A stretch of DNA of 64,000 nucleotides. Source: an uncultured Acidobacteriota bacterium (GTDB lineage: Bacteria; Acidobacteriota; Vicinamibacteria; Vicinamibacterales; UBA8438). Position 1 is the first letter of the stretch. Each line of letters starts with the position of its first letter. The stretch spans positions 128,001 through 192,000 of the forward strand of contig CAJWLU010000003.1 of NCBI GenBank assembly GCA_913043225.1, in the 5' to 3' direction. Below the pieces are notes generated by a model. That model worked only from the letters and a program-made list of their open reading frames with translations. It searched no databases and was not told where the DNA came from. Shown here one piece after another: positions 1-64,000 of the stretch. A program made the translations under genes and the position numbers.

Positions 1-567
1 AGCCCCCCGACCGCGATGAACCGTGAGCACTGCATCCTCGGGGCGAGTCGCTGCGTGGCGGTCAACCCGTCGGATACGGCACCCACGCTTGTGGCCTTGG
101 AAGCCGAGATGGTCGTCCGACGCGGCAACTCCGAGCGTGTCGTGGCGGCTGAAGACTTCTTTGTTGGCCCCGAGATTGACATCGAGCGGATGACCGTCCT
201 GGAGCCAGGCGATTTGCTGATGTCCATTCGTGTGCCTTCGAAGTGGGCCAACTCTCGCGTCTATTTTGAGAAGGTCCGCGACCGCGATTCCTGGGACTTC
301 CCGCTGGCCAACGTAGCGACCGCGATTCGTGAGAACGGCGGGACCATCGAAGAGGCGCGCGTGGTGGTCAACGGTGTCGCACCGACACCGGTTCGGCTGA
401 CCGCCGTCGAAAGTGCCATCATCGGGCAGCCGCGGAACGAGCAGACTGCGGAGCAGGCGGGCAACGTTTCGATTCAGGGCGTGGCGCCGCTGACCCACAA
501 TGGCTACAAGGTCAATCTAATGAAGAACTTGGTGAAGCGGTCGATTCGCGACGAGCCTCTGGCCTAG
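1..567 (+). CDS. Xanthine dehydrogenase/aldehyde oxidoreductase family FAD-binding subunit (YagS/PaoB-like), 5'-truncated by the window edge
   Basis: NREHCILG-SRCVAVNPSDTA, EKVRDRDSWDF, GVAPTPVRL and NGYKVNL motifs match the C-terminal half of PaoB/YagS-type subunits. The frame is open from base 1. Confidence 0.9.
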   Translation, partial: SPPTAMNREHCILGASRCVAVNPSDTAPTLVALEAEMVVRRGNSERVVAAEDFFVGPEIDIERMTVLEPGDLLMSIRVPSKWANSRVYFEKVRDRDSWDFPLANVATAIRENGGTIEEARVVVNGVAPTPVRLTAVESAIIGQPRNEQTAEQAGNVSIQGVAPLTHNGYKVNLMKNLVKRSIRDEPLA

Positions 568-761
568 TTCTACATAGCAACGGTAGGTTTCGGAGAGCCG
601 GGGCGCTTCACGCTCCGGCTCTTCGTCTGTACGCCCCAAGTCGTCGAGGTAATCGTAGGAGAGGAACCGCCGTGCACCAGACCGTAGCGGGCCTGAGCCA
701 ACTCGGCCATCACCTGCAGGAGAGCTTCGGTGACGCTTGGAGGAGCTTGAAGAACGGCGCT

Positions 762-1283
762 CTAGTACACGATGAACTCCAGCAGATTCCCGTCTGGGTC
801 CCGGATATAGCGGCTCGTGCCCTCGGCCGTGCCTAGCGCCCGACCTCCGACCCGGGGGGCCGGGCCTTCGATGATGTCGGCGCCGACTCGGGCCAGGAGG
901 GCGTCCAGCGCTTCCTCGCTCTCTCCCCACACGAAGCAATAGTCACCGCACGGGGGCTCGGCAGCGGGGGCGCGCAGGGTGAACGTGCCGCTCTCCCAGA
1001 ACTCCGGTCGGTGCATGTTGAGCTTGCTGTCACCGAACGCGGCGGCACAGATGGTCGGTCCCTCGATGATCGTGAAACCTAGCGACCGATAGAACGACAG
1101 CATCGCGTCCGTATCTCGCAGCGGGACCGAGACATGGTCGAAGGAGCGGAGCGGGTTCGTCGTTTGCGCCGTAGCCCCCTGCTCGGTCGCCCCGAGCCCC
1201 GAGGAAACTCCTAGACCACCCGCCAGCGTACGTCGGATGAACTGTCGCCGGGATGCCTGACTCTGTTCTGTCCGCTGCTCCAT
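762..1283 (-). CDS. VOC/glyoxalase family protein with Tat signal peptide
   Basis: N-terminal SRRQFIRR twin-arginine motif; FDHVSV and YIRDPDGNLLEF VOC motifs. Confidence 0.85.
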   Translation of the reverse strand: MEQRTEQSQASRRQFIRRTLAGGLGVSSGLGATEQGATAQTTNPLRSFDHVSVPLRDTDAMLSFYRSLGFTIIEGPTICAAAFGDSKLNMHRPEFWESGTFTLRAPAAEPPCGDYCFVWGESEEALDALLARVGADIIEGPAPRVGGRALGTAEGTSRYIRDPDGNLLEFIVY

Positions 1284-1566
1284 GCCTTCGCCTCCTCTAC
1301 GGCACCTCGTTTGCGTTGGACCGAGTCTACCAGCGGAAGCACCGCGGCTTCGGGGAAACCGACCTCTGCTCTGAGGCGCCGTTGCGGCCCCGGGGGATGC
1401 TGAACCGCAACGTTAAAGAAATAGAGAGGATGTGCTACCAGAGGGACCGGCGTTTCAGAGTAGAGGCCTCCAGCGTAGCCGTCCGGTACCGGGACGGTCT
1501 GAAGTCGTTCGAAGGGGGAACCCCGATGGTCGCCTGGTGTACCATGGACCGATAAGGCAGTTCCGC

Positions 1567-4029
1567 ATGACGATCAAACTGCGACGGATGGGGTGGTGGG
1601 CCCTCAGCGCTGTCCTGGGGTTCGGAGCGATCGGCGCCGACAGGTTGGGGGCCCAGCCGGCGGGTGATGCCGCACCCGGGTACCGCGAGCTCCTCGACCG
1701 GTACTGTGTCACCTGTCACAATCCACATCTCCGTACGGCCGATCTGAGTCTGGCGTCGGAAGACGTCGACCTGCGCGATGTCGGTGCCCACGCTGACATC
1801 TGGGAACGAGTAGTCCGGAGATTGCGGGCCGGTGCGATGCCACCTGCCCCTCGACCGCGCCCGGCGGCCGACCAGTACGACGCGTTCACGGGATGGCTCG
1901 AGGTCGAGCTCGACCGTGCCGCAGAGCGGAACCCGAATCCCGGGCGGACGGATACGTTTCATCGGCTGAACCGGAGCGAGTATCACAACGTCATCCGCGA
2001 CCTCCTCGCGCTCGATGTGGACGTGCGGCAACTGCTTCCCGCCGACGACGGGAGCTACGGTTTCGACAATATCGCAGGCGTGCTCGGGATGTCGCCCACG
2101 TTGCTGGAACGCTATCTGGCGGCGGCGAAGAAGATCGGCCGGCTGGCGGTGGGCCGATCGGCGGACTCACCCATTGCCGAGACCTTCCGTCTAGCGACGG
2201 ATCTGAGTCAGGACACCCGCGTGGAGGGGTTACCGTTCGGGACCCGGGGTGGGACGGAGATCGAGTTTACGTTCCCGGAGGATGCGGTTTACGCGTTCCA
2301 GGTCACGCTCGGACGGGACGCCAGTGGCACGCTGAAGGTGTTCGATACGCCACATCAGCTCGAGGTGAGTCTGGATGGCGCGCCGCTTGAGACTTTCGTG
2401 GTTGGGGCACCGCCGCCGGAGGGGGTCGAGCGATCGGGTGAGGAGTATCGCGCGTATCTGGCCGCGCAGCGTGGTATCGACGAGGGTTGGGAGGTTCGCG
2501 CGCCGGTCCGGGCCGGTCCTCATACCGTAAGGGTTACCTTCCACCAGAAGACCACCGCCTACGCCGAGAGTCTTAGGCAACCCTTCCTGCGTCCCTATAC
2601 CAGCATCACGGGTGGTGATACCCGTTACCAACCCTACGTGGGCGCGGTGACCATTGCTGGCCCCTATGAGGCTAGCGGCGCCCGTCCGGTGGAGCCGACT
2701 CCCAGTCGGCAACTGATCTTCGTGTGCCAGCCGGCGGCCGGCGACCGCGCAGACGAGGATCGGTGTGCCCGCGAGATCTTCACCACCCTGGCTCGACGCG
2801 CCTATCGGCGACCCGCGACTGAGGCTGAGCTCGCCGTGCTGCTCGACTTCTTTTCCGAGGGCCGGGTTGATGGTTTTGACGCCGGGGTCGAGCTCGGCTT
2901 GCGGCGCCTGCTTGCCAGCCCAGAGTTCCTGTTTCGGGTCGAACGGGAACCACCTGACGCTGTGCCGGCCACGCCCTACCGAGTCGGTGCCCTCGAATTG
3001 GCGTCACGCCTGTCCTTCTTCCTGTGGAGCAGCATTCCCGATGAACCGCTGCTCGAAGCGGCTATCGACGGTTCGCTGCTCCGACCTGAGGTGCTCGAAG
3101 CGCAGGCCCGCCGTATGCTCGACGACCCGCGATCGAACGCCCTCGTCGATAACTTCGCCGGACAGTGGCTCTATCTCCGCAACGTCCGGGCGCTGACGCC
3201 GGACGAAGATCTGTTCCCGGATTTCGGTGAAGCCCTGCGGCGGTCATTCCAGCGTGAGACGGAATTGTTCTTCGAGAGCATCCTTCGGGAAGACCGGAGC
3301 GTGCTGGAGTTCCTGACTGCGGACTATACGTTCGTGGATGAGCGTCTGGCCAGACACTACGGGATTCCGAACATTTATGGGAGCCACTTCCGGCGCATCT
3401 CGTTGGCGGGTGAGAGCCGGCGGGGGTTGTTGGGGCATGGCAGCATCCTGGCGGCGACCGCCTACCCCACGCGGACGTCGCCGGTGCTGCGCGGCAAGTG
3501 GGTGCTGGAGAATCTCCTCGGCACTCCGCCGCCGCTGCCTCCCCCGGACGTGCCTTCGCTCGAAGAGACCACTGAGGAAGGTGCGTCGCTCTCGATGCGG
3601 GAGGCGATGGAGAAGCACCGCGCCAATCCGGTGTGTTCCAGTTGCCATCGCATCATGGACCCGCCCGGCTTCGCCATGGAGGAGTTCGATGCGGTAGGTC
3701 GGTTCCGGACCCACAGCGAATCGAATCAACCGATCGACGCAACCGGGATACTGCCGGATGGCACCCCGTTCGAGGGTGTAGCGGGCCTGCGCGAGGCGCT
3801 GCTCGGCCGACCGGGGCTGTTCGTGACAACGCTGTCGGAGAAGCTGTTGACCTATGCTCTGGGTCGCGGAGTGGAGCATTACGACGCTCCGGCGATCCGG
3901 GCCATGACCCAAGCGGCGGAAGTCGAAGACCATCGGTTTTCGTCGCTCATCCTTGGCGTGGTCCGAAGCCAACCGTTCCAGATGCGGATGGCCGCGCCCT
4001 CTATCCAGGGGGAATCGGCCAACCCCTGA
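1567..4029 (+). CDS. DUF1592/DUF1588/DUF1587/DUF1585/DUF1595 multi-domain c-type cytochrome
   Basis: Signal peptide, CVTCH and CSSCH heme motifs, RLNRSEY, ELASRLSFFLWSSIPD, RTSPVLRGKWVLENLLG. Start placed at ATG 1567. Confidence 0.9.
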   Translation: MTIKLRRMGWWALSAVLGFGAIGADRLGAQPAGDAAPGYRELLDRYCVTCHNPHLRTADLSLASEDVDLRDVGAHADIWERVVRRLRAGAMPPAPRPRPAADQYDAFTGWLEVELDRAAERNPNPGRTDTFHRLNRSEYHNVIRDLLALDVDVRQLLPADDGSYGFDNIAGVLGMSPTLLERYLAAAKKIGRLAVGRSADSPIAETFRLATDLSQDTRVEGLPFGTRGGTEIEFTFPEDAVYAFQVTLGRDASGTLKVFDTPHQLEVSLDGAPLETFVVGAPPPEGVERSGEEYRAYLAAQRGIDEGWEVRAPVRAGPHTVRVTFHQKTTAYAESLRQPFLRPYTSITGGDTRYQPYVGAVTIAGPYEASGARPVEPTPSRQLIFVCQPAAGDRADEDRCAREIFTTLARRAYRRPATEAELAVLLDFFSEGRVDGFDAGVELGLRRLLASPEFLFRVEREPPDAVPATPYRVGALELASRLSFFLWSSIPDEPLLEAAIDGSLLRPEVLEAQARRMLDDPRSNALVDNFAGQWLYLRNVRALTPDEDLFPDFGEALRRSFQRETELFFESILREDRSVLEFLTADYTFVDERLARHYGIPNIYGSHFRRISLAGESRRGLLGHGSILAATAYPTRTSPVLRGKWVLENLLGTPPPLPPPDVPSLEETTEEGASLSMREAMEKHRANPVCSSCHRIMDPPGFAMEEFDAVGRFRTHSESNQPIDATGILPDGTPFEGVAGLREALLGRPGLFVTTLSEKLLTYALGRGVEHYDAPAIRAMTQAAEVEDHRFSSLILGVVRSQPFQMRMAAPSIQGESANP

Positions 4030-4041
4030 TTAGGACACCTC

Positions 4042-5400
4042 ATGATCATCAAGAAGCTGTCGTTGCCCCGTCGTACATTTCTTCGGGGTCTCGGCGCCGC
4101 GGTGGCGCTGCCGTTGCTCGACGCTATGGTGCCGGCGTTGCCCGGGAGTTCACGGGTGGCGCGTGCCGCTGGCGCGCCGGTGAGCCGTTTAGGGTTCGTC
4201 TATATCCCCAACGGCGCGGTGATGCAGCAGTGGACCCCGGGCGAGTCCGGCGTCGGCTTCGAGCTCTCGCCGATCCTGCGTCCGCTGGAGCCGTATCGCG
4301 ATCAGCTCACCGTGGTGAGCGGCCTGGCGCACGGACAGGCGGAGCCGCTAGGTGATGGCAACGGGGAGCACTCGCGGGCCAGTGCCACCTGGCTGAACGG
4401 AGTCCATCCTAAGCAGACCGAGGGTGCAGACGTGCGGGCCGGCGTCACGGCCGATCAACTGGCCGCCGAAGCGCTCGGGAGCGACACTCCGCTGCCGTCG
4501 CTCGAGCTCGCCATCGACCTTGACGGCCTGGTCGGCAACTGCGAGAACGGTTACAGCTGCGTCTATCTGAATACGGTCGCGTGGCGTTCGGCTACGACCC
4601 CGCTGCCGATGGAGAACAATCCGCGGGTTGTGTTCGAACGACTCTTCGGCGATGGCGGAACCACCGAGCAGCGCGTGGTCGAGATGCGGCGCGACCGGAG
4701 CATCCTCGACTCGGTGACCGACGATCTGGCCTCACTGGAACGCGAGATCGGCGCGGGAGACCGCGCCCGCCTCGACCAGTACCTCGATGCCATTCGGGCG
4801 CTCGAACGGCGGATCCAGCTCGCCGAGGCGCAGAGCGCCGACGCCGAGCTGCCGGAGCTCGCCCGTCCGGTCGGTATTCCCGGCACCTATGAGGAGCACG
4901 TCAAGCTAATGTTCGATCTGGTCGCGTTGGCTTATCAGGCCGACATCACCAGGGTCTTCACTTTCATGCTCGGCCGGGAGCTTGGCGGCCGCACTTATCC
5001 GCACCTGGGGGTACCGGACCCGCATCACGGGCTGTCGCATCACCGGAACGATCCCGAGAAGCTCGACAAGCTGGCCAGGATCAACACGTATCACATGGGG
5101 CTCTTCACGCACTTCCTGGAGAATCTCACCGGCACGCCTGACGGTGACGGTTCGTTGCTCGACCACTCGATGGTGCTGTACGGCGGGGGCTTGGGCGACA
5201 GCAACGACCACGCGCACTTTGACCTTCCCGAACTGGTGGTCGGCGGTGGTGCGGGACGACTTGCCGGCAACCGGCATCTCCGCTATCCGAAGGACACGCC
5301 GATGACCAACCTGCTGGTCAGCATTCTGGAGAAGGCAGGTCTTCGCACCGAGACGCTGGGGGACAGCACTGGCCAGATCGGTGAGCTGGTGGGTGTCTAG
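4042..5400 (+). CDS. DUF1552 domain protein (Tat-exported)
   Basis: LPRRTFLRG Tat motif, GNCENGYSCVY, NPRVVFERLFG, HHGLSHH, DGDGSLLDHS. It directly follows the DUF1592 gene. Confidence 0.9.
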   Translation: MIIKKLSLPRRTFLRGLGAAVALPLLDAMVPALPGSSRVARAAGAPVSRLGFVYIPNGAVMQQWTPGESGVGFELSPILRPLEPYRDQLTVVSGLAHGQAEPLGDGNGEHSRASATWLNGVHPKQTEGADVRAGVTADQLAAEALGSDTPLPSLELAIDLDGLVGNCENGYSCVYLNTVAWRSATTPLPMENNPRVVFERLFGDGGTTEQRVVEMRRDRSILDSVTDDLASLEREIGAGDRARLDQYLDAIRALERRIQLAEAQSADAELPELARPVGIPGTYEEHVKLMFDLVALAYQADITRVFTFMLGRELGGRTYPHLGVPDPHHGLSHHRNDPEKLDKLARINTYHMGLFTHFLENLTGTPDGDGSLLDHSMVLYGGGLGDSNDHAHFDLPELVVGGGAGRLAGNRHLRYPKDTPMTNLLVSILEKAGLRTETLGDSTGQIGELVGV

Positions 5401-5430
5401 CGCGACTGGGGCGTGTCGAAGAGGATGGTC

Positions 5431-6861
5431 ATGACCAAGCTGGGCGTCCGGTGGGGGTCGACGGTCGCCTTGTGGCTGGCGGTTTTCGCACCGGCGGCCG
5501 CTGCGGCGCCTGCCGACGGACCTTTGCTGACCGCCGTGCGAGGGGGCGACGCCGAACAGGTGCGCGCGCTGCTCGCCATCGGAGCCGATCCGGACGCGTC
5601 CGCCTCAGATGGTGGAACGGCCCTCCTATGGGCCGCTGAGGCAGGTGACGATACGCTAACCAGGATGTTGCTCGAAGCCGGGGCGGCCGCGGATCGCGCC
5701 AACCGCTTCGGGGCGACGCCTCTGCTCGTGGCCGCGACCGGCGGGCATGCCGGCGTTCTGGAACTGCTGCTCACGGCGGGTGCCGACCCCGACCTGGCGA
5801 TGCCGGAAGGAGAGACCGCACTCATGCGTGCCGCTCGGTCCGGCCGAGCCGATGCCGTGGGAGCGTTGATCGACCATGGCGCGGAGATCGACGTTCGGGA
5901 ACAGTGGCGTGGGCAAACGGCTCTCATGTGGGCGGCGGTGGAAGGTAGCACGACGGTGGCGCGTACTCTACTGGCCGCCGGAGCCGACGCCCACGTACGA
6001 TCCAGAGGAGGGTTCACACCGCTGCTTTTTGCGGTGCGACACAATCAGCTCGAGACGCTGGATGCGTTGGTCGAGGGTGGGGCCGACGTGGACGATGCCC
6101 TGCCAAGTGGGCTGAGCGCGCTGTGTCTCGCGACGCTCAACGCCCACTATGATCTTGGGGTCTGGCTGCTCGAACACGGGGCCGACCCGAATGCCGACGG
6201 CCAAGGCTGGACGGCGCTCCATCAGCTGGTTTGGGCCCGTCGTCCCAACCTCGGTTACAACAACCCGGCGCCGAACCCGACCGGTCGGGTGTCGGACCTC
6301 GAGTTTGTCGAGGCGCTGGTCGCTCATGGTGCCAACGTCAACTCGCTCGAGACAAAGGAGCCGCGCGGCGCGGACGGATCCGGCTCACCGGTCGGCTATC
6401 GGAACGTGCTGAACCGTGTCGGGGCCACGCCGTTCCTGCTGGCTGCCAAGGCGGCAGACGTCGAGTTGATGCATCGTCTCATCGAACTCGGAGCCGACCC
6501 ACTGCTTCCGAACGAGGACGGCACCACCCCGCTGATGGTTGCGGCTGGGGTCGGTATTTGGGCCGTGGGTGAGAGTCCGGGGACCAATGAAGAGGCGCTC
6601 AAGGCCGTGAAGCTCATGCTGGAGCTTGGTGATAGCCCGACCACCGTCGATGGTAACGGGGACACGGCCCTGCACGGCGCAGTCATTCGAGGCTCTGAGC
6701 CGCTAGTGCGCTTCCTGCTGGAACTTGGCGCAGACCTGGAAGCGGAGAACGAGAAAGGTTGGACCCCACTTACCATTGCCAAGGGGGTCTTCTACTCCAA
6801 TACCGGTAAGCGGTGGCCAGAGATGGAGCGGTTGCTCATCGAGCTTGGGGCGACGAAGTAG
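5431..6861 (+). CDS. Secreted ankyrin-repeat protein
   Basis: Signal peptide plus many G-T-[AP]-L-x-x-A ankyrin repeats. An alternative start is GTG 5413. Confidence 0.9.
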   Translation: MTKLGVRWGSTVALWLAVFAPAAAAAPADGPLLTAVRGGDAEQVRALLAIGADPDASASDGGTALLWAAEAGDDTLTRMLLEAGAAADRANRFGATPLLVAATGGHAGVLELLLTAGADPDLAMPEGETALMRAARSGRADAVGALIDHGAEIDVREQWRGQTALMWAAVEGSTTVARTLLAAGADAHVRSRGGFTPLLFAVRHNQLETLDALVEGGADVDDALPSGLSALCLATLNAHYDLGVWLLEHGADPNADGQGWTALHQLVWARRPNLGYNNPAPNPTGRVSDLEFVEALVAHGANVNSLETKEPRGADGSGSPVGYRNVLNRVGATPFLLAAKAADVELMHRLIELGADPLLPNEDGTTPLMVAAGVGIWAVGESPGTNEEALKAVKLMLELGDSPTTVDGNGDTALHGAVIRGSEPLVRFLLELGADLEAENEKGWTPLTIAKGVFYSNTGKRWPEMERLLIELGATK

Positions 6862-6874
6862 GGCGAAACAGGGC

Positions 6875-6918
6875 GTACACCACAACGGCCGGGCAGAAGC
6901 CCGGCCGTTGTGGTGTAC
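6875..6918. terminator. Perfect 20-bp hairpin between convergent genes (likely bidirectional terminator)
   Basis: GTACACCACAACGGCCGGGC-agaa-GCCCGGCCGTTGTGGTGTAC lies between stops at 6861 (+) and 6935 (-). There is no long U-tract. Confidence 0.7.
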
Positions 6919-6934
6919 CGGTGGGCGTCGAGGC

Positions 6935-7288
6935 TCAGTCCGCGAGCTCGATCGATGACACGCTCAGCAGTTTTTCACCGCCGGCCTCGCTGGTTTCGCC
7001 CGTCACCCTCACCTGCTTAGCCATCATCTTGGCTAGCTTGTCCGGGTTCTCCGACGCCCAGTCTCCCGTGATCTTGTAGAGGCCAGCGGCGGTCTGGATG
7101 CCGATGGGGTCGCCGTTCTTGGCGCAGCGGACCATGCAGGCCACGTGCTCTGCGCTCGGCTCCGTCCCGCCCATTGCGGAGCAGCCAGCCTCCACGAGCC
7201 GGCCGGTGATAATTTCCTCTGCCGCGGCAGATCCTGCCAGAATGAAAGTCGCTGCGGCAACGAGGACGACGAGAGCAAATTTCTTCAT
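6935..7288 (-). CDS. Small secreted protein with a C...HxxCxxxC-G-P motif
   Basis: MKKFALVVLVAAA signal peptide; EAGC and HVACMVRCAKNGDP; beta-rich tail. Start ATG 7288. Confidence 0.75.
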   Translation of the reverse strand: MKKFALVVLVAAATFILAGSAAAEEIITGRLVEAGCSAMGGTEPSAEHVACMVRCAKNGDPIGIQTAAGLYKITGDWASENPDKLAKMMAKQVRVTGETSEAGGEKLLSVSSIELAD

Positions 7289-7403
7289 CCGCCAAGTCTG
7301 CCGGCCCGGGTGGCCGGGTGTCAAGACGTCGGCTTTCCCGCGTCTGGCAACCACTCGGGGTAGAATGCTGCCAAATCAACGTTCTCAGACCCCAGGAGTC
7401 ATC

Positions 7404-8372
7404 ATGGCCCGTCTAGACCGTCTCGTTCCGTTGCTCGCCATCGGTCTCGTTTTCACGCTTGGTCCTTCGATGCTTGCGGGCGCTCAGATTTTGGACGGGC
7501 CAGACCCGGCGCAGATGGAAGATGCCCCTGATCTCGGTTACAGGGCGGTGCCTCACGGGCTCGAGATTCCCGCCGGAATGGAGATGGGTGCCCCTTCGAG
7601 CGTGGTCTGGACCTCTCGCGACCATTTGATCGTATTCAACCGGGGACCAAATCCGCTCATGGCGTTCGAGGCCGACGGCAAGTTCATCCGTGCGTGGGGA
7701 CAGGGGGAGTATGAGCGGCCGCACGGCATGCGCCTGGATCCTGAAGGAAACATCTGGACGACGGATGTCAACGGTCACACTGTTCGGAAGATGAACCTGG
7801 ACGGTGAGGTGCTGCTCACGATTGGCACCCACGGGCAGCCGGGCGACGCCGAGGACGGACTGCTCAACGAGCCGACGGATCTCACCATCAACGCCGCTGG
7901 TGACATCTTCGTGTTGGTAGGCCACGGTCGAGGCGAGCCGCGTCTCGTCAAGTTCGACAAACACGGCACGCTGGTGACTTCATGGGGCGGTCCTGGCACC
8001 GAGCCAGGAAAGTTTGATACTCCTCATTCGATCGTGGTTGACGCCGCCGGCCTGCTCTACGTGGCCGATCGACAAAACCGCCGTATCCAGATCTTCGACG
8101 AGGACGGCAAGTATCTAAGGGAATGGGCCTACAAAGGTCTACCCTGCGGTATCCACCTGCAGGAGGATGGACAGATGTGGCTAGCCAGTGGATTCGCCGG
8201 GGAGATTCTCACCCTCGACAAGAACGGTAAGGCCACCGCGGCTACCGGGGAGCCCGGCAAGGGCCTCGGTGAATTTGGGGAGGCGCACTACATGACCGTG
8301 GCGCCCAACGGTGACATCTGGGTGGCCGATACCGTCAAGCCCGACCTCCACAAGTTCGTCAAGCGCCAGTAG
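7404..8372 (+). CDS. Secreted NHL-repeat beta-propeller (peptidyl-alpha-hydroxyglycine alpha-amidating lyase-like)
   Basis: Signal peptide; PHGMRLD, FDTPHSIVVD, YVADRQNRRIQIFD NHL repeats; GGAG RBS upstream of ATG 7404. Confidence 0.85.
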   Translation: MARLDRLVPLLAIGLVFTLGPSMLAGAQILDGPDPAQMEDAPDLGYRAVPHGLEIPAGMEMGAPSSVVWTSRDHLIVFNRGPNPLMAFEADGKFIRAWGQGEYERPHGMRLDPEGNIWTTDVNGHTVRKMNLDGEVLLTIGTHGQPGDAEDGLLNEPTDLTINAAGDIFVLVGHGRGEPRLVKFDKHGTLVTSWGGPGTEPGKFDTPHSIVVDAAGLLYVADRQNRRIQIFDEDGKYLREWAYKGLPCGIHLQEDGQMWLASGFAGEILTLDKNGKATAATGEPGKGLGEFGEAHYMTVAPNGDIWVADTVKPDLHKFVKRQ

Positions 8373-8402
8373 CTCCGCCCGTTCTTCGGTTCGCCAGCGA
8401 AC

Positions 8403-9380
8403 CTAGACGTGGTTGCGGAGCATCAGTTCCTTCGGCCTCGGGTTGAGGTAGACCTGCTGTAGTAGGTAGCTGATGTCGAGGCGCCTCGCGTGGTGGCGGA
8501 TCAGTGTGATCGGCACGATCCGAGGGACGTGACCCAGGCGGTAGTCCTCGGTTACCTCCAGTAGATCTTTACGAGTCTCGCCATCGAGGTACTTTTTGAG
8601 GTGCCCCATGGCGTGCATTAGCACGTTCGTGTGCCGGCGTCGCGTGGCCCGGGTGCGCATCGCTTCCATCAGTTCGTCTTCGTAGCGACGCGCGAGCTCG
8701 GCCCGTGGGATCGTCTTGGCGTCCGCCACCAGCCGGCCCAGCTCTCGGTAGCGAGGTAGCGAATGTGCCATCAAGACGAACTTGTGCTCGGCATGGAAGG
8801 TGACGAGCGTTCCGATCGTCCAGCGACGCGACAGCAGACGCCGGAGCCGTCCATACATGAAGATGCGGTCGAAAAAGTTCTCGCGCAGGCCGGGGTCGTG
8901 GAGACGGCCCTCCTCTTCAACAGGTAGGTTGGGGTACTGACGCATCAGTTCGGCGGCGAACAGACCTCGTCCGTTACGGGCCGCCGGACCGGGTCCCGAC
9001 CAAACCTTCACCCGCTCCATCCCGCAACTCGGCGACCCGCGCTTCAGCACGAAGCCACTCAGTCTCTCCAGGGCCAGCGCCCGGACGCGCTGTCTGGAGA
9101 AACGACGCATCTTCGACGAGAGGTCGATGTCCGTCTTGACCGAGGTCAGGCGCACACCATCTGGCGCTGAGGTATCCCTCACCAGGTGAATCGGTTCCCG
9201 GGGCGTGCCCAGGCCCAGTTCGACCTCCGGGCATATTGGTACCCATTCCACCAAGTCACTCAGGGTCTCCATCAAGAAGGGATCCCGCTTATGTCCTCCG
9301 TCGTGCCGCACTTCTTCGCCGAGCAAGCAGGTCGAGATGCCGAGACGGATGGCTTTGGTCTCTGTGATTCGGTTGGTCAT
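8403..9380 (-). CDS. ybgA: DUF523/DUF1722 (YbgA, 2-thiouracil desulfurase-like) protein
   Basis: GISTCLLGEEVRHDGGHK, ICPEVELGLGTPRE, SPSCG, EEEGRL, YLNPRPKELMLRNHV. Start ATG 9380. Confidence 0.88.
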   Translation of the reverse strand: MTNRITETKAIRLGISTCLLGEEVRHDGGHKRDPFLMETLSDLVEWVPICPEVELGLGTPREPIHLVRDTSAPDGVRLTSVKTDIDLSSKMRRFSRQRVRALALERLSGFVLKRGSPSCGMERVKVWSGPGPAARNGRGLFAAELMRQYPNLPVEEEGRLHDPGLRENFFDRIFMYGRLRRLLSRRWTIGTLVTFHAEHKFVLMAHSLPRYRELGRLVADAKTIPRAELARRYEDELMEAMRTRATRRRHTNVLMHAMGHLKKYLDGETRKDLLEVTEDYRLGHVPRIVPITLIRHHARRLDISYLLQQVYLNPRPKELMLRNHV

Positions 9381-9419
9381 CTCGTTATGATCACTCGAAA
9401 CCGCTTTGGGATCAGAGGC

Positions 9420-9824
9420 CTGACTGACGCCGGCCGCCCAGGCCAGCCCGAACCGACCCCGACCAGCGTGTCGGATGGTGGCGGCCCGGCAGGCGACAGC
9501 TTCGAGGGGTATCAATTGCTTCAATCGTTCGGCAAGGGCGGGATGGGAGAAGTCTGAAAGGCTAAGCGTCATGCGCTCGCGCGGATGAACCACCAAAGTA
9601 TCGCTCAGGTATTCTGGGGCATGATGACGGCCGCCGGGTTGCCCAACTTCGCGATGGAACTCGTGGCTATAACGGACTGCTGCGAACGGAACCTGGTCTG
9701 TTCGAGGCCTGGGGGAGCTGAGGCCGGACCGCTCCTCGAACAGGCGACCGCCATTCGCATCGCCAGCGTGTACCCTGACCCGGCCGAGTTGAGAATAGCG
9801 CTCGCGGCGCTGGGAGGGCGGTGA
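9420..9824 (+). pseudogene. Collapsed Ser/Thr kinase-TPR remnant
   Basis: One frame reads YQLLQSFGKGGMGEV*(TGA 9555)KAKRHALARMNHQSIAQVF...PNFAMELV.ITDCCE and then jumps to a TPR-like tail EAGPLLEQATAIR. The VAIK, HRD and DFG motifs are missing. Confidence 0.75.
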
Positions 9825-9825
9825 G

Positions 9826-10362
9826 GTGCCTTCACAGGTTGGCCTTCCCGCAACGTCTTTTGCGCTCAAAGACACCCAGGGGCGCGAGCATCGGCTTTCG
9901 GACTATCGAGGCCGGTGGGTGCTCCTGGTCCTGCACCGGCACTTGTTCTGACTTCCGTGTCGACGACACCTGTCGCAGTTGCGGCAGGCGAACCCGGAGC
10001 TCGAGCGGCTCGGGATCGACCCGTTGGTCGTGACGTTCGAGAGGGCGAGCGAGGCAGTCGAGTATCGGGTCGAGACGGCCATCCCCTGGCCGGTGTTGTC
10101 CGACCCCGAGCGACGGTTGTACGTCGCCTACGGCATGGAGCGCGCCCTTTGGCGTGACCTGTGGGGCGTGGCGACGATGCGTGCCTATGCGCGAGAAGCT
10201 TGGCAGGGACATTTTCCCCGCATTCCCCGTACCGACACGGGGCAGCAGGGAGGCAACGTCCTGATCGACCCTGGAGGGATCGTCCGGTTTCACCATGTTG
10301 GTCGTGGACCGGCAGATCGACCATCGGTTGATGCGCTCCTTGAGGTGCCACGCCGGGCGTAA
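9826..10362 (+). CDS. Selenocysteine-containing peroxiredoxin-like (AhpC/TSA, SelU/SelL-like) redoxin
   Basis: GGAGG RBS and GTG 9826. Reads FALKDTQGREHRLSDYRGRWVLLVLHRHLF-U(TGA 9949-9951)-LPCRRHLSQLRQ, continuing in frame into ORF 9979..10362 (LSDPERRLY, QQGGNVLID). Confidence 0.85.
9969..9988 (+). promoter_or_regulatory. Putative bacterial SECIS hairpin
   Basis: CCTGTCGC-agtt-GCGGCAGG stem-loop starts 17 nt after the in-frame TGA and has a GT in the apical loop. Confidence 0.65.
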
Positions 10363-10406
10363 CCGCTTTGTCGTATGCTGCCGCCTGAGTGGGGCAGGAG
10401 CTCTCC

Positions 10407-10505
10407 GTGGCGCTCCGCTGTCTTCCTGGATGCGCCGTCACGTTAGGAGTAACTTGGACGGGTGACGGGGTGAACTTCGCCCTGTTCTCGAGCGCGACGC
10501 GCAGC
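10407..10505 (+). pseudogene. glgX: 5' remnant of glycogen debranching enzyme
   Basis: AGGAG RBS, then GTG-ALRCLPGCAVTLGVTWTGDGVNFALFSSATR, matching the GlgX N-terminus (PGxPYPLGATWDGxGVNFALFS). The rest of the gene is absent. Confidence 0.75.
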
Positions 10506-10538
10506 GGTTCACCGTCTCGGATGGCGTCGTGGCGGCCC

Positions 10539-12764
10539 TCACGGTCGGCCGAAGACGCCGTACCAGACCCGGGCCTCTTTCTTCCGCGTGAACCGCTCGA
10601 CCAGTGCCAGTCCCGCCGCCTCGAGCGCGGTCAGCACGCCGGCCTCACATTCCGGATCCACTTCGATCAGCACGCTTCGCAGTCCCGGGTCTCGGAGGAC
10701 CTCGGCGGCACCGGTGAGCAAACGGTCCTCAACACCGTCGACGTCGATCTTCATCAGCGTGGGTCGGGGCAGACCAAAGGTTGACACCACTTGGTCGAGT
10801 GGGGCCGCTAGCATCGGTTGCCAGCGTCCTCGGGTCAGCGCCGTTGCGCTTCCCGGCGTCCAGTTCTCGGTGTCGAACCGGTGCCGGCTTTGCCCGGGTT
10901 CCACGGATTTGTAACCGAAGAGCTGCAGGCCAGCCTTGTCCGACAGCGGCAGCGGGACCGGCACGATCCGCCCGGCGAACCGGTTGAGCTGGATGTTCTC
11001 GCAGAGGCGGGCGAACGTGTTGTAGCCAGGTTCGAAAGCGACGACCGTGCCGGCGTCACCGAGATTCGCGGCTCCGATCAACGAGAACACCCCGACGTTG
11101 GCCCCGATGTCGTAGAGCACGTCCCCCGAACTGACCTCACGGTCGAGCCAGGCGACGGTCCACGGCTCCTTCTTACCCGGGTCTCTTCGCCATTTCTGTT
11201 CCGCGTCGGTGCTGACCAGGATGTGGAGTTTCGCACCCTCGTAGACCACCCGCTCCCGGCGCGGCCCGGCCACGGTGGCGTCTGGCGAGGCCTCTCTTGG
11301 CGCGTTCTCCGATGGTGCGGCGAGACGACGTCTAACCCGGCCAAGCTTCCGACCGACCTGTTGGGCCGCCCGTTCCATCCAGCCGATTCGCTCCGCGGAG
11401 GCAGCGAACGAGACGAGGGCGTCGGCGAGCTGGGGCGAGACCGGCCGATCGGCCCCACGTGGACGGACGAACCGCTCGACGAATGCCGACGGGTGCGGTG
11501 CCGCCTGGTCTGGGCCGAGGCCTCGGCTGAGCTGGCCGACATGCTCTTCGAGCGTGGCGGCGTGCTCGACGAAGCCCCCCTGGTCCGCCAGCAGGTAGCG
11601 ATAGTGGGTCGAGCCTGCCTGCCCCGGGGCGTCCGCGCCCGCATCGATCGTGTAGACGGGTGTGCCCAGTATGCCCGCTTCGAGCTCCGCGCTGGTGTTC
11701 AGCCCGATGGCCACGTCCGCGTGTTTCAGCACGTCATAGAGTGATTGGTCGGCCTGGACGGATCTCGCGCGGGCCAGGGCTATCCCGGAACCGGGGGGTG
11801 TGTCGAGCTGGCTCCAGACGCCACGTTCGCGTGGATGGGGTCGCACCAGCACCTGGAGTTCACGCACCATCGGATCGCCGGAGTTCCTGACGGCGTCGAG
11901 CCAGCGGGCGGTGAATGTGGGCTCGTTCGGCGCAACGTGCGGTGACGAGGCCAGATAGACGGCCAGTCGACGCGATGGGTCGAGCCCGTGGTTGCGGCAG
12001 AGCGTCTCGCGGTCGATCGACGGAGACATTCGATAGAACGCATCGAAACGTGGCGCGCCGATCGGCACCACTGCGTCCTTGTGCGCGCCGTGCAGTTCCA
12101 CGGCCTCCCGCCGCTGTAGCTCGTTCCAGACAAAGACCCGGTCTGGGATCGCGTGGATCAGCCCCTTGTTGCTGAGGTTGTCCCAGCTGAACACCAGGAC
12201 CGCCGACGGGATTTTGAGCGCCCGCGCCGCCTTCACGTATTCGGCCTGGCGCCCCCCGAAGTTCACCAGCGGGGTGACCAGCAGGAGGTCCGGTCGCTGG
12301 TCCCTAAGGAACCGCATGTAGTGTTCGTCGGCCGGGACGAGCGACTCGAGCTGACTGAAAGTGTGTCGGAGTCGGGTGACCGCCGGGTCGGTCAATCGGA
12401 GGAGCAGATCTGGCGTATCGGCCGGGAGGGTCAGGGTGTCGTCAGAGATCGACCCGAGGAGCCGTGTCAGGGCACGATGACGGTTCGCCGTTGCGTCCCA
12501 CAGTGGAGGCTCGTGATAACGCAGGTAGTCCCGGATCAGGCGAAGGACACCTAGGGTGGCCTTGAGCCCGTCGTCGCGCCCGGCCGCCGCGCGGATTACT
12601 TGGCAGCGGTCGAGGCGCGCCAGCCGTTCGGGCAGGCCCTCCACCTTGTTCGTTGGCTTGGCTTGCGCTAGAACCACCTCATGGCCGGCACTGACCAGAT
12701 GTTCCACAACCTCGTCGAAATGCCGGACGAGACCGAGCCCTTTGAGGATGAACAGGATGCGCAT
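10539..12764 (-). CDS. GT-B-fold polysaccharide-biosynthesis protein fused to an FkbM family methyltransferase
   Basis: N-terminal SWDNLSNKG, GAPRFD, VRPHP, NTSAELEAG; C-terminal YDIGANVG, AFEP, MKIDVDG. Confidence 0.85.
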   Translation of the reverse strand: MRILFILKGLGLVRHFDEVVEHLVSAGHEVVLAQAKPTNKVEGLPERLARLDRCQVIRAAAGRDDGLKATLGVLRLIRDYLRYHEPPLWDATANRHRALTRLLGSISDDTLTLPADTPDLLLRLTDPAVTRLRHTFSQLESLVPADEHYMRFLRDQRPDLLLVTPLVNFGGRQAEYVKAARALKIPSAVLVFSWDNLSNKGLIHAIPDRVFVWNELQRREAVELHGAHKDAVVPIGAPRFDAFYRMSPSIDRETLCRNHGLDPSRRLAVYLASSPHVAPNEPTFTARWLDAVRNSGDPMVRELQVLVRPHPRERGVWSQLDTPPGSGIALARARSVQADQSLYDVLKHADVAIGLNTSAELEAGILGTPVYTIDAGADAPGQAGSTHYRYLLADQGGFVEHAATLEEHVGQLSRGLGPDQAAPHPSAFVERFVRPRGADRPVSPQLADALVSFAASAERIGWMERAAQQVGRKLGRVRRRLAAPSENAPREASPDATVAGPRRERVVYEGAKLHILVSTDAEQKWRRDPGKKEPWTVAWLDREVSSGDVLYDIGANVGVFSLIGAANLGDAGTVVAFEPGYNTFARLCENIQLNRFAGRIVPVPLPLSDKAGLQLFGYKSVEPGQSRHRFDTENWTPGSATALTRGRWQPMLAAPLDQVVSTFGLPRPTLMKIDVDGVEDRLLTGAAEVLRDPGLRSVLIEVDPECEAGVLTALEAAGLALVERFTRKKEARVWYGVFGRP

Positions 12765-12954
12765 GGGCGTGTCGGGAGGGAGAGTATCGCATATTGCCAG
12801 GGCTGCCCCGGGTGGCCCGCGCCGCTGGCGTAGGCCAGTTTAGGGATTAGGATCTGACCTATGTCCTCCTCCGGATCCCCGCCCGATCCCCGTTGCCGGC
12901 GTCAGCTGGAGTTTCTCCTGCTGCGGCCAGGTCAGCGTGGATTGGGGTAAGACC

Positions 12955-14184
12955 ATGCACAGACGTGAGTTCCTCGCGGCGCTTCCGTGGACGAGCGTGT
13001 GGCCCTATGCTTCGAGTCTCACGACCTCGGGGCTTCCGATGGGTACCGGCCGGTTGCTACAACGGGCGGCTGCGGCCAGTCCCCGCCTCCGCATCACCGA
13101 GATGGAGCTGATCCCGGTGCGGGTCACGGGCCGGACCACCTGGCTCAACCTGCGCCTGACGACGAATCAGGGGCTGACCGGGCTGGGTGAGGCGTCGCTG
13201 GGCCGCCGGACGGAGTTGCCGGATCTCGCTGACTGCTTCGCGCTGGTGCGCGGCGAGTCGCCGTTCCGCATCGAGCAGTATCGCCAGCGTGGCTGGGCCC
13301 GAGCCTCGGCCGGTGATCGGGTGCGGGCGACCGCCTTTAGCGCCATCGAGCAGGCGCTCTGGGATCTTGTTGGCAAGGCGCTGGGGGCGTCGGTGAGCGA
13401 CCTGTTCGGTGGCCGGCTCCGCGACCGGCTCGGCGTCTACGCCAACATCAACCGGGCGACAAGTGACCGGACGCCCGAGGGGTTCGCCGCCAATGCGGCC
13501 GCGGCCGCCGAGGAGGGGTTCTCCAGCGTCAAGGCGGCTCCGTTCGACGGTTTCCCCGCGCTCACCCAACCGACCGCCGAGGTCCAGGCGGCCGCCGACC
13601 TTGGGGTGGCCTGTGTGGCGGCGATGCGCGAGGCGGGTGGCGACCAGCTTGCCATCAAGATCGACGCTCACAGCTTCTTCGATGTGCCGCTGTCAATCGA
13701 GATCGCCCGGCGTCTGGAGCCCTACGCGCTGTCCTGGTACGAGGAGCCGATTCCCCCAACCAGGGTGGCTGATACCAGGGCCATCAAGGAGGCGATCTCC
13801 CAGACCATGGCTGGTGGCGAGTTCCTGTTCGGGATGGAGGGATTCGCCCTGCTCTGCCAGCAGCAGGCTGTGGACATCGTGATGCCTGACGTGAAGCACT
13901 GTGGCGGGCTGATCGAGGCCCGGCGGATCGCGGCATTGGCCGACCTGCACGGCGTGCTGGTGTCGCCGCACAATCCGAGCGGTCCTGTGTCGACCGCGGT
14001 GAGTGTCCAGCTGTGCGCGGCGATGGGCAACTTCGACTTGCTCGAGTATCAGTGGGGTGAGGTCGCTTGGCGTGGTGAGCTGGTCGATCCGCCGGAGCGC
14101 TTCGTTGACGGGACCATAGCCGTGGCCGACGGTCCTGGCTTCGGCATCGAGTTAAACGACGCTCTGGCGCGCGAGCATGCCTGA
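12955..14184 (+). CDS. Mandelate racemase/galactonate dehydratase-like enolase-superfamily enzyme with Tat signal
   Basis: MHRREFLAA Tat motif; SAIEQALWDLVGK, KxAPFDG, IDAH, WYEEP, GGE, MPDVKHCGG, PHNPSGPVST. Confidence 0.88.
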   Translation: MHRREFLAALPWTSVWPYASSLTTSGLPMGTGRLLQRAAAASPRLRITEMELIPVRVTGRTTWLNLRLTTNQGLTGLGEASLGRRTELPDLADCFALVRGESPFRIEQYRQRGWARASAGDRVRATAFSAIEQALWDLVGKALGASVSDLFGGRLRDRLGVYANINRATSDRTPEGFAANAAAAAEEGFSSVKAAPFDGFPALTQPTAEVQAAADLGVACVAAMREAGGDQLAIKIDAHSFFDVPLSIEIARRLEPYALSWYEEPIPPTRVADTRAIKEAISQTMAGGEFLFGMEGFALLCQQQAVDIVMPDVKHCGGLIEARRIAALADLHGVLVSPHNPSGPVSTAVSVQLCAAMGNFDLLEYQWGEVAWRGELVDPPERFVDGTIAVADGPGFGIELNDALAREHA

Positions 14185-14491
14185 GTCGATGGACGCACCA
14201 CGCCAATCCTCCTGGCCTCGTGACCACCCCCTCGTCGTTCAGACGCTCGCGCTGACGCCACTCGTGTTCCGGCTCCTTGGCCCAGCGCTCGGGGTGTACG
14301 TGCTGGTGAGCTTGCTCGTGCCGTTGAGCGGCGGCGAGCTCGAGGGGATCGGCTGCTACACGTTCGTCCTCTTCCCGCTCGTCATGGCGGTGGCGACCAT
14401 CTATTCCCCTCGCTTCCGAGATGTCATCGCCTCTGCGTTATTTCTGGCGCTGTCCTCCGGCCTGTTCGTGACCGCTCACCGGACCTACTGA
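14177..14491 (+). CDS. Small integral membrane protein (3 predicted TM helices)
   Basis: Hydrophobic 104-aa ORF overlapping the upstream stop. No family recognised. Confidence 0.5.
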   Translation: MPESMDAPRQSSWPRDHPLVVQTLALTPLVFRLLGPALGVYVLVSLLVPLSGGELEGIGCYTFVLFPLVMAVATIYSPRFRDVIASALFLALSSGLFVTAHRTY

Positions 14492-14698
14492 GTCTCGCCT
14501 CCGTCCCGTCGGCCCGGTGCGGCTCCGGTACCCCGAGCGTACCTTAGTCCGGTGGTCAGCTCGAGCCTCGACCTAGTGTCTGCTTTCCTGCCGTTCCGCG
14601 AGAGGCGGTCCCGCGGGTGGGCCCGGGCGAGTGTTCGTTACCGGCGCCTCTTGTTCCACCGAGAGCTCCCGCCATTCGGTCGAGTGGCCTCCCAGAGG

Positions 14699-14765
14699 TT
14701 GACATCGATCCAACCTTAGATTTTGATATACAGAAATATTTATTATATGACCTAAAATTAATAAG
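14699..14765 (+). promoter_or_regulatory. AT-rich promoter region of the porin operon, possible metal-regulator site
   Basis: TTGACA at 14699 and a strongly AT-rich island. TTATATGACCTAAAATT resembles DtxR/MntR-family half-sites (imperfect). Confidence 0.45.
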
Positions 14766-14767
14766 TC

Positions 14768-16105
14768 GTGATCACTAGAAACTGCTGCTGGTTGGGATGC
14801 TGCGTCGTTGCGTGGCTGATCTCTGTATCGCCGGGCTTTGCCGAGGGTGTCCCCGTGGCCTCATCAGCAGCGTTCGGCCGGTTGACCGAATGGGCCGAGG
14901 GCGGGTGGCAGTTAATTCCACGTCTGCCGTGGTACCGGGAGACGCCCCGACTGGTAACACCGCGGCCGGTGAACCGCCCGCTGCGGGCTGGGCGACTGCC
15001 GGCGCTCGGCGAGACCCGTTTCGCCCAGCAGGACCCCCCAGCCGGCACTTCCGGATCGACGACATCGGTCTTCGGCGGTATCTCCGGCTACATGGACTTC
15101 CATTTCAACGACCGACAGTACGAAGATCCGCAGATCGACTTCCACCGATTTGTCCTGTTGTTCACCCACAGCTTCTCGGATCGGGTGCGGTTCGTGTCTG
15201 AGCTGGAGCTGGAACACGCGTTCGTCGAGGGCCTGGAGGAGGCGGGCGAGCTGGAGCTGGAGCAAGCCTTCATCGATTTCCTTGTCTCGCGCGAGCTGAA
15301 CCTTCGCGCTGGCATGCTTCTGGTGCCGGTGGGCATCATTAACGAGCGACACGAGCCGCCGGTGTACCACGGGGTGGAGCGACCGTTCGTCGACACGGTC
15401 ATCGTGCCAAGCACCTGGTTCGAGGCAGGTGCTGGCATCCACGGAGAGCTTTGGCGGGGCTTCCGTTATCGCACCTACGTGATGGCACCGCTCGACGCGT
15501 CTGGATTTGACGCCGAGGAAGGACTCCGCGGCGGTCGGCAAAAGGGCTCACAAGCCAACTTCCGCAACGTGGCGACGACCGGCCGCATCGAGTATGTCGG
15601 GATCCCCGGCCTCTGGGCTGGGGCGAGCTTCTGGCGGGCTAAGACCGGGTTCAACTTCCCTCGCGTCGAGAGTCAGGTCACCCTGGGCGAGGTCGACGCC
15701 CGCTATCGGGTCGGCGAGCTCGAGACCCGGGCTCAGTATGCCCACGTCTGGCTGGACGGCATGGGTGAGCTGAACCGTACGCTGCAGCGTACCATTGGCG
15801 TCGGCCCGAACGTGGCGCGTCAGATTCGTGGGTTCTACCTCGAGGCGTCCTACTTCGTCTCGCCGCGGCCGGCGCCACGTGAGGCGGCGGTGTTTGTGCG
15901 TTACGAGAATTTCGATACGCAGTACAAGATGCCAAGCGGCTTCTCGCCGTTGCCGCAGTTTGACCGAGACGCGTGGGTATTCGGCCTGTCGTACTACCCG
16001 GATCCGGACGTTGTGGTGAAGGTGGACTACTCTGTTGTGAACAGCCAGAGCACCGTGACGGACGAGCCCAACTCGTTCAATGTCGGTCTTGGCTGGTGGT
16101 TTTGA
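14768..16105 (+). CDS. Outer-membrane porin (OprO/P-like, iron-uptake-associated type)
   Basis: DFHRFVLLF, SELELEH, GELELEQAFID, VGIINERHEPPVYHGVERP; C-terminal GLGWWF beta signal. Confidence 0.85.
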   Translation: MITRNCCWLGCCVVAWLISVSPGFAEGVPVASSAAFGRLTEWAEGGWQLIPRLPWYRETPRLVTPRPVNRPLRAGRLPALGETRFAQQDPPAGTSGSTTSVFGGISGYMDFHFNDRQYEDPQIDFHRFVLLFTHSFSDRVRFVSELELEHAFVEGLEEAGELELEQAFIDFLVSRELNLRAGMLLVPVGIINERHEPPVYHGVERPFVDTVIVPSTWFEAGAGIHGELWRGFRYRTYVMAPLDASGFDAEEGLRGGRQKGSQANFRNVATTGRIEYVGIPGLWAGASFWRAKTGFNFPRVESQVTLGEVDARYRVGELETRAQYAHVWLDGMGELNRTLQRTIGVGPNVARQIRGFYLEASYFVSPRPAPREAAVFVRYENFDTQYKMPSGFSPLPQFDRDAWVFGLSYYPDPDVVVKVDYSVVNSQSTVTDEPNSFNVGLGWWF

Positions 16106-16113
16106 GAGAGCAG

Positions 16114-16500
16114 ATGATCCAGCCCGGTTCTACCCGTCGCATCATCCTGACGTTGCTGCTGGCCGCGGCTTCGTCATCGCTTGGCGCGCAGTCCCGCGAG
16201 GTCGTCGAGATCATCGCCGAGCGATTCACGTTCACGCCGTCGAAGATTGAGGTCGAGGTTGGGACGATGGTTGAGATTCACCTTCGTAGCGAGGATACCG
16301 ACCATGGGTTTCGCCTGGCCGACGGTACCAACGTGATTATCCCGAAGCGACGCCATGGCGAGGCGGTGGTCGAGTTCGAGGCCGAGAGCCCCGGCACCTA
16401 CCGGTTCGAGTGCTCGAAGCTCTGTGGCGCCGGCCATCACTTTATGCAAGGCGAGATCGTGGTGACGCCGAGAGCCACTGATGCCAGCCTAGTTCGATGA
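16114..16500 (+). CDS. Periplasmic cupredoxin with CuA-type site
   Basis: Signal peptide; SEDTDHGF and FECSKLCGAGHHFMQG (CxxxCGxxHxxM). Confidence 0.88.
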   Translation: MIQPGSTRRIILTLLLAAASSSLGAQSREVVEIIAERFTFTPSKIEVEVGTMVEIHLRSEDTDHGFRLADGTNVIIPKRRHGEAVVEFEAESPGTYRFECSKLCGAGHHFMQGEIVVTPRATDASLVR

Positions 16501-17684
16501 TGCGTCCTCATTTCCTTTCGCTCGTCGTGTGCTTGGTCCTCGTCGGAGGATTGGCCGGAGCGCTCATCGCCCAGTCACCGCCGGTCCCAGGCGATCCGCT
16601 TCCGGGGCTGACGCCGGTGGAGTTTGAGCTCTTCGCCATGGGGCAGGACGATTTTCTCGAGGTTGAGGAGGCAGAGGAGGGGCTGGGGCCGGCCTACAAC
16701 GGCACAAGCTGTGGAGGCTGTCACAACGTCCCGGCGGTCGGTGGGATCTCGCCGGTGGCTGAGCTCCGTGCTGGGATGGTCGACGCCGAAGGCGTGTATC
16801 GGGATATCGATCCGGCCTCCGGTTCCCTGTTCCAGTTGTTCTCGATACCGACCCACGGGTGCCAAATCCGGATTCCGCCCGAGGCCAACGTCATCGCCCG
16901 CCGGGTGCCGATTCCGCTCTTCGGTGCCGGCCTGGTCGAGGCGATTCCCGACGAAACGCTGCTTGCGCTGGCGGATCCGCTCGACCTCGACCGCGACGGT
17001 GTCAGTGGGAGAGCCGGACTGGTGGAGGATCGTGCCAGTGGCGAGATCCGGGTGGGGCGCTTCGGCTGGAAGAGTCAGCACGCGACATTGCTCGTGTTCG
17101 GGGCTGATGCGTATCGAAACGAGATGGGGATCACAAGTGATCTCTTCCCCAAAGAACAGGCAAACGGGATCCCGCCAGAGCTAATGCGGTTGTGCGATCC
17201 GCTACCGGATCCGGAGGACGCGCCCGAGCCAGGCACGGGCCGTCGGGGTATCGAAAACTTCGCCTCGTTCATGCAGTTTCTAGCTCCCCTCGCCCGGGGT
17301 CCAGTTGACGACCAGGTGGTGATGGGGCAGCAGGTGTTTGACGACATTGGCTGTGACACGTGCCACGTGCCGATGCTGCAGACCGGTCCCAGTAGCAATC
17401 CGCTCTTCCATCGCCGCCCGGTGCATCTCTTCTCAGATCTCTTGCTTCACGACGTTGGTACCGGCGATGGCATTGGTCAGGGACCGGCCGCGCCGAATGA
17501 GCTACGCACGCCGGCGCTGTGGGGGCTGCGGTTCCGCCGTCCCCTCCTCCACGACGGCCGCGCAGCGACCGTGTCGGATGCTGTCGAGGCCCATGGGGTC
17601 GAGGCGACTGGAGCGCGCAGCGCCTACGACGGCCTGGATCCCGCCTCACGTGCCGCGCTGCTCGCCTTCCTCGTGTCTCTCTGA
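16497..17684 (+). CDS. Di-heme oxidoreductase (DHOR) family protein
   Basis: GLGPAYNGTSCGGCH, LFGAGLVEAIPD, GRFGWK, CDTCH, SDLLLHD, RTPALWG, LLHDGRA. ATGA overlap with the upstream gene. Confidence 0.9.
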   Translation: MMRPHFLSLVVCLVLVGGLAGALIAQSPPVPGDPLPGLTPVEFELFAMGQDDFLEVEEAEEGLGPAYNGTSCGGCHNVPAVGGISPVAELRAGMVDAEGVYRDIDPASGSLFQLFSIPTHGCQIRIPPEANVIARRVPIPLFGAGLVEAIPDETLLALADPLDLDRDGVSGRAGLVEDRASGEIRVGRFGWKSQHATLLVFGADAYRNEMGITSDLFPKEQANGIPPELMRLCDPLPDPEDAPEPGTGRRGIENFASFMQFLAPLARGPVDDQVVMGQQVFDDIGCDTCHVPMLQTGPSSNPLFHRRPVHLFSDLLLHDVGTGDGIGQGPAAPNELRTPALWGLRFRRPLLHDGRAATVSDAVEAHGVEATGARSAYDGLDPASRAALLAFLVSL

Positions 17685-17744
17685 GCGTTGTCCCGCCCCA
17701 GCCACTCACGTCCTCGCCGGCTCGCAGCGGATAATGGTCACCCC

Positions 17745-18146
17745 GTGACTACGATTGTGCCCGTCGTCGCTCTCTCCGCGAACAAGTCACTCGACTCTGG
17801 CGGTTCCGCCACGGTGACGCCGCTTGTCGACATGGCCCTGTACCATCACAGCGATGCCGGTGCGAGAGTGGTCAATCTCGGAGACATGCTGCAGATCTGG
17901 TTCACCGATCGCTACCGGGCGGCCGTGCACCGGGTGCGGCCTATTACCGGCCGATCCCGCTATTGCCTGCCGTTCTTCTTCAGCCCGACCTACGAGACAG
18001 ACGTTACCTCCCTTCTGACCGGCGAGGAGCAGCCGCCCGACCGCACCGTAGGCTGGGGCGCTTTCCGTCAGGCGCGGACCGATGGCGATTATGCGGACTA
18101 CGGTCACGAAATTCAGATGGCCGACTTTTGGCATGAGGAGCAGTGA
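17745..18146 (+). pseudogene. Internally deleted isopenicillin-N-synthase family 2OG-Fe(II) oxygenase
   Basis: IVPVVALS (N-terminus), HHSDAGA (HxD) and VVNLGDMLQIW..HRV..RYCLPFFFSP are joined in frame. Only about 130 aa remain. Confidence 0.75.
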
Positions 18147-19330
18147 TGGCTAGCGTGCTTGACGGCGTGCGCGTACTTGATTTCGGTCGGTACATCGCGG
18201 GCCCCTACTGTGCGGCGTTGCTCGGTGATCTTGGTGCCGACGTCATCCGCGTCGAGAAGGTCCAAGGGAGCGAAGATCGATTCCTGGTGCCGGTGAACGA
18301 CGCCGGTGACGGCGCGATGTACGCGCAGGTGAACCGGAACAAGAGAGGGCTCACCCTCAACCCGATCAAACCGTCAGGGCGGCTTGTGGTCCGGAAGCTG
18401 GTGGCCACCGCCGATATTGTGGTGGCGAATTTGCCCGACGCCGCACTCGAGGCGATGGCCCTTGACTACGCCTCGCTGACGGCGGTGAAGCCAGACATCA
18501 TCCTGACCACGGTGTCGGCTTTCGGCAACGGTGGACCCTATTCGGAGAAGGTCGGGTTCGATGGTATCGGTCAGGCGATGTCCGGATCGATGTATCTGTC
18601 CGGCGAGCCTGGTCAGCCCACCAAGAGCTACGTACCGTGGGTCGATTTCACTACTGCGCTCAGCGCCACCGTCGGGACCCTCGCGGCCGTGGTCGCGCGT
18701 CAGCGGACCGGGCTAGGACAGCATGTCCAGGGATCGCTGTTGGCTTCGGCCCTGACCATTGCGAATCCGACGCTCATCGAGCAGGCGGTGCACGCTCCGC
18801 ATCGGGTGGCGTCGCTGAACCGGAGCCAGGTCTCGGCCCCGTCCGATACGCATCGGACCAAGGATGGGTGGATCCTGGTGCAGACCATCGGCCAGCCGCT
18901 GTTCGAGCGCTGGGCGAACTTGATGGGCGAGCCGCACTGGCTCGACGATCCTCGGTTCGTCGATGATATGTCGCGGGGAGATCATGGCGCTGCTATCAGC
19001 GAACGGATGGCCGCTTGGTGTGCGGACCGGACGTCGGCTGAGGCACTCGACGCACTCGAGCAAGCGAGAATCCCGGCTGGTCCCGTGTACTCCCCCCAAC
19101 AGGCGCTCGATGACCCCCATGTCCAGGCGATCGAGTTCCTGAAGCCGGTGGTGTATCCCGGTGCGCCCGGCCCGGTGCCGGTGTCAGATACACCGTTCTC
19201 GATGTCCGCTAGTCGACCGGGCATCACCCAGCGTGCCCCCCAGCTGGGCGAGCACACGGACGAGATTCTGGACGAGCTGGGCTATTCGACTGACGAGGTC
19301 GCCGGTCTCCGCGGCGAACGGGTCGTCTAA
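18143..19330 (+). CDS. CaiB/BaiF family CoA-transferase
   Basis: LDGVRVLDFGRYIAGPYCAALLGDLGADVIRVE, NRNKR, GFDGIGQAMSG, APQLGEHT. Confidence 0.93.
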   Translation: MMASVLDGVRVLDFGRYIAGPYCAALLGDLGADVIRVEKVQGSEDRFLVPVNDAGDGAMYAQVNRNKRGLTLNPIKPSGRLVVRKLVATADIVVANLPDAALEAMALDYASLTAVKPDIILTTVSAFGNGGPYSEKVGFDGIGQAMSGSMYLSGEPGQPTKSYVPWVDFTTALSATVGTLAAVVARQRTGLGQHVQGSLLASALTIANPTLIEQAVHAPHRVASLNRSQVSAPSDTHRTKDGWILVQTIGQPLFERWANLMGEPHWLDDPRFVDDMSRGDHGAAISERMAAWCADRTSAEALDALEQARIPAGPVYSPQQALDDPHVQAIEFLKPVVYPGAPGPVPVSDTPFSMSASRPGITQRAPQLGEHTDEILDELGYSTDEVAGLRGERVV

Positions 19331-19332
19331 GG

Positions 19333-19453
19333 GCTGAAGGTCGTAGTCATGGCGCCAGGCCCTAGCGCCAGCGTGATCACCGAGGTGACGGTGGAGCCGG
19401 AGTTCCCGGGATAGGGCCCGGACGGCGTGGCGCAGGCTCTGGGCGGTGGACAC
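19333..19453 (-). pseudogene. N-terminal remnant of an ADOP/MacB-like ABC permease
   Basis: QSLRHAVRALSR (frameshift) NSGSTVTSVITLALGPGAMTTTFS resembles the ADOP consensus QDLRYALRxLxKxPGFTxVAVLTLALGIGANTAIFS. Confidence 0.65.
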
Positions 19454-19556
19454 CTCGGTCAGTAACTTCTAGGTGATGGTGTCGCGGGTGGCCCGACTAT
19501 AGCGCTTGGCCTCCGTCGGGATGTTGGCTGCGTCTCGGGTTTATAATCCGCGGGCC

Positions 19557-20123
19557 ATGATCACAGAATCCGCCACGCTGCCGTCGGTCGTGATCCTCAG
19601 CTGTTCGTTGAATCCGCAGAGCCGCTCCCATAAGCTGGCCATTGCCGCGGAGACCTTCCTACGTGGGCGCGGAGTCGGAGTGGAGCTCATCGATCTCGGC
19701 GAGCACGAGTTGCCGCTTTGTGGGACCCAGGGCTCGTTCGACCACCCCAACGTGCAGCTGCTGACCGGCAAGATCGACGCTGCCGACACCATCCTAATCT
19801 CGGCGCCGGTCTACAACTACGACCTCAACGCCGTAGCTAAGAACGCCATGGAATTAACCGGATCTGGCTGGAAGGACAAGCCGGTCGGGTTCCTCTGCGC
19901 GGCGGGAGGCAAGGCGAGCTACATGTCGCCGATCAGCTTCGCCAACAGCCTCATGTTCGACTTCCGCTGTCACGTGATTCCGCGGTTCGTCTACTGCACA
20001 AGACCGGACTTCACGGACGAGGGGCAGCCGGGGCCAGAGATCGTCCAGCGGACAGAACAACTGGCCGCTGCTGCAGTCGATCTCGCCCGGGGCTTGGCGT
20101 GGGCGCGCGCCAATCCGGTCTGA
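19557..20123 (+). CDS. NADPH-dependent FMN reductase
   Basis: SCSLNPQSRS, PVYNY, KN, KPVGFLCAAGG. TATAAT at 19542 suggests a short leader. Confidence 0.9.
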   Translation: MITESATLPSVVILSCSLNPQSRSHKLAIAAETFLRGRGVGVELIDLGEHELPLCGTQGSFDHPNVQLLTGKIDAADTILISAPVYNYDLNAVAKNAMELTGSGWKDKPVGFLCAAGGKASYMSPISFANSLMFDFRCHVIPRFVYCTRPDFTDEGQPGPEIVQRTEQLAAAAVDLARGLAWARANPV

Positions 20124-20136
20124 GATAGAGGAGATC

Positions 20137-20601
20137 GTGCCAGTGGCGAGGCGAGCCGCGCTCCGTATCCTCTTGGTTACCGTGTCGCTCCTGATCTCGG
20201 TCGTGTCAAGCCGTGCGCAGTTCGCGGCCGAGAACGCGGCCATGGGAGTGCTCGATGATTTCATGGGCGCGTTCAACGCCCGGGACGACGCGGCGATGTG
20301 CGGGACGTTCCACTTTCCGCACCTGCGTTTCGCCAGCGGGGCCGTACGGACCTACGAGAGTCACGCCGACTGTGTCGCCCAGTTCGATTTCGCTCGATTC
20401 GTCGAGCGCACCGGATGGGCGCGCAGCGACTGGGACCGTCGTGCGGTGGTGCAGGCGAGTCCAGACAAAGTCCACGTAGCAGTGATCTTCAGCCGCTACG
20501 CCGCAGACGATCAGCGGCTGTCGCAGTTCGACTCGCTTTACATCATCACGCGTGTGGAGGGCCGCTGGGCCATCCGGTCGCGTTCCAGCTTCGCTCCGTA
20601 G
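20137..20601 (+). CDS. Secreted NTF2/SnoaL-like protein
   Basis: Signal peptide; FMGAFNARD, HFPHLR, DKVHVAV, SLYIITRVEGRWAIRSRSSFAP. Confidence 0.75.
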   Translation: MPVARRAALRILLVTVSLLISVVSSRAQFAAENAAMGVLDDFMGAFNARDDAAMCGTFHFPHLRFASGAVRTYESHADCVAQFDFARFVERTGWARSDWDRRAVVQASPDKVHVAVIFSRYAADDQRLSQFDSLYIITRVEGRWAIRSRSSFAP

Positions 20602-20611
20602 CGGCGGACTG

Positions 20612-22450
20612 CTAGCGTCCGGGTATAGCGGTGTTCAGTAGCTCGGCCGACGGGTCGAGCCGGTCCCAGAGGAACCCGCCGAACCGGATCAGGACCGCGA
20701 TTATGGCTGCCAGTGGCGCGGCCGTGAGGAGACCCAGAAGCGGCAGTTGCCAGGCGCCGAGGGCCACATTTAGCACCTGTATCTGCACGAGCAGCCAGGT
20801 GCCGCTCACGATGACTCCCGGAAGCAGCCCGATGGTCATCGCGACCATCAACCCCAGGCTGGTGATGAGACCCTGTCCGATATGGGCGGCAGAGCCGGCC
20901 CGCCGCCGCCCGAGCTGGACCCAGCTGGGCCAGACGAGCGCCACCAGGTTCTGGAGCGTGGCTGACAAGGTGGCGACGGTCGCAACCAATGGTATGAGGG
21001 TGAGTAGGGCGGCCGCCAGGACCCCGAGAGGTGTCGTGCCCAGAGCTGTCGCGGTGTCGCTCACGAGCATGACGTCGTCCACCCCAAGGTGCCTGGTGGC
21101 GACGCCGGCTATCAACAGGACGCCGGTCGCCAGTGTGGCATACAGGCTCGCGATGATGGCCGGGCCCGCCACTTCGGCGCCGAACAGTCGCCATCCAGCG
21201 ACGGGCCAGGTGCGGATCAGTTCCGCGCGTAGCAGGTCGGTCCTCAGGTCGTTGCGCCACTGGTGACCCGCGGTCAGTGGCGTCATGACCAGGACCATGA
21301 GCGCGCCAACCACGAGAATGCCGATTAGCCAGATGGGCAGCGAAACCCACGTGACGGCGGCCGTCGCCGCCGTCAGGATGAGCAGAGCGCTCGCGCCGAT
21401 CGTGGTCAGCGGGGTGCGATGGGCGAGCATCAGGTTCTTCCAGAGGATGCCGAGCTCCGGTCGCCCCTGGGGACGGAGCCGGAACGGCGCCGCCCGCCGT
21501 TGCGACTGCTTCAACTTCAGGAACCGGGCTCCCGCCTCCTGGCTGGCGGCTAGACGCCGTGATCGGGCCAGGGAGGCGTCTTCAAAGCTCGCTTGGGAGC
21601 GCACGACCCACTCGTTGTGCGCGAACACCAGCAGCGCTGGCCACACCAGTAGCCCCAACCGTTCGACCACCGTTAACTCCATGTCGAGCCCACCCAGCAC
21701 GACTCTGGACAACCAGCGGAACGGTAGAACTAGCACTGACAGCGCTGGATGATGCTCGCGGAACCAGTCGGGGGAGAGTGGCCCTTGCAGCGTCGTTGAG
21801 ACGTCTCCCTGGATGTCTGGCACCGACGCGACGAGCGCCGCGATAGCGGGCGCGACCATCATCAGTACTAGGCTTGCCGTGCCAACTACCAGCACCCGTC
21901 GGCGCCAGGCCCTGGCGGCCGGGAGCTCGGACAGCTGCGCCATCCACAGGCCTCGTCCGCGCGCGTGGAGATTCCACAAGGTTAGGAGCAGCCACGTCGT
22001 CAGGAGCCGCCAGGCGAACACGGACAGGCGCCCGCCTGATGAGAAGAACGCGACGATGGCGGCGCCGAAGAGCACGCCCCACTGGCTCCGGAGAACCGCG
22101 TATTGGATGATATGCCGTCGACGAAGCGGAGCGGGCAGCAGAAGATGCAGCTCCGTCTCGGTGAGTTCAACCAGCGCCTTGCCGTAGGGCCAAAGCCACC
22201 AGAGGCTGACGAAAATGAGCAAGAGGAGCGCGCTGGAAAACTCCAGAAGCGGCGCCCATTCGGAGACGTCCTCGACCAGGTAGAGGGCCGCGTCACGATT
22301 GATCTGTAGCATCGGACGAAGCGCGAACAGCCCCACCCAGGTGGCGCCCGCCAGGGTGCCCACCAGATACCGGGGCTGCTTCATCAGGCGGAGCCAGCCG
22401 ACCACCCGCCCGCGGAGTGACCGCCACGCCAGATAGAGCAGCGGGCTCAT
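20612..22450 (-). CDS. Putative ABC exporter permease
   Basis: Multi-TM protein; ELHLLLPAPL, ILWKNL, RNDLRTDL motifs. Coupled to the ATPase gene. Confidence 0.82.
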   Translation of the reverse strand: MSPLLYLAWRSLRGRVVGWLRLMKQPRYLVGTLAGATWVGLFALRPMLQINRDAALYLVEDVSEWAPLLEFSSALLLLIFVSLWWLWPYGKALVELTETELHLLLPAPLRRRHIIQYAVLRSQWGVLFGAAIVAFFSSGGRLSVFAWRLLTTWLLLTLWNLHARGRGLWMAQLSELPAARAWRRRVLVVGTASLVLMMVAPAIAALVASVPDIQGDVSTTLQGPLSPDWFREHHPALSVLVLPFRWLSRVVLGGLDMELTVVERLGLLVWPALLVFAHNEWVVRSQASFEDASLARSRRLAASQEAGARFLKLKQSQRRAAPFRLRPQGRPELGILWKNLMLAHRTPLTTIGASALLILTAATAAVTWVSLPIWLIGILVVGALMVLVMTPLTAGHQWRNDLRTDLLRAELIRTWPVAGWRLFGAEVAGPAIIASLYATLATGVLLIAGVATRHLGVDDVMLVSDTATALGTTPLGVLAAALLTLIPLVATVATLSATLQNLVALVWPSWVQLGRRRAGSAAHIGQGLITSLGLMVAMTIGLLPGVIVSGTWLLVQIQVLNVALGAWQLPLLGLLTAAPLAAIIAVLIRFGGFLWDRLDPSAELLNTAIPGR

Positions 22451-23181
22451 GAGCCGCCGTCAGCGCCTGTCGCCCGCAGGAAGAGCGTTTCGAGATCGGC
22501 GTCCGCGTCCACATCTGGCAACTCGGCGCGGATCTCGGTGAGGGTGCCCTCGAGTACCGTGCGACCCTGGTTCACGATCAGGACCCGGTCGCACACCTCT
22601 TCCACCAGATGCAGCATGTGCGAGGAGATGATGATCGCCGCTCCGTTATCGGCGGTCTGCCGGACCGTCCGTTTCATTTGGCGCATGGCGGCTGGGTCCA
22701 GACCGGTCAGCGGCTCGTCGAGCACCAGGACCCGTGGCCGATGGAGGAGTGCGCAGGCGACCACGAGCTTCTGCTTCATGCCCCTCGATAGCTCGGTGGG
22801 AAACGCGAGCTCTCGGCCAGTCAGTGCCGCGTCACGGAGTAGCGTATCGGCGTGCGCCTGACCATCGTCAACTCTGTAAAGTCGAGCGAAGAGGGTGAGG
22901 TGGTCTCTCACCGTCAGGTGGTCGAAGAGATACGGCTCATCCGGAACAAAGGCGAGACATTGTCGCGCCTCGGTCGGGCGGTGGCGAAGGTCGAAACCAG
23001 CGATGGTGATACGACCGGATGTGGCTGGGATGATGCCGGCCAGACAGCGGAGCGTAGTGGTCTTGCCGGCGCCATTGGGCCCTACCAGGCCAAGGATCTG
23101 GCCCGGTTCCACGCGGAGCGAGAGGCCGTCGACGCCTTTGATGCCGTCGTACGCCTTCACGAGGTTAGTGATCTCGATCAC
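22447..23181 (-). CDS. ABC transporter ATP-binding protein
   Basis: GPNGAGKTT, LSRGMKQK, VLDEPLTGLDP, SSH. Confidence 0.95.
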   Translation of the reverse strand: MIEITNLVKAYDGIKGVDGLSLRVEPGQILGLVGPNGAGKTTTLRCLAGIIPATSGRITIAGFDLRHRPTEARQCLAFVPDEPYLFDHLTVRDHLTLFARLYRVDDGQAHADTLLRDAALTGRELAFPTELSRGMKQKLVVACALLHRPRVLVLDEPLTGLDPAAMRQMKRTVRQTADNGAAIIISSHMLHLVEEVCDRVLIVNQGRTVLEGTLTEIRAELPDVDADADLETLFLRATGADGGS

Positions 23182-23653
23182 AGGTGTCCCTCGCCAGTCT
23201 GTCGAGATTGTGTGCCGGATGTCCAGCGCCGCGAGAATTGGGGAACTAAGGGATCGTTGGTCGGTTGAGCTGCGGAGGTCGGTGCATAGGGATCTGTCGC
23301 GTCACGACACGAGCAGCAAGTAGTCGTCGCCGGTGACCGCCCGCGTGCCGCGGTCGTCGTCCACTGCAGGCAGCGAGCGGGCCACAGTCGTTTCGCAGTG
23401 GACAAGAGTCAGTTTTCCCGACGTGCCTAGCTTGGTCACCAGCGCTGCTGCGGTGGGGTTGGTGCTAGGTTGGGGAGGGCAACCACCGCTCTCACGTGCA
23501 TAGACCAGTATTCCCGAGCGGCTGACGTTCGCCGTCGTGTCCCGTCGCTAGGTCGTCTCGTCGCCGATCTGCCCACCACAGCAACATCGCGGCTACCATC
23601 CAGAGCTCAGATGGCATGACACAAGCATTTAAATTGCAGTCACTTACTGGTAT

Positions 23654-23669
23654 TGACGGAAATCCGTCA
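23654..23669. promoter_or_regulatory. Perfect palindrome, putative operator
   Basis: TGACGGA-aa-TCCGTCA in an AT-enriched intergenic patch, overlapping TTGACG. Confidence 0.45.
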
Positions 23670-23774
23670 CAGAAATTGCGGTATGTTCCGCGTTACGGAA
23701 TTGTTCGTTCGTGCGAGTTCTTGCCACTTGAGGGGGAACTTGGGTCCCCTCAAGCGAGCGAGCGCGTCAGACCG

Positions 23775-25013
23775 CTACTGGCGGGGGCGAGCGCTTCGGC
23801 CTGAAGATCCGCCGCGGGAATAGCCGCCTGGAGACGCTTGACGGCCGCCCGAGCTGCCGCCGCTCGGGCGGCCAGTGGCGGCCTGGGTTCCACCATTCCC
23901 ATTGTCACCGCGCCGTGGGGCGGTGCGTTCAGCGGGAAACGCAACACGGTCGATCTGGGTGTAGCCCCGATCCTTGTAGGCACGCCCCCGCGTCCCGAAC
24001 TCCCCACCGCCGGGTACCACCGCGTATGACGTGGCCGGTCCCAGGTAGTAGAGCGAGTCGTACGGCGACCAGCCGTAGTAGTAGCCAAACGGGGCCGCAT
24101 AGTAGGGATACCAGCCGCTGAACGCGTAGGGGTCGTACGCTCCGAATCTGTGGGCGTTGGCTCCGTCCCATCCGCCTCCTCCGCTTGAGCGCTGCAGCGA
24201 GAACGCTTCTGGGAACGACAACGCGACCATCAGATCGATGACGCTCGCCGGGACGCCGCTGTCGTCGAGGCGAACGACCGCGCGCCCATTTAGGTCGAAG
24301 GAGGCTTGACTCTCGACGAGCAGCGCCTCCACGACCGCTGGGTCGGCGATCTGGCCTGCCTCGATTACGTCGTCGAGCGACAGCGGAGAACTGCTGTTCA
24401 TCCGCGCGGCATTCACCGCGCGTGCCTGCTCGGTTGAGTCTGGCTCTTCGCCCCCAGCCGCGTGGATCGTGGCCTCATTGGCGCGGCGGTACCGCCTGAC
24501 CGTCACCGCCCCCCTACTGCCTGAGTCTACGAACTGGAGATCCAGCCAGGTACGCTCGTCGGCCATCAGACCCACGCCGGAGACCCGGCGGCTGCTGCCC
24601 TCGCAGACCAGCTCGGCCTGGGTGAACAGTCTGGCGCCGTCGCGAGACCAACGGTTCCGCCGCCAGCCGTCACAGGTCTCCTCATTGATGGTGTGCTGTG
24701 CGCCGTCGGCGATCAGGGTCTCGGTTAGTACCGCTGTGCCGTCGGCCACTGTAGTGGCGCGGACAGACGCCGGCTTGTCGTCGGCTTTGATGCAGACTAC
24801 GACCCGGTCGGCGAAGCGTCGGGGATCCGCGGTCTCTTCTCCGAGCGCTCCGGTCTCCTCCACCAACTGCCAGCATCCCATCCACGGGAGCCAGCGTTCA
24901 TCTGCCGTCCCGGTTTGCGCCGGCTGCGCCCCAGCGAGCGTAGCTGTCAGCAGCAACGCGCCGACGCTGTAGGTGACCCGCTCGACGATTCTGGAGAGGT
25001 GGTGCTGGGGCAT
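23775..25013 (-). CDS. Secreted hypothetical protein with Tyr/Gly-rich and Gly/Arg-rich C-terminus
   Basis: Signal peptide; RWLPWMGCW; VPASVIDLMVALSFPE; low-complexity tail. Confidence 0.75.
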   Translation of the reverse strand: MPQHHLSRIVERVTYSVGALLLTATLAGAQPAQTGTADERWLPWMGCWQLVEETGALGEETADPRRFADRVVVCIKADDKPASVRATTVADGTAVLTETLIADGAQHTINEETCDGWRRNRWSRDGARLFTQAELVCEGSSRRVSGVGLMADERTWLDLQFVDSGSRGAVTVRRYRRANEATIHAAGGEEPDSTEQARAVNAARMNSSSPLSLDDVIEAGQIADPAVVEALLVESQASFDLNGRAVVRLDDSGVPASVIDLMVALSFPEAFSLQRSSGGGGWDGANAHRFGAYDPYAFSGWYPYYAAPFGYYYGWSPYDSLYYLGPATSYAVVPGGGEFGTRGRAYKDRGYTQIDRVAFPAERTAPRRGDNGNGGTQAATGRPSGGSSGGRQASPGGYSRGGSSGRSARPRQ

Positions 25014-25040
25014 GGTGTCCTCATGCGCTACGGAGGTGAA

Positions 25041-25850
25041 TCAGAAGACGAACTCGAGACCGCCCGTGATCCGGAGCCCGCTCAGTTCGATGGTATCAAA
25101 GCCGACGAAATAGTCTGACGGGCGAGTGCGCGCCCACGCCTGCCGCGCCTCCAGGGTAAGAAATATCTGTTTCCGCACTGCGATGCTGACTCCGCCGAAG
25201 ACGTGTCCGCTCCAGGCCCACCCGCGGGTCCGGAAATCGTCGGTGAAGATGCTGAGGTCCACGAAGTCGACGAAGTCGCCGAACTGCTGAAATTGATACC
25301 ACTGGCCACCGCCTCCGGCTCCAACAAAGGGTGCCATTCGCCTGGGCACCCAGGCGAAGCGCCCGATCTGGCGGCCCCGCGGAACGAGCCACAGCCGGAG
25401 GCTGCCCTGCACCGGGACTCTCGTGAACTCGGTGGCCTGCGTAATCGGGAGTCCGTCGTCTTCGACGAACTCGCGGTACTCCGATTGCACTCTCGCCTGG
25501 CTGAAGCCGACCTCCGCTAGCAGATCAAGCCGCGAGGTTAGGGCGCGGCCGGCCGAAAGGCGCACCGCGACGGTGTCGAAATCGCCGTCCTCGATCGTTA
25601 ACTCGTTTCGAACGAAGTCGAAGAGGTCGCCGGTGTCGGTACCGGCTAGCCAACCTCCAGCGATTCCGAGCACCGTCCGCGGCTGCCCGAACAGAAAATC
25701 GGCCCCTGGGGGGGACGCTGGCTGCGCCGCGGTGCCGGATCTCGGAGCCTCCTCGGAGGAGCCGGCCGCGCTTGGCAGCGGTGCCAGGAGCAGTGCGATG
25801 AGAGGCACCAACGTAGACCGAAGCAGAGAACGGGGGCGGGGATCAGACAT
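25041..25850 (-). CDS. Outer-membrane beta-barrel protein
   Basis: Signal peptide, amphipathic strands (PFVGAGGG, GHVFGG), terminal LEFVF. Confidence 0.8.
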   Translation of the reverse strand: MSDPRPRSLLRSTLVPLIALLLAPLPSAAGSSEEAPRSGTAAQPASPPGADFLFGQPRTVLGIAGGWLAGTDTGDLFDFVRNELTIEDGDFDTVAVRLSAGRALTSRLDLLAEVGFSQARVQSEYREFVEDDGLPITQATEFTRVPVQGSLRLWLVPRGRQIGRFAWVPRRMAPFVGAGGGGQWYQFQQFGDFVDFVDLSIFTDDFRTRGWAWSGHVFGGVSIAVRKQIFLTLEARQAWARTRPSDYFVGFDTIELSGLRITGGLEFVF

Positions 25851-25915
25851 TCATGGCCACGGCGGGCAGGCACTAATCTCATGCTACCGTTCAAGCACCG
25901 GGCAGACCGATTCGC

Positions 25916-27086
25916 ATGCTATCACCAACCACACGCAGCGTGCTCGACTGGCTACGTCTTAGCCTTGGCGGCGCCGTTCTGGGGTTGGCGTTGCTGGCCA
26001 CCCTTCCCCCAGCCAACGCTCAGATCTGGCTGTTGTCGGTGCCGTTACTTGAGGGTGGCTACTGGTCGGTCATCCTGCTGCCGCTCTTGTGCTGGCCGCG
26101 CTGGCGCGCTCGTCGGCGGGTCTCTCGGGGTAATCGGGGTGCTGTTACTCGTCGCGCCGGTTGTCACCGCCCTTTCGGTAGGGCACCAATTTCCCGCGCA
26201 GTTCGCCCAGGCCTTTCCTGACCGCCCGGCTGCCCTCGACGGGCCGGCTCGCCAGGCGCCGCTCGTCCTAAGCGACCTCTTCCTGGGCGTGCGATCGGAA
26301 GATGTGGTGGTGAAAGAGCGCGTCTTCGACGTTGTCGACGGCGTCGAGCTGGTGCTGGACGTTTACCGGCCGTCGGCGCAACACCCGCCGCTTCCTGGTG
26401 TGGTGATGGTCCACGGCGGATCCTGGCAGGGTGGTAGTCGCAAGGATTTCCCGGCTCTGAACCGCTACCTCGCCGCGCGCGGCTATGTGGTTGCCGCGAT
26501 TTCGTATCGCTTCTCGCCGCGGTTCCTGTTCCCTGCCGCGCTGGACGATGTCTCGGCCGCTCTTGGGTATCTCGAGGCCCATGCACTGGAGCTTGGCCTC
26601 GACCGCGACCGACTCGCGTTGGTGGGGCGGTCGGCTGGTGGACAGCTGGCGCTCATTGCCGGTTATCGGCTCGATCATCCAGCCATCAAGGCGGTGGTGT
26701 CCCTTTATGGCCCGGTCGCTCTACGGTGGGGCTTCTTCAATCCCGCCAAGCGCTCGATCATCGACTCGAGCGCCGTCCTCGAAGCGTATCTCGGGGGATC
26801 GCCCACGACCCACGGCTCCCAGTACGATGCCGCCTCGCCGCTGGCGCACGTGGGACACCACACCCCGCCGACGCTACTTGTGAGCGGGGCCAGAGACGAA
26901 TTAGTCTCTCCGTTCCACGCCGAATTCCTGTCCGATCGGCTCATCCGTGCCGACGTGCCGCATGTGGTGGTGCGGCTGCCGTGGGGTGTACACGGGTGCG
27001 ATTTCTTCTTCCGCGGGCCTTGTGGGCAGTTGTCGACGTTTGCCGTGGAGCGGTTCCTGGCGGCAGCGCTGGGAACGCCCGGCTGA
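25916..27086 (+). pseudogene. Membrane-anchored alpha/beta hydrolase (lipase/esterase) with a frameshift near 26105
   Basis: TM N-terminus is in the frame of ORF 25916. HGGSW, GRSAGG, D and HG catalytic motifs are in the frame of ORF 25881. Could be a real lesion or a sequencing error. Confidence 0.75.
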
Positions 27087-27172
27087 CCCGCGTTCAAGGT
27101 TTGTCCTGGTAACCCTAGGGTAGAATCGATCCATCCTGTCCCGTTCCGCACTCCAGTCTACGGAGGTCGTTC

Positions 27173-28714
27173 ATGGCACGCCTGATTGTCGCTGTCGTCC
27201 TGTTGTTTTCGCTTGCCGGTTCAGCGCACGCCCAGTTTGACAGTGTCGGTTCGCTCGAGTTTCCGACGTCAGGTGCTCCAGAAGCGCAGCAGCACTTCCT
27301 CAGAGGTGTGGCTATTCTTCACAGCTTTGGATGGAAACAGGCAATCGAGGAATTCCAGGCGGCGCAGCGTCTGGATCCGGACTTCGCCCTCGCCTATTGG
27401 GGCGAGACGCTCTGCTACAACCATCCGCTCTTCGTGACGGCTCCCGACGACGAGAACCCTCGGGCCGTGCTCGATCGACTGGGGCCCACTCCGGAGGCGC
27501 GTCAGGCCAAGGCGCCAACCGATCGTGAGAAGGGTTTCCTGCGGGCTGTTGAGATCCTATGGGGTGAGGGCGACTACAACGATCGCCGCGTCGCCTACAT
27601 GGAGGCGATGATCCGGTTGCACGATCGGTTTCCTGACGACGATGAGGTCGCGGCCTTCACCGCCGTGGCGATGCTGAGCGCGGCACGGGCGCTGAATGAT
27701 CGGACCTTTCGCTATGAGATGCAGGCGGGTGCGATTGCATTGAAGGTGTTCGGTAAGAAGCCGGACCATCCCGGGGCGCCGCACTACGCGATTCACGCAT
27801 TCGATGACCCCACGCACGCACCCCTCGCGCTGCTGGCGGCCTTGCGTTACGCCGAGATCGCGCCGGCGGTGTCGCACGCTCGGCATATGCCGACCCACAT
27901 CTTCATCCAGCACGGTATGTGGCAGCTTGTGTCGGAGCACAACCAGAGTGCGTATGACGCGGCTCGGGCGCTGTGGCAGCCTGGCGATAGCGTGGGCGAT
28001 GGCGTGCATGCACTCGATTGGGGGCAGTACGGCGACCTTCAGCTCGGCGACTACGCGAAGGCGCGCACCTGGATGGAACGGCTGCAGATGGTGGCCGACC
28101 AGAGTGACGGCCAGGCACGGGCCGTTAACAGCATCGGGTTGCTCCGCGCCCGCTATGTCGTGGAGACCGAGGCATGGAACGTGGTGCCGGTTACCGAGGA
28201 ACTGTCGGCGCCGGAGTTGCTTGCCACCGGGTTGAGCGGCGTCAAGACGGGTGACCTCAATACCGCCGAGCAGGCCATTGCCCGGCTCGAGGATTTGGCC
28301 GAGGATGACCAGTCGGCTCGGATTATGCACCGGGAGGTGGCAGCGTTGCTCGCGCTCGCGCGGGGAGACGGCGACGGGGCGGTCGCGCTGATGGACGAGG
28401 CCCTTGAGGTGGTTGCCGATATGCGGCTGCCTAACGGCGCTGCTAATCCAGTCAAGCCACCCTACGAGCTGTATGGCGAGATCCTGCTCATGCTCGACCG
28501 TCCGAAGGAGGCGCGCGACAGGTTCGAGACGTCGCTGCTGCGTATGCCGGGCCGATCACGGTCTCTGCTTGGCGCGGCCCGCGCAGCGAGTGCCGCCGGT
28601 GATCAAACGGGCGCTACTGGGTACTACCGCACCCTGCTGTCGAACTGGACAGGTCGCGACCAGCTGCCGGAGTACGGAGAGGCAGCACGCTTCGTCGACC
28701 AGACCAACAACTAG
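27173..28714 (+). CDS. Secreted tetratricopeptide-repeat protein
   Basis: GGAGG RBS, signal peptide, FLRGVAILHSF, DPDFALAYWGE, HPGAPHYAIHAFD, HARHMPTHIF. Confidence 0.88.
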   Translation: MARLIVAVVLLFSLAGSAHAQFDSVGSLEFPTSGAPEAQQHFLRGVAILHSFGWKQAIEEFQAAQRLDPDFALAYWGETLCYNHPLFVTAPDDENPRAVLDRLGPTPEARQAKAPTDREKGFLRAVEILWGEGDYNDRRVAYMEAMIRLHDRFPDDDEVAAFTAVAMLSAARALNDRTFRYEMQAGAIALKVFGKKPDHPGAPHYAIHAFDDPTHAPLALLAALRYAEIAPAVSHARHMPTHIFIQHGMWQLVSEHNQSAYDAARALWQPGDSVGDGVHALDWGQYGDLQLGDYAKARTWMERLQMVADQSDGQARAVNSIGLLRARYVVETEAWNVVPVTEELSAPELLATGLSGVKTGDLNTAEQAIARLEDLAEDDQSARIMHREVAALLALARGDGDGAVALMDEALEVVADMRLPNGAANPVKPPYELYGEILLMLDRPKEARDRFETSLLRMPGRSRSLLGAARAASAAGDQTGATGYYRTLLSNWTGRDQLPEYGEAARFVDQTNN

Positions 28715-28782
28715 CGGATAGGCAGGTGGACCCGCCCGGGTCCGCCCCAGCCGTTCACTGTTTCCCGAGCCAGCGTTGACAT

Positions 28783-28824
28783 CCACGGCGGGCCGGTGCG
28801 CCTCGGCGTGCGGGCCCGCCGTGG
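28783..28824. other. GC-rich hairpin between the TPR gene and lysC
   Basis: CCACGGCGGGCC (28783-28794) pairs with GGCCCGCCGTGG (28813-28824). Confidence 0.5.
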
Positions 28825-29026
28825 GATGGGACCGTGTCTACGTCAATAGTCGTCTCATTGGCGTTCGCCATGATCTGGCAGTGCTGCTGTGCCTTGCTTC
28901 GCTAGGAATGGTCCGTCCGAGACCGAGCGCCCGTCCGTATCTCCTGGACGCCTCCCATCTGATCCCGTGCGCTACGCCGGTTGTTGGCCTCCGTGCGATA
29001 ATGCGCCGCTCTCGCGAGATCTCACG

Positions 29027-30370
29027 ATGATCGTCATGAAGTTCGGCGGCAGCTCGTTGGGGACGAGCGCAGCGCTGACTCGGGTGGCCGACATCGTGTC
29101 GGGACGGGTGTCCCGCCGGCCGGTGGTGGTGGTGTCCGCTATCGGTGGCACGACCGATCGGCTCGTCGCCGCCATCGAAACCGCCGCGGAGGGGCGTCTT
29201 GAGGCTGCCCTCGACCTGATTGGCGACCTCGTCACCGAACTCCGCCGGGTGGCGGCTCCGGCCGTCGAAGATGCTGACGCCCTCGACCGTTTGCTGGCCG
29301 AGCACGCCGAGGCGTTGACGGGACTGCTGGGCGAGGTTCCCGAGCCGACCCGCTTCGGGGAACGCACCGACGCCGTCCTGTCGCACGGTGAGCGCATCTC
29401 GAGCATGGTCGTGACCTGGGTGCTCCGCGTCCGGGGGGTCGATGCGGTGCACATCGACGCCCGCGACGTGGTGGTGACCGACGACCGGTTTACCGAGGCG
29501 GCGCCCCGGTTGTCGACGACCTACGCGCGGCTCAGCCGCCGGGTGCGTCCGGTTGGGGCCGAGGGGCGCGTGGTCGTGCTCGGCGGTTTCATTGGTCGCT
29601 CGACCGACGGTCGATCGACCACGCTGGGCCGCGGAGGATCCGACTACAGCGCGTCCATCGTTGGTGCCGGTATCGGCGCCGAAGAGATCCAGATCTGGAC
29701 CGACGTGGACGGCATCATGACCGCCGATCCCTCGGTCGTGTCCACTGCGAAGCCGATCGAGCATCTGTCATTCGCTGAGGCCTCGGAGCTGGCTTACTTC
29801 GGTGCGAGAGTGCTGCACCCGAGCACCATGTTGCCGGCCATCGAGCACGGGATCCCGGTGCGGGTCCTTAACTCGACTCGTCCCGATGTTAGCGGCACTC
29901 TGATCGAGGCGGACGGTCGCCCTTCACCCAGACCGATCAAGTCGATTGCTTATAAGGAGGGTATTACGGTCGTTGACATCCGTTCTACCCGGATGTTGAT
30001 GGCCCACGGGTTTTTGGCTGAGGCGTTCGCCATCTTCGATCGCCATCGCACCGCGGTGGATGTCGTCTCCACCTCCGAGGTGGGGGTGTCGCTGACCATC
30101 GATTGTGATGAGCGGCTCGATGAGATCACCGCGGAGCTCGCCTCCATCGCCGAGGTGTCACACACTGCCGGGCAAGCGCTCGTCTGTCTAGTCGGAGACG
30201 CCATAAGAGACACCCCGGGGGTAGCCGCGGTGATCTTTGGCGCCTTGCAGGCGGTGAATGTCAGGATGGTCTCGCAGGGTAGTTCGCGCATGAACCTCAG
30301 CCTCGTCATCGGTGAACACGATCTGACCGAGGCGATCGGCGCGCTGCACGCCGCGCTGTTCGCCGATTGA
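29027..30370 (+). CDS. lysC: Aspartate kinase (lysine-sensitive AK III type)
   Basis: MKFGGSS, VVVVSA, TTLGRGGSDYSA, IWTDVDG, EASELAYFGARVLHP, two ACT domains. Confidence 0.95.
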   Translation: MIVMKFGGSSLGTSAALTRVADIVSGRVSRRPVVVVSAIGGTTDRLVAAIETAAEGRLEAALDLIGDLVTELRRVAAPAVEDADALDRLLAEHAEALTGLLGEVPEPTRFGERTDAVLSHGERISSMVVTWVLRVRGVDAVHIDARDVVVTDDRFTEAAPRLSTTYARLSRRVRPVGAEGRVVVLGGFIGRSTDGRSTTLGRGGSDYSASIVGAGIGAEEIQIWTDVDGIMTADPSVVSTAKPIEHLSFAEASELAYFGARVLHPSTMLPAIEHGIPVRVLNSTRPDVSGTLIEADGRPSPRPIKSIAYKEGITVVDIRSTRMLMAHGFLAEAFAIFDRHRTAVDVVSTSEVGVSLTIDCDERLDEITAELASIAEVSHTAGQALVCLVGDAIRDTPGVAAVIFGALQAVNVRMVSQGSSRMNLSLVIGEHDLTEAIGALHAALFAD

Positions 30371-30621
30371 GTCGCGCCCGAGGGGATTGGAGTCACTCGT
30401 TGATCAGGTAGACGGCAGTAGCGCCAGCCTCGATCTCTGGACCGAGGCTGGCAAACCGCGCATCCGTCCGGTCGGTCCGTGCCGTGAAGAAGTACGGTGT
30501 CGCCGAGACGCTTTGTGTCCACGGTCCCGATCTCGCCGCTCACGTCATGACGGCCGTCACGGCACGTGACCAGAACCCGAACTTCAGATAGAGACCGAGG
30601 TGCTTTGGGCTGTGGGCGAAC

Positions 30622-31131
30622 GTGAACAGCCCGACGTCGGAGGTCTCCCAGTGGTCCAAGGGCGTCATCATTGGCCCGAGCAGCGCGGACGCGACACCCT
30701 GGTTCCATTACTGCGGCATCACTGACAGTGGACCGAAGAAGCTGACCCTGCCCCACCGAGTGGCGACGTTGGAGTCGAAGAGGGTCCCGTCGTTCTCGGC
30801 GAGTGGGTGAATCGAGAGCCGAGATACCGGATGTGGCTGTGGGGGTTGCATCGCGAACCGCGGAGTAGGCCCGTCCGTCTTCTGGTGGCGCGGTCCCTGC
30901 CACGCTCACGTAGAATGATGCGAGTCGGCAATGATCACACTGCCGAATCTCATTCTCGTAGACGAGCCCACTGGGAACCTCCGTTCGGCTTTGGGATAGG
31001 AAATAATGAACCTGTTTATCCAGCTCAACGATAAGGGCGCCACGATCGTCCAGGTGATCCCCCTTGATGCGAGGGTTGCTTACGGCCGGCGCGTGGTCGA
31101 GCTGCGCGACGGATGGGTCGCGAAGCAGTAG
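30622..31131 (+). pseudogene. Eroded ABC ATPase (LolD/MacB-like)
   Basis: 30931-31131 reads PNLILVDEPTGNLRSALG*(TAG 30997)EIMNLFIQLNDKGATIVQV...YGRRVVELRDGWV. A degenerate Walker A (IIGPSSADAT) lies near 30665. Confidence 0.75.
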
Positions 31132-31152
31132 CGGAGTCCTTGGAGTCCAGCA

Positions 31153-32472
31153 GTGGGTGAGCCCTCGACCACCGGTTCCGGAGCGGGGTCCGACCTCACC
31201 AGAAATCCCCGGTACATCTTCATCCTCGCCGTCGCCGCCGGCCTGATTCTGGTCATCGGTTGGTTGCTGAAGCCTGAAGAGAGCAGCACTGACTCGCCGG
31301 TGTCTGCGCCCTCCCAGGTCGAGCTGAGCCGCCTGCCCACCATGACGGTTCGTCGGGATCTTGAAGACATGTCCGAGTTCTTCGCCGAGCTCGGCGAGGA
31401 GCTGTCGTCTACGGTGGTCCGCCTCGGTAGCGTGCGCCGGAGTGGTGTGATCTGGAGTGCGGACCGGGTCGTTACCGCGAGGGTTGGGTGGCGGTTCCCG
31501 GCGGCGGTCACGGTCGGCGCTGGGGGAGTGGAGGTCGGTGCCTACACCGTGGTCTCCGGACCCCACCTGCCGATCGCGGCATTACGGACCCCCGAACTGG
31601 CCGGGGATGTGCCGCCGCAGGCGCGCCCGCTCGAGACGCTGTCACCGGGGGAGTGGGTGCTGGCCGCCTGGCAGGGGGATTCCAGACACGGGTCTGCGCC
31701 CGGGACCTTTCTCGGCGTTGGTCGGCGAGAATGCGGCGAACATCGGCTCGACGAACTTGCGACGAGTGTCCCCATCCGGCCGGAGATGCTCGGGGGCGGG
31801 ATCTTCGACCTTGACGGGAATCTGCTGGCGGTCCTGCTCCGCTGCGACGGCGAACCGGTTGCCGTGACTGTGGGAGGCGTGGCGATGTTGCTCGAGCGGG
31901 GCGGCAGTCATGACAGCCGACTCCGTACCCGCTGGGGCCTTCAGGTCGAAGTCTTGACCTCGGCCGAGGCGTTTCACTTCGGACTCGGAAATGGACTCCT
32001 CGTCAGACAGTTGTGGGAACGGTATCCCGGCGAGGCTGCCGGCCTGCGTCCAGGCGATGTGCTTCTGGCCCTCGACGGCACGCCGTTGCAAGACCTCGAT
32101 GCCCTCCGTATTCTCGACGCTGATGCGGCACCCGGTCAGGAGGCGTTCAGCCTGGAACTCCGGCGGGGCCTCGAGACGTTGACGGTGTCGCTCCAGGCCC
32201 GCGGACTCGACACGCGGTTGGATGTCGAAATGCCCGATGCTACCGGTCTGGTCTGGGAGGAAGCGGAGCTGGGCTACCCGGTGGCGTCCGTGCTGCCGGG
32301 CACGCGGGCGGCCGATGCGGGGATTGAGCCAGGGGATCGGCTGCTACGTGTTGATCACCAGACTCCCGAGAGCCTAGACGCCGTCCGTGAGCTGCTGTCT
32401 GTCGAAGGTGGCGGCCCTGCCTTCCTCGAGCTGAGCCGGGACGGGCGACGGTGGGGGCTTCTCCTGCCGTGA
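31153..32472 (+). CDS. Membrane-anchored HtrA/DegQ-like protein with two PDZ domains and a degenerate protease site
   Basis: TM helix; SGVIW..VVTA; MLGGGIFDLDGNLLAV in place of GNSGGPL; AAGLRPGDVLLALDG and AGIEPGDRLLRVD PDZ motifs. Confidence 0.8.
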   Translation: MGEPSTTGSGAGSDLTRNPRYIFILAVAAGLILVIGWLLKPEESSTDSPVSAPSQVELSRLPTMTVRRDLEDMSEFFAELGEELSSTVVRLGSVRRSGVIWSADRVVTARVGWRFPAAVTVGAGGVEVGAYTVVSGPHLPIAALRTPELAGDVPPQARPLETLSPGEWVLAAWQGDSRHGSAPGTFLGVGRRECGEHRLDELATSVPIRPEMLGGGIFDLDGNLLAVLLRCDGEPVAVTVGGVAMLLERGGSHDSRLRTRWGLQVEVLTSAEAFHFGLGNGLLVRQLWERYPGEAAGLRPGDVLLALDGTPLQDLDALRILDADAAPGQEAFSLELRRGLETLTVSLQARGLDTRLDVEMPDATGLVWEEAELGYPVASVLPGTRAADAGIEPGDRLLRVDHQTPESLDAVRELLSVEGGGPAFLELSRDGRRWGLLLP

Positions 32473-32515
32473 GCACGCGCCCCTCGCAGCTCGCCGAAGC
32501 GACGCCAGGACGTTC

Positions 32516-33736
32516 ATGGACGAACTGACGTCACTCGGGTTGATCCTGCTGCTGGCACTGCTGGCTGGGCATCTGGTGCGCTACGCCCACGTGCCGGAAG
32601 TCACCGGGTACATCCTGGCCGGGGTGGCGCTTGGACCGTCGGTGCTGGGGTGGGTTAGTCATGAAAACCTAGCGGCGCTGCAGGTCCTCAGCGAGGTCGC
32701 GCTCGGACTGATCCTGTTCTCGATCGGGTCGGTCTTCGAGTACTCGCTCTTTCGTCGGGCGGGGCGCCAGATTCTCTATCTAACCCTGATCGAATCGGTA
32801 CTGGCCGCGGTCCTGGTAACCGGCGGCATGTTGCTGCTCGGGCTGCCCTGGCAGGTGGCCGGCCTGCTCGGGGCGGTCGCCATGGCTACCGCCCCGGCAT
32901 CGACCCTGATGGTCATCCGAGAGGTGGACAGTCGGGGGCCGTTGACGGACAACCTGCTCGGGATTATCGCTGTCAACAACCTGTTCTGCATAACCGCCTA
33001 CAGCCTGGTCGCCGCCGCGATCGACCTGACCGATAATCTCGGCGGGGCCTTCTTGCCCACGCTGTATCGCTCGGTGTTTCCTTTTGTGTGGCAGTTGTTC
33101 GGGTCGGTCGCCCTCGGGTTCCTCGTGGGGTTGATGCTGGCCGGGTGGTCGCGACAGGTACGAGAGACGGGCGAGATGCTCATCCTGCTCGCCGGTTCGA
33201 TTCTGCTGTGTGTCGGGCTCTCGCGGTTGCTCGATCTGTCGCCGCTGGTCGCCAGCCTGGCCGTAGGTGCCACCATGGTGAATCTTGCGGCGCAGAGTCG
33301 GAAGCTGTTCGGGACGCTTGCCGGCACGGATCCGCCGTTCTATGCGATCTTCTTCGTCATTGCCGGCGCCGACCTCGACGTCAGCTTGGTTCCCACGATG
33401 GGAGCGGCCGGGCTGCTCTACATTGTCGCGCGCGCGCTCGGGAAGTTCATTGGGGCCCGCGTGGGTGCCCAGTGGCTCAGGCTCGGGCCTGCGGTTCGCC
33501 GCTATCTCGGTCTGGCACTGATGGCCCAGGCCGGCCTGGCGGTCGGGTTGACGCTCGCCATCGATGACCGGTTCGAGACCTACGCGCCTCAGGTGTCGAC
33601 GGTGGTGCTTGCGGCCGTCGTCATATACGAGATGATCGGTCCGATCGCCACCCGGTTCGCGCTGGTGCGCAGCGGGGAGTCGGCTATGTCTGGAGAAGGG
33701 CCGCGCGCGGTGTTCGAGGCGGGCGCCCGAGGCTGA
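32516..33736 (+). CDS. Cation:proton antiporter (CPA2/Kef-like)
   Basis: VPEVTGYILAGVALGP, ATAPAST, FFVIAGADL, RALGK, QAGLAVGL; about 12 TMs. Confidence 0.92.
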   Translation: MDELTSLGLILLLALLAGHLVRYAHVPEVTGYILAGVALGPSVLGWVSHENLAALQVLSEVALGLILFSIGSVFEYSLFRRAGRQILYLTLIESVLAAVLVTGGMLLLGLPWQVAGLLGAVAMATAPASTLMVIREVDSRGPLTDNLLGIIAVNNLFCITAYSLVAAAIDLTDNLGGAFLPTLYRSVFPFVWQLFGSVALGFLVGLMLAGWSRQVRETGEMLILLAGSILLCVGLSRLLDLSPLVASLAVGATMVNLAAQSRKLFGTLAGTDPPFYAIFFVIAGADLDVSLVPTMGAAGLLYIVARALGKFIGARVGAQWLRLGPAVRRYLGLALMAQAGLAVGLTLAIDDRFETYAPQVSTVVLAAVVIYEMIGPIATRFALVRSGESAMSGEGPRAVFEAGARG

Positions 33737-33781
33737 TCCGTCCGCGCCTATCTACCACCCTGAAGGAGTACTGCCCGACTC

Positions 33782-34957
33782 ATGTCCGACCATCGCGCCT
33801 TGCAGCGTATCGCCGATTTCGACCTGACCGACACCCAACGCCAGGTGCGCGCCGCAGTGCGCGAGTTCGCCGAACGGGAGATTCTGCCGACGGTCGAGGA
33901 GCATGAGGAGGCGAGGCGTTACCCGCGTGCGCTGATCGAGCAGCTGGCTCCCCTGGGCTATCTGGCGCCGTTGATTCCGGAGGAGTACGGTGGCTCCTTC
34001 AGCGACGTGGTCACCTACGGCATCGTCTGCGAAGAGCTCGCTCGGGTGGACTGGGTGGTCGCGTCGGCCGTGTCGGTCGCCAACTCCCTGGTCGGCAGTT
34101 CGATCCTTGAGTTCGGGACCGAGGAGCAGCGTCAGCGTTTTCTCCCCCGACTTGCCCGGGGCGAGATTCTCGCCTCGGCCTGTCTGACCGAGCCGGGAGG
34201 AGGGACGGACCTCGCGGGCATGCGCACCCGGGCTCGACCCGATGGGGAGGGCTGGCGCCTCAGCGGAAGTAAGGTGTTCATCTCCCATGCTGCCGAAGCC
34301 GGGGTCTTTTTGATCGCCGCGACCGTCGCTCCCGAGAAGGCGCATCGCGGGGTCACCATGTTCCTGCTCGATCCGGCCGTCGACGGAATCCAGATTAATC
34401 CGCTTCCGATGCGGACCCTGCAGCGGGACAACATCGCCGAGGTGCACTTCGATGACGTTCGGCTCGGGCCCGACGCTGTCTTGGGAAAGCCTGGCCGGGG
34501 CTTCCCGATCCTCGGCGCGGCTCTCGACACTGGCCGCTTTTCGGTGGCGGCGCGGTGTATCGGTCAGGCGCAGCGCGCGGTCGATCTTTCCTTGCCCTAC
34601 GCTCGCGAGCGGGAGGCTTTCGGGCAGCCGATCGGCGAGTTCCAGATGGTGCAACAGAAGATCGCCGACATGATCTGCCGGACCGAGGCGGCGCGAGCGC
34701 TGGTCTATCGTCTAGGACGAATGAAAGACGCGGGGCTCGAACGCTGCTCCATGGAGGCGTCGATGGCGAAGCTGATGGCGAGTGAGGCAGCCACGCAGAA
34801 CGCACTCGACGCTATCCAGATCTTCGGTGGCTACGGATTTTCGTCAGAGTATGAGGTGGGACGGTTGCTCCTCGAAGCGAAGACACTCGAGGTTGGAGAG
34901 GGAACCAGCGAGCTCCATCGCAAGCTGATCGCGGAGTTTGGTTTGGGGCTGCGCTGA
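33782..34957 (+). CDS. Acyl-CoA dehydrogenase
   Basis: CLTEPGGGTD, GSKVFIS, REAFGQPIGEFQ, QIFGGYG, EGTSE. Confidence 0.95.
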   Translation: MSDHRALQRIADFDLTDTQRQVRAAVREFAEREILPTVEEHEEARRYPRALIEQLAPLGYLAPLIPEEYGGSFSDVVTYGIVCEELARVDWVVASAVSVANSLVGSSILEFGTEEQRQRFLPRLARGEILASACLTEPGGGTDLAGMRTRARPDGEGWRLSGSKVFISHAAEAGVFLIAATVAPEKAHRGVTMFLLDPAVDGIQINPLPMRTLQRDNIAEVHFDDVRLGPDAVLGKPGRGFPILGAALDTGRFSVAARCIGQAQRAVDLSLPYAREREAFGQPIGEFQMVQQKIADMICRTEAARALVYRLGRMKDAGLERCSMEASMAKLMASEAATQNALDAIQIFGGYGFSSEYEVGRLLLEAKTLEVGEGTSELHRKLIAEFGLGLR

Positions 34958-35015
34958 CAGCGGCTAGGCGGCGGGCGGCTCACCCTCTTGGACCGCCTTC
35001 GCCGCGATCGATTGG

Positions 35016-35198
35016 TTGGCCACACGGACCCGGTTCGCACACGTTGTCCTCGACCACCCGCTCGAGCATTCCCGATTCACGAAGGTTGATGTGCTTTCGT
35101 CCCCGCACTGTGGCCAGTATTTCTGGGCGCAGTCGCTCGCCAAGCCCAATGATGACGTCGTGGCCTGGCTGGCTGCCGCCTATCGCCAGAGCAGCTGA
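35016..35198 (+). pseudogene. C-terminal remnant resembling DUF5655 proteins
   Basis: RTRFA..LDHPLEHSRFTKV...DDVVAWLAAAY. There is no good start and it is too short. Confidence 0.5.
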
Positions 35199-35242
35199 CC
35201 TGTCCCCCCGGTCCCCCACCCGCGCCGTGGTACGATCCCGGC

Positions 35243-35773
35243 ATGATCCGATTCGGTCTGGTAAGCGCCGCCCTGTCTCTGCTCTATCCGACGGTGGCAT
35301 TCGCGCAGCCGACCCTGCGCTATGAGACGCCGACGGAATGGACCGAGTCGCCCTCTCGGTCGCCGATGCGAGTCACCCAGTTCATCCTGCCACGGGTACC
35401 GGGAGATCCGGAGGACGCGGAACTGGTGGTCTTTTACTTTGGCGGCGCGGGCGGAAGTGTCGACGCGAACCTTCAGCGCTGGATCGGGCAGATGGAACAG
35501 CCTGACGGCCGCTCCTCGTTCGAGGCGGCGGCGACCATCGGCTTCGATGCCGATGGTCTGGCGGTGACGCTGCTCGAGGTGCCAGGGACCTATGTGGCGG
35601 CTGTCCGACCCGGCTCGACCGAGCGCTTCAACAAGCCGGACTACCGACTGATGGCGGCCGTCGTCGAATCACCCGCTGGCCCGTATTTCTTCAAGCTCGT
35701 CGGACCCGACCGCACTGTGGAGCGGTGGGACGAGGTGTTCACGTCGTTTCTCAGGAACGTGCGCGTCGAATGA
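35243..35773 (+). CDS. Conserved secreted hypothetical protein (PsbP-like fold suspected)
   Basis: Signal peptide; ELVVFYFGGAGGSVDANLQRWIGQ, GPYFFKLVGP. Confidence 0.8.
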   Translation: MIRFGLVSAALSLLYPTVAFAQPTLRYETPTEWTESPSRSPMRVTQFILPRVPGDPEDAELVVFYFGGAGGSVDANLQRWIGQMEQPDGRSSFEAAATIGFDADGLAVTLLEVPGTYVAAVRPGSTERFNKPDYRLMAAVVESPAGPYFFKLVGPDRTVERWDEVFTSFLRNVRVE

Positions 35774-35777
35774 TCGA

Positions 35778-36193
35778 ATGATCGCAATCCGGCGAAAGAA
35801 GGTGGACACCTCGAGGCAGGACGATGTCCACGATTTCACGAAGGTGGTCGGTCGGATCGTGGTTGGGTCCGGGTGTTGGTTCGGCTTGGCGACGGTGAGC
35901 ATTGTCGGCTCCACCGTGGCCCTGACCACCATCGAGTATGAGCCGGGCGCGGTTGCCGACTTCAACGGTCTGTTTGAGACCCTGGCGCCTCCGGACGTGC
36001 ACGATGCTTATCACGAACGCTGGAGCGACGACAACGGGTCCAGCCACGTGCGCGCGGCGCTTGTGGGGCCATCGCTCAGCTGCCGTTCGAAGACGTTCAG
36101 CTCATGCTGGGTACGTGGCAAGAGATCATCCGCTTCGAATGTGACACTCGACTTCGCCAGCAACCATTGGGCGTACAGGTGATGGGCGAGTAG
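35778..36193 (+). pseudogene. yjbQ: YjbQ/UPF0047 family, frameshifted near 36080
   Basis: GSTVALTTIEYEPG, YHERWSDDNGSSHVRAALVGPSLS, then in another frame PFEDVQLMLGTWQEIIRFECDTR...QVMGE* (TAG 36191). Confidence 0.85.
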
Positions 36194-36206
36194 GCTGGGC
36201 GCGAGC

Positions 36207-37523
36207 ATGCTCGATTTTCAGAAATACACGCTGGACAACGGTCTCGATGTCATCCTCCATGAGGACCACCGGTGTCCGATCGTGGCGGTCAACCTGTGGT
36301 ATCACGTCGGGTCCAAGAATGAGCGGCCCGGGCGCACGGGATTGGCGCACCTGTTCGAGCACTTGATGTTCGAGGGGTCCGCGCACCACGACAGCGGGTT
36401 CTTCGAGCCGCTGCAAAAGGCGGGCGGCGCCCTCAACGGGTCGACTAACTGCGACCGCACCAACTACTGGGAGGTGGTGCCGGCCGAGGCGCTGGAGCTC
36501 GCCCTCTGGTTGGAGTCTGATCGGATGGGGCACCTCTTGCCGGCTTTGACCCAGGAGAAGTTCGACAACCAACGGGATGTCGTTATTAACGAGCGGCGGC
36601 AGCGCTACGAGAACCGGCCCTACGGGATGGTGTCGATGGCCCTGATGGCCGCGTTGTTTCCGCCCGCTCATCCCTATCACTGGACCACCATCGGCGAAAC
36701 CGCGGATCTGCGGGCCGCCACCCTCGATGATGCTCGCGATTTCTTCGAGCGCTACTACCATCCTGCCAACGCGTCGCTGACGGTGGCTGGCGACATCGAC
36801 CCCGACGCGACCCTGGCGCTCGCGCAGCGGTACTTCTCCCCGCTGCCGACGGCCGCCGAGCCGCCGACGCTGACGCCACCTTTTGACCAGAACTCATTCG
36901 ACGCCGAGTTGGGCAGGCGTCTCCTGCTCGAGGACCGGGTGGAGCTGCCTCGTCTCTACCTGGCCTGGCGGACCCCGGCGCTCTTTGCTGCGGGAGATGC
37001 GGGACTCGACATGTTGGCGGAGGTACTGAGCGGCGGCAAGACTTCCCGCCTGTATCGGCGCCTGGTCCACGAAGAACGCGTGGCCACCGACGTTTCAGCC
37101 GTGCAGGGCTCGCGCGAGCTGGACGGGTGGTTCTCGATCACCGCCACCGCCGCGCCGGGGCGACGGCTGACCGAGCTTGATGAGATCATCGGCGAAGAGC
37201 TCGGGCGTCTCGTGGCGGATGGGCCGACCGACGATGAGATCGAGCGGGGATTGGCCCAGGTGGATGCGCAATTTGTGTATCGGCTACAGACTGTTGGAGG
37301 GTTCAACGGCCGGTCTGATCAGTTAAACGCCTACAACGTCTACACCGGCGATCCGGGCTTCATGTCGAGGGATCGTGCGAGGTACTCGGATTCTACGCCG
37401 GCGGCGGTGCGGATGCTGGCCGATCGCTGGCTGACGTCGTCCGGCCGCGTTGCGCTGAGCGTCGTGCCCGAGGGCGCGGCAGCGGATGCGTTGCACGGCT
37501 CGATCCCGGCGGTAGTGTCGTGA
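36207..37523 (+). CDS. M16 (pitrilysin) family zinc peptidase, catalytic subunit
   Basis: WYHVGSKNE..GLAHLFEHLMF (HxxEH), NGST, ESDRM, NERRQR. Confidence 0.95.
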   Translation: MLDFQKYTLDNGLDVILHEDHRCPIVAVNLWYHVGSKNERPGRTGLAHLFEHLMFEGSAHHDSGFFEPLQKAGGALNGSTNCDRTNYWEVVPAEALELALWLESDRMGHLLPALTQEKFDNQRDVVINERRQRYENRPYGMVSMALMAALFPPAHPYHWTTIGETADLRAATLDDARDFFERYYHPANASLTVAGDIDPDATLALAQRYFSPLPTAAEPPTLTPPFDQNSFDAELGRRLLLEDRVELPRLYLAWRTPALFAAGDAGLDMLAEVLSGGKTSRLYRRLVHEERVATDVSAVQGSRELDGWFSITATAAPGRRLTELDEIIGEELGRLVADGPTDDEIERGLAQVDAQFVYRLQTVGGFNGRSDQLNAYNVYTGDPGFMSRDRARYSDSTPAAVRMLADRWLTSSGRVALSVVPEGAAADALHGSIPAVVS

Positions 37524-38893
37524 CCACTGCGGTAGACCGCACACGGCTGCCCGTGCCAGGCAATCCGCCCTTGGTCCGTTTCCCGTCGGCCAGGGTTGCA
37601 CGTCTACCTTCGGGTTTGGGCCTCCGCACGGTCGAGCATCCCGGCCCGCCGGTCGTGACCTGTGCGTTGAGTGTGCCGGTCGGGTCAGCGTCTGATCCCG
37701 TTGACCATCCCGGCCTTGTAGCGCTCACGGCGGACCTCTTCGACGACGGGAGCGTTAAGCGACCGTCGCTGGAACTCCACGGGGCGCTCGATCGGATCGG
37801 TGCCAGGCTGGGGACCGAGGTCGGCACCGACTCGACGACCGTTTCGCTGACGACGCTTAGCCAATACGCCGTCGAGGGCCTGCGGTTGCTGGCTGAGATC
37901 GTTTCTCAGCCCCGCTTCGACCCCCTCGACGTAGAGCGGGTGCGCGACCTCCGCCGCAGCCGTCTCCGACAACTGAAGACCGTGCCAGGCGCAGTCGCGG
38001 ACCGCCTGTTTCTTGAGACGATCTTCGGTCCGCATCCCTACGGCCATCTGGGTCTCGGCACCGACGAGGCGCTCGCGTCCATGGCGGCCGGGCTGGTGCG
38101 CGACTTCCATGGGGAAGCGTTCCGCCTCGGACCGGCAACCCTAGTCGTAGTAGGGGCGCTGTCGCATGAGGAGGCGGCGTCGGTGGCGGCCAAGGCCTTC
38201 ACCGACGTGCCGGCGGTTCCCGCGACAACGGTCGTCGTTGATGCGGCGGCCGTCCCGGCGCCGCCCGCGCCGGCGGGCCGTCTGTTCGTCGTCGATCGGC
38301 CAGGCGCCGTGCAGACCGAGCTGCGCATCGGTCATCTGGGTGTCCGGCGGTTGACGCCGGACTATCACGCATTGCTTGCGCTCAATATGGTGCTGGGCGG
38401 GCAGTTCACCAGCCGGTTAAACCAGCGCCTTCGGGAAGATCGGGGCTATACCTACGGCGTTAGGACGTCGTTCGATTGCCGACGAGCGCCCGGTCCCTTC
38501 TCCATGGACGGGAGTGTCCAGTCAGATGCGACGGTCGAGACCGTGACGGAAGTACTGGGTGAGATGTCCGGTATTGGTCGAGACCGACCGGTGACGGCTG
38601 ACGAGCTAGCGCTGGCTAGAGCGGCACTGACGCGGGGGTTCGCGCGCGGGTTTGAGACCGCGGGGCAAGTGGCCCGGGGGCTGACCCGCCTTCTGATCCA
38701 GCAATTGCCGCCAGACTACTACGACACTTTCGTGCCCCTGGTCGCAGGGGTTGACGAGGCCGCCGTGACCGAGGCGGCTCTGACCCACCTCCGGCCGGAA
38801 GAGGCCGTCGTGGTCGCGGTCGGGCCGGTCGAGCAGTTTGGCGCCGGGCTCGAGACGCTTGGACTCGGGCCGCTTCAGGTTGTCGACGCCTAA
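37520..38893 (+). CDS. M16 family peptidase, non-catalytic partner subunit
   Basis: Lacks HxxEH; has LGGQFTSRLNQRLREDRGYTYG; GTGA overlap. Confidence 0.92.
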   Translation: MTTAVDRTRLPVPGNPPLVRFPSARVARLPSGLGLRTVEHPGPPVVTCALSVPVGSASDPVDHPGLVALTADLFDDGSVKRPSLELHGALDRIGARLGTEVGTDSTTVSLTTLSQYAVEGLRLLAEIVSQPRFDPLDVERVRDLRRSRLRQLKTVPGAVADRLFLETIFGPHPYGHLGLGTDEALASMAAGLVRDFHGEAFRLGPATLVVVGALSHEEAASVAAKAFTDVPAVPATTVVVDAAAVPAPPAPAGRLFVVDRPGAVQTELRIGHLGVRRLTPDYHALLALNMVLGGQFTSRLNQRLREDRGYTYGVRTSFDCRRAPGPFSMDGSVQSDATVETVTEVLGEMSGIGRDRPVTADELALARAALTRGFARGFETAGQVARGLTRLLIQQLPPDYYDTFVPLVAGVDEAAVTEAALTHLRPEEAVVVAVGPVEQFGAGLETLGLGPLQVVDA

Positions 38894-38923
38894 TTCGCGC
38901 CATAATCTGGTCTGGTCTCAGGC

Positions 38924-39175
38924 ATGCAGGCCATTCGCTTTCACGAGCACGGCGGCATTGATGTCCTGAAGCTGGAGGACATTCCAGATCCCTCTCCCGT
39001 GCCAGGAGAGGGACTGGTCGAGGTGCGGACCTGTGCCCTCAACTATCTCGCTTTCTGGCAGCGCCGGGGTATCCACGGGGTCCGTCTTCCGCATATCGTC
39101 AGCAGCGACATCGCCGGGGTCGTGCGCCGAGCCCAGTTCGGCAAGGGCTTGCTCGACGTTGGGGAAAGCCGTTGA
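38924..39175 (+). pseudogene. Collapsed zinc-binding dehydrogenase/NADPH:quinone reductase
   Basis: N-terminus MQAIRFHEHGGIDVLKLED...LPHIVSSDIAGVV is fused in frame to the typical C-terminus QFGKGLLDV. The Rossmann domain is missing. Confidence 0.8.
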
Positions 39176-39215
39176 GCTGCTAGCTCTGTCAAGTCTGCTG
39201 GGGATCCAGCCGGTC

Positions 39216-39419
39216 ATGAGTCTGACCAGAATAGGAATGAGCGTCGCGGGAGCCGTGGGCATCATTGCGGCCACGCTTGCTGCGGCGACGATCTGGCTCT
39301 TGCTGACCGATCCGGTCACCGTGGCCGATGCGGTGAACGAGCAGGACGTTACCCCGTTCGTGCGCCAGTTGGCGCGCGTCCTCTATGACGCCGTGATCCG
39401 AATCGCCAGATACCTGTAA
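39216..39419 (+). CDS. Small membrane protein
   Basis: MSLTRIGMSVAGAVGIIAATLAAATIWLLLTDPVTVADAV; one TM plus an amphipathic tail. Confidence 0.7.
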   Translation: MSLTRIGMSVAGAVGIIAATLAAATIWLLLTDPVTVADAVNEQDVTPFVRQLARVLYDAVIRIARYL

Positions 39420-39436
39420 GCGCGCCGTGATGCTCG

Positions 39437-40441
39437 CTACAGGTGGTTCCGCAAGAACGTCACTAGCGCGTACCCATCCATCCATTTAAATGGCGCCTTA
39501 CCGGTGGTGTAGTGGCCGCATGGCAGCACTGTCACATCGTGATTGATGCCTCGCGCCGCGAAGTCGGCAATCAGCTGCTCGGAGAGTTTGACCGGGAAGG
39601 ACAGGTCGTAGCGCGCATAGACGAGCAGCACCGAGCGGGTGCCGAGACGGTCGATGTAGGGATGCGGGCTGATCGGGAGCCAGAGCCGTCGCAGGAGTTC
39701 GAGATCGATGGGGCCGTCCAAGCCGGCGCGGACGTGCGCCGTCGACAAGCCCTCCCAGACCACGTCGGCAAAGAACGGGGAAATGTGATTGAGCGCTGCC
39801 GCCCGCACGAGCGGTTCGTGCGCCGCAGCGAGCATGGCGAGACAGGAGCCGAGGCTGGTGCCCAGGATACCGATCCGCTCGTAGCCCTGTGAGGCCAGCC
39901 ATCCGATGGCTCGGCGCGCGTCGAGGACGGCCTGCCGGTTGACCTGCAGCGTCCGTCCGATGTTCGGGCTGACGATATAGTCCGCCCGGACCAACTCCGG
40001 CGGCATCCGGCTGTCGTGATACGGAAGGCTCAGTCGGAGCGCGCTGATCCCGACCCGGGCCAGCAGTTGGCACAGGCCCACATGGCCCTCCTCGTCCGAA
40101 TTCCACTGCGGCAGCACCAACGTCGCCCGACGCGGACTGTCCCCTTGTTCGGCCGGGAAGTAGCGGGCCGCGACAGTGTTGTTCTCGGCGTGCGGCGTGA
40201 TCAGTGCGGTCGGGAAGAGGAGGGTGTCGCCGTCCAGCGTATAGTCCTCGCAGGACGGGGCTGAGAACCAGTTCGGATTGGCGAGCGCGGCATCGGACCA
40301 GGCCCTCACCCGTTCATCCGGTGCTCCACCGACGGGAGCCCCGTCGAGCCAGTCGAGTCCCCACTCGAACGGCCGCACCACGCGGTTGGTGTCGACAGCG
40401 AGCAGCCGGCGTTCCCAGGCGTGGAAGAATCGAGCGATCAT
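39437..40441 (-). CDS. Alpha/beta hydrolase (ABHD18-like)
   Basis: LPYHDSR, GTSLG nucleophile elbow, ARYD, PCGHY. Confidence 0.88.
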   Translation of the reverse strand: MIARFFHAWERRLLAVDTNRVVRPFEWGLDWLDGAPVGGAPDERVRAWSDAALANPNWFSAPSCEDYTLDGDTLLFPTALITPHAENNTVAARYFPAEQGDSPRRATLVLPQWNSDEEGHVGLCQLLARVGISALRLSLPYHDSRMPPELVRADYIVSPNIGRTLQVNRQAVLDARRAIGWLASQGYERIGILGTSLGSCLAMLAAAHEPLVRAAALNHISPFFADVVWEGLSTAHVRAGLDGPIDLELLRRLWLPISPHPYIDRLGTRSVLLVYARYDLSFPVKLSEQLIADFAARGINHDVTVLPCGHYTTGKAPFKWMDGYALVTFLRNHL

Positions 40442-40543
40442 CCCAAAGCGTCGTCGGCGACCAGCCGACGCATCATCTTACTCGTCAGCGCCGTCGACCG
40501 CGATGGGGACGGCCAGCGGTCGGCGCCGTTGTAGCATGGGACC

Positions 40544-40993
40544 ATGAGTATGAAACATGTCGGCGTCCAAGAGGCGCGCCAGATGCAGTCCGAGGGCGGC
40601 TACACCTATGTGGATGTCCGCTCCGTGACGGAATACGAACAGGGACATGCCGAGGGAGCCCACAACGTCCCGCTTCTGCACCGGGACGCTCAGACTGGGC
40701 AGATGGCGCCGAACGTAGATTTCCTGGTAGTCATGCAGGCCAACTACGCCAGTGACGCCAAGCTTCTGATCGGGTGCCAGGTGGGGGGACGTTCCGCACG
40801 GGCTGCGCAGCTGCTTGCCGCCCAGGGCTATACCGACGTCGTCAACGTTAAGGGGGGCTTCGGCGGGTACCGCGATCCGGCGACCGGGCAGGTCGTCGAC
40901 GAGGGGTGGGCGCCGGCGGGGCTGCCGGTCGAGAGCGGCGACTCGGACGCGGCCGGATACGAGGCGCTTCGCACGAAAGCAGGCGGGTCGTAG
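40544..40993 (+). CDS. Rhodanese-like sulfurtransferase
   Basis: VDVRSVTEYEQGH, GCQVGGRS, VKGGF. Confidence 0.9.
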   Translation: MSMKHVGVQEARQMQSEGGYTYVDVRSVTEYEQGHAEGAHNVPLLHRDAQTGQMAPNVDFLVVMQANYASDAKLLIGCQVGGRSARAAQLLAAQGYTDVVNVKGGFGGYRDPATGQVVDEGWAPAGLPVESGDSDAAGYEALRTKAGGS

Positions 40994-40995
40994 CG

Positions 40996-42333
40996 CTAGC
41001 CGAGGACGGCCTCGCACGCCTCGGCCACCGCCAGGAGTTGGTCGGTCTGATGCCGACGGCCCACCAACTGGAGCCCGACCGGCAACCCGTCTGGTGTCGT
41101 ACCGCAGGGAATCGACACGGCGGGATGGCCCGTGGCGTTGAACAGCTGCGTCAGCCGGAGCATGGCGTTCCGGAGCGGCTCGCGTGTCGCTCCGAAGTCG
41201 ACCGCCTCCGTGCCGAGCCTGTGGGCGGGGATGGCCAGGGCCGGCAGCGCCAGTGCCGACTGGCCCTTGAGCGCCGCGTCAACCGCCGCCGTCAGGACCT
41301 GTCGGCCTCGTTCGGCGCGGACGTAGTCCTCGGCCTGTATATACCGACCTAGTTCGAGTCGGAGACGGACCCCCTGCGTGTAGTCCTCAGGCTGGTGTTC
41401 CAGTCCCTCGGCATGCATGGCTGCCGCCTCGGCGAGTACGAGGTGCAGACACACGACGGCGGTATCGGCCGCATGTGCGATCGGGGTGTCGGTGACCAGC
41501 CAGCCGGCGTCGGTGAGGCGGGTCAGCGCCTGTTCGGTCACCACCCGCACGGACGTATCGAGCAGATCGAAGAAGTACGGCCTAGGACACCCAAGTCGCC
41601 CAGTGGTCGGTTTCCCGAGTATGGGGCTCGGGCTCTTGTCACGGATAGCATGGTAGACGATGCGGGCGTCGGCCACCGAGCGAGTAAGCGGACCGACGTG
41701 GTCGAGGCTTGGCGCCAGCGGGATGACCCCGGCGCAGGTGATCTCGCCAGCCGTGGGTTTGAGTCCGACCAGGCCGCATGCTGCTGCGGGAATTCTCACC
41801 GAGCCCCCGGTGTCGGTGCCGAGCGATGCGAACGCGAGACCCGCGGCGACAGAAACCGCGGACCCGCTGCTCGAACCGCCTGGTGAGCGCTTCGTATCGA
41901 GCGGATGGAGGGTGGGGCCGAACGCCGAGTCCTCGCCGGTCGTGCCGAAGGCGAACTCGTGCAGATTGCAGGTCCCCAGCACCACCGCCCCGGCGGCGCG
42001 TAGCTTTGCCACGACCGGCGCGTCGTCTGGGCTAGGAGTCCTCGCCGTCAATGCAGACGCTGCCGTGGTCGGCGCTCCGGCCACCCGGAACAAATCCTTC
42101 ACCGAGACTGGGATACCGTGCAGCGGACCCCTGTAGTGCCCGTCTGCGATCTCGCGAGCCGCTGTCTCCGCCTCTGCCAGGGCCTGTTCCGGGAGCAAGG
42201 TGGTGAAGGCGTTAAGTGGACTGGCAGCGGCTCGCGCCAGTAATTGCTCGGTCAGCGCGACGGGGGACACCTCACCGCCGGCTAGCGCCGGCGCCAGTTC
42301 ACGAATCTGCCGATGATTCCAAGCGTCGCTCAT
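40996..42333 (-). CDS. Amidase-signature family enzyme (GatA/AtzE-like)
   Basis: GPLHGIPVSVKD, PGGSSSGS, GTDTGGSVRIPA. Confidence 0.93.
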   Translation of the reverse strand: MSDAWNHRQIRELAPALAGGEVSPVALTEQLLARAAASPLNAFTTLLPEQALAEAETAAREIADGHYRGPLHGIPVSVKDLFRVAGAPTTAASALTARTPSPDDAPVVAKLRAAGAVVLGTCNLHEFAFGTTGEDSAFGPTLHPLDTKRSPGGSSSGSAVSVAAGLAFASLGTDTGGSVRIPAAACGLVGLKPTAGEITCAGVIPLAPSLDHVGPLTRSVADARIVYHAIRDKSPSPILGKPTTGRLGCPRPYFFDLLDTSVRVVTEQALTRLTDAGWLVTDTPIAHAADTAVVCLHLVLAEAAAMHAEGLEHQPEDYTQGVRLRLELGRYIQAEDYVRAERGRQVLTAAVDAALKGQSALALPALAIPAHRLGTEAVDFGATREPLRNAMLRLTQLFNATGHPAVSIPCGTTPDGLPVGLQLVGRRHQTDQLLAVAEACEAVLG

Positions 42334-42509
42334 TGGGAGCCTGCCCGGGAGGGCGGGTCCTCATGCACGCCCGCGGCTCGCTGGTTCCACTCGGCGGCGC
42401 GGAGGGTTGCGGTCGCCTTCGCCAGCGCGCGGAGTAGCGGTGTGAGGTCTTCGAGTCTGCGTCGTTGGGCGTCGGTCTCCGCCGCCGAGAGCCATTCGTC
42501 GACCGTCAT
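42330..42509 (-). CDS. 59-aa helical protein coupled to the amidase (missed by the ORF track)
   Basis: MTVDEWLSAAETDAQRRRLEDLTPLLRALAKATATLRAAEWNQ...; ATGA overlaps at both ends. Confidence 0.75.
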   Translation of the reverse strand: MTVDEWLSAAETDAQRRRLEDLTPLLRALAKATATLRAAEWNQRAAGVHEDPPSRAGSQ

Positions 42510-43162
42510 CCTGCCTCCACTGGCCGGCGGATCGCGATAGCGACGCCGTCTCTTACCGGGAGAAAGCTTGTCGCCAGTCGTGAGTCACCCGCCAGACGGG
42601 TGTTGAACGCTGCGATCGCCGCCGTCTCGGCCGGATCTCGCTGTGGCGCGCTCACCAGGCCAGGCACTACCTCGCCTTCCCAGAGGACATTGTCGGTAAT
42701 CAGGAGCCCCCCGGGTCTGAGCAGCTCGACCAGCCGGTCGTGGAGCGGCTCGTACTGCAGCTTGTCGCCGTCGTTGAAGATCAGGTCGAAGGGGCCTGCG
42801 ATCTTGTGCACCAGGCGTGCCGCGTCACCGACCATGACGCTGACCTGATTAGCGAGGCCAGCCGCGGCCAGATGGCCCCGGGCCAGGATGGCCCGGTCGG
42901 CGTCCATCTCTATCGAGATGAGGCGTCCGCTCGCGGAGAGCGCCCGAGCCATCCAGAGCGTCGAGTACCCGTTGGCTGTGCCGATCTCGAGTACGCTTTT
43001 GGCGCCGCTGGCTACCACCATGGCGTGCAGGAACGATCCCACGGTCGAGTCGATGTTCGGGAGACCCAGCGCCTCGCCCTCGGCGGCCACCGTCTCGAGA
43101 AGAGGCGTGGACCTGTCGAGGCTAGCCAGGTAGCGTTCGATCTCTGGCGCGATGATCTGCAT
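42506..43162 (-). CDS. O-methyltransferase (caffeoyl-CoA OMT/YrrM-like)
   Basis: VLEIGTANGYST, FDLIFNDGDK, LRPGGLLITDNVLW. Start ATG 43162. Confidence 0.92.
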   Translation of the reverse strand: MQIIAPEIERYLASLDRSTPLLETVAAEGEALGLPNIDSTVGSFLHAMVVASGAKSVLEIGTANGYSTLWMARALSASGRLISIEMDADRAILARGHLAAAGLANQVSVMVGDAARLVHKIAGPFDLIFNDGDKLQYEPLHDRLVELLRPGGLLITDNVLWEGEVVPGLVSAPQRDPAETAAIAAFNTRLAGDSRLATSFLPVRDGVAIAIRRPVEAG

Positions 43163-43173
43163 GAGCCGCTCCT

Positions 43174-43698
43174 TCAGATCTCGTCCCCGTCGAGCATCTG
43201 CCTGAGCCGGTCTGCGTGCGCCGCGAGGAAACGCCGGTCCCGCTCCCGGTTGGCGGCCGCCTTCGAACGGATGATCTGGCTCAGTTTTGCCACCGGAATC
43301 TCGACCTTGTCGACGAGGAAGGTCCGCCGCTCGGCCCACAGATCATCGAATTCGAATGCCGCGACCTCCAGTGTCAGGTCGACGGCAAGCTCGATGGGAC
43401 GGGCAGCGCGTGTCGTGCATCGTTCGGCCACGACGCGGCGCGGTTGGTCGGCCTCCACGTGGAAGCCGAGCTTGTCACATGCGTCCCATGCGCGAACCAG
43501 ATTCCTGGAATCGAGCGGTAGCAACAGGTCGAGGTCGTCGGTCTCGAAGGTGTCGGCCGGATTCAGTGTATGGAAGTTCGCCCCCCCGACGCCGATCACG
43601 ATGTAGGTAACCCCGGCCTGGTCCAGCTGCCTGGCCACATCGACGAACGTGGCCAACCAAGGTGGGATGCCGCCCTTCACGCGCTCGTTGTCACTCAC
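43174..43698 (-). CDS. Pol-beta-fold nucleotidyltransferase-like protein
   Basis: YIVIGVGG...TDDLDL; SKAAANRERDR tail. Confidence 0.72.
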   Translation of the reverse strand: MSDNERVKGGIPPWLATFVDVARQLDQAGVTYIVIGVGGANFHTLNPADTFETDDLDLLLPLDSRNLVRAWDACDKLGFHVEADQPRRVVAERCTTRAARPIELAVDLTLEVAAFEFDDLWAERRTFLVDKVEIPVAKLSQIIRSKAAANRERDRRFLAAHADRLRQMLDGDEI

Positions 43699-44179
43699 CG
43701 TTCGATGAGGTCTGACCCCGTTCGAGGTAGCGCTTGAGCGATTCGAGCGAGTCAGTCCATCCAGCCGAAATCAGGGCGTAGTACCGTTGCCAGCGCTCCC
43801 CTTCCTCCGAGCCGCTCTGCCGCACGGTCAGCCGAGTGGCTGGACCCTCAACGCCACAGCTCACTTCCAGTGCCATCGGGCCGAACGGCTCCGATTGGGG
43901 TGGGAGCCAGTAGGCGTCGGCCAGAAAGAACTCCTTTTTCGGACGGAACTCCATGACCGTACCGTAGAAGACACCCCCAAGGGTGCCGAGCATCTGATCG
44001 CTGAACGGTGTCGACCGCCATTCCACCGCGTACACCCCGAGCGGACGCGGCGTGGTGACCGAACGCGCCGTGTCCCACCAGTCGCCGAGGGCCTTCGGGT
44101 CGAAGAACGCTGACAGGACGGTGCCGGGGGCCGCGGTGATTACGACCGAATGCTCGAAGGTTAGGGGAGGGACAGCCAT
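43691..44179 (-). CDS. SRPBCC/AHSA1-like protein
   Basis: VITAAPGTVLSAFFDP..WW, TRLTVRQSG, GWTDSLESLKRYLE. Start ATG 44179. Confidence 0.85.
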   Translation of the reverse strand: MAVPPLTFEHSVVITAAPGTVLSAFFDPKALGDWWDTARSVTTPRPLGVYAVEWRSTPFSDQMLGTLGGVFYGTVMEFRPKKEFFLADAYWLPPQSEPFGPMALEVSCGVEGPATRLTVRQSGSEEGERWQRYYALISAGWTDSLESLKRYLERGQTSSNGE

Positions 44180-44217
44180 TAGTGAGACGCTGCCGATGGT
44201 ATCGGTCAGGCCCAGGT

Positions 44218-45375
44218 TCAGTAAAGCAGGTAGCGCTCGCACTGCTGCTTGAATTTGTCGACACCGTCCTCGATGGCGTGGTCCACCTCGGACCAGTCGG
44301 CGTCGGCATCGATCAGCGTTCGTATCCGGGACGAACCGGTCAGGATGTTGATCGGCGGGAGCACGGTCTCGTACTCGTATGGCGGCGTCCGCCAGCGGAA
44401 GTGGTCCGGCGCTTGCGCCCGGCAGGTCGCGAGCACTGCCACGGCCGCTTCCACCGGCTTGAAGCGGATCCGGTCCGTTACATGTAGCTGGCATCCACCG
44501 CACGTTGCTCCGGCGTGCTTCTGGAACGTGGGCTGGAATTCCGTCGGCCGAAAGTGTACGCCCGGCAGACTGCGCGCGTTCAGGGCGTCGGCCAGTGGGG
44601 TGGCTGTGAGCCATGGCGCTCCGAATAGCTCGAACGGCCGGGTGGTGCCTCGACCTTCTGACAGGTTGGTGCCTTCGAGCAGCACCATGCCCGGGTAGAC
44701 AATCGCGCCCTCGAGGGTGGGCAGATTCGGTGAAGGCAGCACCCATGGCAGTCCGGTGTCGTCGTGAAACATCTCCCGCCGCCACCCGTCCATCGTCAGC
44801 ACGTCGAGCTCCGCCCCGATGCCGAACCCTGCGTTGCAGAGCCGGGCCATCTCCCCGATCGTCAGTCCGTGCCGCAACGGCACCGGGTAGAGGCCGACGA
44901 ACGATTCGAAGCCCGGCTCGAGCATCGGGCCTTCGACGGCTAGCCCGCCGATCGGGTTGGGGCGATCACACACGATGACGGGCACCTTGGCCCGTTCGCA
45001 CGCCTTGAGGCAGTTTGCCAGGGTGTGGATATAGGTAAAGACCCGGGTGCCTACGTCCTGCAGATCCACGACCAGCGTGTCGAGGTCGGACAGCATCTCG
45101 GACGTCGGCTCGCGGGTTTCGCCGTAAAGCGAATACACCGGCACGTCTAGGGCAGGATGGCGCGCATGGTCGGTTTCGACCATGTTGTCCTGGACGTCGG
45201 CCCGGAAACCGTGCTGCGGGCCGAACAGCGCCGCCAGTGAGACGTCGGACATCCCGACCACCTGGTCCACGATGTGTCTGAGCCGGCCATCGATCGAGGC
45301 CGGGTTCGAGAGGAGGCCGACCCGCCTATCGGCAATCCGCGGCGCGAGCTTCGCCGAGCCCAGCGAGACTGTCAC
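44218..45375 (-). CDS. namZ: Exo-beta-N-acetylmuramidase NamZ (DUF1343/YbbC)
   Basis: FGPQHGF, YSLYG, DLQDVGTR, DRPNPIGG, WVLPSPNLPT, SEGRGTTRPFE. Confidence 0.92.
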   Translation of the reverse strand: MTVSLGSAKLAPRIADRRVGLLSNPASIDGRLRHIVDQVVGMSDVSLAALFGPQHGFRADVQDNMVETDHARHPALDVPVYSLYGETREPTSEMLSDLDTLVVDLQDVGTRVFTYIHTLANCLKACERAKVPVIVCDRPNPIGGLAVEGPMLEPGFESFVGLYPVPLRHGLTIGEMARLCNAGFGIGAELDVLTMDGWRREMFHDDTGLPWVLPSPNLPTLEGAIVYPGMVLLEGTNLSEGRGTTRPFELFGAPWLTATPLADALNARSLPGVHFRPTEFQPTFQKHAGATCGGCQLHVTDRIRFKPVEAAVAVLATCRAQAPDHFRWRTPPYEYETVLPPINILTGSSRIRTLIDADADWSEVDHAIEDGVDKFKQQCERYLLY

Positions 45376-45451
45376 AGGCGCAATTATAAGGCCGTTGCCT
45401 TATGGTTCAGGACGCTATCCCCAGTCCGTGCTATCATTTGCGACCGACGAC

Positions 45452-46426
45452 ATGTCAACCGCACAGGCCCGGAGCCGGGTTTCCGTGTCGCCGCCGTCTC
45501 CGCCCGCCGTCCGTCCCTTCCTCAAGTGGGCTGGAGGGAAGCGTCAGCTCCTCCCGGAAATTACCCGATTCGTGCCACCCAGTTTCGGGGCGTACTGCGA
45601 GCCGTTCCTGGGGAGCGGTGCCGTGTACTTCGATCTCGAGAGCCGGGGGCTGCTGGAGGGCCGTCGGGCGGCCCTGATGGACAACAACCCCGACCTCATC
45701 GGGGCCTGGCTGTCTCTGCGGGAGGATCCAGAAGCGGTGATCCGTGCGTTGCGTCGGTTGGCCGGATCGCACCGAGACGACCCTAAGGCCGCCTACTACC
45801 GGGTGCGGGACGAGCGTTTCAATCCGGCCCGCGCTGAGCTGATCTCTGCTGGCGGCCGGTGGAGCGAGGATTACGACGCGTCGCTGGCTGCGATGTTCGT
45901 CTACCTTAATCGCACCGGCTTCAATGGCCTGTTCCGCCTCAATAATGCGGGGCGCTTTAATGTGCCCGTGGGTAGATACGCCAACCCTCGGATCTGCGAC
46001 GCTCCCAATCTGCGCGCCGTTTCCACCGTCCTCTCTCGTCCTGGCGTCGAACTGCGCGAGGACCGGTTCGAGTCGGTCTGCGAATGGGCGATGCCGGGCG
46101 ACTTCATCTATTTCGATCCCCCCTACGCTCCAACAAGTGCGACCGCGTCCTTCACCGCCTACACCCCGGGCGGCTTCAACGGCGACGCTCAGCGTCGGCT
46201 CCAGATGGTCGTGGTCGAGCTAGCGCGCCGCGGTTGCCACGTGCTGCTCAGCAACTCCACTGCTCCGGATATCACTGCCCTTTACGCCGATAACGTGATG
46301 GCTCGGGCCGCCGGGTTGCGCGCGGTGCGGGTGTCGGCCCGGCGCGCGATCAACTCCAGGGGCGGATCGCGCGGAGCGGTCGAGGAGTACCTAATCTCCA
46401 ATATCCCGGCTCGCGACCGAACCTGA
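45452..46426 (+). CDS. dam: Dam/DpnM-type DNA adenine methyltransferase (orphan)
   Basis: PFLKWAGGKRQL, EPFLGSGAV, LNRTGFNGLFR.N..G.FNVP.G, YFDPPY. Confidence 0.92.
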   Translation: MSTAQARSRVSVSPPSPPAVRPFLKWAGGKRQLLPEITRFVPPSFGAYCEPFLGSGAVYFDLESRGLLEGRRAALMDNNPDLIGAWLSLREDPEAVIRALRRLAGSHRDDPKAAYYRVRDERFNPARAELISAGGRWSEDYDASLAAMFVYLNRTGFNGLFRLNNAGRFNVPVGRYANPRICDAPNLRAVSTVLSRPGVELREDRFESVCEWAMPGDFIYFDPPYAPTSATASFTAYTPGGFNGDAQRRLQMVVVELARRGCHVLLSNSTAPDITALYADNVMARAAGLRAVRVSARRAINSRGGSRGAVEEYLISNIPARDRT

Positions 46427-46500
46427 CGGTTGACGGCGTTCGATAGGTAGGGCGAACACGGGTATGATGTCCGTTTCGATCCACGCTCGATGGAGCTGCC

Positions 46501-47658
46501 GTGACCAATACCGAGCTGCATACTGACCTGCGCACCGCCGTGCGCGAGCTCTGCTCCCACTTTCCCGATACCTACTGGCGAGAGCTCGACGCGAAGGAGG
46601 CGTATCCCGAGGAATTCGTTAAGACGCTGACCGAGGCCGGATTCCTGGCCGCTCTGATCCCCGAAGATCTCGGCGGGTCTGGCCTGGGGATCGCCGAAGC
46701 GTCGATCATCCTCGAGGAGGTGAATCGTTCGGGTGGGAACTCCGCCGCTTGCCACGCGCAGATGTACATCATGGGCACGTTGCTGCGGCACGGGTCCGAC
46801 AAACAGCGTCGCCAGTATCTGCCCAAGATCGCCTCGGGCGAACTGCGTCTGCAGGCGTTCGGCGTGACCGAGCCGACGACGGGCACCGATACGACGCAGA
46901 TGAAGACGATGGCTGTCCGCAAGGGTGATAACTATGTTGTCAATGGGCAGAAGGTGTGGATTTCGCGGGTCGAGTACTCGGACCTGATGCTACTGGTTGC
47001 GCGCACCACGCCGATCGAAGAGGTCAAGAAGAAGACCGAGGGCCTGACCGCCATGCTGGTCGATCTGAAGCAGGCAGTGGGGAGCGGGATGACGGTGGTA
47101 CCCATCCGGGCGATGATCAATCACGCGACGACCGAGGTGTTCTTCGACAATCTTGAGGTGCCGGTGGCGAATCGGATCGGCGAAGAGGGGCAGGGGTTTC
47201 GTTATCTCCTTGACGGTCTGAACGCCGAGCGGATCCTGATTGCGGCCGAGTGCGTCGGTGACGGTCGCTGGTTTATCGACCGGGCCCGGAAGTACGCCAG
47301 CGATCGCGTCGTCTTTGGCCGGCCGATCGGTCAGAACCAGGGCATCCAGTTCCCGATTGCGCGCGCGCACGTCAACGTTGAGGCTGCCGATCTCATGCGG
47401 ATCCGGGCTGCTGCGCTGTTTGACGAAGGGAAATCCTGTGGCGCCGAAGCGAACATGGCGAAGCTGTTGGCCGCCGACGCCTCTTGGGAGGCGGCGAATG
47501 TCACCATGCAGACCTATGGAGGGTTCGGATTCGCCGAGGAGTACGACATCGAGCGCAAGTTTCGCGAGACTCGGCTCTATCAGACGGCGCCGATCTCGAC
47601 GAATCTCATCCTGTCCTACATCGGCCAGCACGTGTTGGGCATGCCGCGGTCGTTCTGA
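46501..47658 (+). CDS. Acyl-CoA dehydrogenase (PA0879/methylsuccinyl-CoA dehydrogenase-like)
   Basis: EEVNRSGGNSAACHAQMY, GVTEPTTGTDTT, GLNAERILIAAEC, ERKFRETRLYQTAPISTNL. Confidence 0.9.
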   Translation: MTNTELHTDLRTAVRELCSHFPDTYWRELDAKEAYPEEFVKTLTEAGFLAALIPEDLGGSGLGIAEASIILEEVNRSGGNSAACHAQMYIMGTLLRHGSDKQRRQYLPKIASGELRLQAFGVTEPTTGTDTTQMKTMAVRKGDNYVVNGQKVWISRVEYSDLMLLVARTTPIEEVKKKTEGLTAMLVDLKQAVGSGMTVVPIRAMINHATTEVFFDNLEVPVANRIGEEGQGFRYLLDGLNAERILIAAECVGDGRWFIDRARKYASDRVVFGRPIGQNQGIQFPIARAHVNVEAADLMRIRAAALFDEGKSCGAEANMAKLLAADASWEAANVTMQTYGGFGFAEEYDIERKFRETRLYQTAPISTNLILSYIGQHVLGMPRSF

Positions 47659-47663
47659 TCACC

Positions 47664-48842
47664 ATGCTTCCTCTCGAGGGGGTCACCGTCCTCTCGCTCG
47701 AGCAGGCGGTGGCCGCGCCCTTCGCGACCCGCCAGCTGGCTGATCTGGGCGCCCGCGTCATCAAGATCGAGCGCCCCGGTGTGGGTGACTTCGCACGTTC
47801 GTATGACGCGACGGTGCAGGGCGAGTCGTCGCACTTCGTCTGGCTCAACCGGTCGAAGCAGTCGCTCACGCTCGATGTCAAGCATCCCGAGGCCGCTGAG
47901 GTGCTATCGCGGTTACTCAGCCGGGCGGACGTCTTCGTACAAAACCTGGCCCCGGGGGCGACCGGCCGACTTGGCCTGTCCGCCGAGACGTTGCGGGCGC
48001 GGTATCCCCGCCTGGTGGTTTGTGAGATCTCCGGCTATGGCTCGACGGGCCCCTACCGGGACCGCAAGGCGTACGACCTGCTGGTGCAGGCCGAGGCAGG
48101 GCTGCTCTCGATCACCGGCACGCCGGACGAGTCGGTGAAGGTAGGTATCTCGGTGGCGGACATCGCGGCCGGGATGTATGCCTATTCCGGCATCCTGACC
48201 GCGCTGTTGATGCGACACCAGACTAATGCCGGCACGGTCGTGGAGGTTTCGATGCTCGAAGCTCTGGGTGAGTGGATGTCGTATCCGTACTACTACGGTG
48301 TCTACGGCGGTACTCCGCCTCCACGCTCAGGAGCCAAGCATGCCGTGATCGCCCCCTACGGTCCGTTCGCCGGCGGCGATGGAGACGTCGTCTATCTCGG
48401 TATCCAGAATGAGCGGGAGTGGAAGCTCTTCTGCGCCGATGTGTTGCGCAGTCCCGAGCTCGCCGCGGATCCACGGTTCGACTCTAACGCGCGTCGCGTG
48501 GCGAATCAGCGGGACCTCGACCTGGAGATCGAAACGGTTTTCAGCGCCCTCGCCACTCCGGAGATTTTGGAGCGGCTGGAGCGCGCGAAGATTGCCAGCG
48601 GGCGGATGCGGACGGTGGCGCAGTTCGCCGAACACGAGCAACTGGCGGCCCGGTCGCGCTGGTGCGATGTGGAGACACCATCGGGCACCATCCGCGCCAC
48701 CTTACCGCCCGCCACCATTGAGGACGTCAAGCCGGTCATGGCGTCCGTGCCCTCGCTTGGCGAGGCCACCGATGCGGTCTTGGACGAGCTGGGTTTCGAT
48801 TCCTCGACGGTCCGTCGGTGGCGCGACGATGGAGTGATCTAA
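47664..48842 (+). CDS. CaiB/BaiF CoA-transferase (itaconate CoA-transferase-like)
   Basis: LEQAVAAPFATRQLADLGARVIKIERPGVGDFAR, SHFVWLNRSK, KAYDLL. Confidence 0.9.
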   Translation: MLPLEGVTVLSLEQAVAAPFATRQLADLGARVIKIERPGVGDFARSYDATVQGESSHFVWLNRSKQSLTLDVKHPEAAEVLSRLLSRADVFVQNLAPGATGRLGLSAETLRARYPRLVVCEISGYGSTGPYRDRKAYDLLVQAEAGLLSITGTPDESVKVGISVADIAAGMYAYSGILTALLMRHQTNAGTVVEVSMLEALGEWMSYPYYYGVYGGTPPPRSGAKHAVIAPYGPFAGGDGDVVYLGIQNEREWKLFCADVLRSPELAADPRFDSNARRVANQRDLDLEIETVFSALATPEILERLERAKIASGRMRTVAQFAEHEQLAARSRWCDVETPSGTIRATLPPATIEDVKPVMASVPSLGEATDAVLDELGFDSSTVRRWRDDGVI

Positions 48843-48860
48843 GACGAGGGAGTGATCTAA
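48825..48860 (+). repeat. 18-bp tandem duplication of the CoA-transferase 3' end
   Basis: GACGATGGAGTGATCTAA followed by GACGAGGGAGTGATCTAA (1 mismatch). Confidence 0.8.
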
Positions 48861-48876
48861 TAGGAGAGGAGTCACG

Positions 48877-49377
48877 ATGCCAATCAAAGAAGGGTGGACC
48901 GGACGGGTCTACGAAGATTTCGAGGTGAGCGACATCTACGAGCACCCCCTCGGCCGCACGGTGCTTGCCGCTGACAACACCTGGGCCACGCTGCTTTCGA
49001 TGAACACCAACCCGATCCACTTCGACCATGCGTTCGCTGCCAATACGCCGTTCGGACGCACCCTGGTGGACTCGACGTTCACCCTGGCGGTGGTGACTGG
49101 CCAGTCGGTGACCGATCTATCTCAGAACGTCATGGCCAACCTGGGCTGGGATGAGGTGCGGTTGCCGAATCCGGTGTTCGACGGCGACACGATCTACTCG
49201 CGGAGCGAGGTGCTGGCTAAGCGGGAATCGAACTCAAGGCCGACGGTTGGCATTGTCACCGTCAAGTCGACCGGGTTCAACCAGGACGGTAAGATCGTCA
49301 TCGAGTTCAAGCGCACGTTCATGGTCTACAAGCGAGGGCACGTGCCGCCGCGGTTCCGTCCGCCCTCACCCGAGTAG
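48877..49377 (+). CDS. MaoC family dehydratase (RipB/itaconyl-CoA hydratase-like)
   Basis: GRVYEDFEV, DNTWATLLSMNTNPIHFD, ANLGWDEVRL, PVFDGDTIY. Confidence 0.88.
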   Translation: MPIKEGWTGRVYEDFEVSDIYEHPLGRTVLAADNTWATLLSMNTNPIHFDHAFAANTPFGRTLVDSTFTLAVVTGQSVTDLSQNVMANLGWDEVRLPNPVFDGDTIYSRSEVLAKRESNSRPTVGIVTVKSTGFNQDGKIVIEFKRTFMVYKRGHVPPRFRPPSPE

Positions 49378-49395
49378 GACGAGTCTGGGAGCGTT

Positions 49396-50850
49396 ATGCG
49401 GGACTGGACGCGGCGGGTGTGTCGCGTAGGGTGGGTCTCCGGACTGGGCCTGCTGATCGCCGTTCTGGCGGTCGGTTGCGGGCCTTCCTTGCCAGAGGTT
49501 GATGGCGATCTGGCCTTCGTCGGGGTGAACGTGCTCCCGATGACGGGCCGCGGCGGTCCGGTGGTTCTCGAGAACCAGACCGTGGTAGTCGACGGTCGCC
49601 GGATCGTCGCGATCGAGCCTACCGCCGACGTGGCCGTAACCGACGGCGTGAGGCTGGTCGAGGCCGAGGGCCAGTATCTGATGCCCGGGCTGGCAGAGAT
49701 GCACGGGCATCTGCTGGGTCGGCCGCTGCTACCGGCTGACATCCAGAACCTGCTCTTCCTCTACGTCGCCAATGGCGTGACCACGGTTCGCGGGATGCAG
49801 GGCGATCGATCGCACTTCAGGCTTCGCGACCAGATTGCGCGTGGGGAGACCATCGGTCCCCGTCTGTTTCTCGGCAGTCCCTCGTTGAACGGTGCGCGCG
49901 TCACTTCTCCCAAGGTTGGCGCCCAGCTCACCCGCGAGTACGAGCAACGGGGGTACGACCTGGTCAAGATGCACGAGGGGTTGAGCCTCGAGAGCTTTGA
50001 TGCGGTGGCCGATATGGCCCGTGAGGTTGGTATCCCCTTTGGGGGCCACGTGCCAGACGAGGTGGGGCTGCTCCGCGCGCTTGAGGCCGGTCAGGTGTCG
50101 ATCGACCACCTCGATAACTACATCCAGGCGCTGGTCCCCGAGGATCTTCGGCCGGCCGAGTCCGTCGGGCTGTTCGGGGTGGGCGAGCTGCTGCCGTTCG
50201 TGGACGAAGGCCGCCTGCCTGAGCTCGTCGAAGCGACCCAAACTGCCGGTGCCTGGGTGGTGCCGACGATGGTGCTGTGGGAGACGGCTTTCTTCGGCGC
50301 TTGGTCATCGGCGGAGTTGCGAGGCGAGCGGCCCGAATTGCGTTTTGTGCCGCCGGAGCTCGTGATTGAGTGGTCGCAGGCGATCGACGGCCGACTCGCG
50401 GGGACGGATCGGGTGGCCAATCGAGGGATCCGTGAGCTGCGGCGAACGATCTTGCGGGCGCTCGTCGATGGCGGCGTTCGGATCTTGCTAGGTACTGATT
50501 CGCCCCAGATCTTCAGTGTGCCCGGGTTTTCGCTGCACCATGAGATGGCGTTGTGGGTCGAGAACGGCATGACGCCCTACGAGGTGCTCGAGACCGGCAC
50601 CCGCCGGGTGGCCGAGTACTACGATGCGACCGACGACTTCGGGTCGGTCGAGGTCGGTCTCCGCGCGGACCTTCTGCTACTGACCGCCAATCCAATCGAG
50701 AATATAGACAATGTCGCCAAGCGCGCGGGGGTGATGTTGAACGGCCGTTGGTTCCCCGAAACCCACATTCAGCAGAGGTTGGCGGAGATGGCGACGTTCT
50801 ACGGTCATTGGACCGCACCCCTGCAGCCAAGAACCCATGAAAACCCTTGA
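49396..50850 (+). CDS. Amidohydrolase family lipoprotein
   Basis: LAVGC lipobox; MPGLAEMHGH, NGVTTVR, GH, IDH, LGTDSP, GLRADLLLL. Confidence 0.88.
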   Translation: MRDWTRRVCRVGWVSGLGLLIAVLAVGCGPSLPEVDGDLAFVGVNVLPMTGRGGPVVLENQTVVVDGRRIVAIEPTADVAVTDGVRLVEAEGQYLMPGLAEMHGHLLGRPLLPADIQNLLFLYVANGVTTVRGMQGDRSHFRLRDQIARGETIGPRLFLGSPSLNGARVTSPKVGAQLTREYEQRGYDLVKMHEGLSLESFDAVADMAREVGIPFGGHVPDEVGLLRALEAGQVSIDHLDNYIQALVPEDLRPAESVGLFGVGELLPFVDEGRLPELVEATQTAGAWVVPTMVLWETAFFGAWSSAELRGERPELRFVPPELVIEWSQAIDGRLAGTDRVANRGIRELRRTILRALVDGGVRILLGTDSPQIFSVPGFSLHHEMALWVENGMTPYEVLETGTRRVAEYYDATDDFGSVEVGLRADLLLLTANPIENIDNVAKRAGVMLNGRWFPETHIQQRLAEMATFYGHWTAPLQPRTHENP

Positions 50851-52216
50851 GCCGTCGTCCGCCCTGGTGCGCTGTGGTGAGTTTGTCGCCAGCGCCCATG
50901 TTCTTCCTGCCGCACGAAACGCGGCGCGCAACGCTGTACTGGATACGGTCGGCGTGACCCTGGCCGGGTCGATCGCGCCGGCAGCTCGCCTGGTGCGCGA
51001 GGTGGCCAGGAGTGAGGGGGGCGCAGCGCGTTGTGGCGTTCTTGGCACGGGCGAGCGGACGGGAGCCGGCTGGGCGGCGCTGGCCAACGGTACCGCCGCC
51101 CATGCCCTGGACTTCGACGACATGTGCTTCGTGTCGATGGCCCATCCCTCCGCCCCGCTAGTTGCGGCTGGCCTGGCGGCGGCGGAGTTGGTCGACGCCA
51201 GCGGAGAGGCGTTGCTCGATGCCTACTGCGTCGGCTTCGAGCTTGAGGCGGCGCTCGGCCGGGTCATGAACCCGACCCACTACGAGCGGGGGTGGCACGC
51301 CACCTCCTCCATCGGCACGTTGGGGGCGGCCGCGGTGGTTGCCCGTCTACTCGGGCAGGATCCTGCGACCACCGTACGTAGCTTGGCCATCGCGGCGTCG
51401 GGCGCCTGCGGGCTGAAGGAGAGCTTCGGCACCATGGTAAAGCCACTGCAAGGCGGTCTAGCTGGCCGCCACGGGGTGCTGGCGGCACAGCTGGCCGCGA
51501 CCGGCTTCACTGCGACCGAGCTCGCTGTCGAGGGGGCGCAGGGGCTGTTGGTGGCGATGCAATCGCGGGGGGACGATTTCTCTTCCGAGGTGAGGGCGCT
51601 CGGGCAGCAGTGGGAGATCGTTGATGGCGGGATCACGGTGAAGCTCTATCCGTGCTGCGCGGCGACCCACCCGACCATCGACACGCTCATCGACCTGCGA
51701 GCCGAACATGGATTCGGGCCCGAAGATGTCGAAGAGATCGAGGTGGCCGTCGACAGCGTCACTCCGACCGTGCTCATTCACGACCGGCCGTCGACCGGAC
51801 TCGAAGGGAAGTTCAGCATGCACTTCTGCGCCGCCGCGGCCGTCGTCCACGGCCGGGTCGGTATCGAGACCTTCGAGTCAGGTGTCGACGACCCGACTGT
51901 GCGTGCTCTCTTGCCGCGGGTCGTCATGCGGGCCGACCCTGAGGTCGGCATCGATCAGCCCACGCTCACCGAGGCGGTCGTCACCGTGCGGCTGAAGGAC
52001 GGTCGAACCCTCGAGCGCCGCGTGCGCGGGGCTCGCGGCTATCCGATGAATCCGCCGACGCGTGACGATTTGGAGCAGAAGTTTCTGTCCTGTGCCCGTC
52101 GTGCCCTGTCGGCCGAGGCCGCCGATGATGCGCTGGCCTGGCTTCGCGATCTCGACCAGCGCCCTATTGCCGGGTTGGTGGAACTGGTTGGCCAGCCAGC
52201 CGCCGCCGTCGTCTGA
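50837..52216 (+). CDS. MmgE/PrpD family protein
   Basis: ANGTAAHALDFDD, HPSA, GWHATS, KLYPCCAATH, GKFS. Confidence 0.92.
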   Translation: MKTLEPSSALVRCGEFVASAHVLPAARNAARNAVLDTVGVTLAGSIAPAARLVREVARSEGGAARCGVLGTGERTGAGWAALANGTAAHALDFDDMCFVSMAHPSAPLVAAGLAAAELVDASGEALLDAYCVGFELEAALGRVMNPTHYERGWHATSSIGTLGAAAVVARLLGQDPATTVRSLAIAASGACGLKESFGTMVKPLQGGLAGRHGVLAAQLAATGFTATELAVEGAQGLLVAMQSRGDDFSSEVRALGQQWEIVDGGITVKLYPCCAATHPTIDTLIDLRAEHGFGPEDVEEIEVAVDSVTPTVLIHDRPSTGLEGKFSMHFCAAAAVVHGRVGIETFESGVDDPTVRALLPRVVMRADPEVGIDQPTLTEAVVTVRLKDGRTLERRVRGARGYPMNPPTRDDLEQKFLSCARRALSAEAADDALAWLRDLDQRPIAGLVELVGQPAAAVV

Positions 52217-52223
52217 GGAAGTT

Positions 52224-53078
52224 ATGCCACATCGCCGTGTTCGTCGGTCCATCCTGTTCGTGCCAGCCGTCCGTCCCGATCGTCTTCCGAAAGCGATCGC
52301 GACCGGGGCCGATGCGGTCTGTCTCGATCTGGAAGACGGTGTCAGTTTCGCTCAGAAGGACGAGGCCAGATCACAGGCGCTGGCGTTGTTGAAGGACCCG
52401 GACGCGGGGCGGGCCGAGGTGGTGCTCCGGGTGAACGAGCCGGCGTCGGAGCTGGGCGAGCGGGATCTCACCGCGTTGCTCGAGTCTGGCGTTCGCCCTG
52501 ATGCGCTGATGATACCCAAGATCAGCGGGCCGGAGACGATCCAAGCGCTCGACCGCCGGCTGGCTGGCCGTTTGGATGATCTGCCGCTCTACGCTCAGAT
52601 CGAGACGGCCGCCGGGGTCGCCCACGCTGACGCGATCGCCACCGCGTCGCCGAATGTGGCTGTCATGTTCTTCGGCGCGGTCGATCTGTCAGCCGACCTC
52701 GGGTGCGTCATCGAATGGGACGCATTGCTGTATGCGCGCTCCAAGGTGGTCACGGCGGCGGCGCTGGCCGGAGTCGACGCGATGGACACTCCGTTCCTCG
52801 ACGTCAAGGTACCTGACGCGCTGGCGGAGGAGTCGCGAGCGGTACGGCGGCTCGGGTTCACCGGCAAGGCTGCGATTCACCCCACCCAGGTGATGCCGAT
52901 TCAGTCCGCCTTCTCACCGGACGAAGAGACCGTCGCCTGGGCCAGGAAGGTGGTGGTCGCCTATCAGGAGAACCGGGGCGGGGTCTTGCTGGTGGAGGGG
53001 AAGCTGGTCGAACGTCCCGTGATCGCGGCCGCGGAACGGGTCCTGGCGATCGCCGACGCGATCGAGGCGGCGACCTAG
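52224..53078 (+). CDS. CitE/HpcH family CoA-ester lyase (citramalyl-CoA lyase-like)
   Basis: RRSILFVPA, DLEDGV, IET, GAVDLSADLG, GFTGKAAIHPTQ. Confidence 0.92.
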   Translation: MPHRRVRRSILFVPAVRPDRLPKAIATGADAVCLDLEDGVSFAQKDEARSQALALLKDPDAGRAEVVLRVNEPASELGERDLTALLESGVRPDALMIPKISGPETIQALDRRLAGRLDDLPLYAQIETAAGVAHADAIATASPNVAVMFFGAVDLSADLGCVIEWDALLYARSKVVTAAALAGVDAMDTPFLDVKVPDALAEESRAVRRLGFTGKAAIHPTQVMPIQSAFSPDEETVAWARKVVVAYQENRGGVLLVEGKLVERPVIAAAERVLAIADAIEAAT

Positions 53079-54529
53079 CCGACGGCCGGGCTGGCAACCA
53101 GTGCGGGCGGCGGGGTGGCCGGCACCGACACGGTGTCTCTGCTGTGGCGTTTCCGTATCTGCTCATTACGGTCATGGGCCAGCGCGTTCTGGAGCAGCGG
53201 CAGGTGGAACACGCCGTCGCCGCAGATCGCCACCGTGTCCGCCGAGATCGAGACCCACCCCAACTCTTCGAACGCCGCCCACACGACTCGGTGTTCCTCG
53301 ACCACATCGGTCCCGAAGAGCCGGACGTAGGCGGCGCGATCGACAGACATCCCTTGCATTTCCTGGAACAGCAGATGCAGCTGGAGGTCCGGTCGGCCGT
53401 AGTGAAAGCCCCGCATCACGGGATAGCGCCCCTCCCGGATGCAGTCGAAGTACTCGGCGATGCGGACCTGATTCATGAAGGCCCAGCCGGGCGCTTGAGG
53501 AGTGCCGAAGAAGAATGAGATGCCGGCGTAGCCCCAACCCCAGGCGTCGAAGCCGATGGCGCCCTGGTCGTCGGTCTGGAACGGCTTACGGAAGAGTTCC
53601 TCGTAGAGATAGGAGCTCGGGAGCTCCGAGTCCTGCCGCTCGAAGTCGTATGGCGTCACTTGCCGATAGCCATGCGCTTCCAGCACCTCCTTGCCCACCC
53701 GATACATCTCCAGGTTCTGTTCGGTCGAGGGCAGCTCGGATCGATGGTGACGCGAGAAGGCGGTGCGACCGGCCACGTTGAGCTCGTAGTGGGTGATGTG
53801 GGTGACGCCGGTGGCGGAGACCGCCTCGAGGTCACGTACCATGTGGTCCAGCGTCTGGTTCGGCCAGCCGAAGATCAGGTCCACGCTCGCCGGGAGCCCC
53901 AGCGCCTCACATGATTCGAGGGTTTGAAAGACCTGCTCGGCCCGTTGCTTTCGCCCACTCGCCTTGATCAGCTCGTCGTCCAGCTGCTGGACACCCATGC
54001 TGATGCGGTTCATGCCGCTCTGCTTCATGCCGAGTAGCTTGTCGTGGCTGAACGTCTGCGGGATGCCTTCGAGGGTGATCTCGATGTGGGGAGGGATCTC
54101 GAAGACCCCTCGCACGACGTCCATCAGCCGCGGGTATTGATCAGCTTTGTAGAGGTTCGATGTGCCTCCGCCGAAGTAGATGCTGGCCAGCTCGGCCCCG
54201 GCGAAGTGGTCGCGGAATAGATCGCCCTCACGTTCGAGATAGCCGAGATACTCGTCCAGCTGACGGTGACTCGTGTAGATCTCGCTCGGGAACAGGCAGA
54301 AACCGCACCGATCTGGGTCGGTCGGCAGGCAGTACGGGGTCCCGACGTAGAGGTTGACCCGTTTCCTAAGAGCGCGGCCCGCTGTGGCGCGGTCCGCGAG
54401 TACCTGGTCCATCGGAACCTGCTGCTCCAGCCACTGCACGGGCGACGGGTAGCCGTGGAGCACCTTGTTGCTCTGGCGGCGGCGGCGTTGCTTGTCCACG
54501 AAGGCGTGAACCGCCTCAATGCTGTGCAT
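53075..54529 (-). CDS. HemN-like (class C) radical SAM protein with CX7CX2C motif
   Basis: LYVGTPYC-LPTDPDR-CGFC, SIYFGGGT, NRISMGVQ, VDLIFGWPNQT. Confidence 0.88.
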   Translation of the reverse strand: MHSIEAVHAFVDKQRRRRQSNKVLHGYPSPVQWLEQQVPMDQVLADRATAGRALRKRVNLYVGTPYCLPTDPDRCGFCLFPSEIYTSHRQLDEYLGYLEREGDLFRDHFAGAELASIYFGGGTSNLYKADQYPRLMDVVRGVFEIPPHIEITLEGIPQTFSHDKLLGMKQSGMNRISMGVQQLDDELIKASGRKQRAEQVFQTLESCEALGLPASVDLIFGWPNQTLDHMVRDLEAVSATGVTHITHYELNVAGRTAFSRHHRSELPSTEQNLEMYRVGKEVLEAHGYRQVTPYDFERQDSELPSSYLYEELFRKPFQTDDQGAIGFDAWGWGYAGISFFFGTPQAPGWAFMNQVRIAEYFDCIREGRYPVMRGFHYGRPDLQLHLLFQEMQGMSVDRAAYVRLFGTDVVEEHRVVWAAFEELGWVSISADTVAICGDGVFHLPLLQNALAHDRNEQIRKRHSRDTVSVPATPPPALVASPAVG

Positions 54530-54600
54530 GCTGGGTACAGAGAAACCAGAGGCGCCGAACGGCGTGCCATGGCGCTGGAACTCGGCTCGTTAGTGACTGG

Positions 54601-54629
54601 ATTGTCGACCGGACAGGAGGGGTTGTCAA
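54601..54629 (-). promoter_or_regulatory. Sigma70-type promoter of the radical SAM gene
   Basis: Minus strand TTGACA-17 nt-GACAAT, about 70 nt upstream of ATG 54529. Confidence 0.65.
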
Positions 54630-54718
54630 CCCGAGTCGAGTGGGTGTCCGCGGGCAAAGCCGAGACCTGGAATACAACCTGCGGGCGACTGATTTTGAGT
54701 GCTTGCGAGGGAACTTCG

Positions 54719-57280
54719 TTACCGGATCTTCGCAAGAACGGCGTGATGATAGTTGAAGTCGACCCGCTTCGGTCGTGCTGGGAGCGGCAGGGTCACCCGC
54801 ACTTCTTCCTCATCGACCCAGATCCTTCGGAGCATCGGCGGGCGGTTCTCGAAGGTTAGATGGATCGGCACCGGCATCCGAAATCCGGCCGAGACGTCCC
54901 TCTGGCGAATGGTACCCTCCAAGACGTACCCGTCGCTCTCCGTGCGCACGTCCAGGTCCACGTCGTAGGTCGGGACCTCGACTCCGTAGACCCACTGGTC
55001 GAAGAACCAGTCCATCGGTTCGCCAAACGTCTCGTCGACCGCGTCCTCGAACGATCGGGTCGACATGACGCCGCCGACGTGCGCGGTCGCGTATCCCCGC
55101 ATCAACTGGCGGAAGCGTTCGTCGCTCCCCGTGTCGGGGTCGAGCAGCATGGCGCGCAGCATATGCAGGATGTAGGCGCCTTTCTCGTAGACGATGACCC
55201 GGTAGTCGAACGGGGTCTCGGTGGAGTTCAGCCGATGGCCTACCACCAGCGCTCCAGAGTCGTGGCCGTCGCTTCGCTGGAGCGCGCCCGGCGAAAATCC
55301 GTAGTGGCGCAGGCCCATACCCTGTCCCACCTGGCCTTCGCCTAGCACGTCGTGCCGCCAGGCGTCGATCATCTCAAGGAACTGGTCCTCATCCTCCAGG
55401 GCTTGAAGCGCGTACAGTGCCGCCGCGTACTGGGCAAAGCCCTCGCTCATCCACTGGTCCCGATAGTCTTCCCAGTCAATGGCGGCGCCCCACCACTGGT
55501 GAGCGACCTCGTGGGCCCGGAACAATTCCGCCTCGCCGGTGTGGAGCTCCCCGAAGGCCTGATAGGAGAGTAGTAGCAGGCCGGGAAAGGCTTGACCACT
55601 TTGGGTCGGGGTTTCGGTGGTCAACAAGGAGGAGAACGGGAACGGTCCGAAGTAGTCGCTGAAGAGCTCAATCGATGCCGTGAGGTCCTCGACCGTCTTT
55701 TCCCGGTTGCCCGGCGCAAAGCCCAGGTGGTTGTCGTTGCCGTACACTGAGACCGCCGGCGGCGACGCGCGTTCGACCGTTGTTACGTCGAATTGTCCGA
55801 GGTGGAATGACATGTTGCGTACCGGCTTGTCGGTGACCCAACGCATGATCCGAGTGTCGTCCACCACCTCTTCGCGGGTCATGACGCCGCCGCTGGCCAC
55901 CTGATAGCGCTCAGGCATCCGGAAGGTCAGGTCAAGCCGGGTCAACCGGGTGTCTGGATGACGGGGTTGCCAGTAGATAGTGTCCTTGAGCAGGAAGTCG
56001 TTGCTCTCGCGAAGGCGTTCGATGAGCTCGCCCTCGTAGGCCAGCTGGACGACGAATCGTTCTCCCGCCTCGAACGTGCGCGGTAGCTCGATCGTGATCC
56101 AGGGCTCGAAGACGTCGTCAGCCATGAGCCGATCGTCACGTTCGCGGACGAAGGGGACCGCCTCGCCGGAGAGGGGGGTCGGCTCGTCGGGTGCGGGAGC
56201 TTCCGCGGCGGTGTTCTCCTTCGCCTCCATCTGGAGGAGCGAGGGCGACGTGTCTCCCTCTGGCGGCGGAGCGAGTCTGACGTCGATCACCTCCAGCACC
56301 TGGCTCAGTAACAGACGAAGACCCCGCGTGGGTTCCAATGGCTCGATCAGCAGCGCCGCGGTCCCACTCGCGTCTCCGTTGCCCTCAAGCGCGAGATCCA
56401 CCTGGGCGCGTGGCACTCTGATGCGCGGGTTCCATGCGTCGCTGTCGAGTGGCCGGGCCGGTAGCCCAAGCGCGCCACCGGTTACCTCGTCGTCGAGGCT
56501 TTCCGGATCGACGACGTAGCCATCAAGTGCGCGCGCGCGCTGCTCCGCGGTGAAGTCAGGCAGGAAGTCGACGCGGAGCCAGTAGTCTCGGATGCGTCGC
56601 CGGCTATCGTGCTTGTAGAGTTCGACTTCCTCTCTCGCGCCGGGGTCGCGCGTGATGGTGAGCCAGCCTTCGTCCTTAGTGTCGATATCGGCTAGGAGAA
56701 ACGCACGGTCGCTCTGAAGCGTGCCGGCTTGCCGCCGGAGGAGGTCCTCCAGGATCCGTCCGTCCGGGTTGTGGAGCTGGTCCTCAAGCCGATCTTCCCG
56801 CCGGTCGTCGAGATACCGCGCGGCTCGTTTGGGGTCGCCCTCGTCGTCGGCCGGGTCGGCCAACGCACGGAGGTCTCGCAGTGTGTCGCTTACGGACCAG
56901 ACCACGAGTCGCTCGAACGCTTCGTCGACGTGGTGGTCGTCGGAGAGCTTCTCCAGCTGGTGGTACTCCACCGCGTCCGGGGCGAACCCGCGGAGCACGC
57001 CGTCTCCGAGGTAGACGGCGATCGGGATTAGGCCGTCGACTTCTTGCCCGAGATAGAGTCGGCCGTCGGATAGCTCCAGTTCGAAACGGTCGAGACGCAG
57101 GCGCTGGCCACGGATGCGACCTGCGTAAGTCATCTCCTCCCCGCGCAGCGTGGAGTAGCGGCCTGGCGGTTCCCGTTCCTCGTCCTGTGCCACGCTCGGG
57201 GTGGGTATCCCTAGAGTGACCGCGTAGACGGCGAGCGGCAGCAGTACGACTCGGCCGCTGGGCATGTCGCCAGCGTACAC
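54719..57280 (-). CDS. Secreted M1 family aminopeptidase
   Basis: HEVAHQWWG...WMSEGFAQY, YEKGAYILHMLR, WFFDQWV. The start may be ATG 57265. Confidence 0.9.
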   Translation of the reverse strand: MYAGDMPSGRVVLLPLAVYAVTLGIPTPSVAQDEEREPPGRYSTLRGEEMTYAGRIRGQRLRLDRFELELSDGRLYLGQEVDGLIPIAVYLGDGVLRGFAPDAVEYHQLEKLSDDHHVDEAFERLVVWSVSDTLRDLRALADPADDEGDPKRAARYLDDRREDRLEDQLHNPDGRILEDLLRRQAGTLQSDRAFLLADIDTKDEGWLTITRDPGAREEVELYKHDSRRRIRDYWLRVDFLPDFTAEQRARALDGYVVDPESLDDEVTGGALGLPARPLDSDAWNPRIRVPRAQVDLALEGNGDASGTAALLIEPLEPTRGLRLLLSQVLEVIDVRLAPPPEGDTSPSLLQMEAKENTAAEAPAPDEPTPLSGEAVPFVRERDDRLMADDVFEPWITIELPRTFEAGERFVVQLAYEGELIERLRESNDFLLKDTIYWQPRHPDTRLTRLDLTFRMPERYQVASGGVMTREEVVDDTRIMRWVTDKPVRNMSFHLGQFDVTTVERASPPAVSVYGNDNHLGFAPGNREKTVEDLTASIELFSDYFGPFPFSSLLTTETPTQSGQAFPGLLLLSYQAFGELHTGEAELFRAHEVAHQWWGAAIDWEDYRDQWMSEGFAQYAAALYALQALEDEDQFLEMIDAWRHDVLGEGQVGQGMGLRHYGFSPGALQRSDGHDSGALVVGHRLNSTETPFDYRVIVYEKGAYILHMLRAMLLDPDTGSDERFRQLMRGYATAHVGGVMSTRSFEDAVDETFGEPMDWFFDQWVYGVEVPTYDVDLDVRTESDGYVLEGTIRQRDVSAGFRMPVPIHLTFENRPPMLRRIWVDEEEVRVTLPLPARPKRVDFNYHHAVLAKIR

Positions 57281-57323
57281 CAGCTTGTCAGGACTGGACG
57301 TAGGTAGGGGGCCCGGCAGCGGG

Positions 57324-57430
57324 TGGTGGGGTCATCGGTCACCCAAGCTTAGGCTGGCGCCACTTGAGGAAAAGTGAGCGGTTTTCCCCCATGGGTGACT
57401 CGTCCGGTCGCGTTCCCGATGACCCTGCTA
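57324..57430 (+). other. Structured intergenic element (nested stems), possible ncRNA
   Basis: 15-bp outer stem with G-U pairs on the + strand, inner TCACCCA/TGGGTGA stem and an apical CGCCACTT/AAGTGAGCG stem. Confidence 0.45.
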
Positions 57431-57432
57431 TG

Positions 57433-57885
57433 TCAAACGCTAGGGCGTCGAGAACTGAACACCGGTTCTCTCGGAACGTCCTCGACGGCAATCCTGAAGC
57501 AGTGGGAGCCCGAAGGATGCGACCAGAAGGCACCTTCGTCCTGAAGCTGTTCCGCGGTGGAGAAGCTCGTGCACAGCTCGTAGCTGTCTTCTGCAAGCAC
57601 TTGATAGGAATACGGTTCTCCGGACTCAGGGTCGCTCAGCTGAAGTTTCGGTTCGGCCGAGGACTCCAGCACCCTGAGCGCAAGAGGAAGCGCGCCGACC
57701 CGATTCCAGTACACGTCCACAGCCCGGGCCACCGCACGAAGCTCGCTCCGGCGTCGGGCATCAAGGCGTCGGTCCCGCTCGACGGCCGGCGACCCGAGGA
57801 GCCCGAGCCCGATTCCCACCGCCATGGTGGCTACGAGGATCGCCGCGACGAGTAGTCGCGTGCCCCCGGGGGAGCCGGCCTTCAT
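57433..57885 (-). CDS. Membrane-anchored hypothetical protein (DUF5671 partner)
   Basis: TM, GSP..RDRRLDARR, DPESGEPYSY, YELC...HCF; overlaps the upstream gene. Confidence 0.8.
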   Translation of the reverse strand: MKAGSPGGTRLLVAAILVATMAVGIGLGLLGSPAVERDRRLDARRRSELRAVARAVDVYWNRVGALPLALRVLESSAEPKLQLSDPESGEPYSYQVLAEDSYELCTSFSTAEQLQDEGAFWSHPSGSHCFRIAVEDVPREPVFSSRRPSV

Positions 57886-58529
57886 GCCTCAGTCTCGCGT
57901 TCGTCGGCACGGAGGTCTGAGAGGTAGTACCAGAATCCGCCGCCCGCCAGCGCTCCGACGGTGAGGACCTTGAGCAAGAACCTGGTGGTCAGCTCACCCC
58001 CCAGCAGGTTGAAGACCAGCGTGGTGACATCGCCGATCAGCACCGCCGCCGCCACGAACAGCGTGAGATAGGTCAGCCACCGCCGCACCTTCGATGCCCG
58101 CTTCGCTGGGTCGGCCGCCAGTTCCTTGCCTACCAGCTTGGAGAGTCCGACGAAGAGTGGGCCGGCGACGATCAGGAGAGATACGGACCAGCGGATTTGT
58201 TCGCGCATGACCTGGACGGGTCGCGTGTAGCTGAGGTCTGGGAACGCGTAGTTGATCAGTTCGAAGAGGAGTTGGCCCAGGCTGAACGCACTCAGATAGA
58301 GCGCCGTGAACAGCAGGAGGTAAACGAAGGCGTCCCTGGCTGACAGGTACGGCTGCGGGCGGGGGACTGGGAGCGGAAATTCCACGTCAGCGTAGCAGGT
58401 AAGGGCTCCGCGAATGTCCGCCCCATCCCAGCCGGCGTTTTTGAGCGCCGTCCGCAGGCGAGATCGATCTACACCGCGGGCCAGACCGTCCCTGACGAAT
58501 CGCCGAAGTTCTTCGGGGGCTGCCATCAC
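57882..58529 (-). CDS. DUF5671-type membrane protein
   Basis: ARDAFVYLLLF, RRWLTYLTLFVAA, LLGGELTTRFLLK. Confidence 0.82.
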   Translation of the reverse strand: MMAAPEELRRFVRDGLARGVDRSRLRTALKNAGWDGADIRGALTCYADVEFPLPVPRPQPYLSARDAFVYLLLFTALYLSAFSLGQLLFELINYAFPDLSYTRPVQVMREQIRWSVSLLIVAGPLFVGLSKLVGKELAADPAKRASKVRRWLTYLTLFVAAAVLIGDVTTLVFNLLGGELTTRFLLKVLTVGALAGGGFWYYLSDLRADERETEA

Positions 58530-58535
58530 TCCTCC

Positions 58536-58997
58536 TCAGGTATCCAGTCTGTGTGTGAGCTCGCGTATCGTACCGACCGTGCGCTCTAGGTCGGCCTCGG
58601 GCAGACCGTCAGCGATTCGGGCGGCCCAGTCGTGACCGACGTCGGTCAGCGCGGCTTCGATCCGTTCACCTTTCCGAGTCAAGACGAGCAAGGGTGAACG
58701 AACATGGTCGGGGTTGGGGTCGTAACGCACGAGGCCGTCCTTTGCGAGCAGGTCTGCGACCCGCTGCACGCTCTGGCGCGACATACCCATGCGCCGGGCG
58801 ATCTGCGGAACGGTCCTGGTTTCCTCGGCCACTGCACCGATGACCTGCCACCGCGCCTGCGTCTGGCCGAGCGGCGCGGTCAATGCGGCGCCGTGGCGCA
58901 GGAGCGCGCCGTTTAACCGAAAGATCTCGAGTACCAGCTGTCGGAGGGTGTCTGCGCTGGCGGGTCGAGTGGCCGGGGTGTACTGGTCTGAACCCAT
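58536..58997 (-). CDS. MarR family transcriptional regulator
   Basis: ARWQVIGA, TVPQIARRMGMSRQSVQRVAD, NPDHVRSPL.LT.KG. Confidence 0.93.
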   Translation of the reverse strand: MGSDQYTPATRPASADTLRQLVLEIFRLNGALLRHGAALTAPLGQTQARWQVIGAVAEETRTVPQIARRMGMSRQSVQRVADLLAKDGLVRYDPNPDHVRSPLLVLTRKGERIEAALTDVGHDWAARIADGLPEADLERTVGTIRELTHRLDT

Positions 58998-59034
58998 ATG
59001 ACACTATTGAACCATATAGACATTATTCTGTCAA
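58998..59034 (-). promoter_or_regulatory. MarR promoter with an overlapping operator
   Basis: Minus-strand TTGACA(59034-59029)-17 nt-TTCAAT(59011-59006). Palindrome GACA-ttattc-TGTC at 59019-59032 and a second GACA half-site at 59000. The start codon is only about 8 nt after the -10. Confidence 0.65.
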
Positions 59035-59064
59035 TATGAATAGCCGTGCTACTTTGCCGCATTT

Positions 59065-59230
59065 GCCGGCGACCCGAGGCGCTGGTCGGGTTATGACTGG
59101 ACGGGAAGGACCGGTGGCTGAGGTCGCAACTCACTACCTCCGCGCGGTCCTTGGGGGAGGCACTCGTGTGGCTACGAGCCCCATCCAAGTCATGGAAGAT
59201 CCCGACCAGACGCCTCGAGTGACGCCCGCC
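59065..59230 (+). ncRNA. Multi-branched structured RNA, IS110 non-coding/bridge-RNA-like, with no adjacent recombinase
   Basis: Long closing helix, two inner stem-loop domains and an upstream extended -10 TGcTACTTT (59047-59055). The IS110 resemblance is from recall only. Confidence 0.55.
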
Positions 59231-59268
59231 CGCAGGGCCGGAGAGCCTGCTCCAACCCCGCGGTCCTG

Positions 59269-59502
59269 CTAGTGGGGAGTCGTGTGCTGTATATCGACTT
59301 CTGAATCGAGTGTCCGCTCTTCGTCTTCGACTCCGAACTCAACATAGGCGTCGCCAAGCAGACGCACCAGCTCCCGTAGTTCTCGCTTGGTGAGCTTCAA
59401 CACTAGGGGACCCAGATCTACGTGGATGCAGCCGTGTTGACACTGCGACACGGCCCAGTGCCGCCGTTTACGGGGTTGCTCTTCTGACGTTTCCTGTTTC
59501 AT
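59269..59502 (-). CDS. Small Cys/His-containing protein downstream of the TonB receptor
   Basis: GGAG RBS; SQCQHGCIHVDLGPLVLKLTKRELRELV. Confidence 0.72.
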   Translation of the reverse strand: MKQETSEEQPRKRRHWAVSQCQHGCIHVDLGPLVLKLTKRELRELVRLLGDAYVEFGVEDEERTLDSEVDIQHTTPH

Positions 59503-59514
59503 GATGTCTCCGTA

Positions 59515-61791
59515 CTACCAATCAAGGGCTAGAGACGTGATGACGCTGCGTCCCGGGCTCGAATAGCGGTCGATTACTGGGTCGTTCGTGCCTCGGCCGC
59601 GGACGTTCCACCACTCAAAATAGGTTTCATCGGCTAGGTTCAGTAGTCCGATTCGGAAGGTCACCGCGTCGGCCGGCCGGATCGAGGTGACGAAGTCAAC
59701 CACCTGGTACCCGTCCGGCGCGAATTGTCCGTCACCGGCATCCAAAGCAGTCTGTCCTTCGGTGATCCGTACCGACAGCTCGCTTGTCCACCAGCCGTCT
59801 GGGTCGATGTACTGGAGCCCAATGACGCCTTCGTCCGGCGTAATCGAACCGAGGGGTGTGTCGGTGTCGCCGGACACGTCGGTCCCGGTTATGGCGGCCC
59901 AGCTAGCGCGGAGGCGGACACGGTTGGTGAGATACGTGTCGGCCCTCACTTCGACTCCCCCGATCTCTACCTCTGACAGGTTCTGGCTCTGGAACTCCAG
60001 GAGGAATGTGGCGGGGTTGAACCCGACCGCGGTTAGCTCGATGAAGTCATCGTAGCGATTCGAGAAGGCGGTGACATCCAGGCTTGTCCGGCCAAATGCG
60101 GCCCGCAGCCCAACTTCAATGTTGTCGCTCGTCTCGGCATTCAACCCCGCGTTCGGGAGCGTGGTGTATCCGCCCGCTAGGTTGGTGAAGCCGGTGTTGA
60201 TCGCGCTGTAGGGAGGTGCGCGGAAACCGCCGGCATACTGGGCGTGCGCGGTTAGGTCGTCCGTGATCAAGACCGTGGCGCCAATCTTCGGCGACATCGC
60301 GTCGGCCGAGAAATCAGCTGGCACCGGATTCAGTCCGGCAAGGTAAACCGCGTCCTCCTGGTTGGCGTCGAGTGAGTACCGGTCGTAGCGGACTCCCGGG
60401 ACGATGGTCAGACGGTCTACGCGGAGCTCGGCTTGCACATAGACGCCGGTCTCATCAACGTCGCTCTCTGGGAAATACTTCGCCGGGAAGATGAGGCTGG
60501 TCGGCACCGGCGCACCGGTGATGATGTTCGTTTCGCTGCGATCACGCAGCACATCGAACGCATCACGTGTGAAGCTGGCGCCGAAGGTCAGCATCAGCCC
60601 GTTCTCGGTACCCCCGACCCAGTGTTGTCCTTGCCCTGAGGCGCCGAAGCCCCGCTGCTCGAAATTGACGGTGCCGGTCCTCGAGGACAGCGTGGGCGGA
60701 CCGAACGCGACGATTGATCGGGACTCGTCTACGACTTGGGAGGTGTCGCCCCCCTGGCCGTAGACCCGCCAGGTGAGCACGTCTAGTCCACGCTGCGGTG
60801 TCAGGACGTGATCGAGCGAGATTCGCCAGCGCTTCTGAGTGTCGAGGGCCTGCGCGCTCGTCGTGCTGAACGCGACCGGACCGTAGAAGGTTGTGCCCTG
60901 AAGCGAGTACGCCGTCGTGTTGATCTGGGTGTCGAACACCTCGATCGCGCTTCGGAAGATGTTTCCTGGAGACGCAGTGAAAACCATCTTGCCGAGCGCC
61001 TGCAGGCCTTCGCGGTCTTGAGGGTTTGGTGCGGTGCGGGTGACGTCCAGTGTTTCGATTGTGCCCTGGTTCTTGGTCTCGTTTCCCCGGCTGTAACTGG
61101 TAAACAGCGACCCCTGCACGCTCTCGTTGCCTAGGGCGAACGCGAAGTTGCCGCTGGTATCGTCAGAGCGCCCGTCCCAGGTGGTCTTGACGCCGAGGTA
61201 GCGCTTCTGGTCCAGCAAGTAGTCGGCAGGGTCTTTCGTGAACAAGGACACGACACCGCCTAGGGCGTCGCTGCCGTAGAGGGCCGAGTTGGCGCTCCGG
61301 ACGATCTCGACCGACTTGAGCGTGTCCACGTCGAGGCCTGCCTGATGGATGCTGAACGGCCCGAAGTCGAACTGCTCGGAGGTCTGTACCCCATCGACCT
61401 GGGTCATGACACGGTTACCACCCACGCCACGAATGTTGAAGCCGTTCAAGCCGAGTCGGGTTACGTCGTTCTCGACATAGACGCCAGGTTCGAACTTGAC
61501 GAGGTCGGAGAAGCTCTCGACCATCCGCTCCGCGATGGTTTCGCTATCGATGACCGACACCACGCCCGGGGTCTCCCTCAGCGATGACGGCGAAAGCGTG
61601 GCCGTGACCGTTATCTCATCGAGATACGTCGTCGGCTCGTCCTCGGTCGACTGATTGGTGCTGGCACTAGTCGACGTTTGCGGCTGAGCCAGCACCTCGG
61701 CGGGCAGGAGTGCCACCGTTAGCGAGAAGACGAGGACGGCTCCTGCCCCCTGGGGACCGCGTCCGCGTCGGAGCTGTTGTACGAGCTGCAT
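59515..61791 (-). CDS. TonB-dependent heme/hemoglobin family receptor
   Basis: DEITVTAT TonB box, FNIRGVGGNRV, SALYGSDALGGVV, GFRAPP...PNAGLNAETS, terminal W. Confidence 0.9.
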   Translation of the reverse strand: MQLVQQLRRGRGPQGAGAVLVFSLTVALLPAEVLAQPQTSTSASTNQSTEDEPTTYLDEITVTATLSPSSLRETPGVVSVIDSETIAERMVESFSDLVKFEPGVYVENDVTRLGLNGFNIRGVGGNRVMTQVDGVQTSEQFDFGPFSIHQAGLDVDTLKSVEIVRSANSALYGSDALGGVVSLFTKDPADYLLDQKRYLGVKTTWDGRSDDTSGNFAFALGNESVQGSLFTSYSRGNETKNQGTIETLDVTRTAPNPQDREGLQALGKMVFTASPGNIFRSAIEVFDTQINTTAYSLQGTTFYGPVAFSTTSAQALDTQKRWRISLDHVLTPQRGLDVLTWRVYGQGGDTSQVVDESRSIVAFGPPTLSSRTGTVNFEQRGFGASGQGQHWVGGTENGLMLTFGASFTRDAFDVLRDRSETNIITGAPVPTSLIFPAKYFPESDVDETGVYVQAELRVDRLTIVPGVRYDRYSLDANQEDAVYLAGLNPVPADFSADAMSPKIGATVLITDDLTAHAQYAGGFRAPPYSAINTGFTNLAGGYTTLPNAGLNAETSDNIEVGLRAAFGRTSLDVTAFSNRYDDFIELTAVGFNPATFLLEFQSQNLSEVEIGGVEVRADTYLTNRVRLRASWAAITGTDVSGDTDTPLGSITPDEGVIGLQYIDPDGWWTSELSVRITEGQTALDAGDGQFAPDGYQVVDFVTSIRPADAVTFRIGLLNLADETYFEWWNVRGRGTNDPVIDRYSSPGRSVITSLALDW

Positions 61792-61902
61792 GGCTATACT
61801 CCAAATGGGTTCCGGTCCGCCCCATGCGGTACCGGCGCTCACTTGGGCGCTCCCGTTCGGCTCCTACACCATGGGCGGGGGCGCCCACCTCTGATCCAAC
61901 GT

Positions 61903-63216
61903 TCAGTTCAGTGCCTTGTCGTCCGAGCTGACTCGGATAAGTTCGGTCCCGGCCCGGATCAGGATCGCATCGTCAACCGCCGCGATCGCTGTGACGGGTG
62001 CGCTGACCGACAAGTGGTTAGTAGCCACAACCTGGGCCGTTTTCGCCGATGCCGCCAGTATCTCGGTCGTACCGTCCTCACCAAAGAAGAAGACGTGGTC
62101 TCGGTGACCGAGCGGAGTAGCCCACGTGGACGCGGAAAGCCGATGGGTCCACTGGACCTCGCCCGATTGTGGGTCCAGGCAGCGTGCCGCGCCCGCTGGG
62201 TTGATCCAATATATGCACTTGCCGTACGCGAACGGGGAGCCGAAGTTTGAACCGCTACCGGTCTTCCAGGCGACGGCCGTTTCGTCGAGTTTGCCGAGCC
62301 CGCCCCGTCGGATGGCAAGGTTTGCATCGACCGCCAGTCCTCCCACCACGACGAGCTCGTTCGTGACCGTTGGGGAGGGCACATGGTTGCCGCTCAGACC
62401 GGCGAAGTGCCAGCGGCGTTCGCCGGTGACGGCGTCGAAGCCTTCGATCTGTCCGGACGCGCTGACGACGATCTCATTGCCTTCGGGCGATAGCACTGGT
62501 GTGGTCCAGGCGACTCCGGCGTCCCGCTCGGTCCGCCATAGCGTGTCGCCAGTGGTTCGATCGACCGCGAGAAGATAGGAGTAGGTACGTCGAGTCAGAA
62601 GTACCACGACCGCACGGGGAGTCAGCAGCAAGGAGTTTCCGACCCCGTGATTACCTCCTACGGATCCATAGTCCTTGGTCAGATCACGTTGCCAATGCAC
62701 TGCACCGTCGTGGCCCAAGGCGATAAGGTCGCCGCTGGCGAAGAAGCTATAGATGCGGTCTTGGTCGACGACTGGAGTGGGCGCTGCTTTGGAGACGTAG
62801 TCATTGAACTCGTGTGGTTCGGAGGCATCGAAAGCCTGGCGCCACTGTTCGCTGCCGTCTTCCAGATTGAGCGCCGTGACCCACAGACGTTCTTTCATGG
62901 CGCCTTCAATCGAGGTGACGAACACTGAACTGTCCCAGATCACCGGGGAGGACTGCCCAAACCCCGGGGTGGTGACACGCCAGGCGACAGTCTGGTCGGA
63001 CCAGGTAAGTGGGAGTCGGGCGGCGTGGCTGACGTTGGTACCGTCGCCGCGGAAGCCCGGCCATCGCGTAGCGGCCTCGGAGGTCGCAAAAACGAAACCC
63101 GCGCGCCGAGTTTGGGCAGCATGGTCTGCCAGGAGGAGGAAGACCAAAGCCACGATACAGCCGCCCGCAGAGGGCAGTAGCCCTCCGAAGATCGGTGGAG
63201 GCGCTAGCGATCGCAC
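61903..63216 (-). CDS. PQQ-like beta-propeller (BamB-like) protein
   Basis: WPGFRG, GQSSPVIW, APTPVVD, and repeated TG...W blades. Confidence 0.85.
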   Translation of the reverse strand: MRSLAPPPIFGGLLPSAGGCIVALVFLLLADHAAQTRRAGFVFATSEAATRWPGFRGDGTNVSHAARLPLTWSDQTVAWRVTTPGFGQSSPVIWDSSVFVTSIEGAMKERLWVTALNLEDGSEQWRQAFDASEPHEFNDYVSKAAPTPVVDQDRIYSFFASGDLIALGHDGAVHWQRDLTKDYGSVGGNHGVGNSLLLTPRAVVVLLTRRTYSYLLAVDRTTGDTLWRTERDAGVAWTTPVLSPEGNEIVVSASGQIEGFDAVTGERRWHFAGLSGNHVPSPTVTNELVVVGGLAVDANLAIRRGGLGKLDETAVAWKTGSGSNFGSPFAYGKCIYWINPAGAARCLDPQSGEVQWTHRLSASTWATPLGHRDHVFFFGEDGTTEILAASAKTAQVVATNHLSVSAPVTAIAAVDDAILIRAGTELIRVSSDDKALN

Positions 63217-64000
63217 CGGCGCCCCCCTTTCAGGCTGACGCCGGCAAGGCTGGCGTCGCTGTCACAGCGGCTACGTTCGTCAGGCTGCCACCCCATGATC
63301 TGGCGCATCGCTGCCTCGCCTTGAGTGATTAAGTCACCGATCCAGCGAGCAAATAGCGGGTGGGGAGCGAAGCCAGCTCCGATCTGCACTCCGTCGAGGT
63401 CGCTGAGTTCGTACTGGGATGGGCCGGTCCCGGTCATCCGGGCTGGAATGGCCAGCACTGTCCGGCCGAGGGCTCGTTCGGCTTCAATGATGCCGTGGAT
63501 CTGGGCCTCGGCTTCCTCGCGGGCGTCGGGCCAGTCTTCTCGCCAGTTGGCCCAGTGGAATGCCGCGAAGTTCGGTTCGTGCTCCTGCATCTGCGAGGCG
63601 ATCGACTCAAGGTTCTCCAACCACGCCGCGTTTCCCTCGTCGCTGCCCGCACCGTGACCAAGGAGCAGCACGGCCTCCTGCGAGGGATTGTTAGAGAGGG
63701 CTCGGGCGCGCGCCGCGAGCGCCTCCGCAAATGCCGGGTGGTCTTCCAGGCCGCCAAGGGTGGCGAAGATCGCCGCAGAGCGCACCCGAGGGGGTGGTCC
63801 CATGCCCATGGACATGCCCGGTTCATCGCCGAGCCCCATCAGATACTCGATGCGGTCGAGAAATGACGCTGCTTGGGCGAAGACCCGAATGAGCACGATG
63901 GCCCGCGCACCGCGTTCTTCCAGGCGTGAGACGGCTCGACCGAGCACGACCGGGTCGGCCATCGAGAAGGCATATTCGACCAACCGGCTCTGGGTTAACT
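63204..64000 (-). CDS. CbiX/SirB-fold chelatase-like protein, 5'-truncated by the window edge
   Basis: YAFSMAD, LEDHPAFAEAL, VLLLGHG, REDWP. The frame stays open to the window end. Confidence 0.75.
   Translation of the reverse strand, partial: LTQSRLVEYAFSMADPVVLGRAVSRLEERGARAIVLIRVFAQAASFLDRIEYLMGLGDEPGMSMGMGPPPRVRSAAIFATLGGLEDHPAFAEALAARARALSNNPSQEAVLLLGHGAGSDEGNAAWLENLESIASQMQEHEPNFAAFHWANWREDWPDAREEAEAQIHGIIEAERALGRTVLAIPARMTGTGPSQYELSDLDGVQIGAGFAPHPLFARWIGDLITQGEAAMRQIMGWQPDERSRCDSDASLAGVSLKGGRRCDR

Follow-up and report, generated by a model that had tools for sequence, protein, structure and literature searches.

Hairpins at the ends of converging transcription units act as bidirectional terminators and as REP-type stabilisers. 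In bacteria, template switching at imperfect inverted repeats is among the known mechanisms of mutation, the quasipalindrome-associated form being described for E. coli (PMC7202029). According to PMC11208160, the left end of the element IS621 encodes a bridge RNA of about 177 nt that folds into three successive stem-loops.

The locus presented here lies in the window, i.e., the whole 64,000-nucleotide stretch of DNA that was analysed, between a marR-family gene and a putative haem-receptor operon. An earlier, sequence-only reading regarded it as a stand-alone guide RNA of the IS110 type without its recombinase. In comparison with the IS110/IS621 bridge RNA (PMC11208160), the locus presents a similar length, an upstream promoter-like site and two inner stem-loops; yet its predicted folds have, on either strand, one closing helix of approximately 38 bp instead of three successive stem-loops. 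Further differences are that it has no recombinase, does not lie in the end of an element, is present in a single copy, and matches the ends of 30 IS110 loci neither in sequence nor in structure. 6S RNA (RF00013) has a similar size and paired ends, but gives no match at the hairpin locus. Bidirectional terminators and REP-type stabilisers share with it a very stable hairpin between facing units and RNA that appears to end at the base of the stem, although the hairpin has no U-tract, is far longer with its inner hairpins, and is single copy; a termination role is putative. As in the E. coli template-switching products, an inverted near-copy stands beside its source; here the fold-back copy starts at a distance of 13 nt from a rearrangement joint in a dead gene and completes a long imperfect palindrome, the event itself is one that we infer, and the copy, of 41-50 nt with five small gaps, lies approximately 75 nt from its template. 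The hairpin is a lineage-specific rearrangement scar, and it is neither a mobile-element guide RNA nor a member of a conserved RNA family. The features of the locus are presented in Table 1.

Table 1. Features of the hairpin locus and its surroundings, in window coordinates.
Feature	Coordinates	Strand	Basis
marR-family regulator, 153 aa	58536..58997	-	Pfam MarR_2, E 1.3e-11; protein identity 84% to L081, 97% to L080
AT-rich promoter/operator gap, marR to hairpin	58998..59062		consensus scan, sequence
Promoter-like site	58998-59026	+	consensus scan, 1 site vs 0.2 expected
Extended -10 TGCTACTTT	59047-59055	+	sequence
Left arm of closing helix; older, common to sister species	59065..59105		inverted-repeat alignment, L081 match
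Inner hairpin A, in both lineages, inner sequence differing	59106..59152		folding
Six S58 (DmpA-type) pseudogene codons, S L G E A L	59148..59165	+	tblastn with L081 fragment against window
Small inner hairpin B, spanning the joint	59163..59178		consensus structure of model R1, pair list
Joint; sister similarity stops at 59166, then 13 nt	59167..59179		collinearity blocks
Right arm, inverted near-copy of left arm, this lineage only	59180..59229		inverted-repeat and duplex tests
Stretch under short RNA-library contigs	59063..59231	unassigned	X2, X3, X4 contigs
77 aa ORF, final gene of putative haem-receptor operon	59269..59502	-	ORF list; homologues in relatives
Start of 10.3 kb block between S58 pseudogene pieces	59167..64000		collinearity, L124 1167-11466

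The hairpin structure is confirmed. All helices listed by the sequence-only reading are present (59075-81 with 59211-17, 59082-90 with 59201-09, 59093-98 with 59188-93, 59106-13 with 59145-52, and the CTCGT/ACGAG hairpin), and the closing helix, which encloses the two small hairpins A and B, is longer than it had noted, pairing 59065-59105 with 59180-59229. Its description of a stand-alone, strongly structured element directly 3' of a promoter-like site also holds: the extended -10 is present at 59047-55, and the ORF list contains no transposase downstream. The hexamer GTGGCT, which it had found in both inner domains, does occur at 59114 and at 59168; given that one copy is altered by a G>T change at 59116 in the 97%-identical relative L080 and in the RNA contigs, this shared hexamer is not conserved.

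Alignment of 59065-59105 with the reverse complement of 59180-59229 yields 38 matches, 3 mismatches and 9 gap positions. The resulting score of 34 compares with 15.8 +/- 2.5 in shuffled sequences, none of which (0 of 3000) scored as high, and it is the highest of the inverted repeats among 580 tiles of the window, the runners-up scoring 29 and 28. The duplex energy of the two arms is -63.9, against -45.5 +/- 4.0 in shuffles (0 of 500 as low). When the 184 nt from 59047 to 59230 are folded as a whole, the plus strand gives -88.2 kcal/mol (z -3.5) and the minus strand -97.8 kcal/mol (z -5.07); for 59055-59238, z is -3.16 and -5.47, respectively. A fold of this strength is not unique in the GC-rich window, since the element ranks 9th by energy in a local-fold scan of its whole length and four further stretches reach z values of -4.9 to -6.7. 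The strongest of all relative to shuffles is 6851-7028 on the minus strand (-100 kcal/mol, z -6.7, GC 0.64), which sits in the gap between the ORFs 5413-6861 (+) and 7098-8372 (+) and has no Rfam match at the gathering score.

Relatives were compared at the level of genomes and of metagenome loci. The genome that holds the window (G000) is 96% complete and that of the sister species (G001) 77% complete. Locus L080 is a metagenome relative with 97% identity, L081 is a complete metagenome locus of the sister type, and L124 is the locus of the window's own genome, which runs beyond the window end. A DNA search of 60 relatives returned one collinear match, in G001, with 72% identity and restricted to window 59065-59166, where the contig ends. 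The other DNA matches in these relatives, in G013, G046 and G055, span 35-55 nt (37-58 query bases) with E from 7e-4 to 2.7e-3 and correspond to a different part of the query each; a covariance model of the element (R1, with 179 positions and 59 pairs) had no match in the family of G013. Scanning metagenome contigs with the MarR protein yielded 33 loci, 17 of which have a MarR identity of at least 67%. Among these 17, L080 has the element in full (97% identity) and L081 matches in part, while the other 15 present nothing and gave no match to R1 either (0 of 15). Lastly, a pattern scan of 185,579 species genomes returned 53 stretches, of which only the sister contig L071 (the same DNA as L023) aligns further by BLAST; the other 52, with no BLAST alignment beyond the pattern, were rejected as chance.

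Between 59055 and 59238, the window and L080 differ at six positions, all of them within 59062-59132, in the left 78 nt, and none in the right 106 nt (59133-59238). At 59085, the change turns the pair into A-C on the plus strand but retains pairing as G-U on the minus strand, and relative to the window the L080 fold is weaker by 6.2 kcal/mol (plus) and 1.7 kcal/mol (minus).

The interior of the hairpin is related to a dead gene of the host chromosome. In L081, the order is pgk, tpiA, secG, tRNA-Leu, an ORF on the opposite strand, 138 nt, and marR. Residues 47-211 of this ORF match Pfam Peptidase_S58 at profile positions 126-263, and a full-length S58 protein of 350 aa from a relative (G017) shares 71% identity with the ORF over residues 148-349. 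Given that the ORF aligns to these residues only, it represents an S58 gene minus its first 147 codons or so. The Peptidase_S58 match in L081 begins with S L G E A L, and the same six codons are present at window 59148-59165, where they include the conserved run located between the two domains of the sequence-only reading. A search for the missing N-terminal half of the S58 gene in G000 and G001 found paralogues only. In the sister species, the pseudogene continues unbroken to tRNA-Leu. The truncated fragment of L081 (2215-2925, minus strand of the locus) has an open frame of 236 codons that reaches a GTG within the promoter region of marR, and no stop interrupts its 190 S58-like codons; either its truncation is very recent or the fragment is still expressed as a chimera.

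Collinearity with the sister locus is interrupted within this pseudogene. L081 3481-3016 corresponds to window 58483-58946 (marR) and L081 2874-2769 to window 59065-59166 (72%); L081 2388-3 then corresponds to L124 11467-13852, 10.3 kb further on and past the window end. The lineage of the window has 10,300 bases in place of 380 bases of S58 fragment in the sister. This block, which extends 5466 bases past the window end, spans from the putative haem-uptake operon to rpsD and contains the 77 aa ORF and a 593 aa protein together with, by Pfam, a TonB-dependent receptor, a PQQ-type propeller, JmjC_2, DUF4920, a flavodoxin, ribosomal protein S4 and DUF6787. The presence of rpsD marks it as moved chromosomal DNA and not a mobile island. 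Beyond it are the S58 3' relic, tRNA-Leu, secG, tpiA and pgk. The relic (G000:C3:197467-197640; L124 11467-11640) is located beside tRNA-Leu, 5.5 kb past the window end, and is decayed, its two frames showing 48-50% identity; it represents the remaining half of the pseudogene found in the hairpin. Window 59167-59268 is not significantly similar to the S58 sequence of L081 (score 18.0, shuffles 19.5 +/- 2.9), and the idea that the right part is diverged S58 sequence was rejected, as this score is not above shuffles.

The history of the block may involve more than one insertion or event, given that a more distant locus, L082, has DUF4920-type and cupin/JmjC-type genes (families judged from translations) directly upstream of marR, in the order and orientation of the block. 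Searches of G001 (77% complete) with the JmjC protein, the haem receptor and 3 kb of DNA containing rpsD gave no orthologous match to the block. The order of events is drawn from a single comparison, between the only two independent lineages, i.e., the window with L080 and L081 with G001. The 77 aa ORF of the block has no Pfam family; it contains Cys and His residues and has relatives in 11 of 60 related genomes (best identity 45%), which indicates a real small gene. At the far end of the block, L124 11418-11442 is a perfect 12+12 palindrome located upstream of a 101 aa ORF.

Similarity to the sister ends 13 nt before the right arm, and L081 contains no inverted copy of the left arm. The left-arm inverted-repeat score in L081 is 12 (shuffles 15.1 +/- 2.5), the duplex energy is -45.8 (shuffles -50.9 +/- 3.3), and 301 nt of L081 fold with z of -0.1 and +0.8. 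An alignment of L081 fitted to the model kept 24 of 37 outer pairs, but it was rejected: given that the unfitted tests do no better than shuffles, these pairs are fitting noise. With the left arm in the older, shared part and the right arm absent in the sister, the closing helix arose after the lineages split. As far as the sequence comparison indicates, it would have formed when the block was joined or shortly thereafter. The sequence-only reading had noted that the pairing is intact beside heavily eroded genes. The pairing is indeed intact, but this is better explained by youth than by selection. Its suggestion of a new class of noncoding RNA does not agree with a closing helix that is confined to this lineage and has half of its length in recently joined DNA.

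Hairpin A is the part with a longer history. In the window it folds with -20.6 kcal/mol (z -2.5) on the plus strand and -22.6 kcal/mol (z -3.85) on the minus strand, and in L081 (2783-2833) with -23.4 and -25.4 kcal/mol (z -3.7 and -4.0). The pair 59111-59147 is C-G in the window and U-A in L081, i.e., one pair is changed on both sides between the two lineages. The element as a whole falls short of the compensatory change expected of a conserved noncoding RNA, since hairpin A alone is shared and the closing helix is absent in the sister. This older part could be under selection. Given that its 3' strand enters the first surviving S58 codons, hairpin A may also derive from an earlier fold-back of this kind, at the joint where the S58 gene was truncated.

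Parts of the stretch are held by nine RNA runs, of which the contigs of four (X1-X4) were compared and X5-X9 were left out. The hairpin is covered by separate short contigs in X2 (59063-59217, depth 5.9), X3 (59068-59217, depth 5.3) and X4 (59068-59231, depth 24.2, against 8.8 for the marR contig of the same run); the three runs represent two samples, X3 and X4 sharing one, of one metatranscriptome study. No contig covers 58987-59062 or 59232-59332. In X1, which belongs to another study, marR and part of the 77 aa ORF are covered and no hairpin contig exists, although an uncovered part proves nothing. The contigs carry the variants of the L080 type at 59116, 59125 and 59132, and they start 8-13 nt after the TACTTT hexamer of the extended -10. 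Contigs of this kind show presence only, not strand, level or true ends, and DNA can be carried over into the libraries.

Cover this discrete, flanked by gaps, speaks for an RNA whose ends lie at the helix base. As the contigs cover exactly the hairpin, the transcript that the sequence-only reading had predicted probably exists; the hairpin is probably expressed, and a discrete hairpin RNA probably persists. The cover fits a plus-strand transcript from the extended -10 and the trimmed 3' end of the minus-strand operon equally well. The G-U pair at 59085 and the smaller energy loss of L080 on the minus strand are weak hints that the latter is the RNA strand. A role as the 5' leader of marR was rejected, with no contig joining the two and marR promoter-like hexamers lying between them.

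Rfam 15 gave no match at the gathering score over the whole window. Around the element, three weak matches at E up to 10 (mir-1910, HOTAIRM1_3 and chrB-b) present 11.7-15 bits against thresholds of 36.5-70, and these identities were ruled out with scores so far under the thresholds. A hit to a known family such as 6S RNA or a riboswitch, which the sequence-only reading had named as counting against its proposal, was not obtained from Rfam, and the true 6S RNA of the genome is located elsewhere (G000:C12:12719-12910, 71.3 bits). An IS110-type bridge or seek RNA that lost its recombinase, or that serves one in trans, would be consistent with a size near the 177 nt given for the IS621 bridge RNA in PMC11208160, with two inner stem-loops and with the promoter-like site upstream. 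However, DEDD_Tnp_IS110 (PF01548) and Transposase_20 (PF02371) had no match in the genome of the window (96% complete) and IS110 domains had none in that of the sister, while such domains are widespread across family and order, with matches in 35 of 60 relatives (all among G002-G060) and up to 39 per genome; neither genome of this genus has any. When R1 was applied to 30 loci around IS110 genes of relatives, nothing credible was found: the sole match below E 0.1, in L168 (17.8 bits), consists of the GC-rich outer stem alone, with 122 model positions deleted. The architecture also differs, and the hairpin is a composite of pseudogene and joined block. The IS110 reading is hence close to refuted, and we assign it next to no probability. 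Among the checks that the sequence-only reading had proposed, the search for homologues beside IS110 genes and the count of copies and recombinases in the genome yielded nothing credible at the 30 genes, one copy, and no recombinase domain.

Another of its proposals, a non-autonomous element, fares hardly better. A miniature mobile element of the MITE or REPIN-like kind would account for a unit of approximately 165 nt with terminal inverted repeats of 41-50 nt, yet many copies would be expected of such repeats and G000 contains one: in addition to the full match, 21 others have at most 47 query bases and E of at least 1.34. R1 found nothing at E up to 0.01 in 103 other genomes of the family, and no match to the element exists in the plasmid and phage collections. 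An insertion would bring both arms at once, but the sister has the left arm without the right. Moreover, the element is not bounded as a mobile element would be, given that its flanks and its interior, made of host pseudogene codons, are collinear with the sister chromosome. A miniature element is thus very improbable. The two readings in which the hairpin is not mobile differ in how they take the RNA cover. That of a selected small RNA of approximately 169 nt, transcribed on the plus strand from the extended -10 by the MarR operator, closed by its own terminal helix, and either trans-acting or an antisense shield for the haem operon, agrees with contigs that begin at 59063-59068, 8-13 nt after TACTTT, and with a depth in X4 above that of marR (24.2 against 8.8), which fits a dedicated promoter; both ends are paired, a trait of many stable small RNAs, and hairpin A is retained in the sister species. 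Nevertheless, neither the -10 motif nor the closing helix is conserved in the sister, the L080 change at 59085 costs more on the plus strand (A-C, 6.2 kcal/mol) than on the minus strand (G-U, 1.7 kcal/mol), no homologue is present at the 30 IS110 loci, in the 103 family genomes or at the 15 marR loci, and the contigs show neither strand nor true ends. We consider such an RNA unlikely. A pure DNA scar with no RNA life, its contigs being carried-over DNA or noise, is quite unlikely as well. It draws on the possibility of DNA in RNA libraries, whose contigs indicate presence only, and on all three covering runs being from one study; carried-over DNA should, however, give even cover, and in three runs of two samples marR and the hairpin are covered while the 76 nt between them and 100 nt beyond are not.

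Hence, the reading we consider probable is that of a young, lineage-specific composite located on a rearrangement joint, made by a fold-back copy, in which the hairpin would act as a transcript barrier or a stable end. The simplest origin would be that the left arm served as the template for an inverted copy, now the right arm, in the course of repair or replication at a break; judging from the comparison of two lineages, the event would be of the fold-back or template-switch repair type. Template switching at imperfect inverted repeats is the bacterial mechanism treated in PMC7202029. The helix of approximately 38 bp would then stand between converging units, i.e., the marR-divergent promoter on the plus strand and the putatively iron-regulated haem operon on the minus strand. 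Transcripts from either side may be halted at the helix or trimmed back to it, and the nuclease-resistant hairpin would remain as the discrete RNA of about 165-169 nt found in the RNA libraries. A barrier or a nuclease-resistant end for transcripts from either side is the likely role. The hairpin does not resemble an intrinsic (Rho-independent) terminator: a terminator scan of 58800-59600 yielded no terminator-like site, and no U-tract or T-run follows the helix on either strand.

What the composite reading removes is a false lead, as the apparent orphan IS110 guide RNA is a rearrangement scar, and it illustrates that intact pairing beside eroded genes can signal youth instead of selection. 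It also provides a dated example of a DNA-repair accident that would have placed a hairpin, long, stable and apparently expressed, between two units under regulation (by MarR and, putatively, by Fur). From such hairpins, new small RNAs or transcript barriers may arise. The reach is modest, this being an anecdote from one uncultured marine bacterium. A bolder variant, which we hold to be a long shot, is that a small RNA has been caught at birth: the fold-back would have closed a pseudogene remnant into an RNA of approximately 169 nt, driven by an orphaned MarR-controlled promoter and already in use. If this were true, the newborn RNA would, for instance, shield the converging, putatively iron-regulated haem-uptake operon from antisense transcription, or act in trans.

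Two minor observations concern the sequence around the joint. On the plus strand, 59166-59219 is an ORF of 17 codons with a GTG start 5 bases past a GGAGG that stems from the S58 relic codons; it is identical in L080 and is probably due to chance. In addition, an imperfect direct repeat of 31 nt, 59140-59170 and 59256-59286, flanks the right arm, with one copy overlapping the stop codon of the 77 aa ORF. Its copies match at 22 of 31 bases, a marginal value equalled by 4 of 200 shuffles, and the repeat may represent joining microhomology or chance.
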